From an uncultured delta proteobacterium (GTDB lineage: Bacteria; Desulfobacterota; WTBG01), in NCBI GenBank assembly GCA_963793865.1, contig CAWCBP010000012.1, positions 64,001 through 128,000 of the forward strand: 64,000 bases of DNA. The letters are read 5' to 3'. How positions within the stretch are numbered: the stretch's first letter is position 1; the number at the start of each line of letters is the position of its first letter. Below, one piece after another: positions 1 to 64,000 of the stretch. A program made the translations under genes and the position numbers. The notes beneath the pieces were generated by a model, which was not told where the DNA came from, searched no databases, and saw only the letters and a program-made list of their open reading frames with translations.

Positions 1-586
1 ACTGCTTTGCAATATCTGGATTACACATGAGACAGGCTGCCGCATGGCTCATTTCAAGCTCTTTAGTCTCGGGGTTATTTACCTGAAGCTTTTTGTATGT
101 GAAATCCTTTGCCAGATCAGCAAAGGCATTGGTTGTATTAATGGTGGTTACCACTTTAATCCCCTGTTTACGCGTTATTTCTTCAGCCCGTTTCTGAACC
201 ATTTTGCCTGTCTCAAAAGAAACGGTTCCATCGGACATTGATGCACTGAGTATAAAGCGTGCATGGCAGCACCAGTGCATGGTCTCAGTATCAACAACAT
301 CGTCATGGTACACCCCGCTGAGATCCAGCTCTGCGCGGCATGTTTCAGAAAGTTTCGGGGGACAATAACCGCACATCTTGATATAATCGTTTGCATATTT
401 GGGAACCCATTTCTGTTCATCCGGTATGAACGCATCACCGTAATTCTTAAAGAAATCCTTCCTGCTCATCGCGTTCTTAAAGCTTTCAAAACATGAGCTT
501 GAACAAAAGACCAGGTCCTTTAATTCGATGAACTTCATGACCAGATCTTTACCGCATTGATGACACACTATTGTTTCTTCTGCCAT
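1..586 (-). CDS. Cys-rich putative metal-binding protein: N-terminal TRASH-like zinc finger plus CxxCx7C...WCCH unit; runs off the window edge; paralog of 11605..12506
   Basis: Not in the ORF track. Manual translation from ATG 586 (RBS GAGGAGG) gives MAEETIVCHQCGKDLVMKFIELKDLVFCSSSC...CGYCPPKLSETC...WCCHARF...AACLMCNPDIAKQ, with no stop before position 1. Confidence 0.85.
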   Translation of the reverse strand, partial: MAEETIVCHQCGKDLVMKFIELKDLVFCSSSCFESFKNAMSRKDFFKNYGDAFIPDEQKWVPKYANDYIKMCGYCPPKLSETCRAELDLSGVYHDDVVDTETMHWCCHARFILSASMSDGTVSFETGKMVQKRAEEITRKQGIKVVTTINTTNAFADLAKDFTYKKLQVNNPETKELEMSHAAACLMCNPDIAKQ

Positions 587-764
587 TGTGGATCCTCCTC
601 TTTTCTTTTACTGAGTAAATCTGCTTGCAAACTTGGCCATGGTATGATCAATTTGTGCGTCATAAACAACATCCTCTGGTGCGTGTCCCGTAATTGACGC
701 GCATTTCCTGATTAAACTGAGATATTAGCTTTATAGCTTGGTGCTAAATTAGCTCTTTTAAGCA

Positions 765-3204
765 TTAGGTCAGCATCAGCGAATTGGTAACCACAAAAAG
801 TGAGCTTATGGCCATGGCCGACATGCCCATAACCGGATGGAGCAGACCCATGACAGCCACCGGTATGGCTATCAAATTATAAAAGAATGCCCAGAAGAGA
901 TTCTGTTTGATCTTCCTGAAGGTATTGCGATGAAAGTTTAACCGCTGAAACCACCGCGCTCAGCTCCCCTCTCACCAGGGTAATATCAGAAGATTCGATC
1001 GCAATATCAGTACCGGTTCCAAGGGCAATGCCCACATTGGCCTGGGTGAGGGCGGGGGCATCATTAATGCCGTCGCCAACCATGGCCACCATCCCCAGTT
1101 TTTCCTGCAGCCGCTTGATCTCCTCCACCTTGTCCGCCGGCATTACTTCCGCCAGAACCCGCTCAATGCCTACTTTCTCAGCGATTGCCCGGGCCGTCCT
1201 TTTATTGTCGCCGGTAATCATGACCGTTTCAAATCCCATGCTTCGCAGCTCTCTAATGGCATCCTCCGAATCTTTTTTGATCCTGTCAGCGATACCGATC
1301 ATGCCCTGCGTCTTGCCATCAACGGCAACCAGCATTACTGTCTTGGCTTCATCTTCCAGTTTTTCCAGGGCCGGTTTGAGCCGGTCGAAGGCGATCCCCT
1401 TTCCATCAAAGAGCCTGGGGCTTCCAATCAATATTTCCTGGCCGTCAATTATTCCCCTGACGCCCTGGCCGGTCAAGGCTTCAAATCCCTCCAGTTTAAG
1501 CAAGTCCATGCCCCGCTCTTTCGATTCGGCTATGACGGCTTTACCGAGCGGATGCTCAGAGCCTGATTCCACCGATGCCGCGATGGCTAAAAGCCTTCCT
1601 TCATCCAGGCTGTCGCAGGGAACAATGTCGGTAACCCCGGGCTTGCCGCTGGTTATGGTGCCGGTCTTATCAAAAACCACCGCCTTGATATTTTGCAGGG
1701 TCTGAATCGCTTCACCCCGGCGGATGAGGATGCCCCGCTCGGCACCCATGCCGCTTCCCACCATAAGGGCGGTGGGAGTGGCCAGGCCCAGGGCGCAGGG
1801 ACAGGCAATCACCAGAACCGTAATCGAAGCAAAAAGGGCGAGAATAATATATCCGAAAGAAGGATTGACCCAGGGGAGATAATCCTTTGCCCCGTTGGCA
1901 ATGCTCAGAAAAAAAGAGGGCGCGATGAGCCAGGCAATAAAGGTCACGACCGATAAGCTGATGATGGTGGGAACGAAATAGTAGGTAATCTTATCGGCAA
2001 GCACCTGAATGGGCACCTTGGTTCCCTGGCATTCCTCAACCATCCTGATTACCTGCGAGAGGAACGTGTCCTTCCCGACCCTGGTCGCCTTGACGGTGAG
2101 CAGGCCCTGCTGATTGATGGTGGCGCCGATAGCCCCGTCCCCCTCTTTTTTGCCCACCGGCATCGATTCACCGGTGGCCATGGATTCATCCACGCTGCTT
2201 TCCCCGCCGACCACGATCCCGTCCGTGGGGATCTTTTCCCCCGGCCTCACCACCATCATGTCTCCAACCGCCACCTTTTCAATTGGCACTTCTACTTCCC
2301 TGCCATCCACCAGAATGCGGGCGCTTTTCGCCTCCAGCTTTAAAAGTTTCTTGATGGCCTGGGACGCCCTGCCCCGCGCCTTTGTCTCCAGGTATCTTCC
2401 GATGAGATTGAAGGCCATGATCATCGCCGCGCACTCGGCGAAGCTGGGAATGTTCACAAAAAAGGAAAAGATGGAAATAACATAGGACGAAAAGGTGCCC
2501 AGAAAAATGAGGGCATCCATGTTGGGATTGAGATTGATCAGTCCCTTGATCGCCGATTTGTTGGTCTGATGGCCCGCCCAGAAAACAACCGGCGTGGCCA
2601 GAATAAACATGATCGCGTTGTGGTAGAGATGAAGAAAGTGTATGTGCCAGAACATCATGACGCCCATAATGAGCATCATCGGCCCGGTAAAAGCCCAGGC
2701 GAGAATGAGCCTCCTTCGCGCCTCCCTGACCTTCCTCACATCATCTTCTTCCACCGCCGCTTTTTCCGGCTTCTCTTCCCCGGCCTCCTCCTTTATGGAA
2801 TAGCCGAGCTTGCTCACGGCATTTTTTAAATCCGCAATGCCGATCTGCCCGGGCAGGAAGTCCACGCTCGCTTTTTCCGTGGCGAGATTGACCCGCGCTT
2901 CCACCACTCCGTCCAGCTTGTTAAGCGTCCGTTCCACCCTCGCGGAACAGGCGGCACAGGTCATTCCGCCAATGGGAAGAATCACGCTTTCAGCCTTTAC
3001 GGTATACCCCATCTTCTGTATGGCTTCTATAAACCTGGCCGCCCCTGCCCTGACCGGATCATATACCACCAGGGCCTTTTCCGTTGCCAGGTTGACACGG
3101 GCATCGCTGACGCCGTCTATTTTTTTCAAGCCGCGCTCAACCCGTGATGAACATGCGGCACAGGTCATTCCACCCACCTGCAGGTTAATCTGTTTTTCTG
3201 CCAT
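765..3204 (-). CDS. copA: Cu(I)-translocating P1B-1 ATPase; apparent frameshift near 930
   Basis: Two GMTCAAC HMA domains plus TGES, CPC, DKTGT, SEHP and GDGINDAP motifs. After the shift the frame continues [13 protein letters not shown]...MAISS to TAA at 765 (YN and MxxSS Cu+ motifs). Confidence 0.95.
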
Positions 3205-3244
3205 GAACGTACCTCGTACGGAGAAATAAGAAAAATAAGGTTTC

Positions 3245-3274
3245 TGTAGGGGCGACCGGCCGGTCGCCCCTACA
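3245..3274. repeat. GTAG-type REP-like palindrome
   Basis: TGTAGGGGCGACCGGCCGGTCGCCCCTACA; the core is identical at 45743-45770 and related at 27601-27628. Confidence 0.8.
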
Positions 3275-3482
3275 TGTGGATAAGAATCACAGGGAGGTCG
3301 CGTTCCGGCGCGCCCGCATATTGTATGCGGCCATGACAGAGCATGGCCATCCAGATGCCATATCTCATTAGATAATTACATGGATTCCCGCGAAGGCGGA
3401 AATCAAAAATGTTTTTTAATTCCGGTTTATCGATATCAAGAGTTGTAGGGGCAGAACGTTTAGCCGGGAATCTTCACGATCT

Positions 3483-3692
3483 TTAGACCACCTCGTACCC
3501 TTCTTCCAGAATGGCGGCTTTCAGATCTTCCAGCCCGACAAGCGCATCCTCATAGACAACCTGTACACTTTTGCCTTCGAGCGACACCTCAGCCGCTTTC
3601 ACTCCTTTCTGAGCCTCAAGAGCGCCTTTAACCGCCCGAACGCAGTGCTCGCAGGACATTCCTTCTACCGATATGGTAACTGTTTTTTCCAT
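3483..3692 (-). CDS. copZ: Copper chaperone (HMA domain)
   Basis: 69 aa with GMSCEHC and C-terminal GY; GGAG RBS. Confidence 0.9.
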   Translation of the reverse strand: MEKTVTISVEGMSCEHCVRAVKGALEAQKGVKAAEVSLEGKSVQVVYEDALVGLEDLKAAILEEGYEVV

Positions 3693-3703
3693 GGAAACTC
3701 CTC

Positions 3704-3916
3704 CTATTGCTTTTCCTGTGCGGTAAACCCAAAATCGTTGATTGCCTGCACGATACCCGCAACATCAGTTGCAGGAACATCGCATTCAAAGGCAGCCTCC
3801 ATCCGCTGCAAATCAACGGTGACATCAGAGACTCCTTTGAAACCACTTATAATTTTGCTAACCCTCTTGACACAGCTTCCGCAGGTCATGCCTTTTACTT
3901 CCAGCAACTTTTTCAT
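3704..3916 (-). CDS. Second HMA-domain copper chaperone
   Basis: 70 aa with GMTCGSC; GGAGG RBS. Confidence 0.88.
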   Translation of the reverse strand: MKKLLEVKGMTCGSCVKRVSKIISGFKGVSDVTVDLQRMEAAFECDVPATDVAGIVQAINDFGFTAQEKQ

Positions 3917-4053
3917 TTAAACCTCCAGCTTTGAAAGAACATCATAATCATTCATCAACCTTTCAATGGTTGCCTCTCGCTGCTTTTTTGCCTTGGAGTT
4001 GAAGTATTTTTCTTGGATATAAGTGATTTTCCAGGTTCAATTCCAATTCCTGT

Positions 4054-4317
4054 TCAATGAGCTCCGGGATCTTTGAGCAGAACCAGAGAGTCGGTGCTCC
4101 TGAATGCCTTGAGGGAAGGATCATCAAGGGCCAGCTCTTTACATTCAGCCGTACCGCCGGCCGGTATGCAGCAGGGCTTCAGGTCCTTTTGTGCAGAGGG
4201 TTTGCTTCCGACGAGGTACAGCCTGCCGCCTCTTACCCGCACCAATGTGGGAATGAGCAGGTCTATAAACCACCCGATTTCGAACATGAAGTAGTAACCG
4301 TCTGCTATTGCTCCCAT
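4054..4317 (-). CDS. Small hypothetical protein (CC motif) in the copper operon
   Basis: ATG 4317 after GAGAGG; co-oriented between the Fe-S gene and the copZ genes; contains KPCCIP...C. Confidence 0.5.
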   Translation of the reverse strand: MGAIADGYYFMFEIGWFIDLLIPTLVRVRGGRLYLVGSKPSAQKDLKPCCIPAGGTAECKELALDDPSLKAFRSTDSLVLLKDPGAH

Positions 4318-4345
4318 CTGCCTCTCCATTGCTGCAGCCCAGGCA

Positions 4346-5248
4346 TCACAACTTCCCGACATCCTGAAGATGCTTGAAGATGGGCGAGATGCCGGTGCGG
4401 CCAATCACAAATGCGAAATGGTCCTCGTGGTCCTCGCTCCACTCTTTCTTGACAAGATCGACACAGGCTTCCAGGATGGGATAAATCTTATCCGTGTTGG
4501 TTATTTTATAAAGCTCTTTTCCGTACCGGGCAAAGCGGCCAAAGGTGCCGCCCACCATGATGCGGCATCCCTTCTCAGCCGCCGCCAGCGTCCCGGTGGG
4601 GCATACTCTGATGCAGTCACCGCACACCTTGCAATAGTCTTCATTGATAACCGGCCCGCTGTCACTCAAGGTGATAATCCGGTCCAGGCAGGTCTTGACG
4701 CAGCTGGCGCAATGGCTGCACTCTTTGTCGGTGACCACGGGCCTGGCTGTGCCGTGGATGCCCACTTCCTTGGATTCGGCCGCGGTGCAGCTGTTGGAGC
4801 AGCCGGAGATGGAGATGGTAAAGGTGCTGTGCGGCATGAGCACCTCGCAGGCCTTGTCCGCCAGGATTTCAGTTATTTTGAGCTCCTCCATCTTCTGCTT
4901 GATCCGGTATCCCAGCTCCCGCACATTGACCAGATCCCGGTCGCAGCCGAAGAAGCGGGAGTGGCAGAGTTCAATGGTAAAGAGAGCAGGATCTTTATTG
5001 AGCGTGGTTTGCGGGTCTAGTGCGTCATCTGACTTGCCTTCTTCCCTGGCCTGCTGAATCTTGGCTATTTTTTCAGGGCCGAACCAAGCAAAATAGTCGT
5101 CCCGGGTCTGCACCATGTCATCCATGGTAACCGCGTCCCGCTTGTTTTTGCGCGCCACCTTTTCCGCCCAGATGATAATCAGGTTCTTGATGATGTCATG
5201 GACCGGAATTGCCTCAACCAGCTCCCGCGCATCCTGTTCCCACTTCAT
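4346..5248 (-). CDS. Nitrite/sulfite-reductase-like 4Fe-4S protein with N-terminal PCP_red-like helical domain and 2x[4Fe-4S] ferredoxin
   Basis: N-terminus MKWEQDARELVEAIP; CHSRFFGC and ISGCSNSC; CSHCASCVKTC and CKVCGDCIRVCP; IMVGG. Confidence 0.8.
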   Translation of the reverse strand: MKWEQDARELVEAIPVHDIIKNLIIIWAEKVARKNKRDAVTMDDMVQTRDDYFAWFGPEKIAKIQQAREEGKSDDALDPQTTLNKDPALFTIELCHSRFFGCDRDLVNVRELGYRIKQKMEELKITEILADKACEVLMPHSTFTISISGCSNSCTAAESKEVGIHGTARPVVTDKECSHCASCVKTCLDRIITLSDSGPVINEDYCKVCGDCIRVCPTGTLAAAEKGCRIMVGGTFGRFARYGKELYKITNTDKIYPILEACVDLVKKEWSEDHEDHFAFVIGRTGISPIFKHLQDVGKL

Positions 5249-5307
5249 GGTGACCTCCTTGCCAGTTGTGTCAATGTTGCCAAATTTTGCCGGGTTGCCC
5301 GCGGCAC

Positions 5308-8300
5308 TTAAACCTTCTCCTGGGCGTGTTTAACATCCCGGTGCCATTTCCAGAGCAGATAAATTGCCGGGTAAACCAGCAGTTCCATGATAAATGAGGT
5401 GAATAAGCCGCCCACCATGGGAGCTGCAACGCGCTTCATAACGTCAGCGCCAGTGCCGATTGACCACATAATGGGCATGAGTCCCATCGCTGATGCGCCG
5501 ACGGTCATCATCTTCGGCCTGATGCGTTTGACTGCGCCATGGATGATGGCTTCATGAAGCTCTGCCAGATTTCTAAGCCTTCCTTCTTTCCGGGCCTCTT
5601 CATACGAAAGGTCAAGGAAGAGGAGCATAAATACACCGGTCTCGGCATCAAGGCCCATGAGGGCGATCATCCCCACCCAGGCGGCAATAGATATATTGTA
5701 GTCGAGGATATACATAAGCCATACAGCACCAACCACGGAAAAGGGGACCGCCAGCATGACTATGGTTGCTTTGAAGGCTGATTTGGTGTTCATGTACAGG
5801 AGCAGGAAAATCAGGAAGATGGTTACCGGAACCACCACCTTGAGCCGTTCCCTCACCCGCAGCATGTTTTCATATTGCCCGCTCCAGATGAGCGAATAGC
5901 CGGTCGGCAGGGTTACGTCCTTGAAAACCGCCTTCTTTGCCTCCTCCACGTACGAACCCACATCTCTTCCCGCAATATCCACAAATACATATCCGGCGAG
6001 CATGCCGTTTTCATCCCTGATCATGCTCGGACCTGAGACAAGGCTAATGTCGGCAAGCAGGGACATGGGAACCTGGATGCCGTTCATGGTGGTAACCAGG
6101 ACGCGCTGCAATTGGTCCAGATTTGCCCGCAGGTCACGGGGATAGCGCAGGTTTATTGAATAACGCTCGCGGCCTTCGATGGTGGTGGAAATGGTCTCGC
6201 CGCCGATGGCACTCATGATGACATTCTGAAGATCTTCAATGGTAAGCCCGTAGCGCGCAAGCGCTTCACGGCGGGGCGTGAAATCCACAAAATAGCCGCC
6301 CGCGGCCCGCTCGGCAAATACGCTCCGGGTGCCGGGGATCGATTTCACTACCTTTTCGATGGCCTCACCGGTGCGCTGGATCGTCGCCAGGTCAGAGCCC
6401 AGGATTTTAATGCCGACAGGCGTTCGCACGCCCGTGGTCAGCATATCAATGCGTCCCTTGATGGGCATGGTCCATGAATTGGTGTTGCCCGGGATTTGAA
6501 TCGCCCGGTCCATCTCGTCGATAAGCTCCTCGTAGGACATGGTATCGGGCCAGACGTGGCGCATCACTGCCTTGAACCAGTCAGGAGCCCAGGACGAGTA
6601 CCAGCGTTCTTTGGCCCGCCATTCTGACGGGGGTTTCAACACCACGGTGGTTTCCATCATGGAGAAGGGCGCAGGGTCGGTTGAAGTCTCGGCCCGGCCT
6701 GCCTTTCCAAATACCGTCACTACCTCGGGGAAGCTTTTTAAAATACGGTCCTGGGTTTGCATAAGCAGCTCGGCCTGGGTCACCGATATGCCCGGGAGCG
6801 TTGTGGGCATGTAGAGGATGGTACCTTCATTGAGCGGCGGCATGAATTCGTGGCCCAGTTCGAGGTACACAGGAACGGTGGTCGCCACAATGATGACGGC
6901 CGCGGCAATGACCTTCTTGGGATGCCTCAGCACAAACCTGCAGGGCGATTCGTACAGCTTAAATAGAACGCGGCTGACCGGATGCTTTTCCTCGGGGTAG
7001 TACTTGCCCACAAAGAGCATATTCATAATCCATGCGAGCGGGCGTGGCCTGAACAGGAATGGATCCATCCTGGCAAACAGCATCCGTACCGCCGGATCAA
7101 GCGTCACTGCAAGAAGACAGGCTATTGCAATGGCAAAGGTCTTGGTGTATGCCAGCGGCGTGAACAGCCGCCCTTCCTGATCCACCAGGGTAAAAACCGG
7201 GAGAAAGGAAACGGCAATGACCGCCAGTGAAAAAAAGACTGAGGGGCCCACTTCCAGCAGGGCCTCCAAACGGATCTGGTGAAAATCACCCTTGCGGCCC
7301 CCCTCCTGCCACAGCTCCAGCTTTTTATAGGCGTTTTCCACCTCGACAATTGCTCCATCCACCAGCACCCCGATGGAAATGGCAATGCCCGCCAGGCTCA
7401 TGATGTTGGAGGTAATGCCCCACACATACATCAGGATAAATGAAAGGAGTACGGAAATGGGAATGGTGATGATGGGAACCAGGGCAGACGGAAAATGCCA
7501 CAGAAAGAGCATGATCACCAGGCTCACAATGATCATTTCCATCACCAGTTCTTCTTTAAGATTGTCAATTGACTTCCGGATAAGGTCGGAGCGGTCGTAG
7601 GTGGTGACAACTTCCACTCCCTCGGGAAGCGAGGATTTCAGCTCCGCAAGTTTATCCTTGATCCTCTCAATAACATTGAGTGCATTTTCACCATGCCGCA
7701 TCACGACGATTCCGCCTACGGTGTCACCCTCACCGTTAAAATCCGCCACTCCCCGGCGAATCTGCGGCCCGACGGCCACTGTAGCCACATCCCTGAGCAA
7801 TACCGGTGTACCGGTCTCACTGGCCTTGACCACAACCTTGTCCAGTTCGCCGGTAGATTTCACATATCCTTTTGCCCGTACCATGAACTCGGTGCCGGAC
7901 CATTCAATAAGCCTGCCGCCCATTTCGTTGTTACTTTTCTTAATCGCCCCAACTACATCCATGAGAGAAATCTTATAGTTCTGCAGACGATTGGGATCGA
8001 TGGTCACCTGGTATTGTTTCTGGAAGCCGCCGATGCCTGCCACTTCAGCCACCCCGGGAATACTCTGGAGGGCATAACGCAGATACCAGTCCTGAAAGGT
8101 GCGCAGTTGGGCCAGATCGTGTTTTCCGCTTTTATCGATCAACGCATACTGGAAGACCCATCCCACACCGCTGGCGTCCGGTCCCAGTTCCGTCTTGGAA
8201 CCCGCAGGAAGGTTACCCTGGATTTTAGAGAGGTACTCCAGTACCCGGCTTCGCGCCCAGTAGATGTCGGTGCCATCGTGAAAGATTACGTAGACATAAG

Positions 8301-8568
8301 AGAAGCCGAAGTCGGAATAGCCGCGTATGGCCTTCACCTTGGGGGTTCCCAGCAGTGCCGTGATAATGGGGTAGGTAACCTGGTCTTCAATGATGTCAGG
8401 ACTTCTGTCCCAGCGGGTATACACGATGACCTGGGTGTCGGAGAGATCCGGAATGGCGTCGAGCCGGATCTGCTTGAGGATGTAGACAGCTCCGACAACC
8501 GCTACCGCTACCAGCAAAATAACCAGGATGCGGTTGTGAGCAGAAAACTCGATGATTTTTCTGATCAT
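5308..8568 (-). CDS. cusA: Cu/Ag efflux RND permease (CusA/SilA)
   Basis: 1086 aa; DAIPDLSDTQVI, LGPDASGVGWV, MPPLNEG and KRIRPKMMT signatures. Confidence 0.95.
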   Translation of the reverse strand: MIRKIIEFSAHNRILVILLVAVAVVGAVYILKQIRLDAIPDLSDTQVIVYTRWDRSPDIIEDQVTYPIITALLGTPKVKAIRGYSDFGFSYVYVIFHDGTDIYWARSRVLEYLSKIQGNLPAGSKTELGPDASGVGWVFQYALIDKSGKHDLAQLRTFQDWYLRYALQSIPGVAEVAGIGGFQKQYQVTIDPNRLQNYKISLMDVVGAIKKSNNEMGGRLIEWSGTEFMVRAKGYVKSTGELDKVVVKASETGTPVLLRDVATVAVGPQIRRGVADFNGEGDTVGGIVVMRHGENALNVIERIKDKLAELKSSLPEGVEVVTTYDRSDLIRKSIDNLKEELVMEMIIVSLVIMLFLWHFPSALVPIITIPISVLLSFILMYVWGITSNIMSLAGIAISIGVLVDGAIVEVENAYKKLELWQEGGRKGDFHQIRLEALLEVGPSVFFSLAVIAVSFLPVFTLVDQEGRLFTPLAYTKTFAIAIACLLAVTLDPAVRMLFARMDPFLFRPRPLAWIMNMLFVGKYYPEEKHPVSRVLFKLYESPCRFVLRHPKKVIAAAVIIVATTVPVYLELGHEFMPPLNEGTILYMPTTLPGISVTQAELLMQTQDRILKSFPEVVTVFGKAGRAETSTDPAPFSMMETTVVLKPPSEWRAKERWYSSWAPDWFKAVMRHVWPDTMSYEELIDEMDRAIQIPGNTNSWTMPIKGRIDMLTTGVRTPVGIKILGSDLATIQRTGEAIEKVVKSIPGTRSVFAERAAGGYFVDFTPRREALARYGLTIEDLQNVIMSAIGGETISTTIEGRERYSINLRYPRDLRANLDQLQRVLVTTMNGIQVPMSLLADISLVSGPSMIRDENGMLAGYVFVDIAGRDVGSYVEEAKKAVFKDVTLPTGYSLIWSGQYENMLRVRERLKVVVPVTIFLIFLLLYMNTKSAFKATIVMLAVPFSVVGAVWLMYILDYNISIAAWVGMIALMGLDAETGVFMLLFLDLSYEEARKEGRLRNLAELHEAIIHGAVKRIRPKMMTVGASAMGLMPIMWSIGTGADVMKRVAAPMVGGLFTSFIMELLVYPAIYLLWKWHRDVKHAQEKV

Positions 8569-10114
8569 TGCGCACCCCCGGTCACAGACTGCAGAGCAGC
8601 TTTCAAGGAGGATTCTGAATCAACCAGGAAGTTTGCCGAGGTAACCACCCGGTCACCGGCCTCAAGCCCGGACAGCAACTCGTAATAGCCTTCGCTTCTG
8701 GTTCCGACGGTTACTTCCACCGGCCTGATTTCATCGCCGTCTCCCGCAACAAAGACATAGCTGCGCGTGCCGGTCTGCATAAGAGCACCCTCCGGTAGTG
8801 CCAGCTTTTCCCCCAGGTCGTACACCAGATGGGCATCAGCATACATCTCTGCTTTTAAAAGGAGTTCCGGATTGTCAATGTTCAGCCGTGCCTTGAGCGT
8901 ACGGGTCTGTGCGTCAAGATAAGGATAGAGAAAGCTTACTTCTCCCCGGAAACTCTTGCCCGGCCAATAGGAAAGCGTGAGCGTTACCGGCATGCCCTCT
9001 TTAACATAAGGGATATCCGATTCATAGATATCGGCCTCGGCCCAGACCGCAGAAAGATCAGCTATAACCAGAAGTGCTTCACCCGGCATAATTTTTTGGC
9101 CGGCCAGAATATGCTTCTCAATTACATACCCGCCAGCCGGCGCATACAAGGTGAGGTATTTTTCCACCTGGCCGGTTTTTTCGAGCCGGTCGATCTGTCC
9201 GTCACTAATGTCCCAGAGCTTGAGCCGTTTACGCGCTGCTTCTATGAGTCTTTTGCCGCTGTTGGCAACTGTCGGGTCAGAATTGTCGCACAACTGTTGA
9301 GCAAAAGGCAGGGAGATAATAAACTCCTGCTGGGATGCCACCAGCTCAGGACTGTAAACCGTGAAGAGCGGCTGTCCTTTCCGGACGGCCTGGCCGGTCA
9401 CATTCACGTAGAGCTTGTCAATGTAGCCTTCAATTTTGGTGGTGACCCGGTAGAGACGTGTTTCATCAGGCACGATGCGTGCCGAGGTGCGGATTTCTTT
9501 GATGATCCTTTGCCTCCCTACGGCACCAAAGGTGAGCCCCATGTGCTTTCTGTGAGATTCAGTGATATTCACCGGTGCTAATCCTGATGGTGCCGGGTGG
9601 CTCTTGCTTCAACCTCAAAAGGAATCATATCCATGCCCATGGAATCTTTGCCCGGTTTATCACTTACTTCATTTGCATTCATAGTAGAACGGTACATTGT
9701 TTTCTTTTTAGGCGGGGATGCGCTTTCAGCCTGCTCCGGCTCCTTTCGTTCTACCAGTCTCATACCGCATATGGGACAGTCACTGGGTTTGTCATCGGTA
9801 ATTTGCGGATGCATGGGGCAGAAATATATTATTTTCTCCGGGGAGGCAGTTTCTTTATTACCCTGGCTTTGGGCCCCTTCAGCTGGTTTCTGTTCAACCA
9901 GCTTCATGCCGCAGATGGGACAATCGCCCTGCTTGTCTGATTGGTAGTCAGGGTGCATGGGACAGAAATATAAATGCCCCGCCTGAGCGGCTTCTTCTTT
10001 TCCTGTCGATTGCATTTTGCCTGGCCGGAAATTGCTCAGGAAGTAATATAGTCCCAGACCGGCAAGGGCTATTATTAAAAGCACGATAAGCTTGCTTCTT
10101 CCTTGTGATGACAT
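8565..10114 (-). CDS. cusB: CusB-type membrane fusion protein with heavy-metal-binding (CPMHP) repeats; frameshift near 9600
   Basis: ORF 9578-10114 (two CPMHP...CPICGM repeats and the KPGKDSMGMD motif) joins ORF 8565-9572 (MFP core, YSPELV). Confidence 0.9.
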
Positions 10115-10131
10115 GTCAACCCTCCTCAGGA

Positions 10132-11489
10132 TTAGAACAGCCTTTTGCCTACCACCGATTCAATTTCGGCCAAATCTTTCTCATAGCCGGCCAATACCTC
10201 GTGATAGCTTACTTGATAGTCAAACAGTGTAATCTGGTTTTCAATCAGGGCCATAAAATCCACGTTACCCACTTCATAGCCCGCCCTGGCAGAATCCAAT
10301 GACGCCTGAGCCTGGGGAATGATATTATTCTTATATAGGTCAATAAGCTTTGCTCCGCGTCGTTCACGTTCACCGATATCTTTTATGCCGAAGAAGATTT
10401 CATTCTTCATTGCCTGCTGGTGGGATTTTGTTTCTTCCATCAGGGCAAGGGTTTCCTTGATCCTGCGGTTCTGCTTGGAGTGAAACCACAGGGGTACCGT
10501 GAATCCCACCATGAAGGAAAAGGTATCCGACCGGTGTTCGTCTTCACCGGGTAGGCCCACCTCGACTGATTCTCCACTCATGGTGGTGCCACTCGCCGTG
10601 CTCGATCGGCTCTTCTTGGCGTCTTCACGTTGCCCGTAAGCAGCTGTTAACATAAGTGAGGGGAAATACTCTTTCTTGGCAAGTTTATATTCAGATTCTC
10701 TGCTTTTGAGAATGCTCTGCAGATCATTCAGGGCAGGATTGTACTCCATGGCTATGTTTTGCAATTCCTCCATGGTATAGGTAAATGGTGTTTTCTCTAT
10801 GTCAGGAGGGTCCGCGATCGCGGCTTCCGGCGGCCGGTTGAGCAACGCCCTCAATTCCGCGGCGGCAGATGCCCTTTTTTGCTCAAAATCAATGAGCTTT
10901 TCTGTTATCTTTGAAAGCTCAACCTGGGCCTTGAGCACATCCTGCTGAATCCCCTTGCCGACTGCATAGCGGGTCTCGGTAATTTCTACAAATCGTTCCA
11001 ATAAAGTTTTATTTTCTTCGGCAATAGTAACCGCCTTTTTTAAATAATAGAGGTCATAGTAAGCCTGCTTAACCTTTTTAATCAGGCTAAACTCTGTTTC
11101 CCTGGCTTTCTTTTCCATGGCATGCGCCTCATGTACAGCAACCTCTTTTTTCAAAGATAATATGCCCGGCAGGGGCACTTCCTGGGAAAGCTCTATAACC
11201 TTCATGGTCATGTCTATGCTGTTGAAGTCGAAATCATCGGTTGCTATATTTTGAACACCCACCGAAATGCGCGGGTCTGCCAGGGAAGCGGCCTGAGATG
11301 GCCTCTCGCGGTAAGCATCAGCCTTGGCCAGCGCACCTTTAAGCTCCGGGTTATTGTTCAGGGCTTCTTCAATGATCCCGTTTAAATCCAGAGCGCCCTG
11401 ATCAGACTGGGCGTGAAGAAGCGGCGCCCAGACAGCGAACAGCAGCAAGACGAAAGAAAAAGAGAAAAAGCAGCAGATATCCTTTTCAT
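10132..11489 (-). CDS. TolC-family outer membrane factor (CusC-like); probable indel in the signal peptide region
   Basis: ALNNNPEL and ARAGYEVG OEP motifs. ATG at 11489 follows a GAGGAGG RBS but is out of frame with the main ORF across a T-homopolymer. Confidence 0.88.
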
Positions 11490-11604
11490 CTTTTTACCCT
11501 CCTCAATGCAGCGAAATCACTTTATCACCTCTTCACCATCTGTTTCTCCCCGACTGATGATTAAAGCATCTGAGCCTATATATCAACGATACTGGAATGT
11601 ACTT

Positions 11605-12506
11605 TTATCCTACTGCCCTTCCCAGGGCAATAAAAAGGTGACGGGTATTGATCCCCGGGTCATCCATTTCTTTTATGATCTGTTCTGCGGAGTGGACAAT
11701 CTTTTTAAGCTTTTCCCTGGTCATGTTTCCATTAAGCAGAAGGGCTGAAAGGGCATGAAGGGTATGCTCACACCACCGTTCTGCGGTCATTTCTTTAACG
11801 ACATCCAAGCACTTGTTCAATTCTTTTTCTACCGCCTGTTCTTCACATTCTGCACCGAATACCGGATCACACTCAAGGCACGCGGCATAGTGGATCATAA
11901 TTTCTCCCTGTTCTTTGGGTGTTTTATTTACCACAGGTGTGTAGTCAGGATTTTTTACCATTTCCGCCGCAGCAATATCGAGAATAGTTGTGGTAACCCC
12001 TTTCAATCCTCCGGGCTTTGCCATTTTTTTCCCGAGAGTCTCCGGACCGACAATTTCCTCGCACCTCTTTGGTTTGGTATTCTTCACCAGCTCCTCGGCC
12101 ATTGACTGAATCTTTTGCGCAGCTTCCAGCGAAACACTTCCATCGGAGAGCGACGAGCTCAGGTTAAACCGGGCATGACAGCACCAGGGCACCGTTTCGG
12201 TCTTTCTCAGTTTTTCCCGGTTCTTTCCGCTCACGTACTGGTTTGCCTTGCACATTTCCTTCATCTTCGTGCTGCACCGCTGACACATGCTGATGTACAT
12301 GAGCGCCCTCTCGGGAATCCACCCGGTAGCCCGCTTTTTCTCAAAGGTCGCCACGGAATCCTTTTCATACTGACGCTCACCCACTTTTTCCCTGTATGTG
12401 CTCAGGCAGGTTGAGGAACAATAAAATTTTTCATTCAGTTCCATGGGGTAATTCGTAATGTTACCGCATTGATCACACCTGATGACTTCTTCTCTTATGC
12501 TCTCAT
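11605..12506 (-). CDS. Cys-rich putative metal-binding protein: TRASH-like finger plus two CxxCx7C...WCxH helical repeats
   Basis: The frame is open upstream of the annotated Met (REEVIRCDQCGNITNYPMELNEKFYCSSTC). Units are CQRCSTKMKEMC...WCCH and CLECDPVFGAEC...WCEH. The start is uncertain: ATG 12506 needs a 2-nt correction. Confidence 0.85.
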
Positions 12507-12543
12507 TTAAACCTGCATCTACCGTGAGACCCTCATTACAGAC

Positions 12544-12784
12544 TTATTCATAGATCTTGTCTTTTATCCTGTATCCATGAGATTCAATGGCTTTTTCGAA
12601 ATCGATGAGACTGTATTGCTGAGGAGAATAACAAACAGTAACGGTCTTACCGGGTAAACTCACCGAATAACTAAATGATACCTTCAAACTTACGAAATTC
12701 ATTTTCAAGCGTCCGGGCACACCCTTTACAGGTCATATTGAGAATTTCTATGGTTTCCTCAATTTTTTCTTTCTGCACCGACAT
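12544..12784 (-). CDS. HMA-domain (CopZ-like) protein with a +1 frameshift near 12672
   Basis: MSVQKEKIEETIEILNMTCKGCARTLE...; removing one T restores SYSVSLPGKTVTVCY...AIESHGYRIK; RBS AGGAGGTG. Confidence 0.8.
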
Positions 12785-12838
12785 GCTCACATCACCTCCT
12801 ATGAGTATAAAAACTTTTCCAGGAAAACATGTGCACTG

Positions 12839-13120
12839 CTATTTTTTAACCCCATGCTTGTACACAGCGGTTATAAGCTCCTCTATCTTTTCGCCCGCCT
12901 TGCCCTCCAAAATAGCCTGGGCTACACAGCTTTCGATGTGGCGTTTCATGATCATTCTGGCCACGCCGTCAAGCGCGTTCTTCGCCGCTGACAATTGATT
13001 GATGATGTCTATGCAGTATTTTTCCTGGTCTACCATTTTTGCAACACCGCGCACCTGACCCTCTATTTTTTTTAGCCGCTTCAAGGACTCCGCCTTAACC
13101 TTGGCATTGATCATTACCAT
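12839..13120 (-). CDS. csoR: Copper-sensing repressor CsoR
   Basis: RLKKIEGQVRG, YCIDI and HIESC (Cys/His/Cys Cu ligands). Confidence 0.92.
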   Translation of the reverse strand: MVMINAKVKAESLKRLKKIEGQVRGVAKMVDQEKYCIDIINQLSAAKNALDGVARMIMKRHIESCVAQAILEGKAGEKIEELITAVYKHGVKK

Positions 13121-13143
13121 TCTCCCGTGTATGTGGATTGTAC

Positions 13144-13162
13144 TATACCCCTGTAGGGTATA
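13144..13162. promoter_or_regulatory. CsoR operator
   Basis: Palindrome TATACCC-CTGTA-GGGTATA just upstream of csoR; matches the C/G-tract CsoR operator type and overlaps a TATAGT -10-like hexamer. Confidence 0.85.
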
Positions 13163-13325
13163 TCTGACATAACCCATGTGCACCTGTTTGTCAATAGCGG
13201 AAGCTTATGGTCATCTCATTGGCCCGAGACCATAACTTTCTGCCCTACCCTCACAGGAGAGAATTGGCCGGGGTTCCGGGGCGCTTCTATGGCGTAAAGC
13301 GTGATAGCGTGTTGTGAACCGGTAG

Positions 13326-13730
13326 TTATAGGAGAAATGATGTGTTGAGGAGAAAAATGGATGCGGGGGAATGGAGGATAGGTGGGGCGTGGTTGTTGTT
13401 TGCTGCGTCAGGAGAAGAGGGGACGGGGCGCAAGAGACTCTGGAAGGAAAGGGTTAATAAATGGTCCTTTTCCAAGGGGCTATAATGGCTGCCGGAGGCG
13501 GGCTGGTTGTCCACGGGGATATCCCGGCAGTTCATACACGGGGCTTTAGTACCGTTGTCCTGGTGCTGAAAACTTTTCCCTCCCGGTCGGCTTTTTTCTG
13601 TGCAGCTGCATTTACACGCGCTGCTTGTGCAACAGGAACATGCTGCGCGCGCCGGCAGGGGGAAAGATGAAATGAGCCAGGCAGTTAGGAGTAACAGTAT
13701 AAAAAGTCTTTTATTTTTGAAAAGATACAT
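13326..13730 (-). CDS. Exported Cys-rich protein with C-terminal PP...LLxxxFLL motif (DUF2946/CutF/CruR-like candidate)
   Basis: Signal peptide, CSCC...CKCSC, CMNC and HAPPILHSPASIFLLNTSFLL; it is the first ORF upstream of the copper genes. Confidence 0.7.
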   Translation of the reverse strand: MYLFKNKRLFILLLLTAWLISSFPLPARAACSCCTSSACKCSCTEKSRPGGKSFQHQDNGTKAPCMNCRDIPVDNQPASGSHYSPLEKDHLLTLSFQSLLRPVPSSPDAANNNHAPPILHSPASIFLLNTSFLL

Positions 13731-13942
13731 TGTGGTGCTACTCAAAATGATATATTAGCCTTATTCTCTGTGCATGCGCAGGACCTGCTCACACCTTCTG
13801 ATATAATTTCTGTAAACGCCTGATTCAAACTGAAGGTTTTTATCCGGCATTTTTCTTCCCGGATTTGATATGTTCGTTCACTTGTATTACTAAATCGGCA
13901 GCATTAATCTGATTGATGATAAATTTTTTGGTCATGCATTTA

Positions 13943-14161
13943 TCAGTTTTTGACACACTCCCTTCTCTTCAATCTGACAATATGTTTCATCAGGTAACCC
14001 ATGGGGCAAATAAGCCTGCAATATGATCGGCCTCCGAGCAAGGGAATAGCTATCACAAAATAGAAAAATTCCGCTGTAATAAAATAGACGTGCTTCTGGA
14101 CGGATCGAAGGGGAATAATTAATTCGGGCTTAAATTTTAAATAACCTCTCCCAGATGTCAC
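13943..14161 (-). pseudogene. C-terminal fragment of a NapH/MauN-type 4Fe-4S membrane protein
   Basis: GGRSYCRLICPMG motif with no credible N-terminus. Confidence 0.5.
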
Positions 14162-14311
14162 ACTGACCCCTGCACTATAACCGGCTCATAAAAGATTTTT
14201 CCCAAATATATCACCTGCAAAAAGAGGGCGTCAAGTTTCACACAGGGTCTTGAATGAATAAAACTGGTGCGGCTTGACTAGCAGGATTAAACGTTGTATA
14301 AGGAAGAAAAC

Positions 14312-14389
<78 letters not shown>

Positions 14390-14428
14390 ATGAAATTAAG
14401 CACTTACACGTTTATGTAGGTGCTTTTT

Positions 14429-14716
14429 TCATGGCTGAACCTCTTCTGCTACCATTTTGCTACCGGTTGCTTCATTTTTGCTACTAAAAAGGGTAGCTCT
14501 GAGCTTCACGGCCTCCTCATTATTAACTGGCTTCATGAGGTGACCATAGATGTCCATGGTAACCTGGATCGAACTGTGACCGAGTTGACTCTGGATGTAT
14601 TTGATGTTCTGTCCTGCCTCTATCCGTAAGCTGGCGTTGGTGTGTCTGAGCAAGTGGAATCGATACCGGGGTAGGCCAGCCCTTCTTAAGGTGGGATACC
14701 AGATACGCTTTATCAT
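14429..14716 (-). pseudogene. Tyrosine recombinase/integrase C-terminal fragment
   Basis: RFHLLRHT and QLGHSSIQVTMDIYGH (H-x-x-R, H and Y catalytic residues); the N-terminus is missing. Confidence 0.88.
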
Positions 14717-15139
14717 GTTGGTTGCATCATTAACTCATATTCCTTGGTTAATTCTAAAGCTGGCTGTTCTTCTTTCTTGCCATGCTCCACCTCTACCGTG
14801 GTCTACTTTTAAATGGTCGGGGCCAGGCTCGCAATAAAGTTACCAGTTTTCGGTGGCCTCCCTAGACCCCGATCATATGTCAGATGTATTTATATCATAG
14901 GAGAGTTACTGGGTAAAGATGTGCTTAAATCAATATGCCTTGATTCCATCGTATTTTTGCCATAGGATATCTGCGAAAGGTGGACAAGATGTATACAGCT
15001 AATCCGGAACATTGCTCAATAGCTGAATCACAGACAATAAGCGCAAAAGCATCCATGTTTACTGCGCAACATCTGCCGTGGACGAAGGCGCATTATATTC
15101 TCCTCGCCTTGATTATTTTACTCACAGGCGCGGCACAGA

Positions 15140-15587
15140 TATATTTGTTAGCGTAAGCGGGGGGCGTAGTAATATAGCGAGCGCTATCGGCGCCAGCGTG
15201 AGCGGGGGATCATCTAATACGGCGAGCGGTTCGTCTGCCAGCGTGAGCGGAGGGCAAAATAATACAGCAAGCGGCAACGGTTCCTTTGTTGGAGGTGGTG
15301 GTAGTGACACAGCAGCAGATGGGAATACGGCATTTGCCAACTATTCAGCAGTGCTTGGAGGGATTCATAACTTAGCTGGAGATAGTAACCTCACAGACCA
15401 CACTATTGGGAGTTGGTCCAGCGTAAGTGGGGGAGCTAAAAATACAGCATGCAGTTTAAATGCAAGCGTAAGTGGGGGAGAGAATAATACAGCAAGCAAT
15501 GTAAGTACCAGCGTGAGCGGGGGACTCAACCGCAGTGCAACAGGCGTTGATGATTGGGTAGCTGGCAGTTATTTTCAGGACAACTAA
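15140..15587 (+). pseudogene. C-terminal fragment of the SVSGGxxNxASG-repeat surface protein family
   Basis: Same repeats and C-terminus (DWVAGSYFQDN) as 57410-58454 and 59182-60504; signal peptide and N-terminal domain are absent. Confidence 0.8.
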
Positions 15588-16176
15588 TCACTATGCATGG
15601 CCCGTCCGTGGAGGACATTGATTGATGATTTGGTGATTTGAGTTATGTGGTGTAACCAAGGCAGGGGTCAAAACGGCTCCTGCCTTTACCATTCCCCTCT
15701 CTCAGACAGATCCTCCTGATCCCCATCTACCATCTCGGCATTCTGAGCATTAGTATCCTTTCTTTCAATAATGAACACCTGCTCCTGATATATGTGCTCT
15801 GGGAGTTTGTCCCATACCTGATCCAATAGCAGATTGAGTATCCTCAAGCTGTTTCTGCCTTCTTCATGATGAAGATACAAAATTCATGAGCTCTCTTGCA
15901 AAATTTTTTAGTCAATAAATAGCTAATTTATAAGATGTTTTATAAAAAAGTGTTTAAATCATGATTAATTGCACTTGACTATGTGTTTAGTCATTTGGTA
16001 TACTATACATAATTGATAAATTATATTAATGGTTTCTATATGATATACTTTATAATTATAATAAAAGAATTAAAGCTTCCATTTTTAAGTAAGGGGTTTG
16101 GCTCAATAGGTTACATACCAACGGTCAAACCCTTTTATTTCTAGTGTATCAATATGCATCTAATAAGGAGACATGT

Positions 16177-17010
16177 ATGAAAAAAAATCGGTATGGAATG
16201 CTTGGTATCACCTTTCTTTGCATATTATTATCATTTACAAGTACCCTCCTTGCTTTTGAATGCGTAGCACCCGTTGGCCAGAACTGTCTTCAATGTCATG
16301 TCCGCACTGATATCCACAATTTCCATTGGAATGAAATTGGTCTTACAGATCCCGCTGAATGTTCGCTATGCCACTCCGGGGATCCGCTAACATCTGCCTG
16401 TGAGGATCTGCCTCATGGTTACGCTCCGGTTGAAACTTCGGGCTGCGCCAATTGTCATTCTCAATGTTACGAGGTACAGAACCATATCCCAAGATCAGGC
16501 AATTGCACAACCTGTCATGCACAGACAAATATAGGGTTGGATGATGATTGTGACGGTATCTGCAATCCCGGTATAGTAGATGTTTCCTGCACGGGTTCAG
16601 ATAACTGTTCTTCGAATCCCAATGGCCCACTCCTTGGTACCTGTACAAAAGGAGTGGTGGGAAGAACGTGCGTAAGCAACGACCAGTGCGGAACAGGTGG
16701 TTTCTGCAGTACCAACCAAGATGACACCTATCCGCTGGGGGGGAACAATTGCGGTAATGTCTGTGAATGTGAGGGGAACTTCAGTATTGACGTGGATGTG
16801 GACGGCGGTGATGCAGCAACCTTTAAGGCTAACTTCGGCAGAGGTGGACTCAATAGACCCTGTACCAACGGTGATCTCTGCAACGGCGATTTTACCTGTG
16901 ATGGGAATGTGAGCGGATCTGATGCGGCACTTTTTAAATCTGATTTCGGTAGAAATGCAATAAACAACCCCTGTTCCTCCTGCGCAACAGATCCGTGGTG
17001 TGTGTATTAG
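16177..17010 (+). CDS. Exported tetraheme c-type cytochrome with a Cys-rich linker and a C-terminal dockerin/EF-hand-like domain
   Basis: Signal peptide; CLQCH, CSLCH, CANCH and CTTCH; CEGNFSIDVDVDGGDAATFKANFGR and CNGDFTCDGNVSGSDAALFKSDFGR; RBS AAGGAG. Confidence 0.88.
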   Translation: MKKNRYGMLGITFLCILLSFTSTLLAFECVAPVGQNCLQCHVRTDIHNFHWNEIGLTDPAECSLCHSGDPLTSACEDLPHGYAPVETSGCANCHSQCYEVQNHIPRSGNCTTCHAQTNIGLDDDCDGICNPGIVDVSCTGSDNCSSNPNGPLLGTCTKGVVGRTCVSNDQCGTGGFCSTNQDDTYPLGGNNCGNVCECEGNFSIDVDVDGGDAATFKANFGRGGLNRPCTNGDLCNGDFTCDGNVSGSDAALFKSDFGRNAINNPCSSCATDPWCVY

Positions 17011-17133
17011 GTTAGCAAATAAAGCTTAGAGTAGTATCAGAGAAGATTATTATTCATGTTCCAAGATAATATGGAGGAAAGCGATTCAATATAAAACTGT
17101 CTTTGTAAAGAAAAATTTAAAAGGAGGAAGTCT

Positions 17134-17646
17134 ATTTTAGATCATTCCCTGGAAATAATTAAAGCTTCTGAACAGGATATTAATGCGATCCATACTCTGA
17201 ATCAGCTTCTGAAAGTGGAGGCATCCGAATTTAGGGGCAATATTTATGATTTTGTAGAGCAAGAAGTGGCTAATGGAAATTATTTCGTTGTTAAAGACAG
17301 CGGGAAGGTTGTAGCAGCCGCTTGCATCTCACCAAGAGATGAAGGTGTGTATCTTGAAACCATTGCCATATCCGAAGCATATCAAAGAAAAAGCATTGGC
17401 TCAAAGCTGATCGAATATGCAAAAAAGATCACAAAAGATCATGGATTTGATAAACTTCTTTTAGATACGTATCGTCAGTACAGTGCGGACGCTTTTTACA
17501 CTAAGTGCGGTTTTAAGAAGATACCTACGTGGGCAGAATACAAAGGGAAGCCTTATCATAAGTTCTTAATTGAATTGCCGTTTACTACTGATGCTAAATA
17601 TTCTACTAGCCATGCCAGTGGCATCGACTTAAGTCACTTTGGTTGA
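17134..17646 (+). CDS. GNAT acetyltransferase (possible ATT start)
   Basis: YQRKSIGSKL and FYTKCGF motifs; the frame is open back to ATT at 17134, which follows an AAGGAGG RBS. Confidence 0.75.
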   Translation: MLDHSLEIIKASEQDINAIHTLNQLLKVEASEFRGNIYDFVEQEVANGNYFVVKDSGKVVAAACISPRDEGVYLETIAISEAYQRKSIGSKLIEYAKKITKDHGFDKLLLDTYRQYSADAFYTKCGFKKIPTWAEYKGKPYHKFLIELPFTTDAKYSTSHASGIDLSHFG

Positions 17647-18194
17647 GTGCCATGAGGCAGGGGTCAAAACGGCTCCTGCCTTTATTCTTCCTCTCCTTTC
17701 GGTAGATACTTCTGCTCCCCATCTATCACCGCTGCATCCTGAGCGTCAGTAGTCTTCCTTTCCATAAAGAACACCCCCCCCTGCTGGATTTGCTCTGGGG
17801 GTTTGCCTGAGTAGACTTTCTGAAACTTACAGTACAACTCTTGACTAAAGCATATTAAAGGGTTAGAATCTATATGTCTGCGATGCTCGTTAACAAGTGG
17901 ACTTGGCAAAATCTAACAGACCAGTGAAAAATGCCCTTTGGTTACGGCAACCCTTTGTAGGGTAACTAGTTGAATTAAAGATTTGAGCCAATGAACTAAA
18001 CGGCAAATGCGGACGATATTTGAAACCCCTCATTGGTTGTTCCTTTGAGGGGTTTCTATTTCTATCATCTGCTACCATTTTGCTACCATAACAAGCCAAA
18101 ACAAGCTGTAACCAGGTGGAAGAAGAAATTGAAAAACACTTATTTTCTTTGCTCTTGGTGTATCCTGGTATCTCTTGATAGGGCAACAGAACCA

Positions 18195-18240
18195 ACTTCT
18201 AATCCGTAGGTCGGGCCTTCGAATCGCCCTAGGCGTACCA
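18195..18240 (+). repeat. attR: degenerate copy of the tRNA-Arg 3' end
   Basis: ACTTCTAATCCGTAGGTCGGGCCTTCGAATCGCCCTAGGCGTACCA versus 14343-14389. Confidence 0.9.
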
Positions 18241-18808
18241 GAGAAATCACGCGCCTTGCCTTTTGGCAGGGTGCCTTTTTTTATGCTTTGCCTGGTTCTG
18301 CCGCGCGAAACAACACATCACCGCAATATAAATATATTTATTCATTTATGTTATACAAAATTGCCTCGTGTAAAATCAGGGTTTGCGAATACAAAAATCA
18401 GGGTTTTGCCTATTGCGCGTTATTTGATTTTATGTTTCAATGCAGCTGTGGAATGCAAAAGCATTTCATTCTTAACACCTCCTGTTGAGGGGAATGGCGG
18501 GAAACATCATTCCCCTCTTTTTCTGACCGGCTGAAACCTTTTTCAGACTCTTACGTTTAAACAATCAAAGCAAAAAATTGCTTTTCATTCTTCACCCCTC
18601 CAAGATAGAAAGAGGAAAGATGTCTGAGCATCGTTCCTCTTTTTATTCTTTCATAAAAGGCTTGTACCGCAGGGTGGTTAATCACCCTTTAAGCTGCAGA
18701 GAAGATTCCCAAAAGAACAGTTGATATTTTTATGTGCGCGGCTGAAAAAAGTTAAAACTATTTTGAGAAAGATTCGTTTACCAGTTTAAACAAGCAACAT
18801 AACGTAAG

Positions 18809-18870
18809 AAGCGAAGAGTCGATGACCATTTTGCCCCCCTCCTTTTTGGTTATCGTTCTTCGCTTTTTTT
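18809..18870 (+). ncRNA. Candidate sRNA hairpin with anti-SD loop and U-tail (copy 1)
   Basis: Stem AAGCGAAGAGTCGATGACCA/TGGTTATCGTTCTTCGCTT with loop TTTTGCCCCCCTCCTTTT; G:U pairs favour the + strand; paralog at 28109-28200. Confidence 0.55.
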
Positions 18871-18911
18871 AATTTCCTTTCAGCATGTCTATACGGCACG
18901 AATAAAAAATG

Positions 18912-19556
18912 CTATTTGATGATTTTTTCTTTGCCCGATCCGTTGCTATCAAGATTTAACAGCTCATACAGTTCCTTTTCGCGTTCCCCGGCATTTGTCT
19001 GCTTTAACAGATCATACGATTTTTTTGCCCATTCTTTATTTTTACTCTTATGAAAAAGCAGCCCTGCCTTGTATAAATAATCAGCCGCCTGATCATGAGC
19101 GCCCCTGGTTAAATAAGATTTTCCAAGATTAAACAGCGCCGGTGCCAGATTGGGGTCGGCAGAGACAGCCTTCTCATATTCGGAATGGGCTTTTTCTGCC
19201 ATTCCTTTTTTCTCATAGGTGATTCCCAGGTTATTGTGTGCCTGCGCATGACGAGGGTTAACGGCAAGAACCTGTTCATATGCGGCAATTGAATCATCGA
19301 GCATGCCTTTCTTGCCGAAGGCTACTCCAAGATTATACTTTATATCAATAGATTCAGGGTCCAGGGCGAGAGCCTGCTTGTAAAATGTGATTGCCTCATC
19401 ATAGCGCTTAGCGCCGAAAGACTGATTCCCCCTAATAATCATCTGATTTGCCTCGTCTTTTTTCCCAATGGCCGGTTTTTTATCCGACACCTCAGCCTGT
19501 CCGACGCCGCCCAGCAAAATTAATGCTGCCAAACAAAAGAAAACGCTTTTTTTCAT
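18912..19556 (-). CDS. Exported tetratricopeptide repeat protein
   Basis: Signal peptide; YNLGVAF, HNNLGITY and FNLGKSY TPR motifs; GAGGAGG RBS. Confidence 0.88.
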   Translation of the reverse strand: MKKSVFFCLAALILLGGVGQAEVSDKKPAIGKKDEANQMIIRGNQSFGAKRYDEAITFYKQALALDPESIDIKYNLGVAFGKKGMLDDSIAAYEQVLAVNPRHAQAHNNLGITYEKKGMAEKAHSEYEKAVSADPNLAPALFNLGKSYLTRGAHDQAADYLYKAGLLFHKSKNKEWAKKSYDLLKQTNAGEREKELYELLNLDSNGSGKEKIIK

Positions 19557-19631
19557 AAGAAGCCTCCTCACCGATTTTTTTTGCAAAGCTGGTGATCAAA
19601 TATGCACGTGTCGCCTGCAATGATTTTCCTT

Positions 19632-21581
19632 TTACGTTACTTTTTCTTTCAGTGGTTGAATTAATTCCCGCAGTCCAAGCCCCATGAGCTTTTCCCTGGT
19701 AAAAAACCCCGTTGCCTCATCCCAGCCGCGAAGGCGGTAGTATTCCCGGAGCATCTGTTCAAAATCATTCCTGGCAAGGGCCTTCCCCTTTCTGGAAATT
19801 ATCGCGTCTCCTTTACCGGGCAGATAGAGATCAGGATTAAACATGCCAAACACATCAAATACCGGTTCGTCCCGTTCTGTAAACTGGCTTTCGGGGAGAT
19901 AGTCATCCGCTTTGCCCAGCCTCCCCTCCCGCAGATGGATGGCACGAATAAGATTAAATATTCTCTCTCCGGCGGCGTTGAGCTCTTCCTCGCTGACTTC
20001 GCTGCCGGTTACGGCCGAAAAGAGGCGGCTTTCCAGCGTCGCGTCGCCCACATGCTCTTCGTCACGCGCGTCATCCATGACCGGAAATGCAAAATCACAG
20101 AGAATGAGGGCGTCCTTGACGTGCTGGCGATTCTGTATCTTAACCGCAGCGAGGGCTTTTCCGGCAGTGCCTGAGAAATCAGCCGCTTCCTCGGTTCCCC
20201 AGAACCGCTTTGCTATTTTTCTTAAAACATCGGTAGAGAGATAGGAAAAAGCTCCCTGGGTGGTATACCATAACGCCCACTTGGTAAGCGGTTCGCAAAT
20301 TTCGTGCAGCTCGGCGACTGAAGGCCGCGGTTCCGTGGCATAGATAAGTGCCGACGGCAAGAACACCTTCGGCCCGTAGGCGAGACCCCGCCCCGTTTGC
20401 GTGAAGTGGTCAAGCGCCAATGCCTTGGCGTCACTGCCCAGCATGTCTGCCGCCCTCATCACCCCTTCAGCCAGCACCCCTCCGAATCCCTCACGCTTTG
20501 CTATTTTTTCAATGAAGAGCCGGATAAATTCGATGCTGCCCGCCCTGCTCATGGGAAGCTCTGCTTCCTTCTCAGAAATGATGCCGTTTTCAATACATTG
20601 CTCCAGCCAGAGCAAAACGCCGGGAAGTTCCATGGTGCACAGAGAATATTCATTGGCAAACGAGGTGGCAAGGAAGGTTGCCGTGGAGAGGTCGCCGTGT
20701 AATCGTTTATCCCATAGGGTGTAAAAAAAACTTGATTGACACTTGCGAACCCCCTCTTCGCCCGAAGTAGCCCTGTAAAGTGACCGCCAGCATCCCTGGG
20801 GACATCCGTGGCATTGAATTTTCTTTACCACCTCGGCCCCGGCAATCGGCGCGGGGGAACCGTACAGATTGAAATAGCCTTCCCCGGTCATTGCTTTTAT
20901 TTCCTGCCTGATCCTCCTGATGCTGTCGGGATGGGCTACAGGAATGACGCCTGACCCCCTGACCGCTATTGCCTTTACATTTTTTGAACCCATCACCGCG
21001 CCGAATCCCACAGAGCCGCTGCCGCCCGCGTCAGTTGCGAGGGTTGCAAAACGCACACTGTTTTCCCCGCCGACACCTGTGGTAACAAACCCGATCTTCT
21101 TTCCCGCTTCGCTTTGGATGGCCCGCGCGGTTTCAGAAACCGGCAAACCCTTCAGATGTTTGGCATCTTTAAATTCAAGCCTGCCGTCAGTGATAAGCAG
21201 ATAGGTTTTATCGCTTGCTTTTCCTTTTATAACCAACCCGTCGTAACCCGCCTTTTTCAGCTGGGCGCCAAAACTTCCTCCGAGATTGGCACTGGCGAAG
21301 CACTCCGGGTACAGTGAGGGGGATTTCCCACAGGCCAGCCAGCGAGAGCCGCTGGGTGCAGGCGTGGCGGCAAGGGGTCCGGTCATCAGTATAAGCGCGC
21401 TGTCCTCATGAAAAGCATCCCTTCCTTCGACAAGATCATCCCAGTAAAGCTTTCCCCCCATTCCCTTACCCCCGATAAATCTGTCTCTATAATCGGCGGT
21501 TTCTCTTACAGAGCATGTCCTCCCGGTCAAATCGACCGTCAATAGTTTCCCCGTCCATCCGCAGAGCTTATTCGTGTCCAC
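19632..21581 (-). CDS. Aldehyde:ferredoxin oxidoreductase family (tungsto/molybdo-enzyme)
   Basis: GWTGKLLTVDLT, FIGGKGMG, GFGAVMGSKNVKAI, CHGCPQGC, LILCDF and EYYRLRGWD. Confidence 0.92.
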   Translation of the reverse strand: MDTNKLCGWTGKLLTVDLTGRTCSVRETADYRDRFIGGKGMGGKLYWDDLVEGRDAFHEDSALILMTGPLAATPAPSGSRWLACGKSPSLYPECFASANLGGSFGAQLKKAGYDGLVIKGKASDKTYLLITDGRLEFKDAKHLKGLPVSETARAIQSEAGKKIGFVTTGVGGENSVRFATLATDAGGSGSVGFGAVMGSKNVKAIAVRGSGVIPVAHPDSIRRIRQEIKAMTGEGYFNLYGSPAPIAGAEVVKKIQCHGCPQGCWRSLYRATSGEEGVRKCQSSFFYTLWDKRLHGDLSTATFLATSFANEYSLCTMELPGVLLWLEQCIENGIISEKEAELPMSRAGSIEFIRLFIEKIAKREGFGGVLAEGVMRAADMLGSDAKALALDHFTQTGRGLAYGPKVFLPSALIYATEPRPSVAELHEICEPLTKWALWYTTQGAFSYLSTDVLRKIAKRFWGTEEAADFSGTAGKALAAVKIQNRQHVKDALILCDFAFPVMDDARDEEHVGDATLESRLFSAVTGSEVSEEELNAAGERIFNLIRAIHLREGRLGKADDYLPESQFTERDEPVFDVFGMFNPDLYLPGKGDAIISRKGKALARNDFEQMLREYYRLRGWDEATGFFTREKLMGLGLRELIQPLKEKVT

Positions 21582-21886
21582 TGTGCCCGGACGCTCCTTT
21601 ACAACTTTGCTGCCTTATTTTGAGATGATATGTCATATGCCTTCTCGGTGCCCATATCCCTTTGGTGAGCACACTGAGGCCTTTTTCCTGATGAGCATCA
21701 CATTTCAGCAGGCTTCAATGAAAAGCTCCATAGCCGGTATCTATTATATTTATGAGCAATCGTCAAGGCGATAAGCAACTGCTTGTTTCGCTTTATTTTT
21801 TGCTGAAAATAGGTTATTAATAGAGCACGCGTACGGATGTGCTGATCATCCGCAGCGGGTTGCTCTCTCACCGGAGGTATTATGCC

Positions 21887-22717
21887 ATGATACGCACCGG
21901 AAAACATTCTTTATATGCCCCTTCAGTTTTAGCTCTCTGCCTTCTCCTGGTAATCGCCGCCTGCGCGTCCCGTCCGGCAAAACCGGATGGGGAACAGGAA
22001 CTGCCGTACTTATCCGAGAAAGATGAGATTAAATTCGGCAACTACGTCGATGCTGTCGTGCGGTCGCAATATCCAATCATAAAGGATGAGCACTTAACCC
22101 GGCAGGTTGCGGCCATTGGCAATGAACTGGTGAGCGTCTGCGCCCGGCCCAAACTGTCCTATACCTTTAAAGTGCTCAACAGCAGCGAAGTGAACGCCTT
22201 TGCCGGCCCCGGCGGCTTTGTCTATATCACCGTCGGCCTGCTCGACAAGCTGGAAAGCAGGGACGAGCTTGCCGCGGTGCTGGCTCACGAAATAGGGCAC
22301 GTGTGCGAAAGGCACTCGGTGCGCTCATACTATAACGCACAAAAAATACAGAATGTTCTGACATTGATTGATGTCGCGGCAGTGGTGGCGGGGGTCCCGC
22401 CGGTAGCCTCAATGGGGGGTGACATGGTCGGTGATTTCAGCCGAATTGTCGCAAACCTCACAGCCACGATTATTGCCCAGGGGTACAGCAGGAGCTGGGA
22501 GAGCAGGGCTGATGAGCTGGCCTTTAACTACACCTCCCGGGCAGATTATGACCCGCATGCTTTTGTAACCGTCCTGGAGCGCTTTCGCACCATGGAAAAG
22601 GAGAAGGGAGAAGAAGTCAAGATTACACTATTATCATCCCACCCCAAAACAGAGGCCCGTATTGAACACATCAAATACCTGCTTGGCGAGGAAGCGAAGG
22701 ATGAAAGCAGTAATTAG
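21887..22717 (+). CDS. M48-family zinc metalloprotease lipoprotein
   Basis: Lipobox IAAC; VNAFAGPGG, LAHEIGH, YSRSWESRAD and LSSHP. Confidence 0.9.
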   Translation: MIRTGKHSLYAPSVLALCLLLVIAACASRPAKPDGEQELPYLSEKDEIKFGNYVDAVVRSQYPIIKDEHLTRQVAAIGNELVSVCARPKLSYTFKVLNSSEVNAFAGPGGFVYITVGLLDKLESRDELAAVLAHEIGHVCERHSVRSYYNAQKIQNVLTLIDVAAVVAGVPPVASMGGDMVGDFSRIVANLTATIIAQGYSRSWESRADELAFNYTSRADYDPHAFVTVLERFRTMEKEKGEEVKITLLSSHPKTEARIEHIKYLLGEEAKDESSN

Positions 22718-23207
22718 TTTCCCTTTAAGAAGCGTTGCTGCCATGCTCTGCTGCGCGGGGATCATGTTATCTCTTTCCGGTTGCACCTCCCCGCCGCCCA
22801 TGCTCCAGGAACCGGTTAAGAGATATTTTGAAGCAGATGCATCTCTTGACACGGCATGGAAGGCTGCCGTGCAAGCGCTGGTGGAAAAGGGTGTTATCAT
22901 ATCAATCATGGACAAGGAGAATAGCCTTATCGTGGTTGAGGAGATGCTTGATGGCGGGGCTTTCCAGCGCACAACGGCGGAGAAGGCTTATTTTTACAGC
23001 GGCCTGGCGCGCGTTTCACTCCTTTTCAGCGATAAAGGGGAAAAGGGAACAGGAATCAACATCAACTCGGTGCTTCAGGGATTTACCGGAAGATATAATC
23101 TTTATGTTACCTCCAATGGATCACTTGAAAAGGACTATTTTCTTTTAATTCAAAACAATCTTCCCATCAAAAAAACCTATAAATGGCTGGAAGATCCGGA
23201 ACCGTAG
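22701..23207 (+). CDS. Hypothetical lipoprotein
   Basis: LSGC lipobox; overlaps the M48 gene end. Confidence 0.7.
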   Translation: MKAVISFPLRSVAAMLCCAGIMLSLSGCTSPPPMLQEPVKRYFEADASLDTAWKAAVQALVEKGVIISIMDKENSLIVVEEMLDGGAFQRTTAEKAYFYSGLARVSLLFSDKGEKGTGININSVLQGFTGRYNLYVTSNGSLEKDYFLLIQNNLPIKKTYKWLEDPEP

Positions 23208-23628
23208 GCCGGAGCGGCAGATAAGGAGGCTGCACCGTAAACAAGTGACATAAAGCATATCTTTGGCTCTTCTCCCTGCCGGTGAAAAAAGTACCATATG
23301 AATAATATCCCCACCCCATTTACGTCCCGCATTGATTAGTTCTGTCTAATTAATTCCCATCACCTCCAGCCTTAAAAAATTAATCACATCACTCATCATC
23401 TGAACATACAACAAATGTGAAGCATAATTAAGTTGAGCAGGTGGACCGGCATCGGCTTTTCGACGACTTCGGCCACTTGGCATATTAGTTGCTCATTATG
23501 TGTGCGTCTTTGACATTTAGTAATTGACCTCACACTTCCCGATGAAATGATTTTTATATAACTAGCTGAATTATATTGAGATAAAAAATGCCCAGCCGTA
23601 AATTCGAACCTCATAATCCCGACAGCAT

Positions 23629-23642
23629 GTCAAAATATTGAC
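23629..23642. promoter_or_regulatory. FleQ/FlrA-like box upstream of flhG
   Basis: GTCAAAATATTGAC palindrome resembling the FleQ consensus GTCaNTAAAtTGAC; an imperfect TGGAACG -24-like element lies at about 23668. Confidence 0.5.
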
Positions 23643-23707
23643 GAAATGCCCGTCAAAATTCTTTTCTTGGAACGGTGCTTTTACAGGACACAGCGAAAGG
23701 AAAGATT

Positions 23708-24652
23708 ATGAATCAGGAAGAAATAATGCGCAGTGCGACAAAAAGAAGGGCGAATCATCAGGCAGGTTGCGGCAATGGCTGGAAGCCGGGTGAACACCGG
23801 TCTGTGAAAGGCCAGTCAAACCGCACGCAGGTTATCGCTGTGACGAGCGGTAAAGGAGGAGTAGGAAAGACCAATGTGGTGGCCAATCTTGGGTATGCCC
23901 TGACCAGGCTCAACAAGCGGGTTTTGCTGGTGGATGCGGACATAGGCCTCGCCAACCTTGACGTCATCCTGGGATTTTCGCCGCGCTACAATTTACAGCA
24001 CGTTTTGAGCGGGGAAAAGCCGATTTCAGAGGTGGTCATAACCGCGCCGGGGGGGATGAAGATTCTTCCCGCAAGTTCGGGCATACAGGAACTCTCAGAG
24101 CTGACCAAGTCACAGAAAATATGCCTGCTCTCCGAGCTGGAATCCATCTCCCGCGGGATCGACATGATTCTGATCGATACCAGCGCCGGCATTTCTTCCA
24201 ACGTGATGTACTTCAACCTGGCGGCGCACGAAATCCTCATGGTGGTGTCCCCGGAACCCACATCCATTACCGATGCCTACGCCATGATGAAAGTGCTCTG
24301 TGTAAAGTATGAGGAAAACCACTTTAACCTGCTGGTGAACGGTGCGCAGAGCGCTGAAGAGGCCAAAGAGGTCTACAACCACATAAGCCTGGTGGGGCAG
24401 AGATTTCATCATCTTTCCATCGACTACTGGGGTTACATCGTGCGGGATGAGCATGTGGTAAAGGCTGTACGACAGCAGAAGGCGCTGGTTGAGCTTTATC
24501 CCGAGGCGGCTGCCAGCAGGTGCATATTTGAACTGGCGCGAAAGGTTTGCGAGCATCAGCTCAACAGCACCTCCCGCGGCGCCATCCGGTTTTTCTGGCA
24601 TCATTTCATGGAAAATCCCGAGACACTTCCTTTATCGCTTTCCAGGATGTAG
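23708..24652 (+). CDS. flhG: MinD-like ATPase FlhG/FleN
   Basis: VTSGKGGVGKTN, DADIGLANLD, IDTSAG and PEPTSITDAYA; directly upstream of fliA. Confidence 0.9.
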   Translation: MNQEEIMRSATKRRANHQAGCGNGWKPGEHRSVKGQSNRTQVIAVTSGKGGVGKTNVVANLGYALTRLNKRVLLVDADIGLANLDVILGFSPRYNLQHVLSGEKPISEVVITAPGGMKILPASSGIQELSELTKSQKICLLSELESISRGIDMILIDTSAGISSNVMYFNLAAHEILMVVSPEPTSITDAYAMMKVLCVKYEENHFNLLVNGAQSAEEAKEVYNHISLVGQRFHHLSIDYWGYIVRDEHVVKAVRQQKALVELYPEAAASRCIFELARKVCEHQLNSTSRGAIRFFWHHFMENPETLPLSLSRM

Positions 24653-24683
24653 TTACACCTCACCTTAACCAAGGGGGAAACAG

Positions 24684-25445
24684 ATGAACGGATTACACAA
24701 CCAGATGGCAGAGAATGACCCGCAGGGCAAGGAAGATTTTACCAGGCGGGAACGGCTGATCATGGAATACGCGCCCCTGGTCAAATATATTGCCAACCGT
24801 GTTGCCATGCGGCTGCCTCCCCACATTGAGGTGGCGGACCTTGTCAATGCCGGCATCCTGGGCCTGATTGATGCGGTGGAGAAGTTTGATCCCTCCAAAG
24901 AGGTCAAGTTCAAGACCTATGCTGAAATCCGCATCAGGGGTGCCATCCTTGATGAATTGCGATCGATGGATTGGATTCCGCGCTCGGTCCGGAAGGTGAT
25001 CAACCAGATGATGAACGCCTACCATGAACTGGAGCAGCATCTCGGCCGGCCGGCCCGCGATGAAGAAATGGCCGAACAGCTGGGCGTGCAGATGGACGAA
25101 TTTTACCGTCTGCTCAAGCAGTCCGCCGGCGTTCCGCTCATCAGCCTTGATGTGACAACGGATCCCGAAGACAAGCGCCGTGATATTTTGAGCTGCATTG
25201 TCGATCCCAAGTCCACCAATGCCTTCGGCGTGCTGGGACTGAACGAGGTCAAGGATTCGGTTGCCCGCGCGATTGAGGATCTGCCTGAAAAAGAAAAAGA
25301 AGTCATATCGCTTTACTACTATGACGAGCTTACCATGAAGGAAATCGGCGAGGTGCTGGATCTGACTGAATCACGCGTCTCCCAGATTCATACCAAGGCT
25401 ATTTTGCGCCTGCGGGTGAGAATCAACAACTTAAAGGGCAGGTAG
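24684..25445 (+). CDS. fliA: RNA polymerase sigma-28 factor
   Basis: YAPLVKYIA, FKTYAEIRIRGAILDELR.MDW.PRS and ELTMKEIG..L.LTESRVSQIH. Confidence 0.93.
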   Translation: MNGLHNQMAENDPQGKEDFTRRERLIMEYAPLVKYIANRVAMRLPPHIEVADLVNAGILGLIDAVEKFDPSKEVKFKTYAEIRIRGAILDELRSMDWIPRSVRKVINQMMNAYHELEQHLGRPARDEEMAEQLGVQMDEFYRLLKQSAGVPLISLDVTTDPEDKRRDILSCIVDPKSTNAFGVLGLNEVKDSVARAIEDLPEKEKEVISLYYYDELTMKEIGEVLDLTESRVSQIHTKAILRLRVRINNLKGR

Positions 25446-25611
25446 CGCTTGCCGATGGCGCAACGCCTGCCGCGCGCATCCTGAGGGTGCATGACAAAAG
25501 CGCGGGATGGTATGCTGCCCGTGCTGCACCGTCATCCGTGAAAAGGGCCTTGATAGTCGAAGCGGGTCGTGTATAATGGTTACCAAAAACCCATAACTGC
25601 AGGAAGGCACC

Positions 25612-26382
25612 ATGAGAGAGTTTGCACCGCCCGGGGCAACGATCACGGACCACTGGCTGGAAATTGCCGGGCAAAAGGCATTGAGCAAAATGTATCGCCT
25701 TGCGGGCCTGGGGGAGCTGCTGGACGGATTGGCCCATAATTTAAATACCCCGCTGTCGGCCGTTGTCGCGCGGGGGGAGATGCTCAGGGACCGGCTGCAG
25801 GGGCTCAGGCAGGAGACCGCGGACGGCGCGGCCGATGATGCCCTCACCTCCAAGCTGGATAAGAGCATACGGGATGCCGAGGTTATCGTAACCAACGCCC
25901 TCAAGCTTGCGGACAAGATAAAAAACGTGATGAACAAGCGGCTGCGCGAGGATGACGATGAGCCCCAGATGATCAGCCTTAACCAGCTCATCAGGGAAGA
26001 GCTTCAGTTCCTGGAAGCGGACATGAAGTTTAAACATGAAATAACCAAAACCTGCTCGCTTGATGATTCGATTCCCGCCATCAGGGGTGTGTATCACCAT
26101 TTTTCCCAATGCTTCATACAGATTGTCAGAAATGTGCTGGATTCCTTTGCCGGTGCGGATAAAAAGGATCTGACCATTACCAGCAGGCGCGATAATTCGG
26201 TCATTCTCCTGGAATTTCGCGATACCGGTCCGGAGCGCGGGAATTCATGCCAGGCGGCCTGCGCGATGCGGCTGGCAAACGTTACCGAATTATTGAAGCC
26301 CTATGGAGCAGTGCTCACTGTTGTGCGAAGCCCCAATGATAATCGCCACACCATAAGCATACCCTGTAAACCGGCCGGCTAA
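25612..26382 (+). CDS. Sensor-less histidine kinase-like protein with a degenerate HATPase domain
   Basis: H-box LAHNLNTPLS; N-box QIVRNVLD; DTG present but no G2 box. Confidence 0.75.
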   Translation: MREFAPPGATITDHWLEIAGQKALSKMYRLAGLGELLDGLAHNLNTPLSAVVARGEMLRDRLQGLRQETADGAADDALTSKLDKSIRDAEVIVTNALKLADKIKNVMNKRLREDDDEPQMISLNQLIREELQFLEADMKFKHEITKTCSLDDSIPAIRGVYHHFSQCFIQIVRNVLDSFAGADKKDLTITSRRDNSVILLEFRDTGPERGNSCQAACAMRLANVTELLKPYGAVLTVVRSPNDNRHTISIPCKPAG

Positions 26383-26608
26383 GGAGCCGCCCCGGCTCAA
26401 GCGGCCTCATCATTTGTCAGTTGCCTTCCCTTATCTTCCAGCCGGCTGAAATAAACTGCCCTATGGTACATGCGGTAACCTCCCCTCATGAAGCGGGAAG
26501 GCCCTTCTCGATAAACATCAGCTCTCCTTTGCCCGCCAATGACGTTTGTGTCACTTCCCCCGCCATTACTTGACCAGTGTAGTGCGTCATTAATTCCGTT
26601 ATTTATAT

Positions 26609-26827
26609 GTGGCTCAAGGGGAGGGGCTTTTTAGCCACAACAAAATTATTCGGAACCTGTAGAACGGCAGCGACTATCTAACTTTGTCCGACAGACCCGC
26701 ATGGTAACAGCCGTATCGAAGTCTCTGAAAAGCTGCCTGTCTGCGGTTTAAGTCGTAAGGCACCGGGTCGTGCCGTAAGCCTAAAGACACATTGTTGTGG
26801 CGTCAAAAGCCCCTCCCCTTGAGCCAC
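26609..26827. repeat. 219-bp element closed by a perfect 23-bp inverted repeat (MITE or rod-like RNA)
   Basis: GTGGCTCAAGGGGAGGGGCTTTT at 26609-26631 and its reverse complement at 26805-26827, with further inner pairing. Confidence 0.75.
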
Positions 26828-27041
26828 TGAACCTCTTCTACAGCATGGTATTCGCAACGCACAGGAGCCTTTCATACGTAAAGAAGTGTTGGACGCACTA
26901 CATAGCATGTTCAATATAGAAGGTCCGGGAAGAATGCCGCTATAGCTTAAAAGGGAAAGCTCACCTGAAAAACAAACAAGACAAATTACCAAATGCTGCA
27001 AATATCAAGATCATTACAATACCTCTGTTTCAAGAAAAAAC

Positions 27042-27069
27042 TAAAGTCTGCCTTGTTTCGTACCGATTT
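27042..27069 (+). promoter_or_regulatory. Sigma-28 promoter of flgM
   Basis: TAAAGTCT...ACCGATTT (TAAA-N16-nCCGAT), followed by a GAGGAGG RBS. Confidence 0.7.
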
Positions 27070-27097
27070 AATAACTGAGCCTTGAGGAGGCACAATT

Positions 27098-27406
27098 ATG
27101 AAGATGGGTGGAAAGCAAACCATTGTATATTTGGAAACGTATATGAAAAATGGACACAACAACGGAACGGCAAGCAGACCGGCACGACACGCGGGGGAAA
27201 GATCCGTACCCGTGGAAATGGTCAGAATATCCGAAAGGGAACGGGATATTATCAATAAAGCCTGGGAGATAGTTGATGCGACCCCCGAAATCAGAGAGGA
27301 AATGGTGGGGCATTTCAAGCGGAAAATGGAAGCAGGCAGCTGTGCGGTAAAGTCTGATCAGGTGGCTGAAAAAATGCTGAAGGAATTCCTTCTGGATGGC
27401 TTGTAA
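27098..27406 (+). CDS. flgM: Anti-sigma-28 factor FlgM
   Basis: VRISE...PEIREEMV..FK..MEAG...V....VAEKML C-terminal FlgM pattern; close to fliA. Confidence 0.8.
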   Translation: MKMGGKQTIVYLETYMKNGHNNGTASRPARHAGERSVPVEMVRISERERDIINKAWEIVDATPEIREEMVGHFKRKMEAGSCAVKSDQVAEKMLKEFLLDGL

Positions 27407-27751
27407 AGAGCGCGTCCGTTACAATATGGCGCCGCAGCACGAATCTCTCTCCCTTCAAATCTATCCATTCTTAATTGGCTCTCCCGGACTGTTATCACGC
27501 ATGTTCTATGCATTAAAAATCCAAGCCCATGTGTTTCGCCGCAGAGAATGAACATGGATTGGATTCCCGCTTTCGCGGACATCCATTTATTGATACGCGT
27601 GTAGGGGCAACCCCCTGTGGTTGCCCTATCATAAACGGGCAGGCAAGGGGCCTGCCCCTGCCATTACCCTTTCTTAATTGACTGTGACCGGCATGATGCG
27701 GTAAACTTTTCCTGTTGCGCACACGACGCAGGGAAAGGAGATGTAAAGAGG

Positions 27752-28051
27752 GTGCATCACGAAAAGGTAGAACTGGCACGGAAGACGGCGGACGGCTACA
27801 TCATACCGCTGGGCACGATCAATCTGGTGAGCGTGGTTACCGACACCGGGATGGTGGGCTGCGGTGTTTTTGATGTTAAAGCACTCGATGCGCTTGGATA
27901 TCCCGCGGCAAAAGCGCGCAGGTCCGGCGAGGGGCTTATTGCGACCATCGATGATCTGCTCAACGGCATAATCAAGGAGGTGAATGAGGCAGCGCGCAAA
28001 CGGGGCGTGAGCATCGGCATGTCCGGGAAAGAGGCGCTTGATTTGATGTGA
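27752..28051 (+). CDS. YunC/DUF1805 family protein
   Basis: GMVGCG.FD, TIDDLL and GMSGKEAL; AAGGAG upstream. Confidence 0.8.
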   Translation: MHHEKVELARKTADGYIIPLGTINLVSVVTDTGMVGCGVFDVKALDALGYPAAKARRSGEGLIATIDDLLNGIIKEVNEAARKRGVSIGMSGKEALDLM

Positions 28052-28108
28052 AGTTTACACTCTTCGCCTATGCCAGTCAGTCCGGGCGCTTAGGGAAACT
28101 GAGGGGAG

Positions 28109-28200
28109 AAAAAATAGAAGGGTGATAGCCATAAAGGAGGGGGCCAAAACGGCTATCAACCCTTCGCTGCCCTATTTAATAGGGCATAAAACCTATACCA
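28109..28200 (-). ncRNA. Candidate sigma54-dependent sRNA with anti-SD loop (copy 2)
   Basis: Minus strand: small hairpin TGCCCTATTAAATAGGGCA, then GAAGGGTTGATAGCCG-TTTTGGCCCCCTCCTTTA-TGGCTATCACCCTTC and a T-run. Confidence 0.6.
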
Positions 28201-28210
28201 CATAAATTAT

Positions 28211-28226
28211 CGCAATGCAAGTGCCC
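28211..28226 (-). promoter_or_regulatory. Sigma-54 (-24/-12) promoter candidate
   Basis: Minus strand GGGCACTTGCATTGCG (GG-N10-GC), pointing into the hairpin locus with no ORF downstream. Confidence 0.6.
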
Positions 28227-28637
28227 TCTTTTTAAATCGGTTATTCTAAAAACTGCCCATCTGATTTATTCGCACCGGACTTCTCACCGGGAATGATTCC
28301 AAACAGCAAAAAAAAGTGGGAATGGCGTCTCCGCCATTCCCGTAATCGAAAGGGTATTTGCATTCTGCAACAGCTTTTAGAAAAAATCAATAGGCAAAAC
28401 CCTGATTTTTGCCCTCGAAAACCCTGATTTTTAACGACGGAATTATCTATGCTAATAGTTTATTATTGAAAAAATATACAGATAAACTATAACCTACACT
28501 ACGGCTTTTGTTTCTGAAAAAGAGCGGCTCAAAAAGGCTTTATGGGGAGGGCAGGTTTGAACAACAATTCGAGAAGATGTGAGGCGATTAAGCCTCCCCA
28601 CATCCTTTTAATAATTCGATAAACAAGAACACACAAC

Positions 28638-29957
28638 ATGTCCCGCACGGTCTTTATCAAAACCTACGGATGCCAGATGAATGTCTATGACTCGGAGCGG
28701 ATCATGGGACTGCTCCAGGGGTGCGGCTATACGCTTGCCCCGGACGTTACTGCTGCCGATATAATTCTCCTCAATACCTGCAGCATCCGCGAGAAGCCGG
28801 AGCATAAGCTTTACAGCATCCTGGGCAGGCTGAAGGAATACAAGGATGCCAACCCGTCCCTCATTCTCGGAGTGGGCGGTTGTGTAGCCCAGCAGGAGGG
28901 TGAGCGGCTTTTTGAAAAGGCGCCTCACCTGGACCTGGTGTTCGGCACGCACAGCATTGACAGTCTGCCCGGTTTGATAAAGCAGGTGGAAACGGAGAGG
29001 GAAAAGGTCTGCCGGACCGGCTTGCGCGAAGAAGGATACAGCGACGAGGGGGTCTGCTGCGCCGCCTCGCCCGGGGTATCGGCATATGTGAGCATCATTC
29101 GAGGCTGCAATAATTTTTGCTCTTACTGCGTGGTGCCCTATGTGCGGGGCAGGGAAAAGAGCCGGCCGCAGGAAGATATTATACAGGAAATTCAACAGCT
29201 GTGCCGGCGGGGAGTCCGGGAAGTCACCCTGCTGGGACAGAACGTCAACTCCTATGGCAGTGATAACGGCAGAACGGGGAGCTTCCCCCGGCTGCTTGAA
29301 GCGGTGAATGAAGTCACGGGCATAGAGCGGATACGATTTATCACCTCCCATCCCAAAGACCTGGGGGATGATCTGATCCGCTGCTTCAGTTCACTGGGTA
29401 AGCTCTGTCCGCACATTCATCTTCCCTTCCAATCCGGTTCAAATAAGATTTTGCGGCTGATGAACCGGGGATATACCCGCGAAGAGTATCTGGCAAAGGT
29501 TGAAGGGCTGCGCCGGGCGTGCCCTCCGATCGCCATTACCTCGGATGTCATCGTCGGCTTCCCCGGGGAAGCCGATGAAGATTTTGAGCAGACCCTGGCG
29601 CTGATGGAAGCGGTGCGATTCGATGACCTCTTTTGCTTTAACTACTCCGACCGCCCCATGACGGCAGCCATCCGTTTCGAGGGCAAAATTCCCGCAGAAG
29701 TCAAAGCAAAGCGGTTTTCCCTGCTGCAGGAGCTGCAGAATAAGCACAGCCTTACCAGAAACAGGACGCTCCTGAATACGGAGGAGGAGGTGTTGGTCGA
29801 GGGCATGAGCAAGAAAGATAGGAGTCGCATCACGGGAAAGACACGCTCCAACAAGACCGTCATCGCAGAGGGAGGGGAGGAGATCACCGGGCGGCTGGTA
29901 TCGGTCCGCATCAGGAGTGTCACGGCACATACGCTGAGCGGTGATATCGAATGCTGA
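28638..29957 (+). CDS. miaB: tRNA-i6A37 methylthiotransferase
   Basis: TYGCQMNVYDSE, NTCSIRE, GCNNFCSYC and a TRAM C-terminus. Confidence 0.95.
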   Translation: MSRTVFIKTYGCQMNVYDSERIMGLLQGCGYTLAPDVTAADIILLNTCSIREKPEHKLYSILGRLKEYKDANPSLILGVGGCVAQQEGERLFEKAPHLDLVFGTHSIDSLPGLIKQVETEREKVCRTGLREEGYSDEGVCCAASPGVSAYVSIIRGCNNFCSYCVVPYVRGREKSRPQEDIIQEIQQLCRRGVREVTLLGQNVNSYGSDNGRTGSFPRLLEAVNEVTGIERIRFITSHPKDLGDDLIRCFSSLGKLCPHIHLPFQSGSNKILRLMNRGYTREEYLAKVEGLRRACPPIAITSDVIVGFPGEADEDFEQTLALMEAVRFDDLFCFNYSDRPMTAAIRFEGKIPAEVKAKRFSLLQELQNKHSLTRNRTLLNTEEEVLVEGMSKKDRSRITGKTRSNKTVIAEGGEEITGRLVSVRIRSVTAHTLSGDIEC

Positions 29958-30346
29958 ACGCGCCCTCACCCTCGCCCCTGGGAGGCCGGTCTAAGCGCGC
30001 TCAAGCACTGACCCTATGGGTGCCCCCCGTTGTGTGGGCAGGCCTGATCTTTTATCTTTCCTCCCTCCCGGGCAGTACCCTTCCTTCCCCCTTTTTTACC
30101 GCCGACAAGCTTTTCCACCTGGGCGTGTACGCCGTGCTGGGGTACCTGGTGGCGAGGGCCCTGGGGTATTACGGACGGGCCAGGCGTTTTGTCATGGTGC
30201 TGTCAGTGCTTATCTGTTTCCTGTATGCACTAAGCGACGAGTTCCATCAGTCGTTTGTTCCCGACCGCACCCCCAGTTTCATGGATGTGACAGCCGATAC
30301 CGTCGGCTCGTTGATTGGCTTTTTTATATCCACAAGAAAGAGGTGA
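29951..30346 (+). CDS. VanZ-family membrane protein
   Basis: IFYLSS, DKLFH and DEFHQSFVPDR..S..D..AD. Confidence 0.88.
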   Translation: MLNAPSPSPLGGRSKRAQALTLWVPPVVWAGLIFYLSSLPGSTLPSPFFTADKLFHLGVYAVLGYLVARALGYYGRARRFVMVLSVLICFLYALSDEFHQSFVPDRTPSFMDVTADTVGSLIGFFISTRKR

Positions 30347-30350
30347 TATC

Positions 30351-30998
30351 ATGATTGATCTGCACACCCATTCTCTCTTAAGCGATGGTGAGCTTCTTCC
30401 CTCGGAGCTGATACGAAGGGCCATGGTAAAAGGATACCAGGTGTTGGCCATAACTGATCACGTGGACCTCTCCAACATCGACTGGGTCATATCCCGGCTG
30501 GTGAAGGACTGCAACGCGCTGAAAAAATCCTTTCAGATGGAGGTGCTGCCCGGGGCGGAAATAACCCACGTGCCTCCTGAGAGCATACAGTCCATGGCGG
30601 AGGAGGCCCGGAAGCTGGGGGCGAAGATTGTGGTGGTGCACGGGGAGACCATTGTTGAGCCGGTGGCGCCACAGACCAACCTGAAAGCCCTCCAGTCACC
30701 CATCGATATCCTGGCCCACCCCGGTTTGATTACCCGGGAAGAGGTTATGCTGGCCAGGAAAAACGGCATCATGCTGGAAATCACCGCGCGGAAGGGGCAC
30801 TCCCTCACCAACGGCCATGTTGCCAAGCTGGCACTTGAGGTCGGGGCAGGCATGGTGCTGAACACCGACGGGCATTCGCCGGATGATCTGATTTCTGACG
30901 AGCAGGCGAGGAAGATTGCCCTGGGGGCCGGCTTATCCGAAGAGGATTGTGCCAGACTCACCGACAACGCGCGAGAGATTATCAAACGGGCACAGTAA
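30351..30998 (+). CDS. PHP-domain (histidinol-phosphatase-like) protein
   Basis: DLHTHS..SDG, ITDH, HGET, LAHPG and NTDGH. Confidence 0.9.
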   Translation: MIDLHTHSLLSDGELLPSELIRRAMVKGYQVLAITDHVDLSNIDWVISRLVKDCNALKKSFQMEVLPGAEITHVPPESIQSMAEEARKLGAKIVVVHGETIVEPVAPQTNLKALQSPIDILAHPGLITREEVMLARKNGIMLEITARKGHSLTNGHVAKLALEVGAGMVLNTDGHSPDDLISDEQARKIALGAGLSEEDCARLTDNAREIIKRAQ

Positions 30999-31200
30999 CG
31001 GAGGGCCTCTATTCACAAAGGCAGGTGGAGGGCCATGCTCCGTCATGGCCCTAGATAATATGCGGACGTGACAGAGCACGTCCCTCCATAAATGGGTTGT
31101 CATTTCGAAGAAGCCGCTGCGACTGAGAAATCTTATAAGATTTCTCATGGATTTTATCCTGAGTGAGAAAGCAACTATCCGGAAAGGAGGAAACAAGAAC

Positions 31201-31899
31201 ATGAAGAAGATAAGCATGGCACTCCTGCCCCTGCTGGCGATGATGCTCGTGTGTTCCTGTACAGTGAAGAAAACCACCCCAGCTGGTGAGGTGGCCACGG
31301 ATGAAGAGGTGCCGGCCATTCTTTTAGGGGCAGAGATGCCTAAAGAGCACCAGGAGATTGAAACGGTTGCCTGCATGGAATGCCACACCATTCTGACCGA
31401 CGGCGTGTCAACGGCAACGCAGCGATTCCTTGATCGCCCCGGGGCCATAGAGAAGGAAGAGCTCTGGAAGGAGATTGTCGCGTTCTTCGGGGAGCGGCAG
31501 AGCTGTGTCATTGCGACCAGCATAAATAATGAGCCCTACGTGACCACGGTGGATTTTGCCCTGGACCCGGTGAACCGGGTGATGTATGCCCTCTCCGAGA
31601 AAGGAACCAGAAAGCTCGACCAGATCCGGATGAATTCAAAAACGGCAGTGGAATATCACCAGCCCCGGGACTGGCAGACCAAGGTATTCAGGTGCCTTCA
31701 GATGAGAGGTGACGCGCGGACCTTCAGCGCCGATGACGCACTGTTTGCCGAGGGTTTAAGGATCTTTAAACCGCAAATTGATGAGGAGATGATCAGGCGG
31801 GGGATGGATATGACCTGCTTTACCCCGAAGGAGATTCTCTTCTACGACAACCTCAGGAAGGAGAGGGGGTTAAACATTTTTCAGATGTGGAATCGGTAA
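31201..31899 (+). CDS. Lipoprotein with one CxxCH heme motif fused to a PNPOx-like split-barrel domain
   Basis: Lipobox VCSC; H...CMECH; VIATS..NEPY..., K.TRKL.QI..N.K.AV; AAAGGAGG RBS. Confidence 0.75.
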   Translation: MKKISMALLPLLAMMLVCSCTVKKTTPAGEVATDEEVPAILLGAEMPKEHQEIETVACMECHTILTDGVSTATQRFLDRPGAIEKEELWKEIVAFFGERQSCVIATSINNEPYVTTVDFALDPVNRVMYALSEKGTRKLDQIRMNSKTAVEYHQPRDWQTKVFRCLQMRGDARTFSADDALFAEGLRIFKPQIDEEMIRRGMDMTCFTPKEILFYDNLRKERGLNIFQMWNR

Positions 31900-32016
31900 T
31901 CAGCCGGCTTGCGAGACCGCATTCATGAATCTGTGACCGGATGCATCCCCAAACATGCTCCGGCTTTTCCGGCCGGGATCAACCTTGACTCCTGCCGCTC
32001 CGGACGTGCGGCCAGG

Positions 32017-33378
32017 TCAAGAGCCCTCCTGTAAATCTCCCAGAAAGGCGTCTATAAATCTCCCCGCGGTCTCCTGCGGAAAGTACGAATCCAGGGTACC
32101 CAGATTAAATATCATCCGGTTATTGTAGGTATAGAGCAGCAGCATCGGCCAGCCCGCCACGGCGGGAATCCCGTATATGCCGCTGATGCGGGCGTTCCCC
32201 ATGCAGTGAAACCCCTCTTCGTCGGTATGGGAGGGGTTGGGGGAGAGGACACCCATGTTGCTGAGCACCACCGTGGGCGCGTAACCCGAGGCGGTGCGTC
32301 TCAGCAGGTTTATTCTCATACCTATGGTGAGGGGTTTGAGGAGGGCTGAAAAACGTATGATGGTCCGTGCCACGTTGCCGTCCGCCAGCGCGGTTATCTC
32401 CTTCCTGATGAGCGGAAGCATGGCTTCCCGGCCGGTTATGTGGTCGGGTTTTAAAGAAATGAAGGCCCCGGAGAGGACATTGGACAGGGTGCGGTCACCG
32501 GGCGCGCGGAAGCTCATGGGGACGTTTATGTAAATGCGGTCAGATGGGGCTGTCCATTCGCGGCACCACTTTTTAAGCGTCCCGAACATGGTTGCCAGGA
32601 GATAATCATTGACGGTGGAGCCGTGTTGCTTGGCGGTGGACCTGATCCTTGCCAGGTGCTGAGGATGCATGTGCCTGACGGTGGCGACAAATTTCCCCGT
32701 GATACCTTTCGATTCGCCCGGGAAGGCGTTCAAAGCCGGCTGCCGGAAGGTGAGGAAGAAGTTCCGAACGAAGGGTCGGAGATTGCGGGGGGAGAGATCA
32801 CTCCACCCCAGCCTGATATCGGGCAGCGAAATATCTTCGAAGTCGGCGGCAGGTTCGTGTGCTGCTTCCCGCCCGTTCAGGATGTCTTCGTAGTCACGGA
32901 TGAACTGCTGGATGAAAATGAAGCCCCCCAGCCCGTCGGCCGCGGCATGGTGCATGATGAAAAACAGAAAAGCGCCCCCGGGCTGCCTGATGAGCAGTAC
33001 CTTCAGAGGGATGTGGGAAGAGAGGTCAATGGAAAGGGCAGCGTGATTGTCCGCGTAATAGCTGATGGCCTCCTCAACGGTGGCATAAGGATTTGGTTCC
33101 CCGATCTCCCGGAGGATATCCCCGCCTTCACAATCGGTAAGCCTCCAGCAGTGTCTGAACCAGTGCTTGTACGACGGGTAGCGGTCCGTCAGCACGCAGC
33201 GGCTCTTGGGGTAGTAGCGCAAGGTCCTGTCCAGGGCCTTGCGGGTAATTTCCGTGCTAACCTCTCCCTCCAGCGTGAGAATCCAGGCGTAGTTGAGAAC
33301 AAGGCCGGGGTGGCCCTTGTCCACGCAATGGGTGATTTCGTCGACGATGCTTGCCGGGAACAGCCTCCTTTCATCCAT
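32017..33378 (-). CDS. Stand-alone condensation/CoA-dependent acyltransferase (HHxxxDG)
   Basis: MHHAAADG, TVNDYLLA, INVP.S.R and VLSNMG. Confidence 0.85.
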   Translation of the reverse strand: MDERRLFPASIVDEITHCVDKGHPGLVLNYAWILTLEGEVSTEITRKALDRTLRYYPKSRCVLTDRYPSYKHWFRHCWRLTDCEGGDILREIGEPNPYATVEEAISYYADNHAALSIDLSSHIPLKVLLIRQPGGAFLFFIMHHAAADGLGGFIFIQQFIRDYEDILNGREAAHEPAADFEDISLPDIRLGWSDLSPRNLRPFVRNFFLTFRQPALNAFPGESKGITGKFVATVRHMHPQHLARIRSTAKQHGSTVNDYLLATMFGTLKKWCREWTAPSDRIYINVPMSFRAPGDRTLSNVLSGAFISLKPDHITGREAMLPLIRKEITALADGNVARTIIRFSALLKPLTIGMRINLLRRTASGYAPTVVLSNMGVLSPNPSHTDEEGFHCMGNARISGIYGIPAVAGWPMLLLYTYNNRMIFNLGTLDSYFPQETAGRFIDAFLGDLQEGS

Positions 33379-33781
33379 TGTGTCCGGACCCTTCCTGGGC
33401 AATTCTTTTGATGCTCTCAATAATCTCGCTGTCAGTGGCGGAGGGACAGAAGGCGTCCGCGGCGCCCATCGCCCTCAGCTTGCTGGCATCATCCACCGTG
33501 ATCACCGAGCCGCCGACGATGATGGGAATGCTGAGGTCCCTCTCTTTCATCATTTCTATCATCTCGGGAACATAGTAGAGAAAGTCCCAGGAGTGGAAGC
33601 TCAGGCCGATGAGGTCAACATCTTCCTGGAGGGCCGCCTGGATGATCATCTCGGACGAGTTAAAGCGGCCCATGTACACCACCTCCATGCCGGCGTCCCG
33701 CAGCAGCCGGGAAACACCGATTGCCCCCGCTTCGTGCTGATCGATGCCCATCATGCCGATAAGTACCCTGATTTTTTTCAT
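33371..33781 (-). CDS. Cobalamin-binding small subunit of an acyl-CoA mutase
   Basis: GIDQHEAG (DxHxxG), LRDAGMEVVY and IIVGG. Confidence 0.92.
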   Translation of the reverse strand: MKKIRVLIGMMGIDQHEAGAIGVSRLLRDAGMEVVYMGRFNSSEMIIQAALQEDVDLIGLSFHSWDFLYYVPEMIEMMKERDLSIPIIVGGSVITVDDASKLRAMGAADAFCPSATDSEIIESIKRIAQEGSGHNG

Positions 33782-33792
33782 AGCAGGTCCTT

Positions 33793-35388
33793 TCAAAAGG
33801 GAGGTGACATCTTGCCGTAGGGATCATAGGGGCAATCATATGCCGTGCGCAGCGCTCCGGTTATCTCCCCGCAGGTAGCCCCTTTCTCAAAGGCATCCAG
33901 AATGGAGTCCATCAGGTTGTCAGACGTCTCCTTCGCCGTATGCCTGACCGCCAGCAGCACCTCTTTGATTTTGGCCTGGTCCCGTCGCTCTTTGTAACGC
34001 TTGATCCGCTCCACGTGCCAGATGTAGGGCTGTATTTTTGCCTCGGCGACATCCCGGAGCATGGTGTCTTCATCTTCCGGCATCTGGTGAATGTTGGTGC
34101 CCACCTTGATGCGCTGCCTGCTTTCAATGTCCTTGTGGTAGCGCTCCATGGAATCCTCAAAAAACTTCTTGAACCAGCCCTTGGTGGAAAGGTCCGCGGG
34201 GTCGCCCAGGGCCTCGATCTTTCGTATGCTGTCCTGGATTTTCCGTTCCATCTCGTTGGTCAGCGATTCAACCAGGTAGGACCCCCCGAGGGGATCGTGG
34301 ACCTTGCCGATGCCGCTCTCCAGGTCGATGACCTGCTGGGTTCGGAGCGAAACCAGGTGCGACTCGGGGCTGGGGGTGCGGAAAGGCTCGTCAAAGGCCG
34401 ATATTTCCACGGCCTGGATGCCCGACATCACCAGCGCCATGCACTGGATCGCGCCCCGCACAATGTTATTAAAGGGCTGCTGGGCGGTCAGCGCTATGCC
34501 GGAGGTGTGACAGGTCATGGTGAGGGACTGGGAGCGCGGGTTCTTTGCCCCGAACTCGTCGCGCATCATCCGGGCAAAAATCCTGCGGGTGGCCCGGATC
34601 TTGGCGATTTCCTCGAAGAAGTCCATGCGGCAGTTGACCAGCACCACGATGTGCCGGGCGATGTTGTCTATGTCCAGCCCCCGCTTGAGGAGATGACTGA
34701 TGGTGTGGCGCATCTCAACAAACCCGAAGGCCATTTCCTCATCCGCGGTCAGGCCGGTCTCGCTGAAGAAATAGGTGTTCTCGAGGAAGGAGTGGAACTT
34801 GGGCATCTTCTTCAGGCAGAACTCTATGCTGTCCAGGGTGAGACGCAGCCGCAGGGGAAAGGGCAGGTGTGCGGTATAGCCGCACTCTTCAAAGAAAAAT
34901 GGCGACTGGATCACTGAGCCGCGGAGCCTGGTGGTGTCGAACCCGCTTTTCCCGGCAGTCAGGTAGAGTCCCGCGAGGGTAAATATACTGGGTATGGAGC
35001 TGGAGATGGCTATGGATTCCAGGGGAATACCTTTAAACAGCTCCTGATAATCGTACAGGCAGCATAGTGAGACACCCTGCGTGCCCACCGTGGGGACGGA
35101 AAAGGGATGGTCCGGGTCCAGGCAGATCATGGTGGGTGTATCGCCAATGACGTCAATCCCCGTCTGTCCTTGCTGAATTAGATATTTAAATTGTTCGTTG
35201 GATCGTGAGGCATCACCTTCGCCGGAAAGGCCCCTCTGAACCCAGCTGCCTTTGGCGCCTGACATTCTTCCCCGGGTGTAAGGGAATGCACCGGGGTCGT
35301 TCAGCTCCTCCCGGTAGTTAAAATCCTTTAAATCGTCGGGGGTATAAACAGGCTTTAAGGGAATTGTGGGCTGCATGTTATGTTTCAT
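33793..35388 (-). CDS. Divergent acyl-CoA mutase large subunit (MCM family, non-MCM specificity residues)
   Basis: PGAFPYTRG, FFEEIAKIRA.RR, HTSG..LTAQQP.NN, LRTQQ and DPLGGSY; WVQRGLSG replaces WTxRQYAG. Confidence 0.9.
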   Translation of the reverse strand: MKHNMQPTIPLKPVYTPDDLKDFNYREELNDPGAFPYTRGRMSGAKGSWVQRGLSGEGDASRSNEQFKYLIQQGQTGIDVIGDTPTMICLDPDHPFSVPTVGTQGVSLCCLYDYQELFKGIPLESIAISSSIPSIFTLAGLYLTAGKSGFDTTRLRGSVIQSPFFFEECGYTAHLPFPLRLRLTLDSIEFCLKKMPKFHSFLENTYFFSETGLTADEEMAFGFVEMRHTISHLLKRGLDIDNIARHIVVLVNCRMDFFEEIAKIRATRRIFARMMRDEFGAKNPRSQSLTMTCHTSGIALTAQQPFNNIVRGAIQCMALVMSGIQAVEISAFDEPFRTPSPESHLVSLRTQQVIDLESGIGKVHDPLGGSYLVESLTNEMERKIQDSIRKIEALGDPADLSTKGWFKKFFEDSMERYHKDIESRQRIKVGTNIHQMPEDEDTMLRDVAEAKIQPYIWHVERIKRYKERRDQAKIKEVLLAVRHTAKETSDNLMDSILDAFEKGATCGEITGALRTAYDCPYDPYGKMSPPF

Positions 35389-35523
35389 GGCTTTTCTCCG
35401 TGCATGAGAAAATTAATCTCGCTTTGTTAGATCCAACATTGGGATTGCTTCGTCGCCCCGCCAAAGGCTCCTCGCAACGACCCGCTTGTTTTTTTTGCAT
35501 AAGGTTGTTCGTTGGGCATGACA

Positions 35524-36885
35524 CTAGCCTGACTCCCCGAACAGATCCCTGATGTAGGCGTCCAGGAACTCATCGGCGGTTTCGAGCGGAAAGCGGGAAT
35601 GGAGCACCGAGAGGCTCACCTCCATTCTGTTGTTATGCGTGTGTATGAGAACCTGCGGCCAGGGTATGGCGGCCGTCACCACGTTTGATCCGACGATCCT
35701 GGCAGGTCCCACATGCTGAAATCCCTCCTCGTCTCGGTGAGCGGGGTTGTAATCACAAATCCCTATGTTGCTCAGGCAGAGGGAGGGATACAGGGCATGG
35801 GAGTGATTTTTAAAAATCATTTCCTGCAGCGCCAGGGGCGTGAACTTTAAAATCCAGGTCATGGCCAGGTCTATCCTGGCGGCATCGTTTTCATTCAGAT
35901 ACGTCCGCTGCGCCCGCACCTGGTCAAGCAGCCGGTCGGTGTTGTCTATGGCCTCCGGATCCGGGGAAATGGTGATGCCGCCGAGCTTGTTGCTGGCGGT
36001 GAAGTCTTCGGGGGGCCTGGTGCTTACGGGAACGTTGATGTAAAAACGACCGGGCCGGCCGCCCCGCCGCGCGTTCCATCCTTTCATGGTTTTAAACATG
36101 ATCGCCAGCATGTAATCATTAATGGTGGCCTGGCGCTTTTTGGCGATGGATTTGAGCAGGCTGAACTGATCGGGGGAGAGCACCCGGGCAACCAGCATCA
36201 GACCCTTGCCGGGTCCCGCGCCTCCACGGTGATGCACCTCGGCGGCGGGCTGGCGAAGGAAGAGCCGGCATTTTTTCACAAAGATGTCCACATGCCTGAG
36301 CGTGCAGTCCTTCCACGGGGGCCTGATCACCGGCTGGGGGATGGATTCAAAATCCGGGACAGCCTTCTCTCCCGCCCGCTGATAGTACAGATCCTCGTAG
36401 AACTGAATGAATCTTCTGATGACGCCGACCAGCCCCCTCCCGTCCGAGAGGATGTGGTTGTGAAAGAAGATGAGGATAACCTCCCGCGGCTTTCTGATGA
36501 GCACTATCTTCAAGGGGGTATCCCGGGTGACGTCAATGCAGTTGGCGGGGTACAGCTCCCTGAACCAGGCAACCCCGTCTTTTTCCGCGCCCGCGCCCGA
36601 TGCGGTGATCTCCTGAAAGACGGTTTCGGGATCAACAGTGTCCCGGTAGCGCCAGCAGTAGCGGAACCAGCGCTTGAAAGAGGGATAGTCTTTGACCAGG
36701 ACACATTTGTACTTGGGGTAGCATTCAAAGGTGGAGAGAAGCGCCTGCCTGACGATTGCCGAATCCACCTCACCCTCCAGGGTGAGGATCCACCCGTTGG
36801 TGACGGTGGTGTTGCCCGCACCCTCCATAAAGTAGGCGGTTTCGTCTATAATGCTGGCAGGAAAGAATTGCTGATTATTTTCCAT
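35524..36885 (-). CDS. Second condensation-type acyltransferase (paralog of 32017..33378)
   Basis: Shared FPASI.DE, WILTLEGEV, TINDY and NVPVS.R segments; NHILSDG motif. Confidence 0.85.
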   Translation of the reverse strand: MENNQQFFPASIIDETAYFMEGAGNTTVTNGWILTLEGEVDSAIVRQALLSTFECYPKYKCVLVKDYPSFKRWFRYCWRYRDTVDPETVFQEITASGAGAEKDGVAWFRELYPANCIDVTRDTPLKIVLIRKPREVILIFFHNHILSDGRGLVGVIRRFIQFYEDLYYQRAGEKAVPDFESIPQPVIRPPWKDCTLRHVDIFVKKCRLFLRQPAAEVHHRGGAGPGKGLMLVARVLSPDQFSLLKSIAKKRQATINDYMLAIMFKTMKGWNARRGGRPGRFYINVPVSTRPPEDFTASNKLGGITISPDPEAIDNTDRLLDQVRAQRTYLNENDAARIDLAMTWILKFTPLALQEMIFKNHSHALYPSLCLSNIGICDYNPAHRDEEGFQHVGPARIVGSNVVTAAIPWPQVLIHTHNNRMEVSLSVLHSRFPLETADEFLDAYIRDLFGESG

Positions 36886-36925
36886 TGGTTATTTGGCTCA
36901 GGATGAATGCCTTAGCGCTTCAAAT

Positions 36926-36993
36926 TGTCATTTCGAAGGAGCATGAGCGACTGAGAAATCTTATAAGATTTCTCACATTCGTTCGAAATGACA
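36926..36993. repeat. TGTCATTTCG-type palindromic repeat
   Basis: TGTCATTTCGAA...GAGAAATCTTATAAGATTTCTC...TTCGAAATGACA; partial copies at 31098-31147 and 58779-58805. Confidence 0.75.
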
Positions 36994-37006
36994 ACGGTAT
37001 CTCTGC

Positions 37007-38002
37007 TCATCCCCAGTATCCGTTTTCCCTGTACCACGCAACCGTGCGCCGGATGGTTTCCCGCAAGAGGGTCTGGGGAAGACCCAGCTCGTTGATTGCT
37101 TTTGTCGAGTCCATCTTTTTAAAGAGGTGCAGCACCTGGAGGGCGCCCGGGGGAAGCAGCGGGGCCCGGTGGGTTATGCGGTCGGCCACTAAAAGCGAGA
37201 CGTTCGCGTATGCCATCGCCGCGGCATAGGGAATCCTCAACCGGGGGGAAGCGACTCCGGCGATCTCGCCGATGAGCGAAAATAGGTCTTTTAATGATAT
37301 GTTGTTTCCATTGTTTCCCAGGTTGTAGCTCTCCCCGACCCTTCCCTTTTCCATGGCCAGCAGGTGACCCGCGGCGACGTCATTGATGTCCACCAGGTTG
37401 ATGCCGCCTTCGAGATAAAAAAGATATCTGCCGTGCAGGACATCAAGCACCATTTGCCCGGAAGGCGTGGGATAGAAATCGCGCTCACCCAGAACCAGCG
37501 ACGGCCGGACCACCACCAGGGGAAGTCCCTGCGTTACCAGCGCCCGGGCAGCCTCTTCCGATTCGTACTTGGATACCTCGTAAGGAAGTTTAGTGCCCCA
37601 GAGGTTGAAGCGCACGCTCTCGTCTGATGGTTTTCCGCTGTCGGTTACACCCAGGGCGGCAACGGAGCTGGTGAGGACCACCTTTTCCACCCCCTGCCGG
37701 AGGGCCTCCCTCATGACAATCCGCGTGCCTTCCACATTGACCCGGTGCAATTCGCTTTCATCGCGCAGCCACACCCTGTAAAGGCCGGCGGTGTGATAGA
37801 GCCTCCCGCAGCCCTCAAGCGCTCTTCGCACGGCATGCTCATCCCGCACGTCGGCATGGACCTTTTCAACCGGAAGACCGTCAATGTTCCGGGTGTCGCT
37901 TCCCTGCCGGACGGTGACCCGCACCGCATCTCCGCGCTCAACCAGTTTCGCTGCCAGGGCTGAGCCTACAAAACCGTTCCCGCCGGTTATAACTGTTTTC
38001 AT
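37007..38002 (-). CDS. HpnA-like NAD-dependent epimerase/dehydratase (extended SDR)
   Basis: ITGGNGFVG, TSSVAALG, YEVSK and PTPSG. Confidence 0.88.
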   Translation of the reverse strand: MKTVITGGNGFVGSALAAKLVERGDAVRVTVRQGSDTRNIDGLPVEKVHADVRDEHAVRRALEGCGRLYHTAGLYRVWLRDESELHRVNVEGTRIVMREALRQGVEKVVLTSSVAALGVTDSGKPSDESVRFNLWGTKLPYEVSKYESEEAARALVTQGLPLVVVRPSLVLGERDFYPTPSGQMVLDVLHGRYLFYLEGGINLVDINDVAAGHLLAMEKGRVGESYNLGNNGNNISLKDLFSLIGEIAGVASPRLRIPYAAAMAYANVSLLVADRITHRAPLLPPGALQVLHLFKKMDSTKAINELGLPQTLLRETIRRTVAWYRENGYWG

Positions 38003-38103
38003 GGATGATGTCCCATGTCGCTAAAGAGGAGGTGCTCTCAGGATAAGCGCTGCGCGTGGTGCGGAAATGATGACGAGCTGTTCACTCCTGAATGGTTGCC
38101 GGC

Positions 38104-39801
38104 CTAATCAATATAGCCAAGGTTGCGCAAGCGTTCCATAACCGTCTTCTCTTCTTCGGGAGACATTGCGCTCTGCGCCTCTTCCGCGTCCTTTACCGCC
38201 TGGACGAATTCCACCGGGCGCTGCCGCAGAAAGGCTTCCTCAAAAATATCTTCCAGTACCCTGCCGTCCATGTCGTTCGGCACCTTGCATCCCATCAGGT
38301 GCAGCGCCGTCGGCGCAACGTCCATGATGGTTGCCCCGCTTACTTTTGCCCCTTTTTTGATCTCCCTGCCTTTGGCCATGAAAATGCCGTCCATGGTGTG
38401 GGCGCCGCGCTGGCCGGCAAAGCTGACAAAAGGCGTGTTGGATCCGAAGGGCACGAGGCTGCCTGACTGATAGAAGCCGGTTTGAGGCAGGTAGATGATG
38501 TCCGGCGCATTACTGATGTATGGGCCCCGGTATGCCTCCTGCCCGGTATACACCAGTCCCTCGATGTGCATGCCTTCCTCGGGGTCGTGGAGATTTTTCA
38601 GTTTTTGGACGATCTCCGTGAGCAGCTGATTGTACTCTGAGCCCGGGGCCACGATCCCCTGTGGTTCCCGTCCCTTGAGATTGATGATAATCTGCCCTAT
38701 GACGCTGGTTTTCGCGTAGGCCTTTGTTTTTGTCCAATCAATGTCATTCAATGACAGAAGGGGGCTCTGATTAAACATTGTGTTCCATTGCTTTAAAAAC
38801 TCGCTGGGGGAACCCGTTTTAGGTTTTATTCCCAACCGTAATAGTTTTTCACAGACGGCATATATATTCTGGTAGGTGACGCCGCACTTCCAGAGGAGAT
38901 AGCGCGCCCGTGAAGCAAAGGACTTCTTTAAGGTAATATATCCCTCCTGCAGCAGCCAGGTGTTGAGATCAATTGACCTGTTCACCGGGCCAAGGCCGTG
39001 GTCGGACATGATAAAGACGCTGCAGTCGGGGCCGGCCAGCTGCAGCGTCTTCCCGATCTGCTCATCGACACGCTGGTAAAAGTCGAGCACCTTACCGTAG
39101 AATTTCTGCTCCAGCTCTTTTGTATGCCCGGGGTGTGATGGGTCAATGACATTCCAGAGCCAGTGCTGCATCCTGTCAGTCCCCAGTTCGTGGAACACGA
39201 CAACATCATAGCTGTCTTTTTCCATCAGGTAGTGGGCCACCCTGAACTTGTATTCCGACATTTTCACGCAGTCGTCGATGAAGTCGTCCGCGTTTTTGTC
39301 AGAGTAGGGAACCGTAAAATCAGAGACCCTGGGATAGAGGTAGTAGGGGCCGAACCGGTCCTCCACCTCGTTGAGGAGCTGGGGGGGATAGGTAAAGTCC
39401 CTCTTTTCCGCCTGGCTCAGGAAGTCACAGATCATGATGCCGTTTACCTTTTGCGGGGGGTAAGTCATGGGCACGTTGAGGACCGCCACCTTTTTGTTGT
39501 CCTCCGCCAGATAGTCCCAGAGGGTTTTGCTTTTGCAGAAGGTTGAGTTGACGGCGATCTCCTGGTAGCTGTTCTCCCTTTTGATAAGGAACTCAAAAAT
39601 ACCGTGTTTGCCCGGGTTCTTCCCGGTGTAAAAGGAGGTCCATGCCGGCGCGGTGATGGGGGGAAGGATGGTGCGCAGGGGGCCGGAGACCCCTTCGTCA
39701 TAGATTTTCCCCAGGTTGGGCAGCAACCCCTTTTGCATCCAGGGAAGGAGTATGTCAAAGGTGCCGCCGTCTAAACCCAGGATGAGAAGCCTGCTGTTCA
39801 T
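38104..39801 (-). CDS. Alkaline-phosphatase-superfamily type I phosphodiesterase/nucleotide pyrophosphatase
   Basis: LGLDG, PPITAPAWTSF.TG.NPGKHG, SDHG and ERLRNLGYID. Confidence 0.88.
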   Translation of the reverse strand: MNSRLLILGLDGGTFDILLPWMQKGLLPNLGKIYDEGVSGPLRTILPPITAPAWTSFYTGKNPGKHGIFEFLIKRENSYQEIAVNSTFCKSKTLWDYLAEDNKKVAVLNVPMTYPPQKVNGIMICDFLSQAEKRDFTYPPQLLNEVEDRFGPYYLYPRVSDFTVPYSDKNADDFIDDCVKMSEYKFRVAHYLMEKDSYDVVVFHELGTDRMQHWLWNVIDPSHPGHTKELEQKFYGKVLDFYQRVDEQIGKTLQLAGPDCSVFIMSDHGLGPVNRSIDLNTWLLQEGYITLKKSFASRARYLLWKCGVTYQNIYAVCEKLLRLGIKPKTGSPSEFLKQWNTMFNQSPLLSLNDIDWTKTKAYAKTSVIGQIIINLKGREPQGIVAPGSEYNQLLTEIVQKLKNLHDPEEGMHIEGLVYTGQEAYRGPYISNAPDIIYLPQTGFYQSGSLVPFGSNTPFVSFAGQRGAHTMDGIFMAKGREIKKGAKVSGATIMDVAPTALHLMGCKVPNDMDGRVLEDIFEEAFLRQRPVEFVQAVKDAEEAQSAMSPEEEKTVMERLRNLGYID

Positions 39802-39923
39802 GGTGCTTAAGATTTCCTTTCCGCCGCTTCAGCGCTCAGGGGGCAATCCGGTAAAAATTTGGACACCGGAACGCCGGGGAGAGATTCACTTGTATGGGGG
39901 ATGGGCGCATGGAAGCTGATCCC

Positions 39924-41674
39924 TTATTCGTTTTGTAACGGCACGATGGCATCAAAGTGCTTCAGGGTGGAGTTCTCGCCGCTCAGAATCTGCCGGCAGC
40001 GCATCTTTGCCGCGGGGAGCATCGCGGAAATAAACCGCCGGGCGATGATCTTTTTTCGGGCGCAATGAGGCGACTGCCTGAGAAAGAGATAGCCGATGAG
40101 AATGGAGACGGCCATGTCCACCAGGTGGCGGGCGCAGAGATCGGTATACCGGCTGTCCTTTTTCTCCCCGAGGTATTTTACCGCCTGGGCGAGAAGAGAT
40201 CTGGCCTGGCCAAGCTTCCCGGAGAGCGCTTTGTTTCCGGCGCCGGCACACTCCTGCGAGAGGTCATCCAGGTAGCGATCCAGCGCGCCGCTGACGATGC
40301 TTCTCGACGCCGCGGCCACCTGCAGCTGGGAGGTGCCCTCGTAGATGGTGGTGATGCGCGCGTCCCTGAAGTAGCGCTCCACGGGGTAGTCCTTCATGTA
40401 GCCGCTTCCCCCCAGGACCTGGATGGCATCGGATGTTACCTGAACGCTCATCTCGGTGCTGTAATATTTGGCCAGCGGGGTGAGGAGCAGCACCAGGCGC
40501 TCGTATTTTTTTGCGTCTTTTTTAAGCTCTTTTAAGGGCGGGGCACTGCCCTGGTCCGCTTTTTCCGAAAGAGATTCAATGCTCTTCAGGGTCCCCGCGG
40601 CGGTGTCCATGGCGATTGCCGCCTCATAGGTGAGGGCCCGGGCCGCCTCGATCCGGACCTGCATATCAGCAAGCATGTCGGCAACCGCGGGGATGGTCTC
40701 GATGCGCCTTCCGTACTGCTGCCGGGCGTGGGCGAAGCCGCGGGCCTCCTGCAGCGCCGCCTGGGCGATGCCGATGGACTGGGCGGCGGTGCCGATGCGC
40801 GCGCCGTTGAGCAGCGCCAGGACGTAGGTTACCAGCCCGCGCTTCCGCTCGCCGATGAGCTGCGCGGGAACACCGTCGAACTGCAGCTCGCAGGTGGGCG
40901 AACCATGGATGCCCAGCTTCTCCTCGATGCGCCTCACCGTGATGCCGTCTTTCGCCTCGCAGAGGTACAGGCTTAAGCCCAGGCCTCCCTCCTCGTCAAA
41001 ATCAGAGCGCGCCAGCACCAGTACCACGTCGGCGTTGCCGTTGGTGATGAACCGCTTCACGCCGCGTGAGCCGCCAGGTGCCATTCTCATCCTGGACGGC
41101 CTTGAGCTTCACGTTCTGCAAATCGCTTCCCGCCTCGGCCTCGGTGAGGGCCATGGCGCCGGTCACCTCTCCCCGGCAGAAGAGGGGCAGGTACTTGTTT
41201 TTCAGCTCCTCGTCGGCAAAGGCATGGATGATTTCAGCGACACCCTGGAGCCCGAACAGGTTTTGCAGGCTGGCGTCGGCGCGGGCGACGATTTCCTGGG
41301 CCATGGTGAAGATGATCGCGGGAAAGTTGAGGCCGCCGTAGCGCCGGGGCAGGGTCATGCCCATCAGGTCCGCTTTGGCGAAGGCCGTCAAGTGAATCGC
41401 CGGTACCGGGCGCGTAGGTAACACTATGTCCATCAAAGGAAGACCCGGCAAGGTCGACCCCTTCGCCGCGGGGGGCGCTCCGCTCCGCCGCGATTTCACC
41501 CAGCACCGAGAGCACCCGCCGGTAGCTGTCCACCGCATCGGCTGCGTCCGCCGGGGCATAATCATAGCGCGAGGCGTCGATGAAACCCGGTTCATAGAGA
41601 TTCACGATCTTCGGCCAGTCGAAGTGACTGAAAAAAAACTGGATGTCCGCGTTGTCCTGGAAGAAGTTTTTCAC
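39924..41674 (-). CDS. Acyl-CoA dehydrogenase (two apparent frameshifts, near 41400 and 41070)
   Basis: Three consecutive frames give MKNFFQDNAD..., MALTEAEAGSDL and KRFITNG...KLGIHGSPTC...IYEGTSQLQ. Confidence 0.88.
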
Positions 41675-42699
41675 CGTGTGCCCCCGCCGCTTTTTGATTT
41701 GTAAGCCCTGATCATTTTGGGAAGCACCTCTTTAAGGTCGCCCACGATGCCGTAGTGGGCGACGCTGAAGATGGGGGCCTCGGGATCGGTGTTGACGGCA
41801 ACTATTTTCCGCGCCTCCGACATGCCGGCGCGATGCTGGACAGCCCCGGAAATGCCGCAAGCGATATAGAGGCGGGGGCGGACGGTTGTTCCCGTCTGGC
41901 CCACCTGGTGGTCGCGATGAATGAAGCCGGCATCGACTGCCGCCCGGGTTGCCCCCACCGACGCGCCCAGGCAGGAAGCCAGGCTGAAGATGAGCTTGAA
42001 GTTTTCCGCGTTGCCCACACCGGCGCCGCCGGCCACAATGACGCTGGAGGATTTCAGATTGACGGTCTTTTCCACCCGGGTGCGCTCCAGGATGGTAACC
42101 GCACCGTCCCGCGTGTCCGGGGTGTGTTCGATGTTCACCACCTCTCCCGACCGCTGCGCATCAGTCGTCAGCACCCGCATCACCCCTTCCCTGACGGTTG
42201 CCATCTGGGGCCGGGTGCGAGGGTTGACAATGGTGGCGATGATGTTGCCCCCGAAGGCGGGGCGGATCTGCATCAGGATGTTTTTATAGCGCTCCTTGCT
42301 TACCGGGTCGGTGTACTGATCGATGGCCAGATCGGTGCAGTCGGCGGTGATGCCCACCTTGAGCTGGGAGGCCACGCGCGGGGCGAGGTCGCGGCCCAGG
42401 GCGGTCGCGCCCAGGATAAAGACCGCCGGTTCGAAGCGGTTGACCAGGTCAACCAGCGTGCGGGTATAGGGAAGGGTGGTGTAGGCATCAAGCTCCGGGT
42501 GCTGCGCCAGGTAGACGGTGTCTGCTCCGTGGGCGATGAGGGAAGGCGCGAGCTCGGCTACCCGGTTTCCCAGCAGCACCGCGGCCAGGCCGACATTAAG
42601 CTTGTCAGCAAGTTCCCTGCCCTTGCCCAGCAGCTCAAGGGTTATCTCTGCTATGCTGTTCTGTTCCCGCTGGGCAAAAACCCAGACTTCGTTTTTCAT
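41671..42699 (-). CDS. etfA: Electron transfer flavoprotein alpha subunit
   Basis: GITADCT, RPAFGGN, QVGQTG.TV.P and GISGAVQH. Confidence 0.93.
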   Translation of the reverse strand: MKNEVWVFAQREQNSIAEITLELLGKGRELADKLNVGLAAVLLGNRVAELAPSLIAHGADTVYLAQHPELDAYTTLPYTRTLVDLVNRFEPAVFILGATALGRDLAPRVASQLKVGITADCTDLAIDQYTDPVSKERYKNILMQIRPAFGGNIIATIVNPRTRPQMATVREGVMRVLTTDAQRSGEVVNIEHTPDTRDGAVTILERTRVEKTVNLKSSSVIVAGGAGVGNAENFKLIFSLASCLGASVGATRAAVDAGFIHRDHQVGQTGTTVRPRLYIACGISGAVQHRAGMSEARKIVAVNTDPEAPIFSVAHYGIVGDLKEVLPKMIRAYKSKSGGGTR

Positions 42700-42884
42700 T
42701 GACCTTTGTCATGGATAAATGTTTGTTTGCGCCAACCCTCGCTGGTGCGCACATTAATTCGCGGCTAAAGCCGCTCCTACTGATTAATCAATCTTCAATT
42801 CTGGGTTTGTCATCCTGCGACTTGATCGCAGGATCCACATATATCTGGAGGGACGCGCTCCGTCGCGTCCGCTTATTATCTCCT

Positions 42885-43781
42885 TCAGCCGAAGGTGTGC
42901 TCCTCGATCAGCTCCTGCATGAGCCGCTGCACTCCCTCATCGGTGGGCGGGTATGACTTGTGCTCGCCCCCGGTTAAAACCACCCGCTCTATCTTCTTGA
43001 CCCAGGTCGGTGACCCTGCGCGGCCGCAGCGGGCGGGGTCGATGGCCAGATCATCTCCAGTCCATTCCTCAATCAGCAAACCTTTTTCCTTCAGGGACTG
43101 ACAGTGCGATTCAATCTCCTGTTCGGATGCGCCTTCGGCCTGCAGCTTGTTTTTCAATTCGCCCGGGGTGAGCGCCTTTTTAAAGCGCATCAGCCTTTTT
43201 GCTGCGGGCGGCCTCGGCTCATTGCTGTCAGGCATGACGGTGATAAGAAGCGGCAGGGTTGACCGCACCCTCTCATAGCCCTCGTCAGAGAAGCGCTTTG
43301 CCTCAAGGGTTCCGTCCCGGAGGCTGTATATTTCTTCCGCGTAGGTGATTTGCGGTATGCCCAGTTTTTCCGCCACCTGCGGTCCCACCTGGGCGGTATT
43401 GCCGTCACTTGCCTCCCTGCCGCAGAAAATAAGATCAAAGGTTTTAATCTTGTTGATGGCGGCGCTCAAGGTGTAGGAAGTGGCCAGTGTGTCCGCCGCT
43501 GCAAAACGCCTGTCAGTCAAAAGGATCGCCCTGTCTGCCCCGCGGTAGAGTGATTCCCGCAGGATTTCGGCTGCCGCGGAAGGGCCCATGGTGATGACCG
43601 TAACCGTGCCGCCGTAGTTCTCCTTGATGGCGAGGGCCATTTCCAGCGCGTGCAGATCGTCCTTGTTGAAGACGGCGGGGAGGGCGGAGCGGTTGAGTGT
43701 CCCGTCCTCTTTCATGGCCTTAGGCGAGATCTCGGTGGTGTCAGGAACCTGCTTTGCGAGTACGATTGAATGATAGGGCAT
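42885..43781 (-). CDS. etfB: Electron transfer flavoprotein beta subunit
   Basis: KQVPDT, ADTLATS, DGNTAQVGP and GSPT.V. Confidence 0.93.
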   Translation of the reverse strand: MPYHSIVLAKQVPDTTEISPKAMKEDGTLNRSALPAVFNKDDLHALEMALAIKENYGGTVTVITMGPSAAAEILRESLYRGADRAILLTDRRFAAADTLATSYTLSAAINKIKTFDLIFCGREASDGNTAQVGPQVAEKLGIPQITYAEEIYSLRDGTLEAKRFSDEGYERVRSTLPLLITVMPDSNEPRPPAAKRLMRFKKALTPGELKNKLQAEGASEQEIESHCQSLKEKGLLIEEWTGDDLAIDPARCGRAGSPTWVKKIERVVLTGGEHKSYPPTDEGVQRLMQELIEEHTFG

Positions 43782-44448
43782 TTTTACCTAACAGAAAAAA
43801 ATGGCAAATTTCAAAGCCAAAGTTCAAATGAAGAAAGGCTAAAGTTCAAAGTCCAAAAATCCGCTTTCATTTGTTTGGAATTTGGATTTTGACATTTGAG
43901 CTTGTTCATCATGCACTTACATGTATTTTTATATAGAACTGACCGCGCTAAGTCAAGTTTCGAATTCCAGCTGCTGTAAAGCTGTGAATACAACAGGAGA
44001 TTCCACGGTGCGCATTGACGGACGATTATAAAAACAGTCATTGAGAGCGTTATCCGTGCGGCAATCTCAATGATTGATGCACGTCGTTCACAATGACTAT
44101 TTGTTTTCTAAATCAAAACCCTTTTTCTCCAATTAATGTCATATAAAAGCAACGTAAGCGACTGAGACATCTTGATCATTCAATTTATATCTTATTCATT
44201 TGAATCAGCAAGAAATATGCCCGGCTCGTTAACGGGCCGGGCATTGGCGCACAGATTAATAAATGATTTATTATCAATGGTTTGGCAATTTACTTTTTTT
44301 AATTATAATTCTAATACCCCGCACGGTAAGTGGCTGGATCGAGCCATCATCATTTCCTATTGGCTCTAATCATGCTAATGGAAAGGTGGGAGCCACGGTA
44401 GGAGCAGCTTTAGCTGCGATTAATTATATTCGCGACCGGAGGTCGCTC

Positions 44449-45630
44449 CTACCGATTGCCTGACGAACCGATGAGAGAATCCAGTAAAACCCGCAGCTTA
44501 TTTTTAAATTCTTCATCGTTTTCCAGGGTCTGAGCGAGCATCGGGCTCAGGCGGGAATAGAGATCAATCAGTTGGCGGCCCTCCGGTGTTGTGTTCAATA
44601 CTTCATCCCGAAACAAGCGCAAAGCTTCCGTTTCAGGGGCCTGGTCGCCATACAGTATGACTACGGGACAGCCGGGAACGGTTGTCGTGGTTGTTGAAAC
44701 AGGCGCGTATTTCTTGATGCAGTCGTTAGCGGCGTCAGCCACATAGATATTACCCTGATTGTCAATTGCCAGTCCATACGGGGAAGGCTGCGCTCCAAAC
44801 CCGCCCTTTCCTTCGAGGACGATGGTGGTAATGAGTGTGCCGTCTTGATCAATTTTCTTGATGCTGTGATGCAGTGCGTCGGAAACATATATGTTTCCGA
44901 CCCCGTCCAGCGCAATGCCGGTCGTGGTGCAGAAGATATCGTCTGCGGTGCATGGTTGGATTTGATCAACCAAGTCTCCGCCGGCTTGAAAAATCTGTAT
45001 CGGACCAATGATGGTTGCCGGTACGTAGAGATTATTCGCCGAATCTGTTGCCATCTCCAGGGCATCGAACCAGATGAACGGCCACTGGTCTATCAATATC
45101 CCCTCAGCGGTAAATTTTTGGATGCAGGTATAGTAGCGATCGGGCGGGGTAAGGGCCGCATGGTGCACGTAGATGCCGCCTTCTCCGTCCACTGCCAGCG
45201 CTCGAGGGGTGGAGTAAAGCCACCACCCGTCCGGCCTTGTGCTCCAGGCTGCAAGAAATTCTCCATCCGGAGTAAATTTTTGAATGCGGTCGTTCAGAAA
45301 ATCTGCCACGTACACATTGTCTTCCCCGTCCACGTCAATGCCCTGGGGGGCTATGAATTGGCCTTCCTCACTACCGTATCTCCCCCACCCGGTAAGGAAT
45401 GTGCCATCCGGAGTAAATTTTTGAATTCGGTGATTCGACGGATCCGATACGAAAAGATTGCTATCGCCGTCTATGGCAATTCCGTGGGGCTCAAGAAACT
45501 GTCCGTCTTCGGTGCCTGAACCGCCCCACTCAGCAACAAGTTCATAGTCTTGGGAGGCAGAGAAATGAGTTCCGCACAGCAAAAGTGAAGAACAAAAAAC
45601 TGAAAAAATGGCGGATAGCTCAGATTCCCC
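44449..45630 (-). CDS. Exported NHL-repeat beta-propeller with a Thr linker and CFI-box-CTERM-like C-terminal domain; start region probably frameshifted
   Basis: Repeated GQF..P.GI..D...N.YV.D..N.RIQKF; STTTTTVPGCP...LR.FRD.VL..T.EGR.LI.LY; AAGGAGG-ATG near 45630 is out of frame. Confidence 0.85.
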   Translation of the reverse strand, partial: GESELSAIFSVFCSSLLLCGTHFSASQDYELVAEWGGSGTEDGQFLEPHGIAIDGDSNLFVSDPSNHRIQKFTPDGTFLTGWGRYGSEEGQFIAPQGIDVDGEDNVYVADFLNDRIQKFTPDGEFLAAWSTRPDGWWLYSTPRALAVDGEGGIYVHHAALTPPDRYYTCIQKFTAEGILIDQWPFIWFDALEMATDSANNLYVPATIIGPIQIFQAGGDLVDQIQPCTADDIFCTTTGIALDGVGNIYVSDALHHSIKKIDQDGTLITTIVLEGKGGFGAQPSPYGLAIDNQGNIYVADAANDCIKKYAPVSTTTTTVPGCPVVILYGDQAPETEALRLFRDEVLNTTPEGRQLIDLYSRLSPMLAQTLENDEEFKNKLRVLLDSLIGSSGNR

Positions 45631-45865
45631 ATGATGATCCTCCTTCATATGACACATTGAAATATCATTGAATTCCAAATTTTACGGGAATGACATCTTT
45701 AGTTCTGTATTTTTTCCTCTTTGTGGGTGGCATCATTCATATGTAGGGGCGACCGGCCGGTCGCCCCTACGGAACTGATTTTCGTGTTACGTGGTGAAAT
45801 CTTTTCGTATTGCGTGAAAGGTGTGACAACCGGTGTTGCATATTTCCTCCCCCGGCACTTCACTC

Positions 45866-47353
45866 TTAATCATGCCCCGCTGTCCCCACAACACGGGCGC
45901 GAACGGCCAGATCGTAGGGCATCGTTGTTCCGCGTCCGATCGCCTGCCATGCTTTGCCGTCTTCGCTCACATAACAGCGTTCATTTTCGGGAGGACCCGT
46001 CACATCAACGGGGATGGGGTAACAATATCCCGGTGTGGTCAGCCGTATGGCAACAACAAAGTCATCGCCGACCCTTAGCGGGAGAGGGCGCAATAGCTTG
46101 ATAGAGTAGTAGCCCAGCTCATCGCACCTTCCCCTCTTGACGCAGCGCAGGTTTCGCATTGAATTCCCCTGCATCCGATCGTACACCCTGATTTCGTACA
46201 TCGCATTCACGCTGGTTGTCCAGAAGTCAACCGCCCGCAAAACCCCTGCCGTTTCGGGGATGAAAACTGCTGCGCACCAGGCTGTAGGCCTTCCCGCGCC
46301 GATGGAATTAACGCCGTCGCAGGACCCTCCCGCGTCGAGGCAGAAAAAACCTCCTTCGTCGTAGCAGAGGATGGATTCGTCAGGGTCGGAATCTTTGTAT
46401 GAGGAGATAAAACTGGACATGGTTCCTATTTTGGCTGCGCCGTAGGCGATGTGGCAGTAACCATTCATCCCCCAGTCATCACCCCAGCTGTTCTTGACGA
46501 TCCAGGCGCCTGCAGGTCCCAGGTTATCATCCCAGCCGACAATGAGAACGGAGTGGTTTGCCATGAGGGAATCATAATATTCATAGACCCCTCCCGTATA
46601 TGCCCGGAAAGCGGGATCGGATGCATCCATCGAGGACGTGACCGGCCCATGCCTGTAGAGAGCTGCCTTGATGGCCTCAACCAGGTTGGGAAGCACCCTC
46701 CAGCCATCCACATTTTTAATTATTTCGCAGCGGTGGTCGCACGGAACTCCGTCAACGGCCAGAAAAGGTTGGCATGATTCGAGGGAAGCGCCCCGCCGGG
46801 TCAAATAATTGATCGCCCTGAAGGCACTCCCGCCGGTAGAGCAGCTCCGGGCTTTCCCGGCAGAGGCAATGAAGTCACATGAGGCCAGCCCCTGTTCCGA
46901 AAGATCGTATGCTACGCCCTCGCGCAGCAGAATTTTTGATTCAAGCTCTGCCGCCGCGGTGAAGGCCCAGCACAGCTGGCAGGGATATTGATCTTTTACC
47001 GGTGTTATTTTGTCTTCATCCCGCCAGTCAAAGTATGAAGGGAGATGCCGCACGGGGTAAGGCCTTTTGAGCCGGCGTTCTTCAATGCTGCAGGGGATGG
47101 AGCCGGGCAGATTAGCGCTTTGACCAGGGGGCAGGTTATACATCCGGGTCTCGTCCACGGTAAAATTAAAACCCTGCTGCCGTATGCGATTTCTTATCTC
47201 CTCAATCGAGGGAAGAGGCTTATAGTCTGACCCTGCCATACTATCCTCAACAGTTTGCCGGAGCGGGCTGGATAGGTTCCAGCCGCATGCAGTCTTGAAG
47301 GAAATGCCCAGTGATAGTAAACAGGTACAGAAAATGAAAAAAGGCTTGTTCAT
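45866..47353 (-). CDS. Exported papain-family (C1A) cysteine protease with a C-terminal lectin-like domain
   Basis: FDWR, PVKDQ..C..CWAF, DLSEQ, NHSVLIVGW and IVKNSWG..WG..GY. Confidence 0.92.
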   Translation of the reverse strand: MNKPFFIFCTCLLSLGISFKTACGWNLSSPLRQTVEDSMAGSDYKPLPSIEEIRNRIRQQGFNFTVDETRMYNLPPGQSANLPGSIPCSIEERRLKRPYPVRHLPSYFDWRDEDKITPVKDQYPCQLCWAFTAAAELESKILLREGVAYDLSEQGLASCDFIASAGKARSCSTGGSAFRAINYLTRRGASLESCQPFLAVDGVPCDHRCEIIKNVDGWRVLPNLVEAIKAALYRHGPVTSSMDASDPAFRAYTGGVYEYYDSLMANHSVLIVGWDDNLGPAGAWIVKNSWGDDWGMNGYCHIAYGAAKIGTMSSFISSYKDSDPDESILCYDEGGFFCLDAGGSCDGVNSIGAGRPTAWCAAVFIPETAGVLRAVDFWTTSVNAMYEIRVYDRMQGNSMRNLRCVKRGRCDELGYYSIKLLRPLPLRVGDDFVVAIRLTTPGYCYPIPVDVTGPPENERCYVSEDGKAWQAIGRGTTMPYDLAVRARVVGTAGHD

Positions 47354-47583
47354 GGGAATGTACCCCCGGGATAGATTCATGTCACTGTTCCGGAGATGAA
47401 CGGGTTGCTTCCCGATTGTGGGCCGGCATGTCCGTATTACCATCCACGCCTCAGTGAGACAGCTGCTGAAGAAAACCATCTCAGGTAAACAAGAAAGGGT
47501 TACTGCACCTGGGTGAGGAGGTAATGGCGGAAGGCATGGATCAATACAGGATATGCCGGCCCCATTGACAAAATCCATGTGTA

Positions 47584-47979
47584 TCAATTACAAATGCCGT
47601 CATTGCACGTATTGTAACAGAGCACCAGGTCGATGTAGTACATCATCCATGCCAGTCCCAGGCAGGGCACAACCTCTTCTCCGCCCAGCACGCACATCAC
47701 TGCTGTCGCAAACCATGCAACCAGAGCAATTTCATCACAGCCGATGCCTTTTGGCTGCCCCGCGTTGTACCATGCCCACCAGTCATTGGCTTTTACTCCG
47801 GATGTGCCGTATCTGTAAAAGGCGCTGAAATTGTCCGTGCAGCATTTTGTGCAATCGCATGCGGCATTACAATTCTTGTCACTGGGCAGCCCCGGCAGTA
47901 TGGCGGCCGAAGCGGTTTGCGCCACGCATGTCCAGGCCACCAGTAAAGCTATCATTGCGGCGATAGTTCGAATCTTCAT
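47584..47979 (-). CDS. Small secreted Cys-rich protein (131 aa) with a hydrophobic C-terminal hairpin
   Basis: Strong RBS AAGGAGGTGA; Sec signal ending ASA-A; 11 Cys in the mature part and no His. Confidence 0.85.
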   Translation of the reverse strand: MKIRTIAAMIALLVAWTCVAQTASAAILPGLPSDKNCNAACDCTKCCTDNFSAFYRYGTSGVKANDWWAWYNAGQPKGIGCDEIALVAWFATAVMCVLGGEEVVPCLGLAWMMYYIDLVLCYNTCNDGICN

Positions 47980-48070
47980 TTCACTCACCTCCTTTCTTCT
48001 CAATGGTAATTTTGTCCTTCTTTTTTCCGTCACCTCCTTGCATGTCACCGCCTGTGCTCCTTCCTTGCGC

Positions 48071-49249
48071 TCATGGCATATCTTCTGCCAGTGGCGTCTG
48101 CCCGTTTTCTATAGCCGTAATCACTTCTTCCAGATACGTGAGGGAAGGGGTCCCTGACAGATAGAATCCATTAATGATTATGCCGGGGGTGCTGTTGATG
48201 CCCGCCAGGGCAGCCTCGGTCACATCCTTTTCCACCTCTTCCCTCCTACTGTCATCCTCCAGACACCGGTCAAACCGTACGGTTTCGAGGCCCGCCTGCC
48301 GGGCATATCTGCGCAGGCTTGCGACGTCCAGTTCCTGCTGATTGTCAAAAAGCAGATCATGATAATCCCAGTAGCGGTCCTGATCGTCGGCACATGCCGC
48401 TGCCAGCGCGGCCATGGGGGCGTCAGGGTGGGAAGGGAGCGGAAAGTCCCTGGCAACGATTCGTATGGCCCCTTTCTTTGTAACCAGCAGTTCTTTCAGT
48501 GTTGCGCTTGCCTTTTTGCAGGAGGGACACTGAAAATCAATGAAGGACTGAATGGTGATGGGGGCATCTCTGCGGCCAAGCCAGGGACCATCATCAGGCG
48601 TGAGGTCAAGGCGGAGAAGCGGTGGACGTTTGAGGAGAATTTCAATTCTCGATTGGTCCCGCAGTCCCCGGACAAAGGCTTCCCGTGCCTCGTTGACAGA
48701 AGCGGCCTTTTTCATTTCAACCACCTTGCTTTTAATGGCCTCTATAAACGGAGTGCCGGCACTGCCTGCCGGAAGAGAGATCCCCTCCGCGGCGTCCGGT
48801 GCTTGCATCACCGCAGTCCTTTTGGAAAACGATGGGAAATCATGCTGCATCTTTTTGACAAACTCCTGAAAGAGGGCTTCTTTATCAGATTCAAATGCTT
48901 GTGCCTTTTCTTCCGCCTGCGCAGTGACCATGGCGATAAGTTCATCAGCCTTCATGTTTCTTTTCGCCGCCTCCTGTTCCAGAAGCTTTTGGTCAATGTG
49001 CTGCTGAAGGACCGCCTTCTGCTCCCGGTAGAGACGAACCTCCATCGCCTGCAGCTCAACATTGTATCGCTGCGCCGGGTCATAACCGAGTTCATGCAGG
49101 CGAATTGCCGTTCCATCAATTCGTGCAATCACCCTGTCTCGTGCTTCCGCATCATCCAGGGCAGTTTGCTTGTCACCTGCAATAGAGGTGAATGCTGTAC
49201 CAAGCAAGGCACAGTGGACAACCACTACAAGCGCCGGCATTTTTCTCAT
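48071..49249 (-). CDS. DsbA/thioredoxin-like protein with an N-terminal SurA-like helical region
   Basis: DFQCPSC, RDFPL..H and GINSTP; N-terminal IDQKLLEQEAAKR. Confidence 0.88.
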   Translation of the reverse strand: MRKMPALVVVVHCALLGTAFTSIAGDKQTALDDAEARDRVIARIDGTAIRLHELGYDPAQRYNVELQAMEVRLYREQKAVLQQHIDQKLLEQEAAKRNMKADELIAMVTAQAEEKAQAFESDKEALFQEFVKKMQHDFPSFSKRTAVMQAPDAAEGISLPAGSAGTPFIEAIKSKVVEMKKAASVNEAREAFVRGLRDQSRIEILLKRPPLLRLDLTPDDGPWLGRRDAPITIQSFIDFQCPSCKKASATLKELLVTKKGAIRIVARDFPLPSHPDAPMAALAAACADDQDRYWDYHDLLFDNQQELDVASLRRYARQAGLETVRFDRCLEDDSRREEVEKDVTEAALAGINSTPGIIINGFYLSGTPSLTYLEEVITAIENGQTPLAEDMP

Positions 49250-49338
49250 GGCATTTCCTTTTTTCGTGGGTTTTTTTTCGTCCGGAGTCTGGCCCGGCAC
49301 GCGCTCTCCGCATGCCGCTTTCTTATCCGGAGCATTTA

Positions 49339-50634
49339 TTAACCGGGTTGAGGGAGGTTGTGTTTCATAAGGTTTCTAAAAACAAGCCTGCATAGGGCGG
49401 CAAAGTGATCTTCCATTGCGCGGCAGAACATTTCCTCGGTCAGCGTGTCTGTTTTTGCCCCCTCGAGCAGTGAGTCGAGTTTCTTTATGAATTCATCGCC
49501 ATTTAAAAACTGTATGGAAAATCTGTTCATAAGGTATCCGGCAAGATTGCGGGTCCGAACCGTGTCCCACGTGTAACGTTCTTGAATAAAAGCTGTTTTC
49601 TCTTCCATGTCTTCGCTGTAAGAAACACCGGCGGGATAGGCCGCGTATTCCGGATGCGGCTCCCGGCCGGGTACGGCTGCTGCCTTGAATTGTTGTATGC
49701 GCGCCTCAAGCAGGCGGGTAAAGGCAGATGTGCCTGACTCCATAAAACTCTCCTCCATGACCCGGTAGAAAACGCCCTCGTCTATGTGCGTTCCCCCCGC
49801 CCGCGCCAACCGCTGCTCGAGACGTTCCGCGAAATCGTCAATCAAGTGTTGCGAAGGAAGCTTGTTGACAAGCGCCCAGGCACGTTTTTCGGCCTGCTGA
49901 TCCTTCCATGCATAGTGCTTCTTCAGCTGCGCGATTTTCTTCTCCACCGTTTCCTCCCGCGGGCAGGTTTTTGTTCCTGAAGCGCTGCTGCCCGTCCAAA
50001 ATGCGTAGCAGGTATAATCAGGCAGAACATGGATTGCCTGTAGCGTTTCCATGGTTGCCCAGAAAAATATGAAAGAGGGGAGCATACATGCCAGCCGGGC
50101 GTTATTGCTGCCTGCCCGGAAGGTTTTATAAAGCATGAGGAGCGCGATGAGTAAAAAGACCAGACCTGTTCCCGCGGTGACGACCGTACGAAGGGTGGGA
50201 ATATAATCCTGCAGCACTTTTCCCCCATTGATCAGGAAGGCATGAAGCAGCCAGACACATCCGAAATGGCCGAGCGCGAAGCGCATGCCGATTGGCAGCG
50301 CCCTTTTGTAAATAATACAGGAAATGAGAAGAATGCAGGGAATGAGCATGACAGCGGCATCAGGTGTAACCAGCGATAATATTTGCTCGTGCTCCAGAAG
50401 TTCGCCGAAGAAGCACCAGAGGAAGAAGCCGGCTACAATTCCCCAGACTGCCTCCTTTTTCTTTTCAGCGCCTCCTGAGGCCTTCCAGAGGGTGACGACC
50501 ACCGAGATGAATAATATTGCCGCCAGGGCGGTCGTTGCCGAAAGGCCCATCCCGTAGGCCATGGACATGCAGAAATGGCCGAGAAAATAGATGCCATAGA
50601 AGAGGGTGAAGTACGCGAGAACAAATGGGATCAT
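49339..50634 (-). CDS. Multi-pass membrane protein with two C-terminal YxW helical repeats
   Basis: About seven hydrophobic segments, then KKHYAW...FYRVME and QERYTW...FCRAME. Confidence 0.8.
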   Translation of the reverse strand: MIPFVLAYFTLFYGIYFLGHFCMSMAYGMGLSATTALAAILFISVVVTLWKASGGAEKKKEAVWGIVAGFFLWCFFGELLEHEQILSLVTPDAAVMLIPCILLISCIIYKRALPIGMRFALGHFGCVWLLHAFLINGGKVLQDYIPTLRTVVTAGTGLVFLLIALLMLYKTFRAGSNNARLACMLPSFIFFWATMETLQAIHVLPDYTCYAFWTGSSASGTKTCPREETVEKKIAQLKKHYAWKDQQAEKRAWALVNKLPSQHLIDDFAERLEQRLARAGGTHIDEGVFYRVMEESFMESGTSAFTRLLEARIQQFKAAAVPGREPHPEYAAYPAGVSYSEDMEEKTAFIQERYTWDTVRTRNLAGYLMNRFSIQFLNGDEFIKKLDSLLEGAKTDTLTEEMFCRAMEDHFAALCRLVFRNLMKHNLPQPG

Positions 50635-50669
50635 GATTCCTGCCTTCCTTCTTTGTGCATCACGTTTGG

Positions 50670-51473
50670 CTAGAACCCGTTGCGGGAGTTGTCGTCCCGC
50701 TCATGTGCCCTGCTGTTGTGGTAGTGTTGGCTCAATCGCCTGACCTGCTGCATCATGAGCGGTGCAACATCGGGCGGAGCGGCGGCTTCGATTGCCTGGT
50801 AAAACGCCGCTGCGTTTAAAGGGGCGGTTCTTTCAGGCCCGCAGATTTTGTCGAGTTCCTTTACAATTCCGTCCAGCCCGAAATCTTTCGCCTCATCGGG
50901 CATTGCCTCCAGAAGATACAGTGCCCATTCGCGTGTTTCGTCATCTTCCCACAGGTAGCGGTCTTTAAAGGATGAGATCTTTTGCGAATATCCGTCACGC
51001 GGGGTGGAGGGCGCTGTGATATCTTCGCCTGGCTCATGCTGCCGTGCAGGTGGATCAGTACCGGGATTGCTGAATGCCGCCCCCGCCATTCCGCCGTTTG
51101 CAAAAATAATGACCTCTGTAATCGATTGACGGCGGCGGTCCCTGTCGCTGTAGCGGACGAGGTAATTTTTTGCCCCGGCTGCCTTGAGCAGTATCTTAAT
51201 GGCCTGTTCGAGCGGAAGGTCTTTAACGTGAATGCTGATGGGGTTAAACAGATGGTATGCTCCCCGACAGGTGATGTTTACCCGGCATGTATCACCCAGA
51301 GTCCCGAGAAGGGTTTCAAGAGGCGCATCCAAAGCATTTACGGAAACGACGTACCCCTGGGGGATCTCTTTCACTGTCACTTCGGGCCCTGACTGTACCG
51401 TGAGGGCACCGGCAGCAGGTAATGCAGCTACCGAAAAAGCGAAGATGAAAAGGAAAAGAGCCTGTTTCAGCAT
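50670..51473 (-). CDS. Exported protein: secretin/TonB N0 (STN)-like domain plus one YxW repeat
   Basis: Signal peptide; SVNALDAPLETLL..L....ISIHVKDLPLEQAI..LL; KDRYLW...FYQAIE. Confidence 0.75.
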   Translation of the reverse strand: MLKQALFLFIFAFSVAALPAAGALTVQSGPEVTVKEIPQGYVVSVNALDAPLETLLGTLGDTCRVNITCRGAYHLFNPISIHVKDLPLEQAIKILLKAAGAKNYLVRYSDRDRRRQSITEVIIFANGGMAGAAFSNPGTDPPARQHEPGEDITAPSTPRDGYSQKISSFKDRYLWEDDETREWALYLLEAMPDEAKDFGLDGIVKELDKICGPERTAPLNAAAFYQAIEAAAPPDVAPLMMQQVRRLSQHYHNSRAHERDDNSRNGF

Positions 51474-51507
51474 ATGTTGAGCATTTCTCGCACAGAGCAT
51501 GATACAA

Positions 51508-52362
51508 TCATCGTATGGGGTAATGGGCACTTGTCATCAGGTAACTGGCCGCAATGCAAAAAGAGGAGACGGCGGCACCAAAGGCGGTTATGGACAGGAC
51601 GGCGCTCGCGGTCCTGTCCCACCAGCGCTGATACCTGCCGTGGAGTATGAGCGCGTAGAGGAGCCACATGATCAGGCTTGCCGTCTCCACCGGATCCCAG
51701 CTCCAGTAGTGTCCCCAGATGATCCTGGCCCGGTACGCGCCGGTTGCCATTGCCATGCTGAAGAGTATAAAACCTACCGCCATGGCTTTATAGCCGATGT
51801 CGTCCAGTACCTGCGGCATCGGAAGCCGGTTAAGCATTGCCTGCGGCAGCGCCATGAGTTTTAACCGCTCTTTGGCAATGATCAGGAGTGCTGCTACACA
51901 GGCGATGAGAAAGGCGGCCAGGCTCATAATGCAGCTTGTAACATGATATGCCAGCACATTGCCCTTGAGAACCGGGGGGAGCGCCTCTATGCCGGGCGAG
52001 ATCCCGATTGAGCCGGATGCAGAGAGCATGGCAAGCGAAATAAAGGGCAGGATAAAAACTCCAAGCGCTTTTGTCCTGCAAACACGTTCGAGGGCAAGAT
52101 ACATCAGGGTCAGCGACCAGCAGGCAAAGACGATGGTTTCGTAAAGGGTAAAGAACGAGAGAGGACTGTGACCCATGCCGAGCTGATACGACTCAAACCA
52201 CCGCAGCGCGTAGGCGGCGGTGTGAGCAAGGAATCCGGCAACGGTCATGCCGGTTGCGGCTCTCCCGATTGCCCCCAGGCGAAAGAAGAAGTAGCAGCTA
52301 TACGCCAGCGATGAAAAAAGATAGACGTAAGAAACCGCACTGAAAAGCGCCACATTTATCAT
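51508..52362 (-). CDS. ccsA: System II cytochrome c maturation heme lyase CcsA/ResC
   Basis: GH.P...LYE, YH, and the WWD domain WGHYWSWDPVET...W..Y...LH. Confidence 0.9.
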   Translation of the reverse strand: MINVALFSAVSYVYLFSSLAYSCYFFFRLGAIGRAATGMTVAGFLAHTAAYALRWFESYQLGMGHSPLSFFTLYETIVFACWSLTLMYLALERVCRTKALGVFILPFISLAMLSASGSIGISPGIEALPPVLKGNVLAYHVTSCIMSLAAFLIACVAALLIIAKERLKLMALPQAMLNRLPMPQVLDDIGYKAMAVGFILFSMAMATGAYRARIIWGHYWSWDPVETASLIMWLLYALILHGRYQRWWDRTASAVLSITAFGAAVSSFCIAASYLMTSAHYPIR

Positions 52363-52422
52363 GTCCTTCCCCCTGTTACCCCTTATAACCGTTGCATGCC
52401 TGAAATATGAGCGGCACGAAAA

Positions 52423-53859
52423 TCAGGCAGCCCGGTATTGCAAGGCCAGCTTCTTGATGAGGCCGGCATAGTGTTCCAGGACATCCGGGTTGCGGCTGGC
52501 CCAGCCGGCAACCGTTACGCAGTAGTCGCCGCCGCCGTTTTCGATCGCTATCCAAATCTTTCGGTGAGCAAGCATAAACATCAGGGAAAAGCCGGCAATG
52601 GCAATCCCCGCGCCGGTCCAGATGAGACCTGCTCCCGGCTCGGTGCTGACGATGAGGCGCATGAAGCTGGATGCGCTTTCACAAGCTTCGATGCCGTCAA
52701 GGCGGAACTCATACTCTTTATCCCATGGTTGTGCGGGTCTCCCGGCATGAGCGGTGACCCGCGGTTTATAGAGGAGAGCGTTGTTATTCCCGTATACCTC
52801 AAGTGTGACCATGCATGATGCCTGGCAGGCAGACGATGTTTTCTGAAAAGAATCCGCGTGGAAATGATGGCTGAAGAAAATATCTTTCAGGCGAACGGTG
52901 TGTCCCGTCTCCGGAATGGTACAGCACTGATAGCGCTTCAGGGTAAATGACCTGCGCTTGCCGACTCCTTGTGGTGACAGGATTGACAGGATTATTTGAT
53001 GGCTGTCCTTGCCGGGAGATCGTGACTGACTGATGCGAATGCCGTCCCTGGTAATGGTCCGGTATCCCTCCAGCTTCTCCCGTACTTCTTTTTTGTCTTC
53101 CTGCAACAGCGTGACCTTCGTTTGATATATTGCTTGAGAATGATCGCTGCTTCCCGATGTTGATCCGACCGGCTCGCATTCGTCAAGCCTGATGGCGTAG
53201 TCAAGCCTTCTAAAGCATGGGTTGCCGTTTTCTTTGAAGAAAACCCTGTCGTCGCTTTCTCCCTCTCTGAGATACATCTCGCCTGATTGCGAGTAACTTC
53301 CCCAAAACCCCCCTGCCAGCACCATCAGAAGGCCGCTGTGCGCCAGGTAAAATCCCCCATGGTAAAGCCTGCCCCGCTGGCAGAAAAAAACAGATCCGGT
53401 TGTGCTGTGGTGTACCGATGGTCTGGATAGTTTTTTGGCCAGAAGACTGTAAAGGGCCGGGTAGAATCCCTCCCGCAGGAAGGCCACAGTAAAGGTATCC
53501 CGGAAAAGCGGTGAAGACGGCATTGTGCGTCTCTCCGCAGACCTGCTGAGAGAAAGAGCCTTGAGCGTTCCCGGTATGCGTTTTGCCATGCAGGCAATCA
53601 GGTTCAGGATAAACAGGATGAGCAGCATTTTGAAAAAGCGGGAGGCATCAACATCAGTGGAAAAGCAACCATTAAGAAGATTGCTGACACTGCCGCTTCC
53701 GGGCAGATGAATAGCTCTAACAAAGGAAATAATCCCGCCCTTCATGAGATCCGCAAGCATGGTGAGTAAAAACATGACCAGCAGAATAATGGTAAAGTTG
53801 ATTGAAGATATAAAAGTGAAGATGCGGTTTAGAATCCTTTTCACGCCGTCCCTGCGCAC
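52423..53859 (-). CDS. resB: System II cytochrome c maturation protein ResB/CcsB
   Basis: F..LL..F.LNLI.C...RIP, G.Y.AH.G.L..L.GG, EPG and H.KIW. Confidence 0.85.
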   Translation of the reverse strand: MRRDGVKRILNRIFTFISSINFTIILLVMFLLTMLADLMKGGIISFVRAIHLPGSGSVSNLLNGCFSTDVDASRFFKMLLILFILNLIACMAKRIPGTLKALSLSRSAERRTMPSSPLFRDTFTVAFLREGFYPALYSLLAKKLSRPSVHHSTTGSVFFCQRGRLYHGGFYLAHSGLLMVLAGGFWGSYSQSGEMYLREGESDDRVFFKENGNPCFRRLDYAIRLDECEPVGSTSGSSDHSQAIYQTKVTLLQEDKKEVREKLEGYRTITRDGIRISQSRSPGKDSHQIILSILSPQGVGKRRSFTLKRYQCCTIPETGHTVRLKDIFFSHHFHADSFQKTSSACQASCMVTLEVYGNNNALLYKPRVTAHAGRPAQPWDKEYEFRLDGIEACESASSFMRLIVSTEPGAGLIWTGAGIAIAGFSLMFMLAHRKIWIAIENGGGDYCVTVAGWASRNPDVLEHYAGLIKKLALQYRAA

Positions 53860-53868
53860 CAGGCTTTG

Positions 53869-55367
53869 CTATCCTGACCTGGCGCATGAATACAATTCTC
53901 TGTTTTGAATCATTGGCAACTCGTTTTTGAGATTACCTTGTTGGATTTCGTGAGGCATGGATCCCATGGCGGACATGTGATTGCGCAGAAAGGAGTTTTG
54001 CATCATGGCCTTTAATCCCTTGAAAAGCATGCTCTTCTTACATTCATCCTCCAGCGCATTCCACTGCGGCAGTTTTTTTTGATAGTATGTTTTGTAGCAC
54101 CGCAATGCCTCCTGAAATACTTCATCGCGGGTCATGCTGCGCGGTTTTATGACGGGGTTACCAGGTTGTAGTTGCTGTAGTCCCAGTCCTCGATATAGGG
54201 TTTCAGATCCCGGTATATGTCAGCATAAGGCCAGGGGGTTATCATGAGGAAATGAGGATTATCCGCGTTATAGTGTTGAGCCAGATCGAGGGTCTTCTGT
54301 ATCGATTGTGGCGTCTCGTGTGGCAGGCCCAGGATAAAAGAGCACTCGGTTATGATATGGTGCTCGTTCAGAAGCCGGATGGCCTCGCGGCATTCCCGGC
54401 AGGTCTGGGATTTTTTAAAGATATCAAGAACCGTCTGGTCCGCCGACTCGACGCCGATGAACATATGAACGATGCCGGCCTTGCGATACTTGAAGAGAAT
54501 GTCTTTATCTCTGACAATATCTCCGGCGCGGGTCTCGGCCAGCAGGTATATGCCCAGGTCTTTTTCTATCAGCAGGTCCAGGATTGCCTCCCAGCGTTCC
54601 CGGTCGCAGGTGGGATATTCATCAGCAATGAAAAAGGCGTTCACGCCAAAGCGGTGAAAGAGGTATTCTATTTCCCCGACAAAGTTTTGCGGACTCCTCG
54701 CGCGATAGGACTGCTGCCAGAATTTCTGCTGTGAACAGAAAGCGCAGCTGTTGCCGCAACCTCGCGAAGAGGAAACAAGGGCCACCTTTGCATCCTCAAG
54801 GAAGCTCAGGTAGTAGTCTTCCCAGCAAAGAAGATCCCAGGCAGGAGAGAGCGAATCAAGGTCATCCATAAATTCCCTTTGTGGTGTCATGATAATCTTT
54901 CCACCCTTCCGGTATGCAATCCCTTTAACCTCTGACAGTTGCCTGTTTCCCTCAATGGCGTCCAACAGTTCCGTGGTTGTATATTCGCCTTCCCACCTGA
55001 CAATGTAATCAATGACCCCGTTTCCCTGCTGCAGGGTTTCTTCGGGCATCATGGTGGGGTGGATGCCGCCGATGATGGTTATGATCTGCGGATCGATGGA
55101 TTTGGCCAGGGCGAGCACCCGGGTGGCATCGCGGATGGTGGCGGTATAGGCGGTGGAGCCGACGATATCCGGCCGTGACTCGGTGATGCGCTTGCTGATG
55201 TCCACATAGGTGTGGTCCTTTGCCATGGCGTCATAGATTTCAACTTCGTGCCCGGCATTTCTCAGCTCACCGGCTATATAAAGGAACCCCAGGTTGGCCC
55301 ACCTTCCCGCCGATTCAACCACCCCGCAGTGATAGGGCGGGGTAATAAGCAGTATCTTCTTTCCCAT
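53869..55367 (-). CDS. Cobalamin-dependent radical SAM enzyme (frameshift near 54150)
   Basis: B12-binding N-terminus (LG.LY.AG, GG.HPT), SSRGCGNSCAFC and GVES; continues into ORF 53869-54135. Confidence 0.9.
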
Positions 55368-55421
55368 GCATTTCCTCCCTGAATGCAATGCCACTCTTCA
55401 GCACTGGCGCATTACTGCATG

Positions 55422-55437
55422 GCAACAAGCGTGCCAG
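55422..55437 (-). promoter_or_regulatory. Sigma-54 promoter of the radical SAM-ResB-CcsA operon
   Basis: Minus strand CTGGCACGCTTGTTGC, an exact TGGCACG-N4-TTGC, about 55 nt upstream of the ATG. Confidence 0.85.
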
Positions 55438-55660
55438 GGAAGAAAATGCGGACAAGACCGCTTTAATCCCGTGATGTCAAAACTGTTTTTTTATGAGGGA
55501 GCGGTTTTAAGAGAGGATGTAGTGGAAAGAGATGCAGGAGTGGTTGTAGCCCGATTAGTACAGGCTCAGGAAAAGTAATTGCCCAACTGCGGGAAAAGGT
55601 TTTACTAAATAGAGGCTGTACGATAGGTCAACAGTGCGTAAAAGGATATATACGAGACTT

Positions 55661-55954
55661 GGGGACGTTGTTGACTAAGTGGAATAAGTTGTGCCGCTCA
55701 AGAATCGCATAGACCACGAACGATACCCTGCCCTCAGAACAATCTGCTTAAAATCCTGTCAGTATCCTGCCTGTAACACCATTCATCCAACAGCTTTTTC
55801 CCGAAACATGAACCCTACAGAGAGCATTGAATACAAGCAAGGATGATCGCAATCATGTTATATAAACGCCGGGTTAATAAAGACACTTGCCGCTGCTCTT
55901 GCGAATGAACTAAATTAAATCAAAGGTCAATTCCACTTAGTCAACAACGTCCCC
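55661..55954. mobile_element. 294-bp MITE-like element, copy 1
   Basis: Perfect 25-bp TIR GGGGACGTTGTTGACTAAGTGGAAT/ATTCCACTTAGTCAACAACGTCCCC; no ORF. Confidence 0.85.
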
Positions 55955-56013
55955 AATTATGGTTTTTGTATAAAACATATTGACATTTGTAAATTGAAAG
56001 ATACAATTGCAAT

Positions 56014-57183
56014 ATGCAAACTTATATTCCCCGCCGCATCCAATCACAGATAAAAGAACACCTCATCAATTTCCCGGTAGTTGCCATCCTGGGGCCGCGG
56101 CAATGCGGCAAATCGACATTAGCCCGCGCCATGGTACAGAAATACAGAAACAGTGTTTATCTGGATCTGGAGCGCCCATCTGATGTAAGGAAACTTCAGG
56201 ATCCCGAGCTCTTTTTTAACATGTATGAGGATAACTTAATCTGCCTGGATGAAATACAGCGGACTCCGGATATTTTCCCGGTGATGAGAAGTATTGTTGA
56301 TGAGCATAAGAAAAAGGGTCATTTTTTGATTCTGGGCTCAGCCTCCCGCGACCTGATAAAGCAGAGTTCCGAATCACTGGCAGGTAGAATTGCATATATG
56401 GAGCTGACACCCTTTGTATACCCCGAGCTTGCCGCCGTAAAGAAAAAAGCGGTCAGCGGTCTTGAGAAATTATGGTTGCGGGGGGGCTTCCCAGAAAGTG
56501 TGCTTGCGCGCAATAATGAAGCAAGCATGCAGTGGCGAGAAAATTTTATCCGGACGTTTCTTGAACGGGACATCCCCCAGCTGGGATTTCAAATTCCCGC
56601 CCAGGCAATGCAACGATTGTGGAGAATGATCGCGCATAATCACGGGCAGGTTCTCAACGCTTCGAAACTGGGTCAGTCGCTCGGCATCAGCCATACAACC
56701 GCCCGCTCCTACATTGATCTCTTGTCACAAACATTTATGGTAAGAATCCTGAGCCCTTTCATACCGAATGTTAAAAAGCGATTGATTAAATCACCGAAAG
56801 TTTACATCAGGGATTCGGGAATATTGCACGCGCTTTTGGAAATTGAAACCATGGATCACCTTCTCGGTCATCCTGTCTATGGCTTTTCATGGGAGGGTTT
56901 TGTAATCGAGAATATCCTTTCCTTTCTTCCTGACTGGAAAGCGGCTTTCTACAGGACCTCATCAGGCAACGAAATCGACCTGATTATCGAGAAAGGCAGG
57001 AAACGGCTCGCCATAGAGTGTAAGGCTTCCTCGGCGCCGTCAGCTTCCAAGGGCTTGGACTTGGCGCTGCAGGAACTTCACATTGAAACGGCATGGATTA
57101 TAGCGCCCGTTGCTGAGGCGTTTCCCATAAGCAAAAATATTACCGTATCGCCCCTCATGCATTTTCTTAAAGCCGTACAATAA
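56014..57183 (+). CDS. AAA_14 ATPase with DUF4143/PD-(D/E)xK-like C-terminus
   Basis: GPRQCGKST, LDEIQ, LGSAS, SESLAGR, RGGFP, SPKVY.RDSG and EIDL...AIECK. Confidence 0.9.
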   Translation: MQTYIPRRIQSQIKEHLINFPVVAILGPRQCGKSTLARAMVQKYRNSVYLDLERPSDVRKLQDPELFFNMYEDNLICLDEIQRTPDIFPVMRSIVDEHKKKGHFLILGSASRDLIKQSSESLAGRIAYMELTPFVYPELAAVKKKAVSGLEKLWLRGGFPESVLARNNEASMQWRENFIRTFLERDIPQLGFQIPAQAMQRLWRMIAHNHGQVLNASKLGQSLGISHTTARSYIDLLSQTFMVRILSPFIPNVKKRLIKSPKVYIRDSGILHALLEIETMDHLLGHPVYGFSWEGFVIENILSFLPDWKAAFYRTSSGNEIDLIIEKGRKRLAIECKASSAPSASKGLDLALQELHIETAWIIAPVAEAFPISKNITVSPLMHFLKAVQ

Positions 57184-57409
57184 AAACTGTCCAGCCTGTG
57201 CCAGGTGCTTGAGTGAAGAATAATTGCTTTTTTAACCTCGGAAAAGCTATTATTGGGCCATTATAGGTGGCAAATAGGGAGCTTAAGAAAATAATATCAA
57301 CCGGTTAGCTTGGCCCGACCCCATGTGATGCATGCTCCATTTAAGCATGGTGTCCCAGGAACTTTAAACGGCGCCTCACTGCCCTCTGCAAACAGGTCGT
57401 GCACGATGC

Positions 57410-58454
57410 TTATTGATCCTGAAAATAACCGCCTGCTCTCCAGTCGCTAATCCCTGTTGCACTTCGGGAAGCTCCCCCACTCTCACTTGCAGAGTCACCC
57501 TTGCAGTATTGCCTAATCCCCCGCTCACGCTGGAACCAGCACCGCTTGCTGTATTGAGTCCTCCTCCGCTTACGCTGGAATATGCTTCGCTCGTGCGATC
57601 TGACAAATCCGGATCTCCTGCTAAGTTCAAAGAGTCTCCCAGCACCGTTGAATAGTTTGCAAATGCCGTATTTCCACTTAATGCCGTATCGTAACCACCA
57701 CCGCCCACAAAGGCATAATCCCCGCTGGCCACATTATACCTGCCCCCGCTTACGCTGGCAGCCTCGCCGCTTGCAGCGTTATCAGATCCTCCGCTGACGC
57801 TCGCATATTGACCGCTTGCCTGGTTGTTATACCCTCCGCTCACGCTGGAATAAGTATTGCTCGCTCTATTTGCTGATCCGCCGCTTACACTGGCATGCTG
57901 GCCGCTTGCCGTATTGCCACATCCTCCACTCACGCTGGCATAGGGTCCGGAAATGGTATTGCTGATGCCTGTTACCATTCCCCCATACGAAGAATAATTA
58001 TGCCATCTGCCGACCACAACATTGTGTGAACCAGTGCGAACATCCCCGCTGCCGCGAAGCTCGTTGTAGCTTACAATCAGGTTTCCCAGACCATTGATTG
58101 GTTCACCGGTATTGCCGCTGCCGTTTACAATCTGTACATTCACTCCGCTGAACCGGATCGTATCCTGTCCGTTCACGAGCAGTCTTGTTACATTGGCCAG
58201 CAGCGCTTCTAGTTGCGTAATCCTCATTTCCAGTTGCTCGGCGGTCTGGCACTCGATCACCGGGCAGGGATCCAGCAATGAACTTCTGCCGAAATCCGAC
58301 TTGAACACGAAGGCATCGGTACCATCCTGGTCCAGATCATTATCGAAATTGCCCTCACAGTAGTCGATTGGTTGTGCCATGACGACAGGCACTGATGATG
58401 AAAACAAAAAAGCTGCTGCTACCGCAAAGACCATCTTCCCATCAACCGTTTCAT
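57410..58454 (-). CDS. Secreted protein: dockerin-like N-domain, coiled coil and SVSGGxxNxASG repeats (two apparent indels)
   Basis: CEGNFDNDLDQDGTDAFVFKSDFGRS; the corrected C-terminus DWRAGGYFQDQ* at 57410 matches the paralogs. Confidence 0.85.
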
Positions 58455-58832
58455 CGTCGTACCCCCATAAAAAATCCCCGCTTCATTCCATGACCACCAT
58501 GGTCTAAGAAAAAGCGGGGTGTTTTCTTGCAAAAGGCTTTGAGGACACTTCATTCCCCTCCCGGCTCTTAATGCATTATAATCTAATCATAAAATGTCTC
58601 CATTTTCAAGGCCAAATCTGAAACCCGGCTTTGTGATACTGGTTCGGTTGTGGGATCGAACGTAGCCACATGCTGTCAGCTTGTGCCTCCCTTGTGCAGC
58701 TGATTGTACAGAAGCACCATAAGTACGCAGGCTGAAGCCTGCGACTACTGCCTTCTGACACCGGCATTCTGATTGTAAAGATTTCTCGCTGAGCTCGAAA
58801 TGACAAAACGGGTGTGTTCCCAGTAAAAAGAA

Positions 58833-59126
58833 GGGGACGTTGTTGACTAAGTGGAATAAGTATTGCCGCTCAGCAATAGCATAGACCACGAACGATACCC
58901 TGCCCTCAGAACAATCTGCTTAAAATCCGGTCAGTAGCCTGCCTGCAGCACCATTCATCCAACATCGTTTTTCCGAAACATGAATCCTGCATATAGCATT
59001 GAATACAAGCAAGAATGATCGCAAGCATGTTATGTAAACGCCGGATTAATAAAGACAGTTGCCGCTGCTCTTGCGAATGAACTAAATTAAATCAATGATC
59101 AATTCCACTTAGTCAACAACGTCCCC
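58833..59126. mobile_element. 294-bp MITE-like element, copy 2
   Basis: Same TIRs and a closely similar interior to 55661-55954, in the same orientation. Confidence 0.85.
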
Positions 59127-59181
59127 AATTATGGTTTTTTTGCCGGAATTCTTCACCCTCCGCAGACCGGATGCATGGTGC

Positions 59182-60504
59182 TTAATTATACTCATACAAA
59201 GTGCCTGCTGTCCAATCCTCACTGCCTGTCGCACTTCGGGCAGCACCTCCGCTCACGCTGGAGCAATAGGCGCTGGCTTGGTTAATGTCCCCCCCGCTCA
59301 CGCTGGCACCCCAGCCGGTTGCTTGACCATCCCGACCGCCACTAATGCTGGCATAATCACCGCTTGCGTAATTTCCATTTCCCCCGCTCACACTTGAAGC
59401 ATCACCACGCGCTGTATTTCTTTCCCCTCCGCTCACACTGGAATTTTCTCCAATTGTGTGATCTGTCAGGGCTCCATCTCCTGCTACGTTATCTCTTCCC
59501 CCAAGCACCGCTGAATAATGAGCAAATGCTGTATTTCCATATCCTGCTGTGTCGGCACCACCACCACCACCAACAAAGGAATAATCACCGCTGGCCACAT
59601 TATATCTTCCGCCGCTCACACTGGCACCCCAGGCGGTTGCCGTATTATTGAACCCGCCGCTCACCGTGGAACGGGAGCCGCTTGCTATATTATATTGCCC
59701 TCCGCTCACCGTGGCTGACTGGGCAAAGGTATGGTCGATGAGATCCGGATCGCCGGTAAGATTACTGCGGCCGCCCAGTATTGCTGTATAATGACCGAAT
59801 GCCTGATTTCCATCAGATGCACTGGTATATCCACCTCCGCCTACGAAGGAGAAATCACCGCCGGCTTCATTATACCTGCCGCCGCTCACGCTGGCATAAG
59901 CGCCGCTTGCAGTATTAACTGTTCCTCCGCTCACATTGGTGCCAGAAGCACTTGCTATATTACCGGCTCCCCCGCTCACGCTGGCATAGGATCCGGAAAT
60001 CGTATTGTGGCGGCCTACTACCAGCCCACCATAGGATGAATAGTTGTGCTCTGCACCGACCACAACATTGTGAGACCCGGTTCGATTGTCACCGCTGCCG
60101 CGAAGCTCGTTATATCCCACAATAAAGTTGCCCAGACCATTCGTGGTTCCGCCTGTTGTCCCGCTCCCATTAACGATATGAACATTCACTCCGCTAAAGG
60201 TGATGTCGTTCCCGTCCCTGGTCACATTTGCCAGCAGAGCAGTCAATTGTGCCACCTGCGTTTTTAGCTGCTCAATCTCAATTCCTAATTCTTCGGCCGT
60301 CTGGCATTCGATCACCGGGCAGGGATCCAGGAGTGAGCTCCTGCCGAAATCGGACTTGAACACAAAGGCATCCGAGCCATCCTGGTCCGCATCGTTGTCA
60401 AAATTGCCCTCGCAATAGTCAATCGGTTGCGCCATGACAGGAGATACTGATAGTGAAACCATAAACCCGATTACCATTGTGAACACGAATATCAATCTCT
60501 TCAT
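59182..60504 (-). CDS. Secreted protein: dockerin-like N-domain, coiled coil and SVSGGxxNxASG repeats
   Basis: Signal peptide; CEGNFDNDADQDGSDAFVFKSDFGRS; many 14-aa repeats; GGGAGG RBS. Confidence 0.88.
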   Translation of the reverse strand: MKRLIFVFTMVIGFMVSLSVSPVMAQPIDYCEGNFDNDADQDGSDAFVFKSDFGRSSLLDPCPVIECQTAEELGIEIEQLKTQVAQLTALLANVTRDGNDITFSGVNVHIVNGSGTTGGTTNGLGNFIVGYNELRGSGDNRTGSHNVVVGAEHNYSSYGGLVVGRHNTISGSYASVSGGAGNIASASGTNVSGGTVNTASGAYASVSGGRYNEAGGDFSFVGGGGYTSASDGNQAFGHYTAILGGRSNLTGDPDLIDHTFAQSATVSGGQYNIASGSRSTVSGGFNNTATAWGASVSGGRYNVASGDYSFVGGGGGADTAGYGNTAFAHYSAVLGGRDNVAGDGALTDHTIGENSSVSGGERNTARGDASSVSGGNGNYASGDYASISGGRDGQATGWGASVSGGDINQASAYCSSVSGGAARSATGSEDWTAGTLYEYN

Positions 60505-60900
60505 ACCATCCTCCCGCAAAAAAAATTCCCGCTTCATTCCCTGACCACCATGGTCAGCGGTAAAGCGGGGTTATCTCTCACAAAAACATCATGTGTGCCA
60601 CTCTATTCCCCTCCGGATTATCACGTATCGTAATTTAATCATAAAATACCTGTTCCCTCAAGGACTAAAAACCCCACGGACTGCGGGATTCTTAATTTGG
60701 CTGTGCGGAGAGAAAATCCTAGACCGCTCACGCAAAAGGTGCTACAAATATGGGTAACATCGAAGGTTGCCTGTTATCCGCGTTCAACGATGTAGAGCGG
60801 CTGTCTGAACTGTTGTTGCTTCACCTGGAATACGACCTGCCGGACGGTCATCAAACGTTCTGTTTCATCCCCCTGGCCAGGACCGGAATGGAGTAAACGG

Positions 60901-62070
60901 TTGGTGTTTTATACAAAACGATTCCTGAAATTGTTCCTGATCATCGTTCTGCCCTGCTGTCACTTGATCGTCCCGGGTTTCTCCGAAGGGCGGCCGGCGC
61001 CGAGCGTTTATGTTACCGCCCGGTCCGCCATTCTTATCGATGCCGCCACCGGCGAGGTCCTCTTCGAAAAAGCCGCCGATGTTCCGCTGCCGCCCGCCAG
61101 CACGACCAAGGTCATGACTGCCCTGATTGCCCTGGAGCAGAAATCCCTCAGCACCGTTATGCCGGTGAGCAAAAATGCGAGCAGCGTCCCTCCCTGTAAA
61201 ATTTACGTCCGCGCCAATGAGCAGTGGCCACTCGATAAGCTTCTGTACGGCATCCTCCTGAAATCCGCCAATGATGCGAGCGTGGTCATTGCCGAAGGAA
61301 CCTCCGGCTCGGTGGAAAAATTCGCCGATCTCATGAACCGCAAGGCCATTGAAATCGGCGCCCGCCACACCCACTTCGTCAATCCGCACGGGTTGGACGC
61401 GAGCGGGCACTATACGACAGCGCGGGACCTGGCGCTTATATTTCAATATGCCGGAAGGCAGCCGGTTTTCCGCCAAATCGCGGGAACCAGGACCATGTCC
61501 ATCACCAACCCCAGGTCACGGACTGTTTTCCTTAAAAACCACAACCGGCTGCTGGGAACCTACCCGGGGATGCTGTACGGGAAATCCGGTTATACATCGA
61601 AAGCCAAACGCTGTTTTGTCGGACAGGCCTCCCGCGGGGGAAGGGACCTCATCGTCTGCGTCCTGGGGTCACAGAATCATTTTAAGGATGCGGCCCGCCT
61701 GCTCGATTATGGTTTTAAGACTGCACCAGAACCTCGTTTCGCCAAACTGGAGAGGGACACATCAGTTACCGATGCGGCTCCGGCATCAAAGAGCCGGGGA
61801 TTCGTCATCCAGGCGGCCTCTTTTTCTGACCGTGCCAGGGCCGCTGATCTTCACGACATGCTGATAGCTCACGGGTATCCCTCATTCATTGAAACGGTTT
61901 TTTTCGGCAGTGACGGAACCCGTCACCGGGTCAAGGTGGGGTATTACACGGAACGGGAATACGCTGAAAAAACCCGGTACCGGCTTGTCAAAGATTTCAA
62001 CCTGCGTCCTCTCATATCGTTTGAGCAGGAGGACGTACAGACGAAGAGCGCTGCACAGCCCGGGGCGTGA
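60901..62070 (+). CDS. D-alanyl-D-alanine carboxypeptidase (peptidase S11) with a C-terminal SPOR domain
   Basis: PASTTK (SxxK), SAND (SxN), KSG and NPHGL; FVIQAASF...A SPOR domain. Confidence 0.9.
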   Translation: MVFYTKRFLKLFLIIVLPCCHLIVPGFSEGRPAPSVYVTARSAILIDAATGEVLFEKAADVPLPPASTTKVMTALIALEQKSLSTVMPVSKNASSVPPCKIYVRANEQWPLDKLLYGILLKSANDASVVIAEGTSGSVEKFADLMNRKAIEIGARHTHFVNPHGLDASGHYTTARDLALIFQYAGRQPVFRQIAGTRTMSITNPRSRTVFLKNHNRLLGTYPGMLYGKSGYTSKAKRCFVGQASRGGRDLIVCVLGSQNHFKDAARLLDYGFKTAPEPRFAKLERDTSVTDAAPASKSRGFVIQAASFSDRARAADLHDMLIAHGYPSFIETVFFGSDGTRHRVKVGYYTEREYAEKTRYRLVKDFNLRPLISFEQEDVQTKSAAQPGA

Positions 62071-62169
62071 GGGGAAGCGCAGCGGGAATTTTTCTAACCC
62101 AAAGCAGGTTCTTATCCCTTGATCAAGGGGTGTGCCATGGCATGTCATCGAATACCCAAAGAACAGGCG

Positions 62170-62496
62170 ATGGATTTAAAGCCCTCGGACGTCACCGGCA
62201 CCGTCAGCGATCTGGCCCTGGTTACCAAGGCCATCGATAAGCCGATCAGCCAACACATGACCGCCGGTTATCTTGAGCTGAAGCCGGGATATGACCGGGA
62301 GCTGAAAACGGAATACGAGGAGGTCAACGTTTTTCTGGAAGGATCACTGACCTATTCGTTTAACGGCGAAAGCTTCGTCGCCCGCAAAGGCGATCTGGTG
62401 TTGATCGAACAGGGGAGCCGTGTCCACTATACCACGGATGAAGGCTGCCTGGTATTCTACGCGCTCTATCCCCAGCTCAAACCGCGCCGGGTCTGA
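62170..62496 (+). CDS. EutQ-like cupin protein
   Basis: MTAGY...YEE...LEG.L....GD...I..G. Confidence 0.7.
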   Translation: MDLKPSDVTGTVSDLALVTKAIDKPISQHMTAGYLELKPGYDRELKTEYEEVNVFLEGSLTYSFNGESFVARKGDLVLIEQGSRVHYTTDEGCLVFYALYPQLKPRRV

Positions 62497-62533
62497 GGTG
62501 TGGGCGTGCGCGGGGCTCGCCGCATGCGCGCGT

Positions 62534-62610
62534 CCGGGGATGCCATACTTAATTCAGTATTGCGTTGGTTCTTTTAAGTTTTAATCCGCCATTTAGTATG
62601 GTGTCCCCGG
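62534..62610. repeat. Short element with 16-bp imperfect terminal inverted repeats
   Basis: CCGGGGATGCCATACT...AGTATGGTGTCCCCGG; a related half-site ATGGTGTCCC lies at about 57347. Confidence 0.55.
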
Positions 62611-62736
62611 AATTCTTCTCCGTCATCCCTGTTTTCTTCTTGCCATCCTCCTCAACGTATCAAATCTTCTATGTTTTGACGGAACCGTTTTTTATATAAT
62701 GCGCATGCCCTGACGCGGGGAAAGGTTCGATGTGTC

Positions 62737-63588
62737 ATGCCGAAAGTCAGCGTTATAATTCCCACCCACAACCGCGCGGCCATGGTGCGGGAAGCCATTG
62801 AATCCGTGCTTGCGCAGAGCTATGCCGACCGGGAACTGATTGTGGTGGACGACGGGTCAACCGACGGCACAGAGGCGGCGATTTCCTCCCTCATCCCTCA
62901 GCTCACCTATGTCTACCAGGAGCATCGGGGTGTGAGCGCCGCCCGGAACCGGGGTGCTTCGCTCGCGCGGGGCGAATACCTTGCCTTTCTCGACTCCGAT
63001 GACCTCTGGCTCAGGGACAAGCTGGGCAGGCAGATGCAGTTCATGGAGTCGCACCCTGAGGCGCTCATATGCTACACTGATGAGATATGGATACGGAGAG
63101 GGGTGCGGGTCAATCCCATGAAGAAGCACAAAAAACACTCGGGAATGATCTTTCCCCACTGCCTCCCGCTCTGCATTATCAGCCCCTCATCGGCTCTGTT
63201 TGCCCGCGGACTTCTGGAGGAGACGGGCATGTTCGACGAGACGCTGGCGGTGTGCGAGGATTATGACCTCTGGCTCCGCATCGCGGCGCGCTATCCCGTG
63301 TACCTGGTGGATGCTCCTCTCATCGTCAAGCGGGGGGGGCACGATGATCAGCTTTCCCGCAGCCGGACCGGCCAGGACCGTTATCGCATCGCGGCCATCG
63401 AGAAGCTGTTGCGGGGAGGACAACTCACCGCCGGCCAAAGGGAGCTCGCGGTCAGGGAGCTGGTCAGGAAATGTTCCATTTACGGGAACGGGTGCATTAA
63501 ACGGGGGAGGGGCGACGAAGGCGAACGCTTCCTGGCCATTGCTGCCGCATACAGCACCCCGGGAGCCGCAAAGGTGGAGCCGATATGA
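62737..63588 (+). CDS. Glycosyltransferase family 2
   Basis: VSVIIPT.NR, VVDDGSTD, FLDSDD and EDYDLWLR. Confidence 0.92.
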   Translation: MPKVSVIIPTHNRAAMVREAIESVLAQSYADRELIVVDDGSTDGTEAAISSLIPQLTYVYQEHRGVSAARNRGASLARGEYLAFLDSDDLWLRDKLGRQMQFMESHPEALICYTDEIWIRRGVRVNPMKKHKKHSGMIFPHCLPLCIISPSSALFARGLLEETGMFDETLAVCEDYDLWLRIAARYPVYLVDAPLIVKRGGHDDQLSRSRTGQDRYRIAAIEKLLRGGQLTAGQRELAVRELVRKCSIYGNGCIKRGRGDEGERFLAIAAAYSTPGAAKVEPI

Positions 63589-64000
63589 TTCCAACCATAG
63601 GAGAGATGCTGGCCATTTCAGCCGGCAGGGTTCCCGGAAGGCGGGCGCTGGTGTGCGATAATGAGGAGCTAAGCTACCGGGAGCTCAATGCCCGGGTGAA
63701 TCAGACAGTGCGTGGTTTCATGACCTGCGGTATTACCGCCCATGACCGGGTGGCCCTGCTGCTTCATAACAGCGTTGAGCTGGCCGTGCTGCTGATGGGC
63801 CTGGCCCGGGCGGGCATTGTCGGCATCCCGCTCAATTACAGGCTTCACCCGGGGGAGCTTGCCGCTGTGATTGCCCAATCCGGCGCCACCGTTCTGTTCG
63901 TGGGCGATGAGTTGGAACCCCTCTTCACTGCGTGCGATATCCATGCCTCGTCGGTCAGATCTGTCATGCAGGTAAAAACCTCGTCCGCCAAGGGAGGCGG
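63585..64000 (+). CDS. AMP-binding acyl-CoA ligase, N-terminal part (truncated by the window)
   Basis: ATGA overlap with GT2; MIPTIGEML...LSYRELNARVN...DRVALLLHNS.E...PLNYRL. Confidence 0.8.
   Translation, partial: MIPTIGEMLAISAGRVPGRRALVCDNEELSYRELNARVNQTVRGFMTCGITAHDRVALLLHNSVELAVLLMGLARAGIVGIPLNYRLHPGELAAVIAQSGATVLFVGDELEPLFTACDIHASSVRSVMQVKTSSAKGG

Follow-up and report, generated by a model that had tools for sequence, protein, structure and literature searches.

A sigma54-type operon joining a BchE sister to an altered CcsBA: a possible export route for a modified heme in a sediment bacterium

Described relatives and the locus

CcsBA is at once a heme exporter and a cytochrome c synthase, two activities that laboratory mutants uncouple at W828 (PMC13645880). 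According to PMC6299221, W828, W833, K842 and E843 are needed for synthetase activity in H. hepaticus CcsBA, and their alanine variants still bind b-heme; the W703C variant (equivalent to W828) loads heme but does not open, and transport is there decoupled from ligation (PMC13645880). The operon described here resembles System II CcsBA/ResBC of H. hepaticus and B. thetaiotaomicron in its adjacent ResB and CcsA and in keeping TM-His1, TM-His2, P-His1, P-His2 and the W-x3-W-x-W-D motif, but it departs from them in that W828 has become R, K842 has become V, W845 is a small residue, V889 and N890 are replaced and no CXXCH substrate lies nearby. The dedicated lyases of Wolinella (NrfI and CcsA1, for CXXCK and CX15CH) also offer the pattern of an extra CcsBA beside a non-canonical acceptor, here a candidate one. 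By the description in PMC10663686, however, they keep their pocket residues and adjoin a cytochrome, whereas here the pockets are changed and the candidate acceptor is free of histidine.

The radical SAM enzyme encoded first in the operon has relatives of three kinds. BchE, the anaerobic Mg-protoporphyrin IX monomethyl ester cyclase, is 36-40% identical to it over 90% of the length, shares an N-terminal P-x-Y-H-x-G-x-x-E-x-A-G-x-W and a C-terminal P-W-P, and forms a sister clade in both of our trees; unlike BchE, it falls below the TIGR02026 cut-off, its genome has no match to BchM (PF07109), and its context is heme export, not photosynthesis. An unnamed radical SAM-ResB-CcsA module in Thermincola, Geotalea, Nitrospirota and Ignavibacteriota, on which we found no literature in a search that left out most subscription journals, has an enzyme of the same family (45-55% identity) and a replaced K842, and sits beside doubled-CXXCH and CxxxxCH multiheme cytochromes. 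The operon CcsA, by contrast, comes from another clade, has R at W828, and is accompanied neither by a cytochrome nor by the module's 128-aa membrane partner. Finally, the cobalamin-dependent C-methyltransferases of RiPPs have the same B12-binding and radical SAM architecture and a small gene in the cluster, but our enzyme reaches only 108 bits against TIGR03975 (cut-off 282) and 149 against the ApyD model (cut-off 750), and the small protein here is exported and conserved.

Here, we describe a cluster in a 64,000-nucleotide stretch of DNA (the window) from a sediment bacterium, which suggests an undescribed route by which a modified heme is made and handed to a small exported protein. Our preferred reading, to which we would give a little less than an even chance, is that of a sigma54-controlled module that makes a modified heme-type tetrapyrrole and exports it to a small protein folded by DsbA; its substrate, direction and acceptor are what we infer from the genes and their company. 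The first-pass annotation had likewise not recognized the system as a described one, and our literature search, with most subscription journals outside it, found no account of one.

Table 1. Features of the operon and its surroundings (positions in the window)
Feature	Position	Strand	Basis
Sigma54 (-24/-12) promoter motif TGGCAC-N5-TTGC	55422..55436	-	kept in 5/5 close loci; rpoN in genome
Cobalamin-dependent radical SAM enzyme, family sister to BchE	53869..55367	-	PF02310 + PF04055; TIGR02026 374 bits
ResB/CcsB paralog, transmembrane His (H169) kept	52423..53844	-	PF05140; His in 6/6 aligned rows
CcsA paralog, WWD domain altered (R211, V225, A228), H140/H241/H280 kept	51508..52362	-	alignment
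Exported protein, STN-like N-terminal domain and one unnamed ~75-aa helical repeat	50670..51473	-	weak PF07660, below cut-off
Membrane protein of unnamed family, seven-helix N-terminal domain and two helical repeats	49339..50634	-	alignment; model pLDDT 92
Exported SurA-N-like and DsbA-like oxidoreductase (CPxC)	48071..49249	-	PF13462 101.7 bits, PF01323, weak SurA_N
Small secreted protein, 131 aa, candidate acceptor	47584..47979	-	11 homologs; 5/42 genomes
Secreted C1A papain-family protease with lectin-like domain, accessory	45866..47353	-	Q122, C128, H267, N288 present
NHL-repeat protein with CFI-box-CTERM	44449..45657	-	after operon in genus

The genes all run in one direction, from the B12 radical SAM enzyme through ResB, CcsA, the STN-like protein, the membrane protein, SurA/DsbA and the 131-aa, His-free, Cys-rich protein to the C1A protease, and these identities stand as first annotated. 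The count of eight genes does not, because the radical SAM gene is split into two ORFs and an NHL-repeat/CFI-box gene, 187 bp beyond the protease gene and syntenic across the genus, is possibly co-transcribed with the rest. The genes had been called tightly packed; the gaps ahead of the last two are as long as about 200 bp. None of the nine ORFs encodes a CxxCH, just as had been reported, and the sole CxxCK is the thioredoxin motif of DsbA. As for the sigma54 promoter, the motif is present, and the form TGG(C/T)(A/G)-N7-TGC recurs upstream of the radical SAM gene, at varying distance, in 5/5 close loci and in 0/3 more distant ones; a single TGGCAC-N5-TTGC, with 10 seen genome-wide vs 6 expected, is weak by itself. 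The genome encodes rpoN and many activators, and a scan for sigma70 promoters and terminators returned chance level only.

The operon is a genuine conserved unit, as had been claimed for it: the sigma54 motif, the gene order and the small gene are shared by 5 of the 42 genomes of the class, with part of the set in a sixth, and the radical SAM enzyme, the membrane protein and the small protein are found together, in 6, 6 and 5 of 41-42 genomes, respectively. The five downstream genes, which might have proved syntenic nowhere else, keep the small gene in a constant position in 5/5 complete operons, and it lies next to DsbA in 9/9 metagenome loci. One genome, G039 (90% complete, the contig cut here), has the radical SAM, CcsBA, STN and membrane genes, no match to the small protein and two different small secreted genes in its place, which is a point against our preferred reading.

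A radical SAM enzyme related to BchE

In the assembly, one base is lost near 54153, which splits the radical SAM frame into 55367-54147 and 54135-53869; contigs from all four independent runs have one more base at this place. The gene is intact, at 509-516 aa, in G001, G002 and G008 and interrupted by an IS in G003; the break in the studied assembly and this interruption are also points against the preferred reading.

As judged from sequence, the enzyme would be a sister of BchE and not a member of it. TIGR02026, the BchE model, is its best family match, at 374 bits for the split piece and 405 and 426 bits for two full-length relatives, all below the cut-off of 481. Among 91 residues invariant in the family, four annotated BchE proteins keep 70-72, vs 35-48 in other B12 radical SAM enzymes, and the family and BchE join with support of 96 (FastTree) and 86 (IQ-TREE quick) in trees with few outgroups. 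We found no non-photosynthetic relative closer to BchE than this family.

What company does this family keep? Among 79 loci, CcsA is nearby in 43 and multiheme cytochromes in 41; the family does sit with such cytochromes in most other phyla, but not always, the case that the first-pass annotation had named as refuting its reading. Doubled-CXXCH cytochromes, many of them ending in C-xn-C-x1-2-H, adjoin it in 29/79 loci, and the 128-aa membrane protein accompanies it in 31/79. This nearness to CcsA and multiheme cytochromes ties the enzyme to heme handling. Also in keeping with our preferred reading, enzymes of tetrapyrrole type abound in the lineage, with 14 bilin-reductase-like genes in the studied genome. 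In metal-respiring bacteria, the family accompanies multiheme cytochromes of the nanowire type; given this company and its kinship, its reaction is of interest both for hemes that may be modified in extracellular electron transfer and for how the ring chemistry of chlorophyll arose. The operon studied here separates the enzyme from the large cytochromes and offers instead a candidate acceptor of 106 residues, easily expressed. In the first step of our preferred reading, the cytoplasmic enzyme would modify either heme or one of its porphyrin precursors; the site would probably be a propionate side chain, as with BchE. The 128-aa partner was not found in the studied genome, and its absence is a further point against that reading.

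The operon had originally been taken for a RiPP-like or atypical hemoprotein pathway, with the radical SAM enzyme as methylase of the small protein, CcsBA as its heme lyase and the protease as the maturing enzyme. Co-oriented genes behind one promoter and the odd cysteine count of the small protein would suit such a pathway, but the enzyme groups with BchE, scores far below the cut-offs of the RiPP methylase models and has no signal peptide, whereas its supposed substrate is an exported protein. That substrate, encoded by a single-copy gene, has a Sec-type signal, a conserved mature part and no leader/core pattern, and Pfam and NCBIfam scans of the operon proteins gave no RiPP recognition element. 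Proteolysis can hardly be an essential step, since the G001 operon lacks the protease. A RiPP-like methylation pathway is therefore unlikely, and the full scheme, with heme attachment and proteolytic maturation, strikes us as very improbable.

A CcsBA pair with altered cysteine pockets

An extra CcsBA had been claimed, and the operon pair is indeed a second copy in the genome, apart from the housekeeping one (the two ResBs are 23% identical), and probably arose by duplication of the housekeeping pair of the class. Its WWD domain, once called intact, is not: the motif of the operon CcsA is R211...W216...W220-x-W222-D-P-V225-E226-x-A228, and the housekeeping CcsA carries W, K and W in place of R211, V225 and A228, the equivalents of W828, K842 and W845. 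R and V occupy the first two positions in 6/6 operon copies, vs W and K in 31/31 housekeeping copies; W845 gives way to a small residue, and V889 and N890 are replaced as well. Two of the four residues required for ligation (W828, W833, K842 and E843) are thus missing in 6/6 copies, and both cysteine pockets, as PMC10663686 defines them, are altered through K842, V889, N890 and W828, which does not fit the normal dedicated heme lyase first envisaged. The four heme-ligand histidines are kept in 6/6 CcsA and 6/6 ResB rows. In the second step of our preferred reading, the duplicated pair, with the four channel histidines kept and residues of CXXCH ligation replaced, would move the cofactor outward and make no cytochrome c. 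In a wider, class-restricted clade of at least 84 proteins, the W828 and K842 changes are fixed (82/84, as R, and 83/84), a natural occasion to ask if CcsBA may be used for tetrapyrrole export alone.

Among CcsAs near the radical SAM enzyme in other phyla, beside real cytochromes, K842 is replaced in 37/39 (and W828 is Y in 6/39), so that the K842 change by itself is no sign that ligation has been lost. Nor was the altered CcsA shaped by the radical SAM enzyme, since it also occurs in 8 genomes where that enzyme was not found; for the same reason, we rejected for this class the idea that the loss of K842 goes with a heme modified at a propionate.

Could the pair be a dedicated lyase after all, acting in trans to form thioethers on the CX3CH, CX4CH and CX8CH motifs of cytochromes encoded elsewhere, with the radical SAM enzyme in the role that it has beside multiheme cytochromes in other phyla? 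Eight cytochrome ORFs in the studied genome bear such motifs, and the family's doubled-CXXCH neighbors, with their C-terminal motif, would be in keeping with this. Yet the one cytochrome examined keeps CX3CH and CX8CH in 16/16 orthologs, including that of G020, a 100% complete genome with one CcsA match and no radical SAM match; the C-terminal C-xn-C-x1-2-H is in no cytochrome of the studied genome; and the Wolinella lyases, according to PMC10663686, retain both pockets. We think this quite improbable.

To an opposite flow, with the channel importing a scavenged pigment that the small protein has caught and the radical SAM enzyme then processes in the cytoplasm, we allow a slim chance. Bilin-reductase-like genes are numerous in the lineage and occur in 32/42 genomes of the class, but they are far commoner than the operon (32 vs 6 of 42), and CcsBA transport as known runs outward.

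The 6 operon-clade loci hold no multiheme cytochrome. In favor of our preferred reading, none lies near 9 sister copies of the altered CcsA either, and 4/9 of these copies have a secreted CbiX-like gene next to them. That gene is found in 7/14 genomes with the altered CcsA vs 0/28 without it, counts that include kin and so are not independent, and its chelatase-like label rests on Pfam CbiX matches (3/4 above cut-off), since alignment against solved structures gave weak LacI matches only. Such genes, which occur twice elsewhere in the studied genome, raise the thought that the radical SAM enzyme and CcsBA feed a tetrapyrrole to other exported proteins (chelatase-like ones, or a cytochrome-ferrochelatase fusion), and that DsbA, the small protein and the protease form a separate secreted system behind the same promoter. 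The missing small-protein match in G039 and the dispensable protease would agree, but the small gene holds its place in every complete operon and every metagenome locus, and no chelatase-like gene was found in the operon carriers G001, G002 and G008; a composite of this kind seems to us distinctly unlikely.

The small protein and its companions

Across 11 homologs, 11 cysteines of the mature small protein are invariant, whereas no His is conserved and no Met invariant; the protein contains a hydrophobic C-x14-C-x9-C-x14-C hairpin. It is under purifying selection (dN/dS 0.07-0.33 in 9/10 measurable pairs). Its structure model is of low confidence (pLDDT 50), and a fold search gave no match, with Atlas matches (<=0.80) at chance level; a likeness to saposins, halocins or bacteriocins was dropped as unsupported. 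In the third and weakest step of our preferred reading, the small protein would be the acceptor, with up to five disulfides introduced by SurA/DsbA, and the leftover cysteine might form a single thioether, or the cofactor might be bound non-covalently. The STN-like and membrane proteins would probably be chaperones or hand-over parts, with the protease accessory. The lack of a His or an invariant Met for iron ligation is a point against the acceptor role.

A bolder version of this reading, which we consider unlikely though not far-fetched, is that a non-photosynthetic BchE sister builds a chlorophyll-like heme, mostly for multiheme cytochromes, that is here exported by a neofunctionalised CcsBA onto a small disulfide-rich pigment protein of a novel class, through one Cys and with no His ligand. 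If so, both the tetrapyrrole cofactor and the type of hemoprotein would be new, and the chemistry of BchE would have begun outside photosynthesis.

The DsbA-like protein, a match to the thioredoxin fold family with CPSC, CPYC or CPFC in 5/5, allows a redox role as well, in which b-hemes stay bound in the altered CcsBA and let it serve, in the membrane, as electron sink or source for DsbA in place of DsbB/VKOR, for the benefit of a secretome rich in cysteine, the small protein being no more than a disulfide-rich client. Neither DsbB nor VKOR was found in the 98.6% complete genome, which has five DsbA-like domains and one DsbD-type gene; the ligands of both heme sites are kept, and secreted Cys-rich proteins or subtilases precede 4/9 of the sister CcsA copies. 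On the other hand, no DsbA lies beside those 9 copies, most genomes in the class do not have the altered CcsA, and a redox role would account neither for the chelatase-like neighbors nor for a BchE-like enzyme as the first product of the operon, so we hold it fairly improbable.

The membrane protein, for which a complex prediction with the small protein was uninformative either way (score 0.01), matches neither CPBP/Abi nor PrsW in Pfam or over its whole domain in structure. Its domain gave Atlas matches below 0.8, none in Foldseek at E<=0.001 and, in VIA-align, a best Z of 8.4 for a mere 57-residue helix pair, results that prove neither a new fold nor the lack of a relative. It has invariant W73, G77, E78, F124, W128 and E196 and near-invariant H131 and W192, a motif that may resemble those of intramembrane Glu/His proteases (CPBP/Abi, PrsW). 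The ~75-aa helical repeat is common to this protein and the adjacent STN-like protein, which has 17 homologs, none of them named.

Gene order and conservation of the operon

In the window, gene calling with refined starts gives the order that the first-pass annotation reported, from the B12 radical SAM (rSAM) to the C1A protease, all on the minus strand, and a motif scan of every operon protein for CxxCH found none, in keeping with the reported absence of such a cytochrome. The sigma54 core is too common to count as evidence alone (10 found in the genome, 6 expected), yet it is kept upstream in 5/5 close loci (0/3 distant ones). The rSAM gene had been taken as unbroken; a single base lost near 54153 breaks it in two. 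Because it is whole in three relatives (G001, G002 and G008) and the extra base is present in contigs of 4/4 runs, the split reflects either a mistake in the assembly or a lesion peculiar to this strain. An acyl-CoA dehydrogenase gene of the window is likewise split (582 aa in the congener G003), consistent with frameshift errors in this assembly of 3.85 Mb and 98.6% completeness (G000).

The order rSAM, ResB, CcsA, STN-like exported protein (STN), membrane protein, DsbA, small Cys-rich protein recurs in three genomes of the same genus (G001, G002 and G003, the last with an insertion in rSAM and several frameshifts) and one of the same family (G008); in metagenome loci of the small gene, DsbA lies directly upstream of it in 9/9. 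The protease, assigned to the pathway earlier, is absent from G001. In G039, from another family, the first five operon genes are kept as far as the end of the contig, and two different small secreted genes lie between rSAM and ResB; this pair has near-identical N-terminal 38 residues and differing Cys-containing bodies. Across the class, where many genomes are incomplete, rSAM occurs in 6/41 genomes, the membrane protein in 6/42 and the small protein in 5/42. A search of the literature, limited in coverage, found no description of the operon.

A dockerin-like tag (GNFDxDxDxDGxDAxxFKSDFGR), carried by many secreted proteins of G000, is common to a tetraheme cytochrome and two beta-helix repeat proteins of the window.

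Locations of features discussed in the text
Feature	Location	Strand	Remark
sigma54 core	window 55436-55422	-	upstream of rSAM
Split acyl-CoA dehydrogenase gene	window 39924-41674
Protein with dockerin-like tag	window 16093-17010
Protein with dockerin-like tag	window 57376-58434
Protein with dockerin-like tag	window 59182-60537
G039 small secreted gene	L012:1322-1756		between rSAM and ResB
G039 small secreted gene	L012:1981-2355		between rSAM and ResB
CbiX/ferrochelatase-like gene	L145:7234-8205
CbiX/ferrochelatase-like gene	L146
CbiX/ferrochelatase-like gene	L150
CbiX/ferrochelatase-like gene	L153
CbiX/ferrochelatase-like gene	G000:C12:6652-7695
CbiX/ferrochelatase-like gene	G000:C9:75606-76598
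CX3CH/CX8CH cytochrome	G000:C1:550432-551586
Locus of the closest relative of operon rSAM	L017:5971-10287

The altered WWD domain of the operon CcsA

Is this simply the CcsBA with which the organism makes its cytochromes? It is not the only one, since next to a multiheme cluster G000 carries another ResB/CcsA pair, which is canonical. Nor is its WWD domain intact, as had been thought: the operon CcsA retains P-His1, TM-His2, P-His2, W833, W837, W839, D840 and E843 (H. hepaticus numbering), and in 6/6 copies W828 is R, K842 is V, W845 is a small residue and V889 is replaced (N890 in 5/6). Housekeeping copies of the class keep W828, K842, E843 and W845 in 31/31 (11 rows, being duplicates, fragments or distant families, were dropped from the alignment). 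R/H828 and V/T842 recur, together with E843->Q, in eight sister rows taken from elsewhere in the class; these rows and the operon copies make up one clade (support 100), whose grouping with the housekeeping copies has modest support (83-84, no AU test). Searching a database brought up 86 clade members, of which 84 could be read: R828 is present in 82 and V842 in 83, which marks the substitutions as fixed rather than as decay. Across 401 genomes of the phylum, no member turned up outside the class.

Earlier work reports that an Ala substitution at W828, W833, K842 or E843 removed synthetase activity, with b-heme still copurifying (PMC6299221), that two cysteine pockets comprise K842/V889/N890 and W828 and are retained in the Wolinella dedicated lyases (PMC10663686), unlike here, where W828, K842 and V889 are replaced, and that the W828-equivalent serves as a gate, without which translocation and ligation become uncoupled (PMC13645880). 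By analogy with such mutants, the operon CcsBA may transport without ligating to CXXCH. These changes should not be over-read, because in other phyla CcsAs near the rSAM family, with cytochromes adjacent, have K842 replaced in 37/39 and Y at W828 in 6/39. Judged by sequence, the operon would work like the heme-handling machine of System II, yet would fall outside the cytochrome c synthases.

Could it be a lyase in trans for CX3-8CH motifs? We find this very unlikely, a reading weakened because one CX3CH/CX8CH cytochrome keeps its motifs in genomes that lack the operon. Both motifs are conserved in 16/16 orthologs of that cytochrome, which is apparently matured by ordinary CcsBA. A role as redox partner for DsbA is raised by the finding of neither DsbB nor VKOR in G000, which has five DsbA-like domains; we think it decidedly unlikely.

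At nine sister loci of the altered CcsA, multiheme cytochromes number 0/9; a secreted CbiX-like gene is directly downstream at 4/9, and 4/9 follow secreted Cys-rich proteins or subtilases. The CbiX-like gene occurs in 7/14 genomes in which the altered CcsA was found and 0/28 others (WWD motif read for about 55 of 78 PF01578 matches; kin not independent), and a composite island serving chelatase-like proteins is conceivable, if distinctly improbable. This secreted CbiX/ferrochelatase-like family is confined to altered-CcsA genomes (42 searched), and in both G000 copies its second His motif is Tyr.

A radical SAM enzyme related to BchE

The rSAM had been read as a peptide methylase. Its best family is instead BchE (374 bits), RiPP methylase models score far lower, and the RiPP-like pathway of the first-pass annotation is the least probable reading we considered. 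Annotated BchE proteins are its top plasmid matches (36-40% identity), and of 91 residues invariant in the rSAM family, 70-72 are found in each of four BchE proteins, as against 35-48 in twelve other B12 radical SAMs. The suggested phylogeny places the family as sister to BchE (support 96 with FastTree; 86 with IQ-TREE quick, 21 rows), among few outgroups. BchE cyclises a propionate of Mg-protoporphyrin monomethyl ester; the rSAM differs in scoring below the family cut-off of 481, and a search of G000 gave no BchM match. Kinship and context suggest that it may act on a tetrapyrrole. Pigment uptake would suit a lineage in which a genome has as many as 22 bilin-reductase-like genes and nothing points to phototrophy; we accord it very little weight. 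Counts of these ferredoxin-dependent genes run from 6 to 22 per genome across 32 genomes of the class, G000 among them.

Among 79 loci of the wider rSAM family (from the best 80 of 122 relatives, many on short contigs), CcsA occurs at 43, ResB at 42, a 128-aa membrane protein at 31, a doubled-CXXCH cytochrome at 29 and some multiheme cytochrome at 41. Among the partner cytochromes, one shows kinship to PDB 7tfs (OmcE). Because the operon rSAMs nest within this cytochrome-associated family, they probably came from a cytochrome-maturation module and were taken into an operon in which CcsBA has another origin. The module itself (loci L020-L091), widespread and unnamed, merits separate study: it has the BchE-sister rSAM, ResB, a CcsA with K842 replaced, the 128-aa protein (NNxxHD motif), an NHL protein and doubled-CXXCH cytochromes, often with C-terminal C-xn-C-x1-2-H. 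In Nitrospirota (L031, L036, L038, L052), the rSAM is fused C-terminally to a polyketide-cyclase/SRPBCC domain, which suggests a hydrophobic small-molecule substrate. At the locus of the closest relative of the operon rSAM there is no CcsBA; the enzyme is followed by an FrhB-like gene and an octaheme cytochrome.

The small protein and its membrane neighbours

In twelve sequences of the small protein, 11 cysteines beyond the signal peptide are invariant and no histidine is conserved; the odd number implies that one thiol would be unpaired or intermolecular. The gene is single-copy in G000, with dN/dS of 0.07-0.33 in 9/10 measurable pairs and 0.53 in one near-identical pair (5 pairs saturated). 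Its position and cysteine count make it a candidate acceptor. The whole chain, in which rSAM would act on a tetrapyrrole, CcsBA would carry it without CXXCH ligation and the small protein would accept it, we hold tentatively, at somewhat short of an even chance; that the operon defines a new cofactor and acceptor class we consider unlikely. Structure and complex predictions for the small protein and its neighbours gave no functional lead. The membrane protein is one of an unnamed family with 30 representatives, most of them free-standing proteins of 200 aa, in which Trp and Glu are invariant and a His nearly so. G000 encodes two distant paralogs at other sites, one of them some 4 kb away from the housekeeping ccsA. 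The STN protein has one copy of a helical repeat of ~75 aa, and the membrane protein has two.
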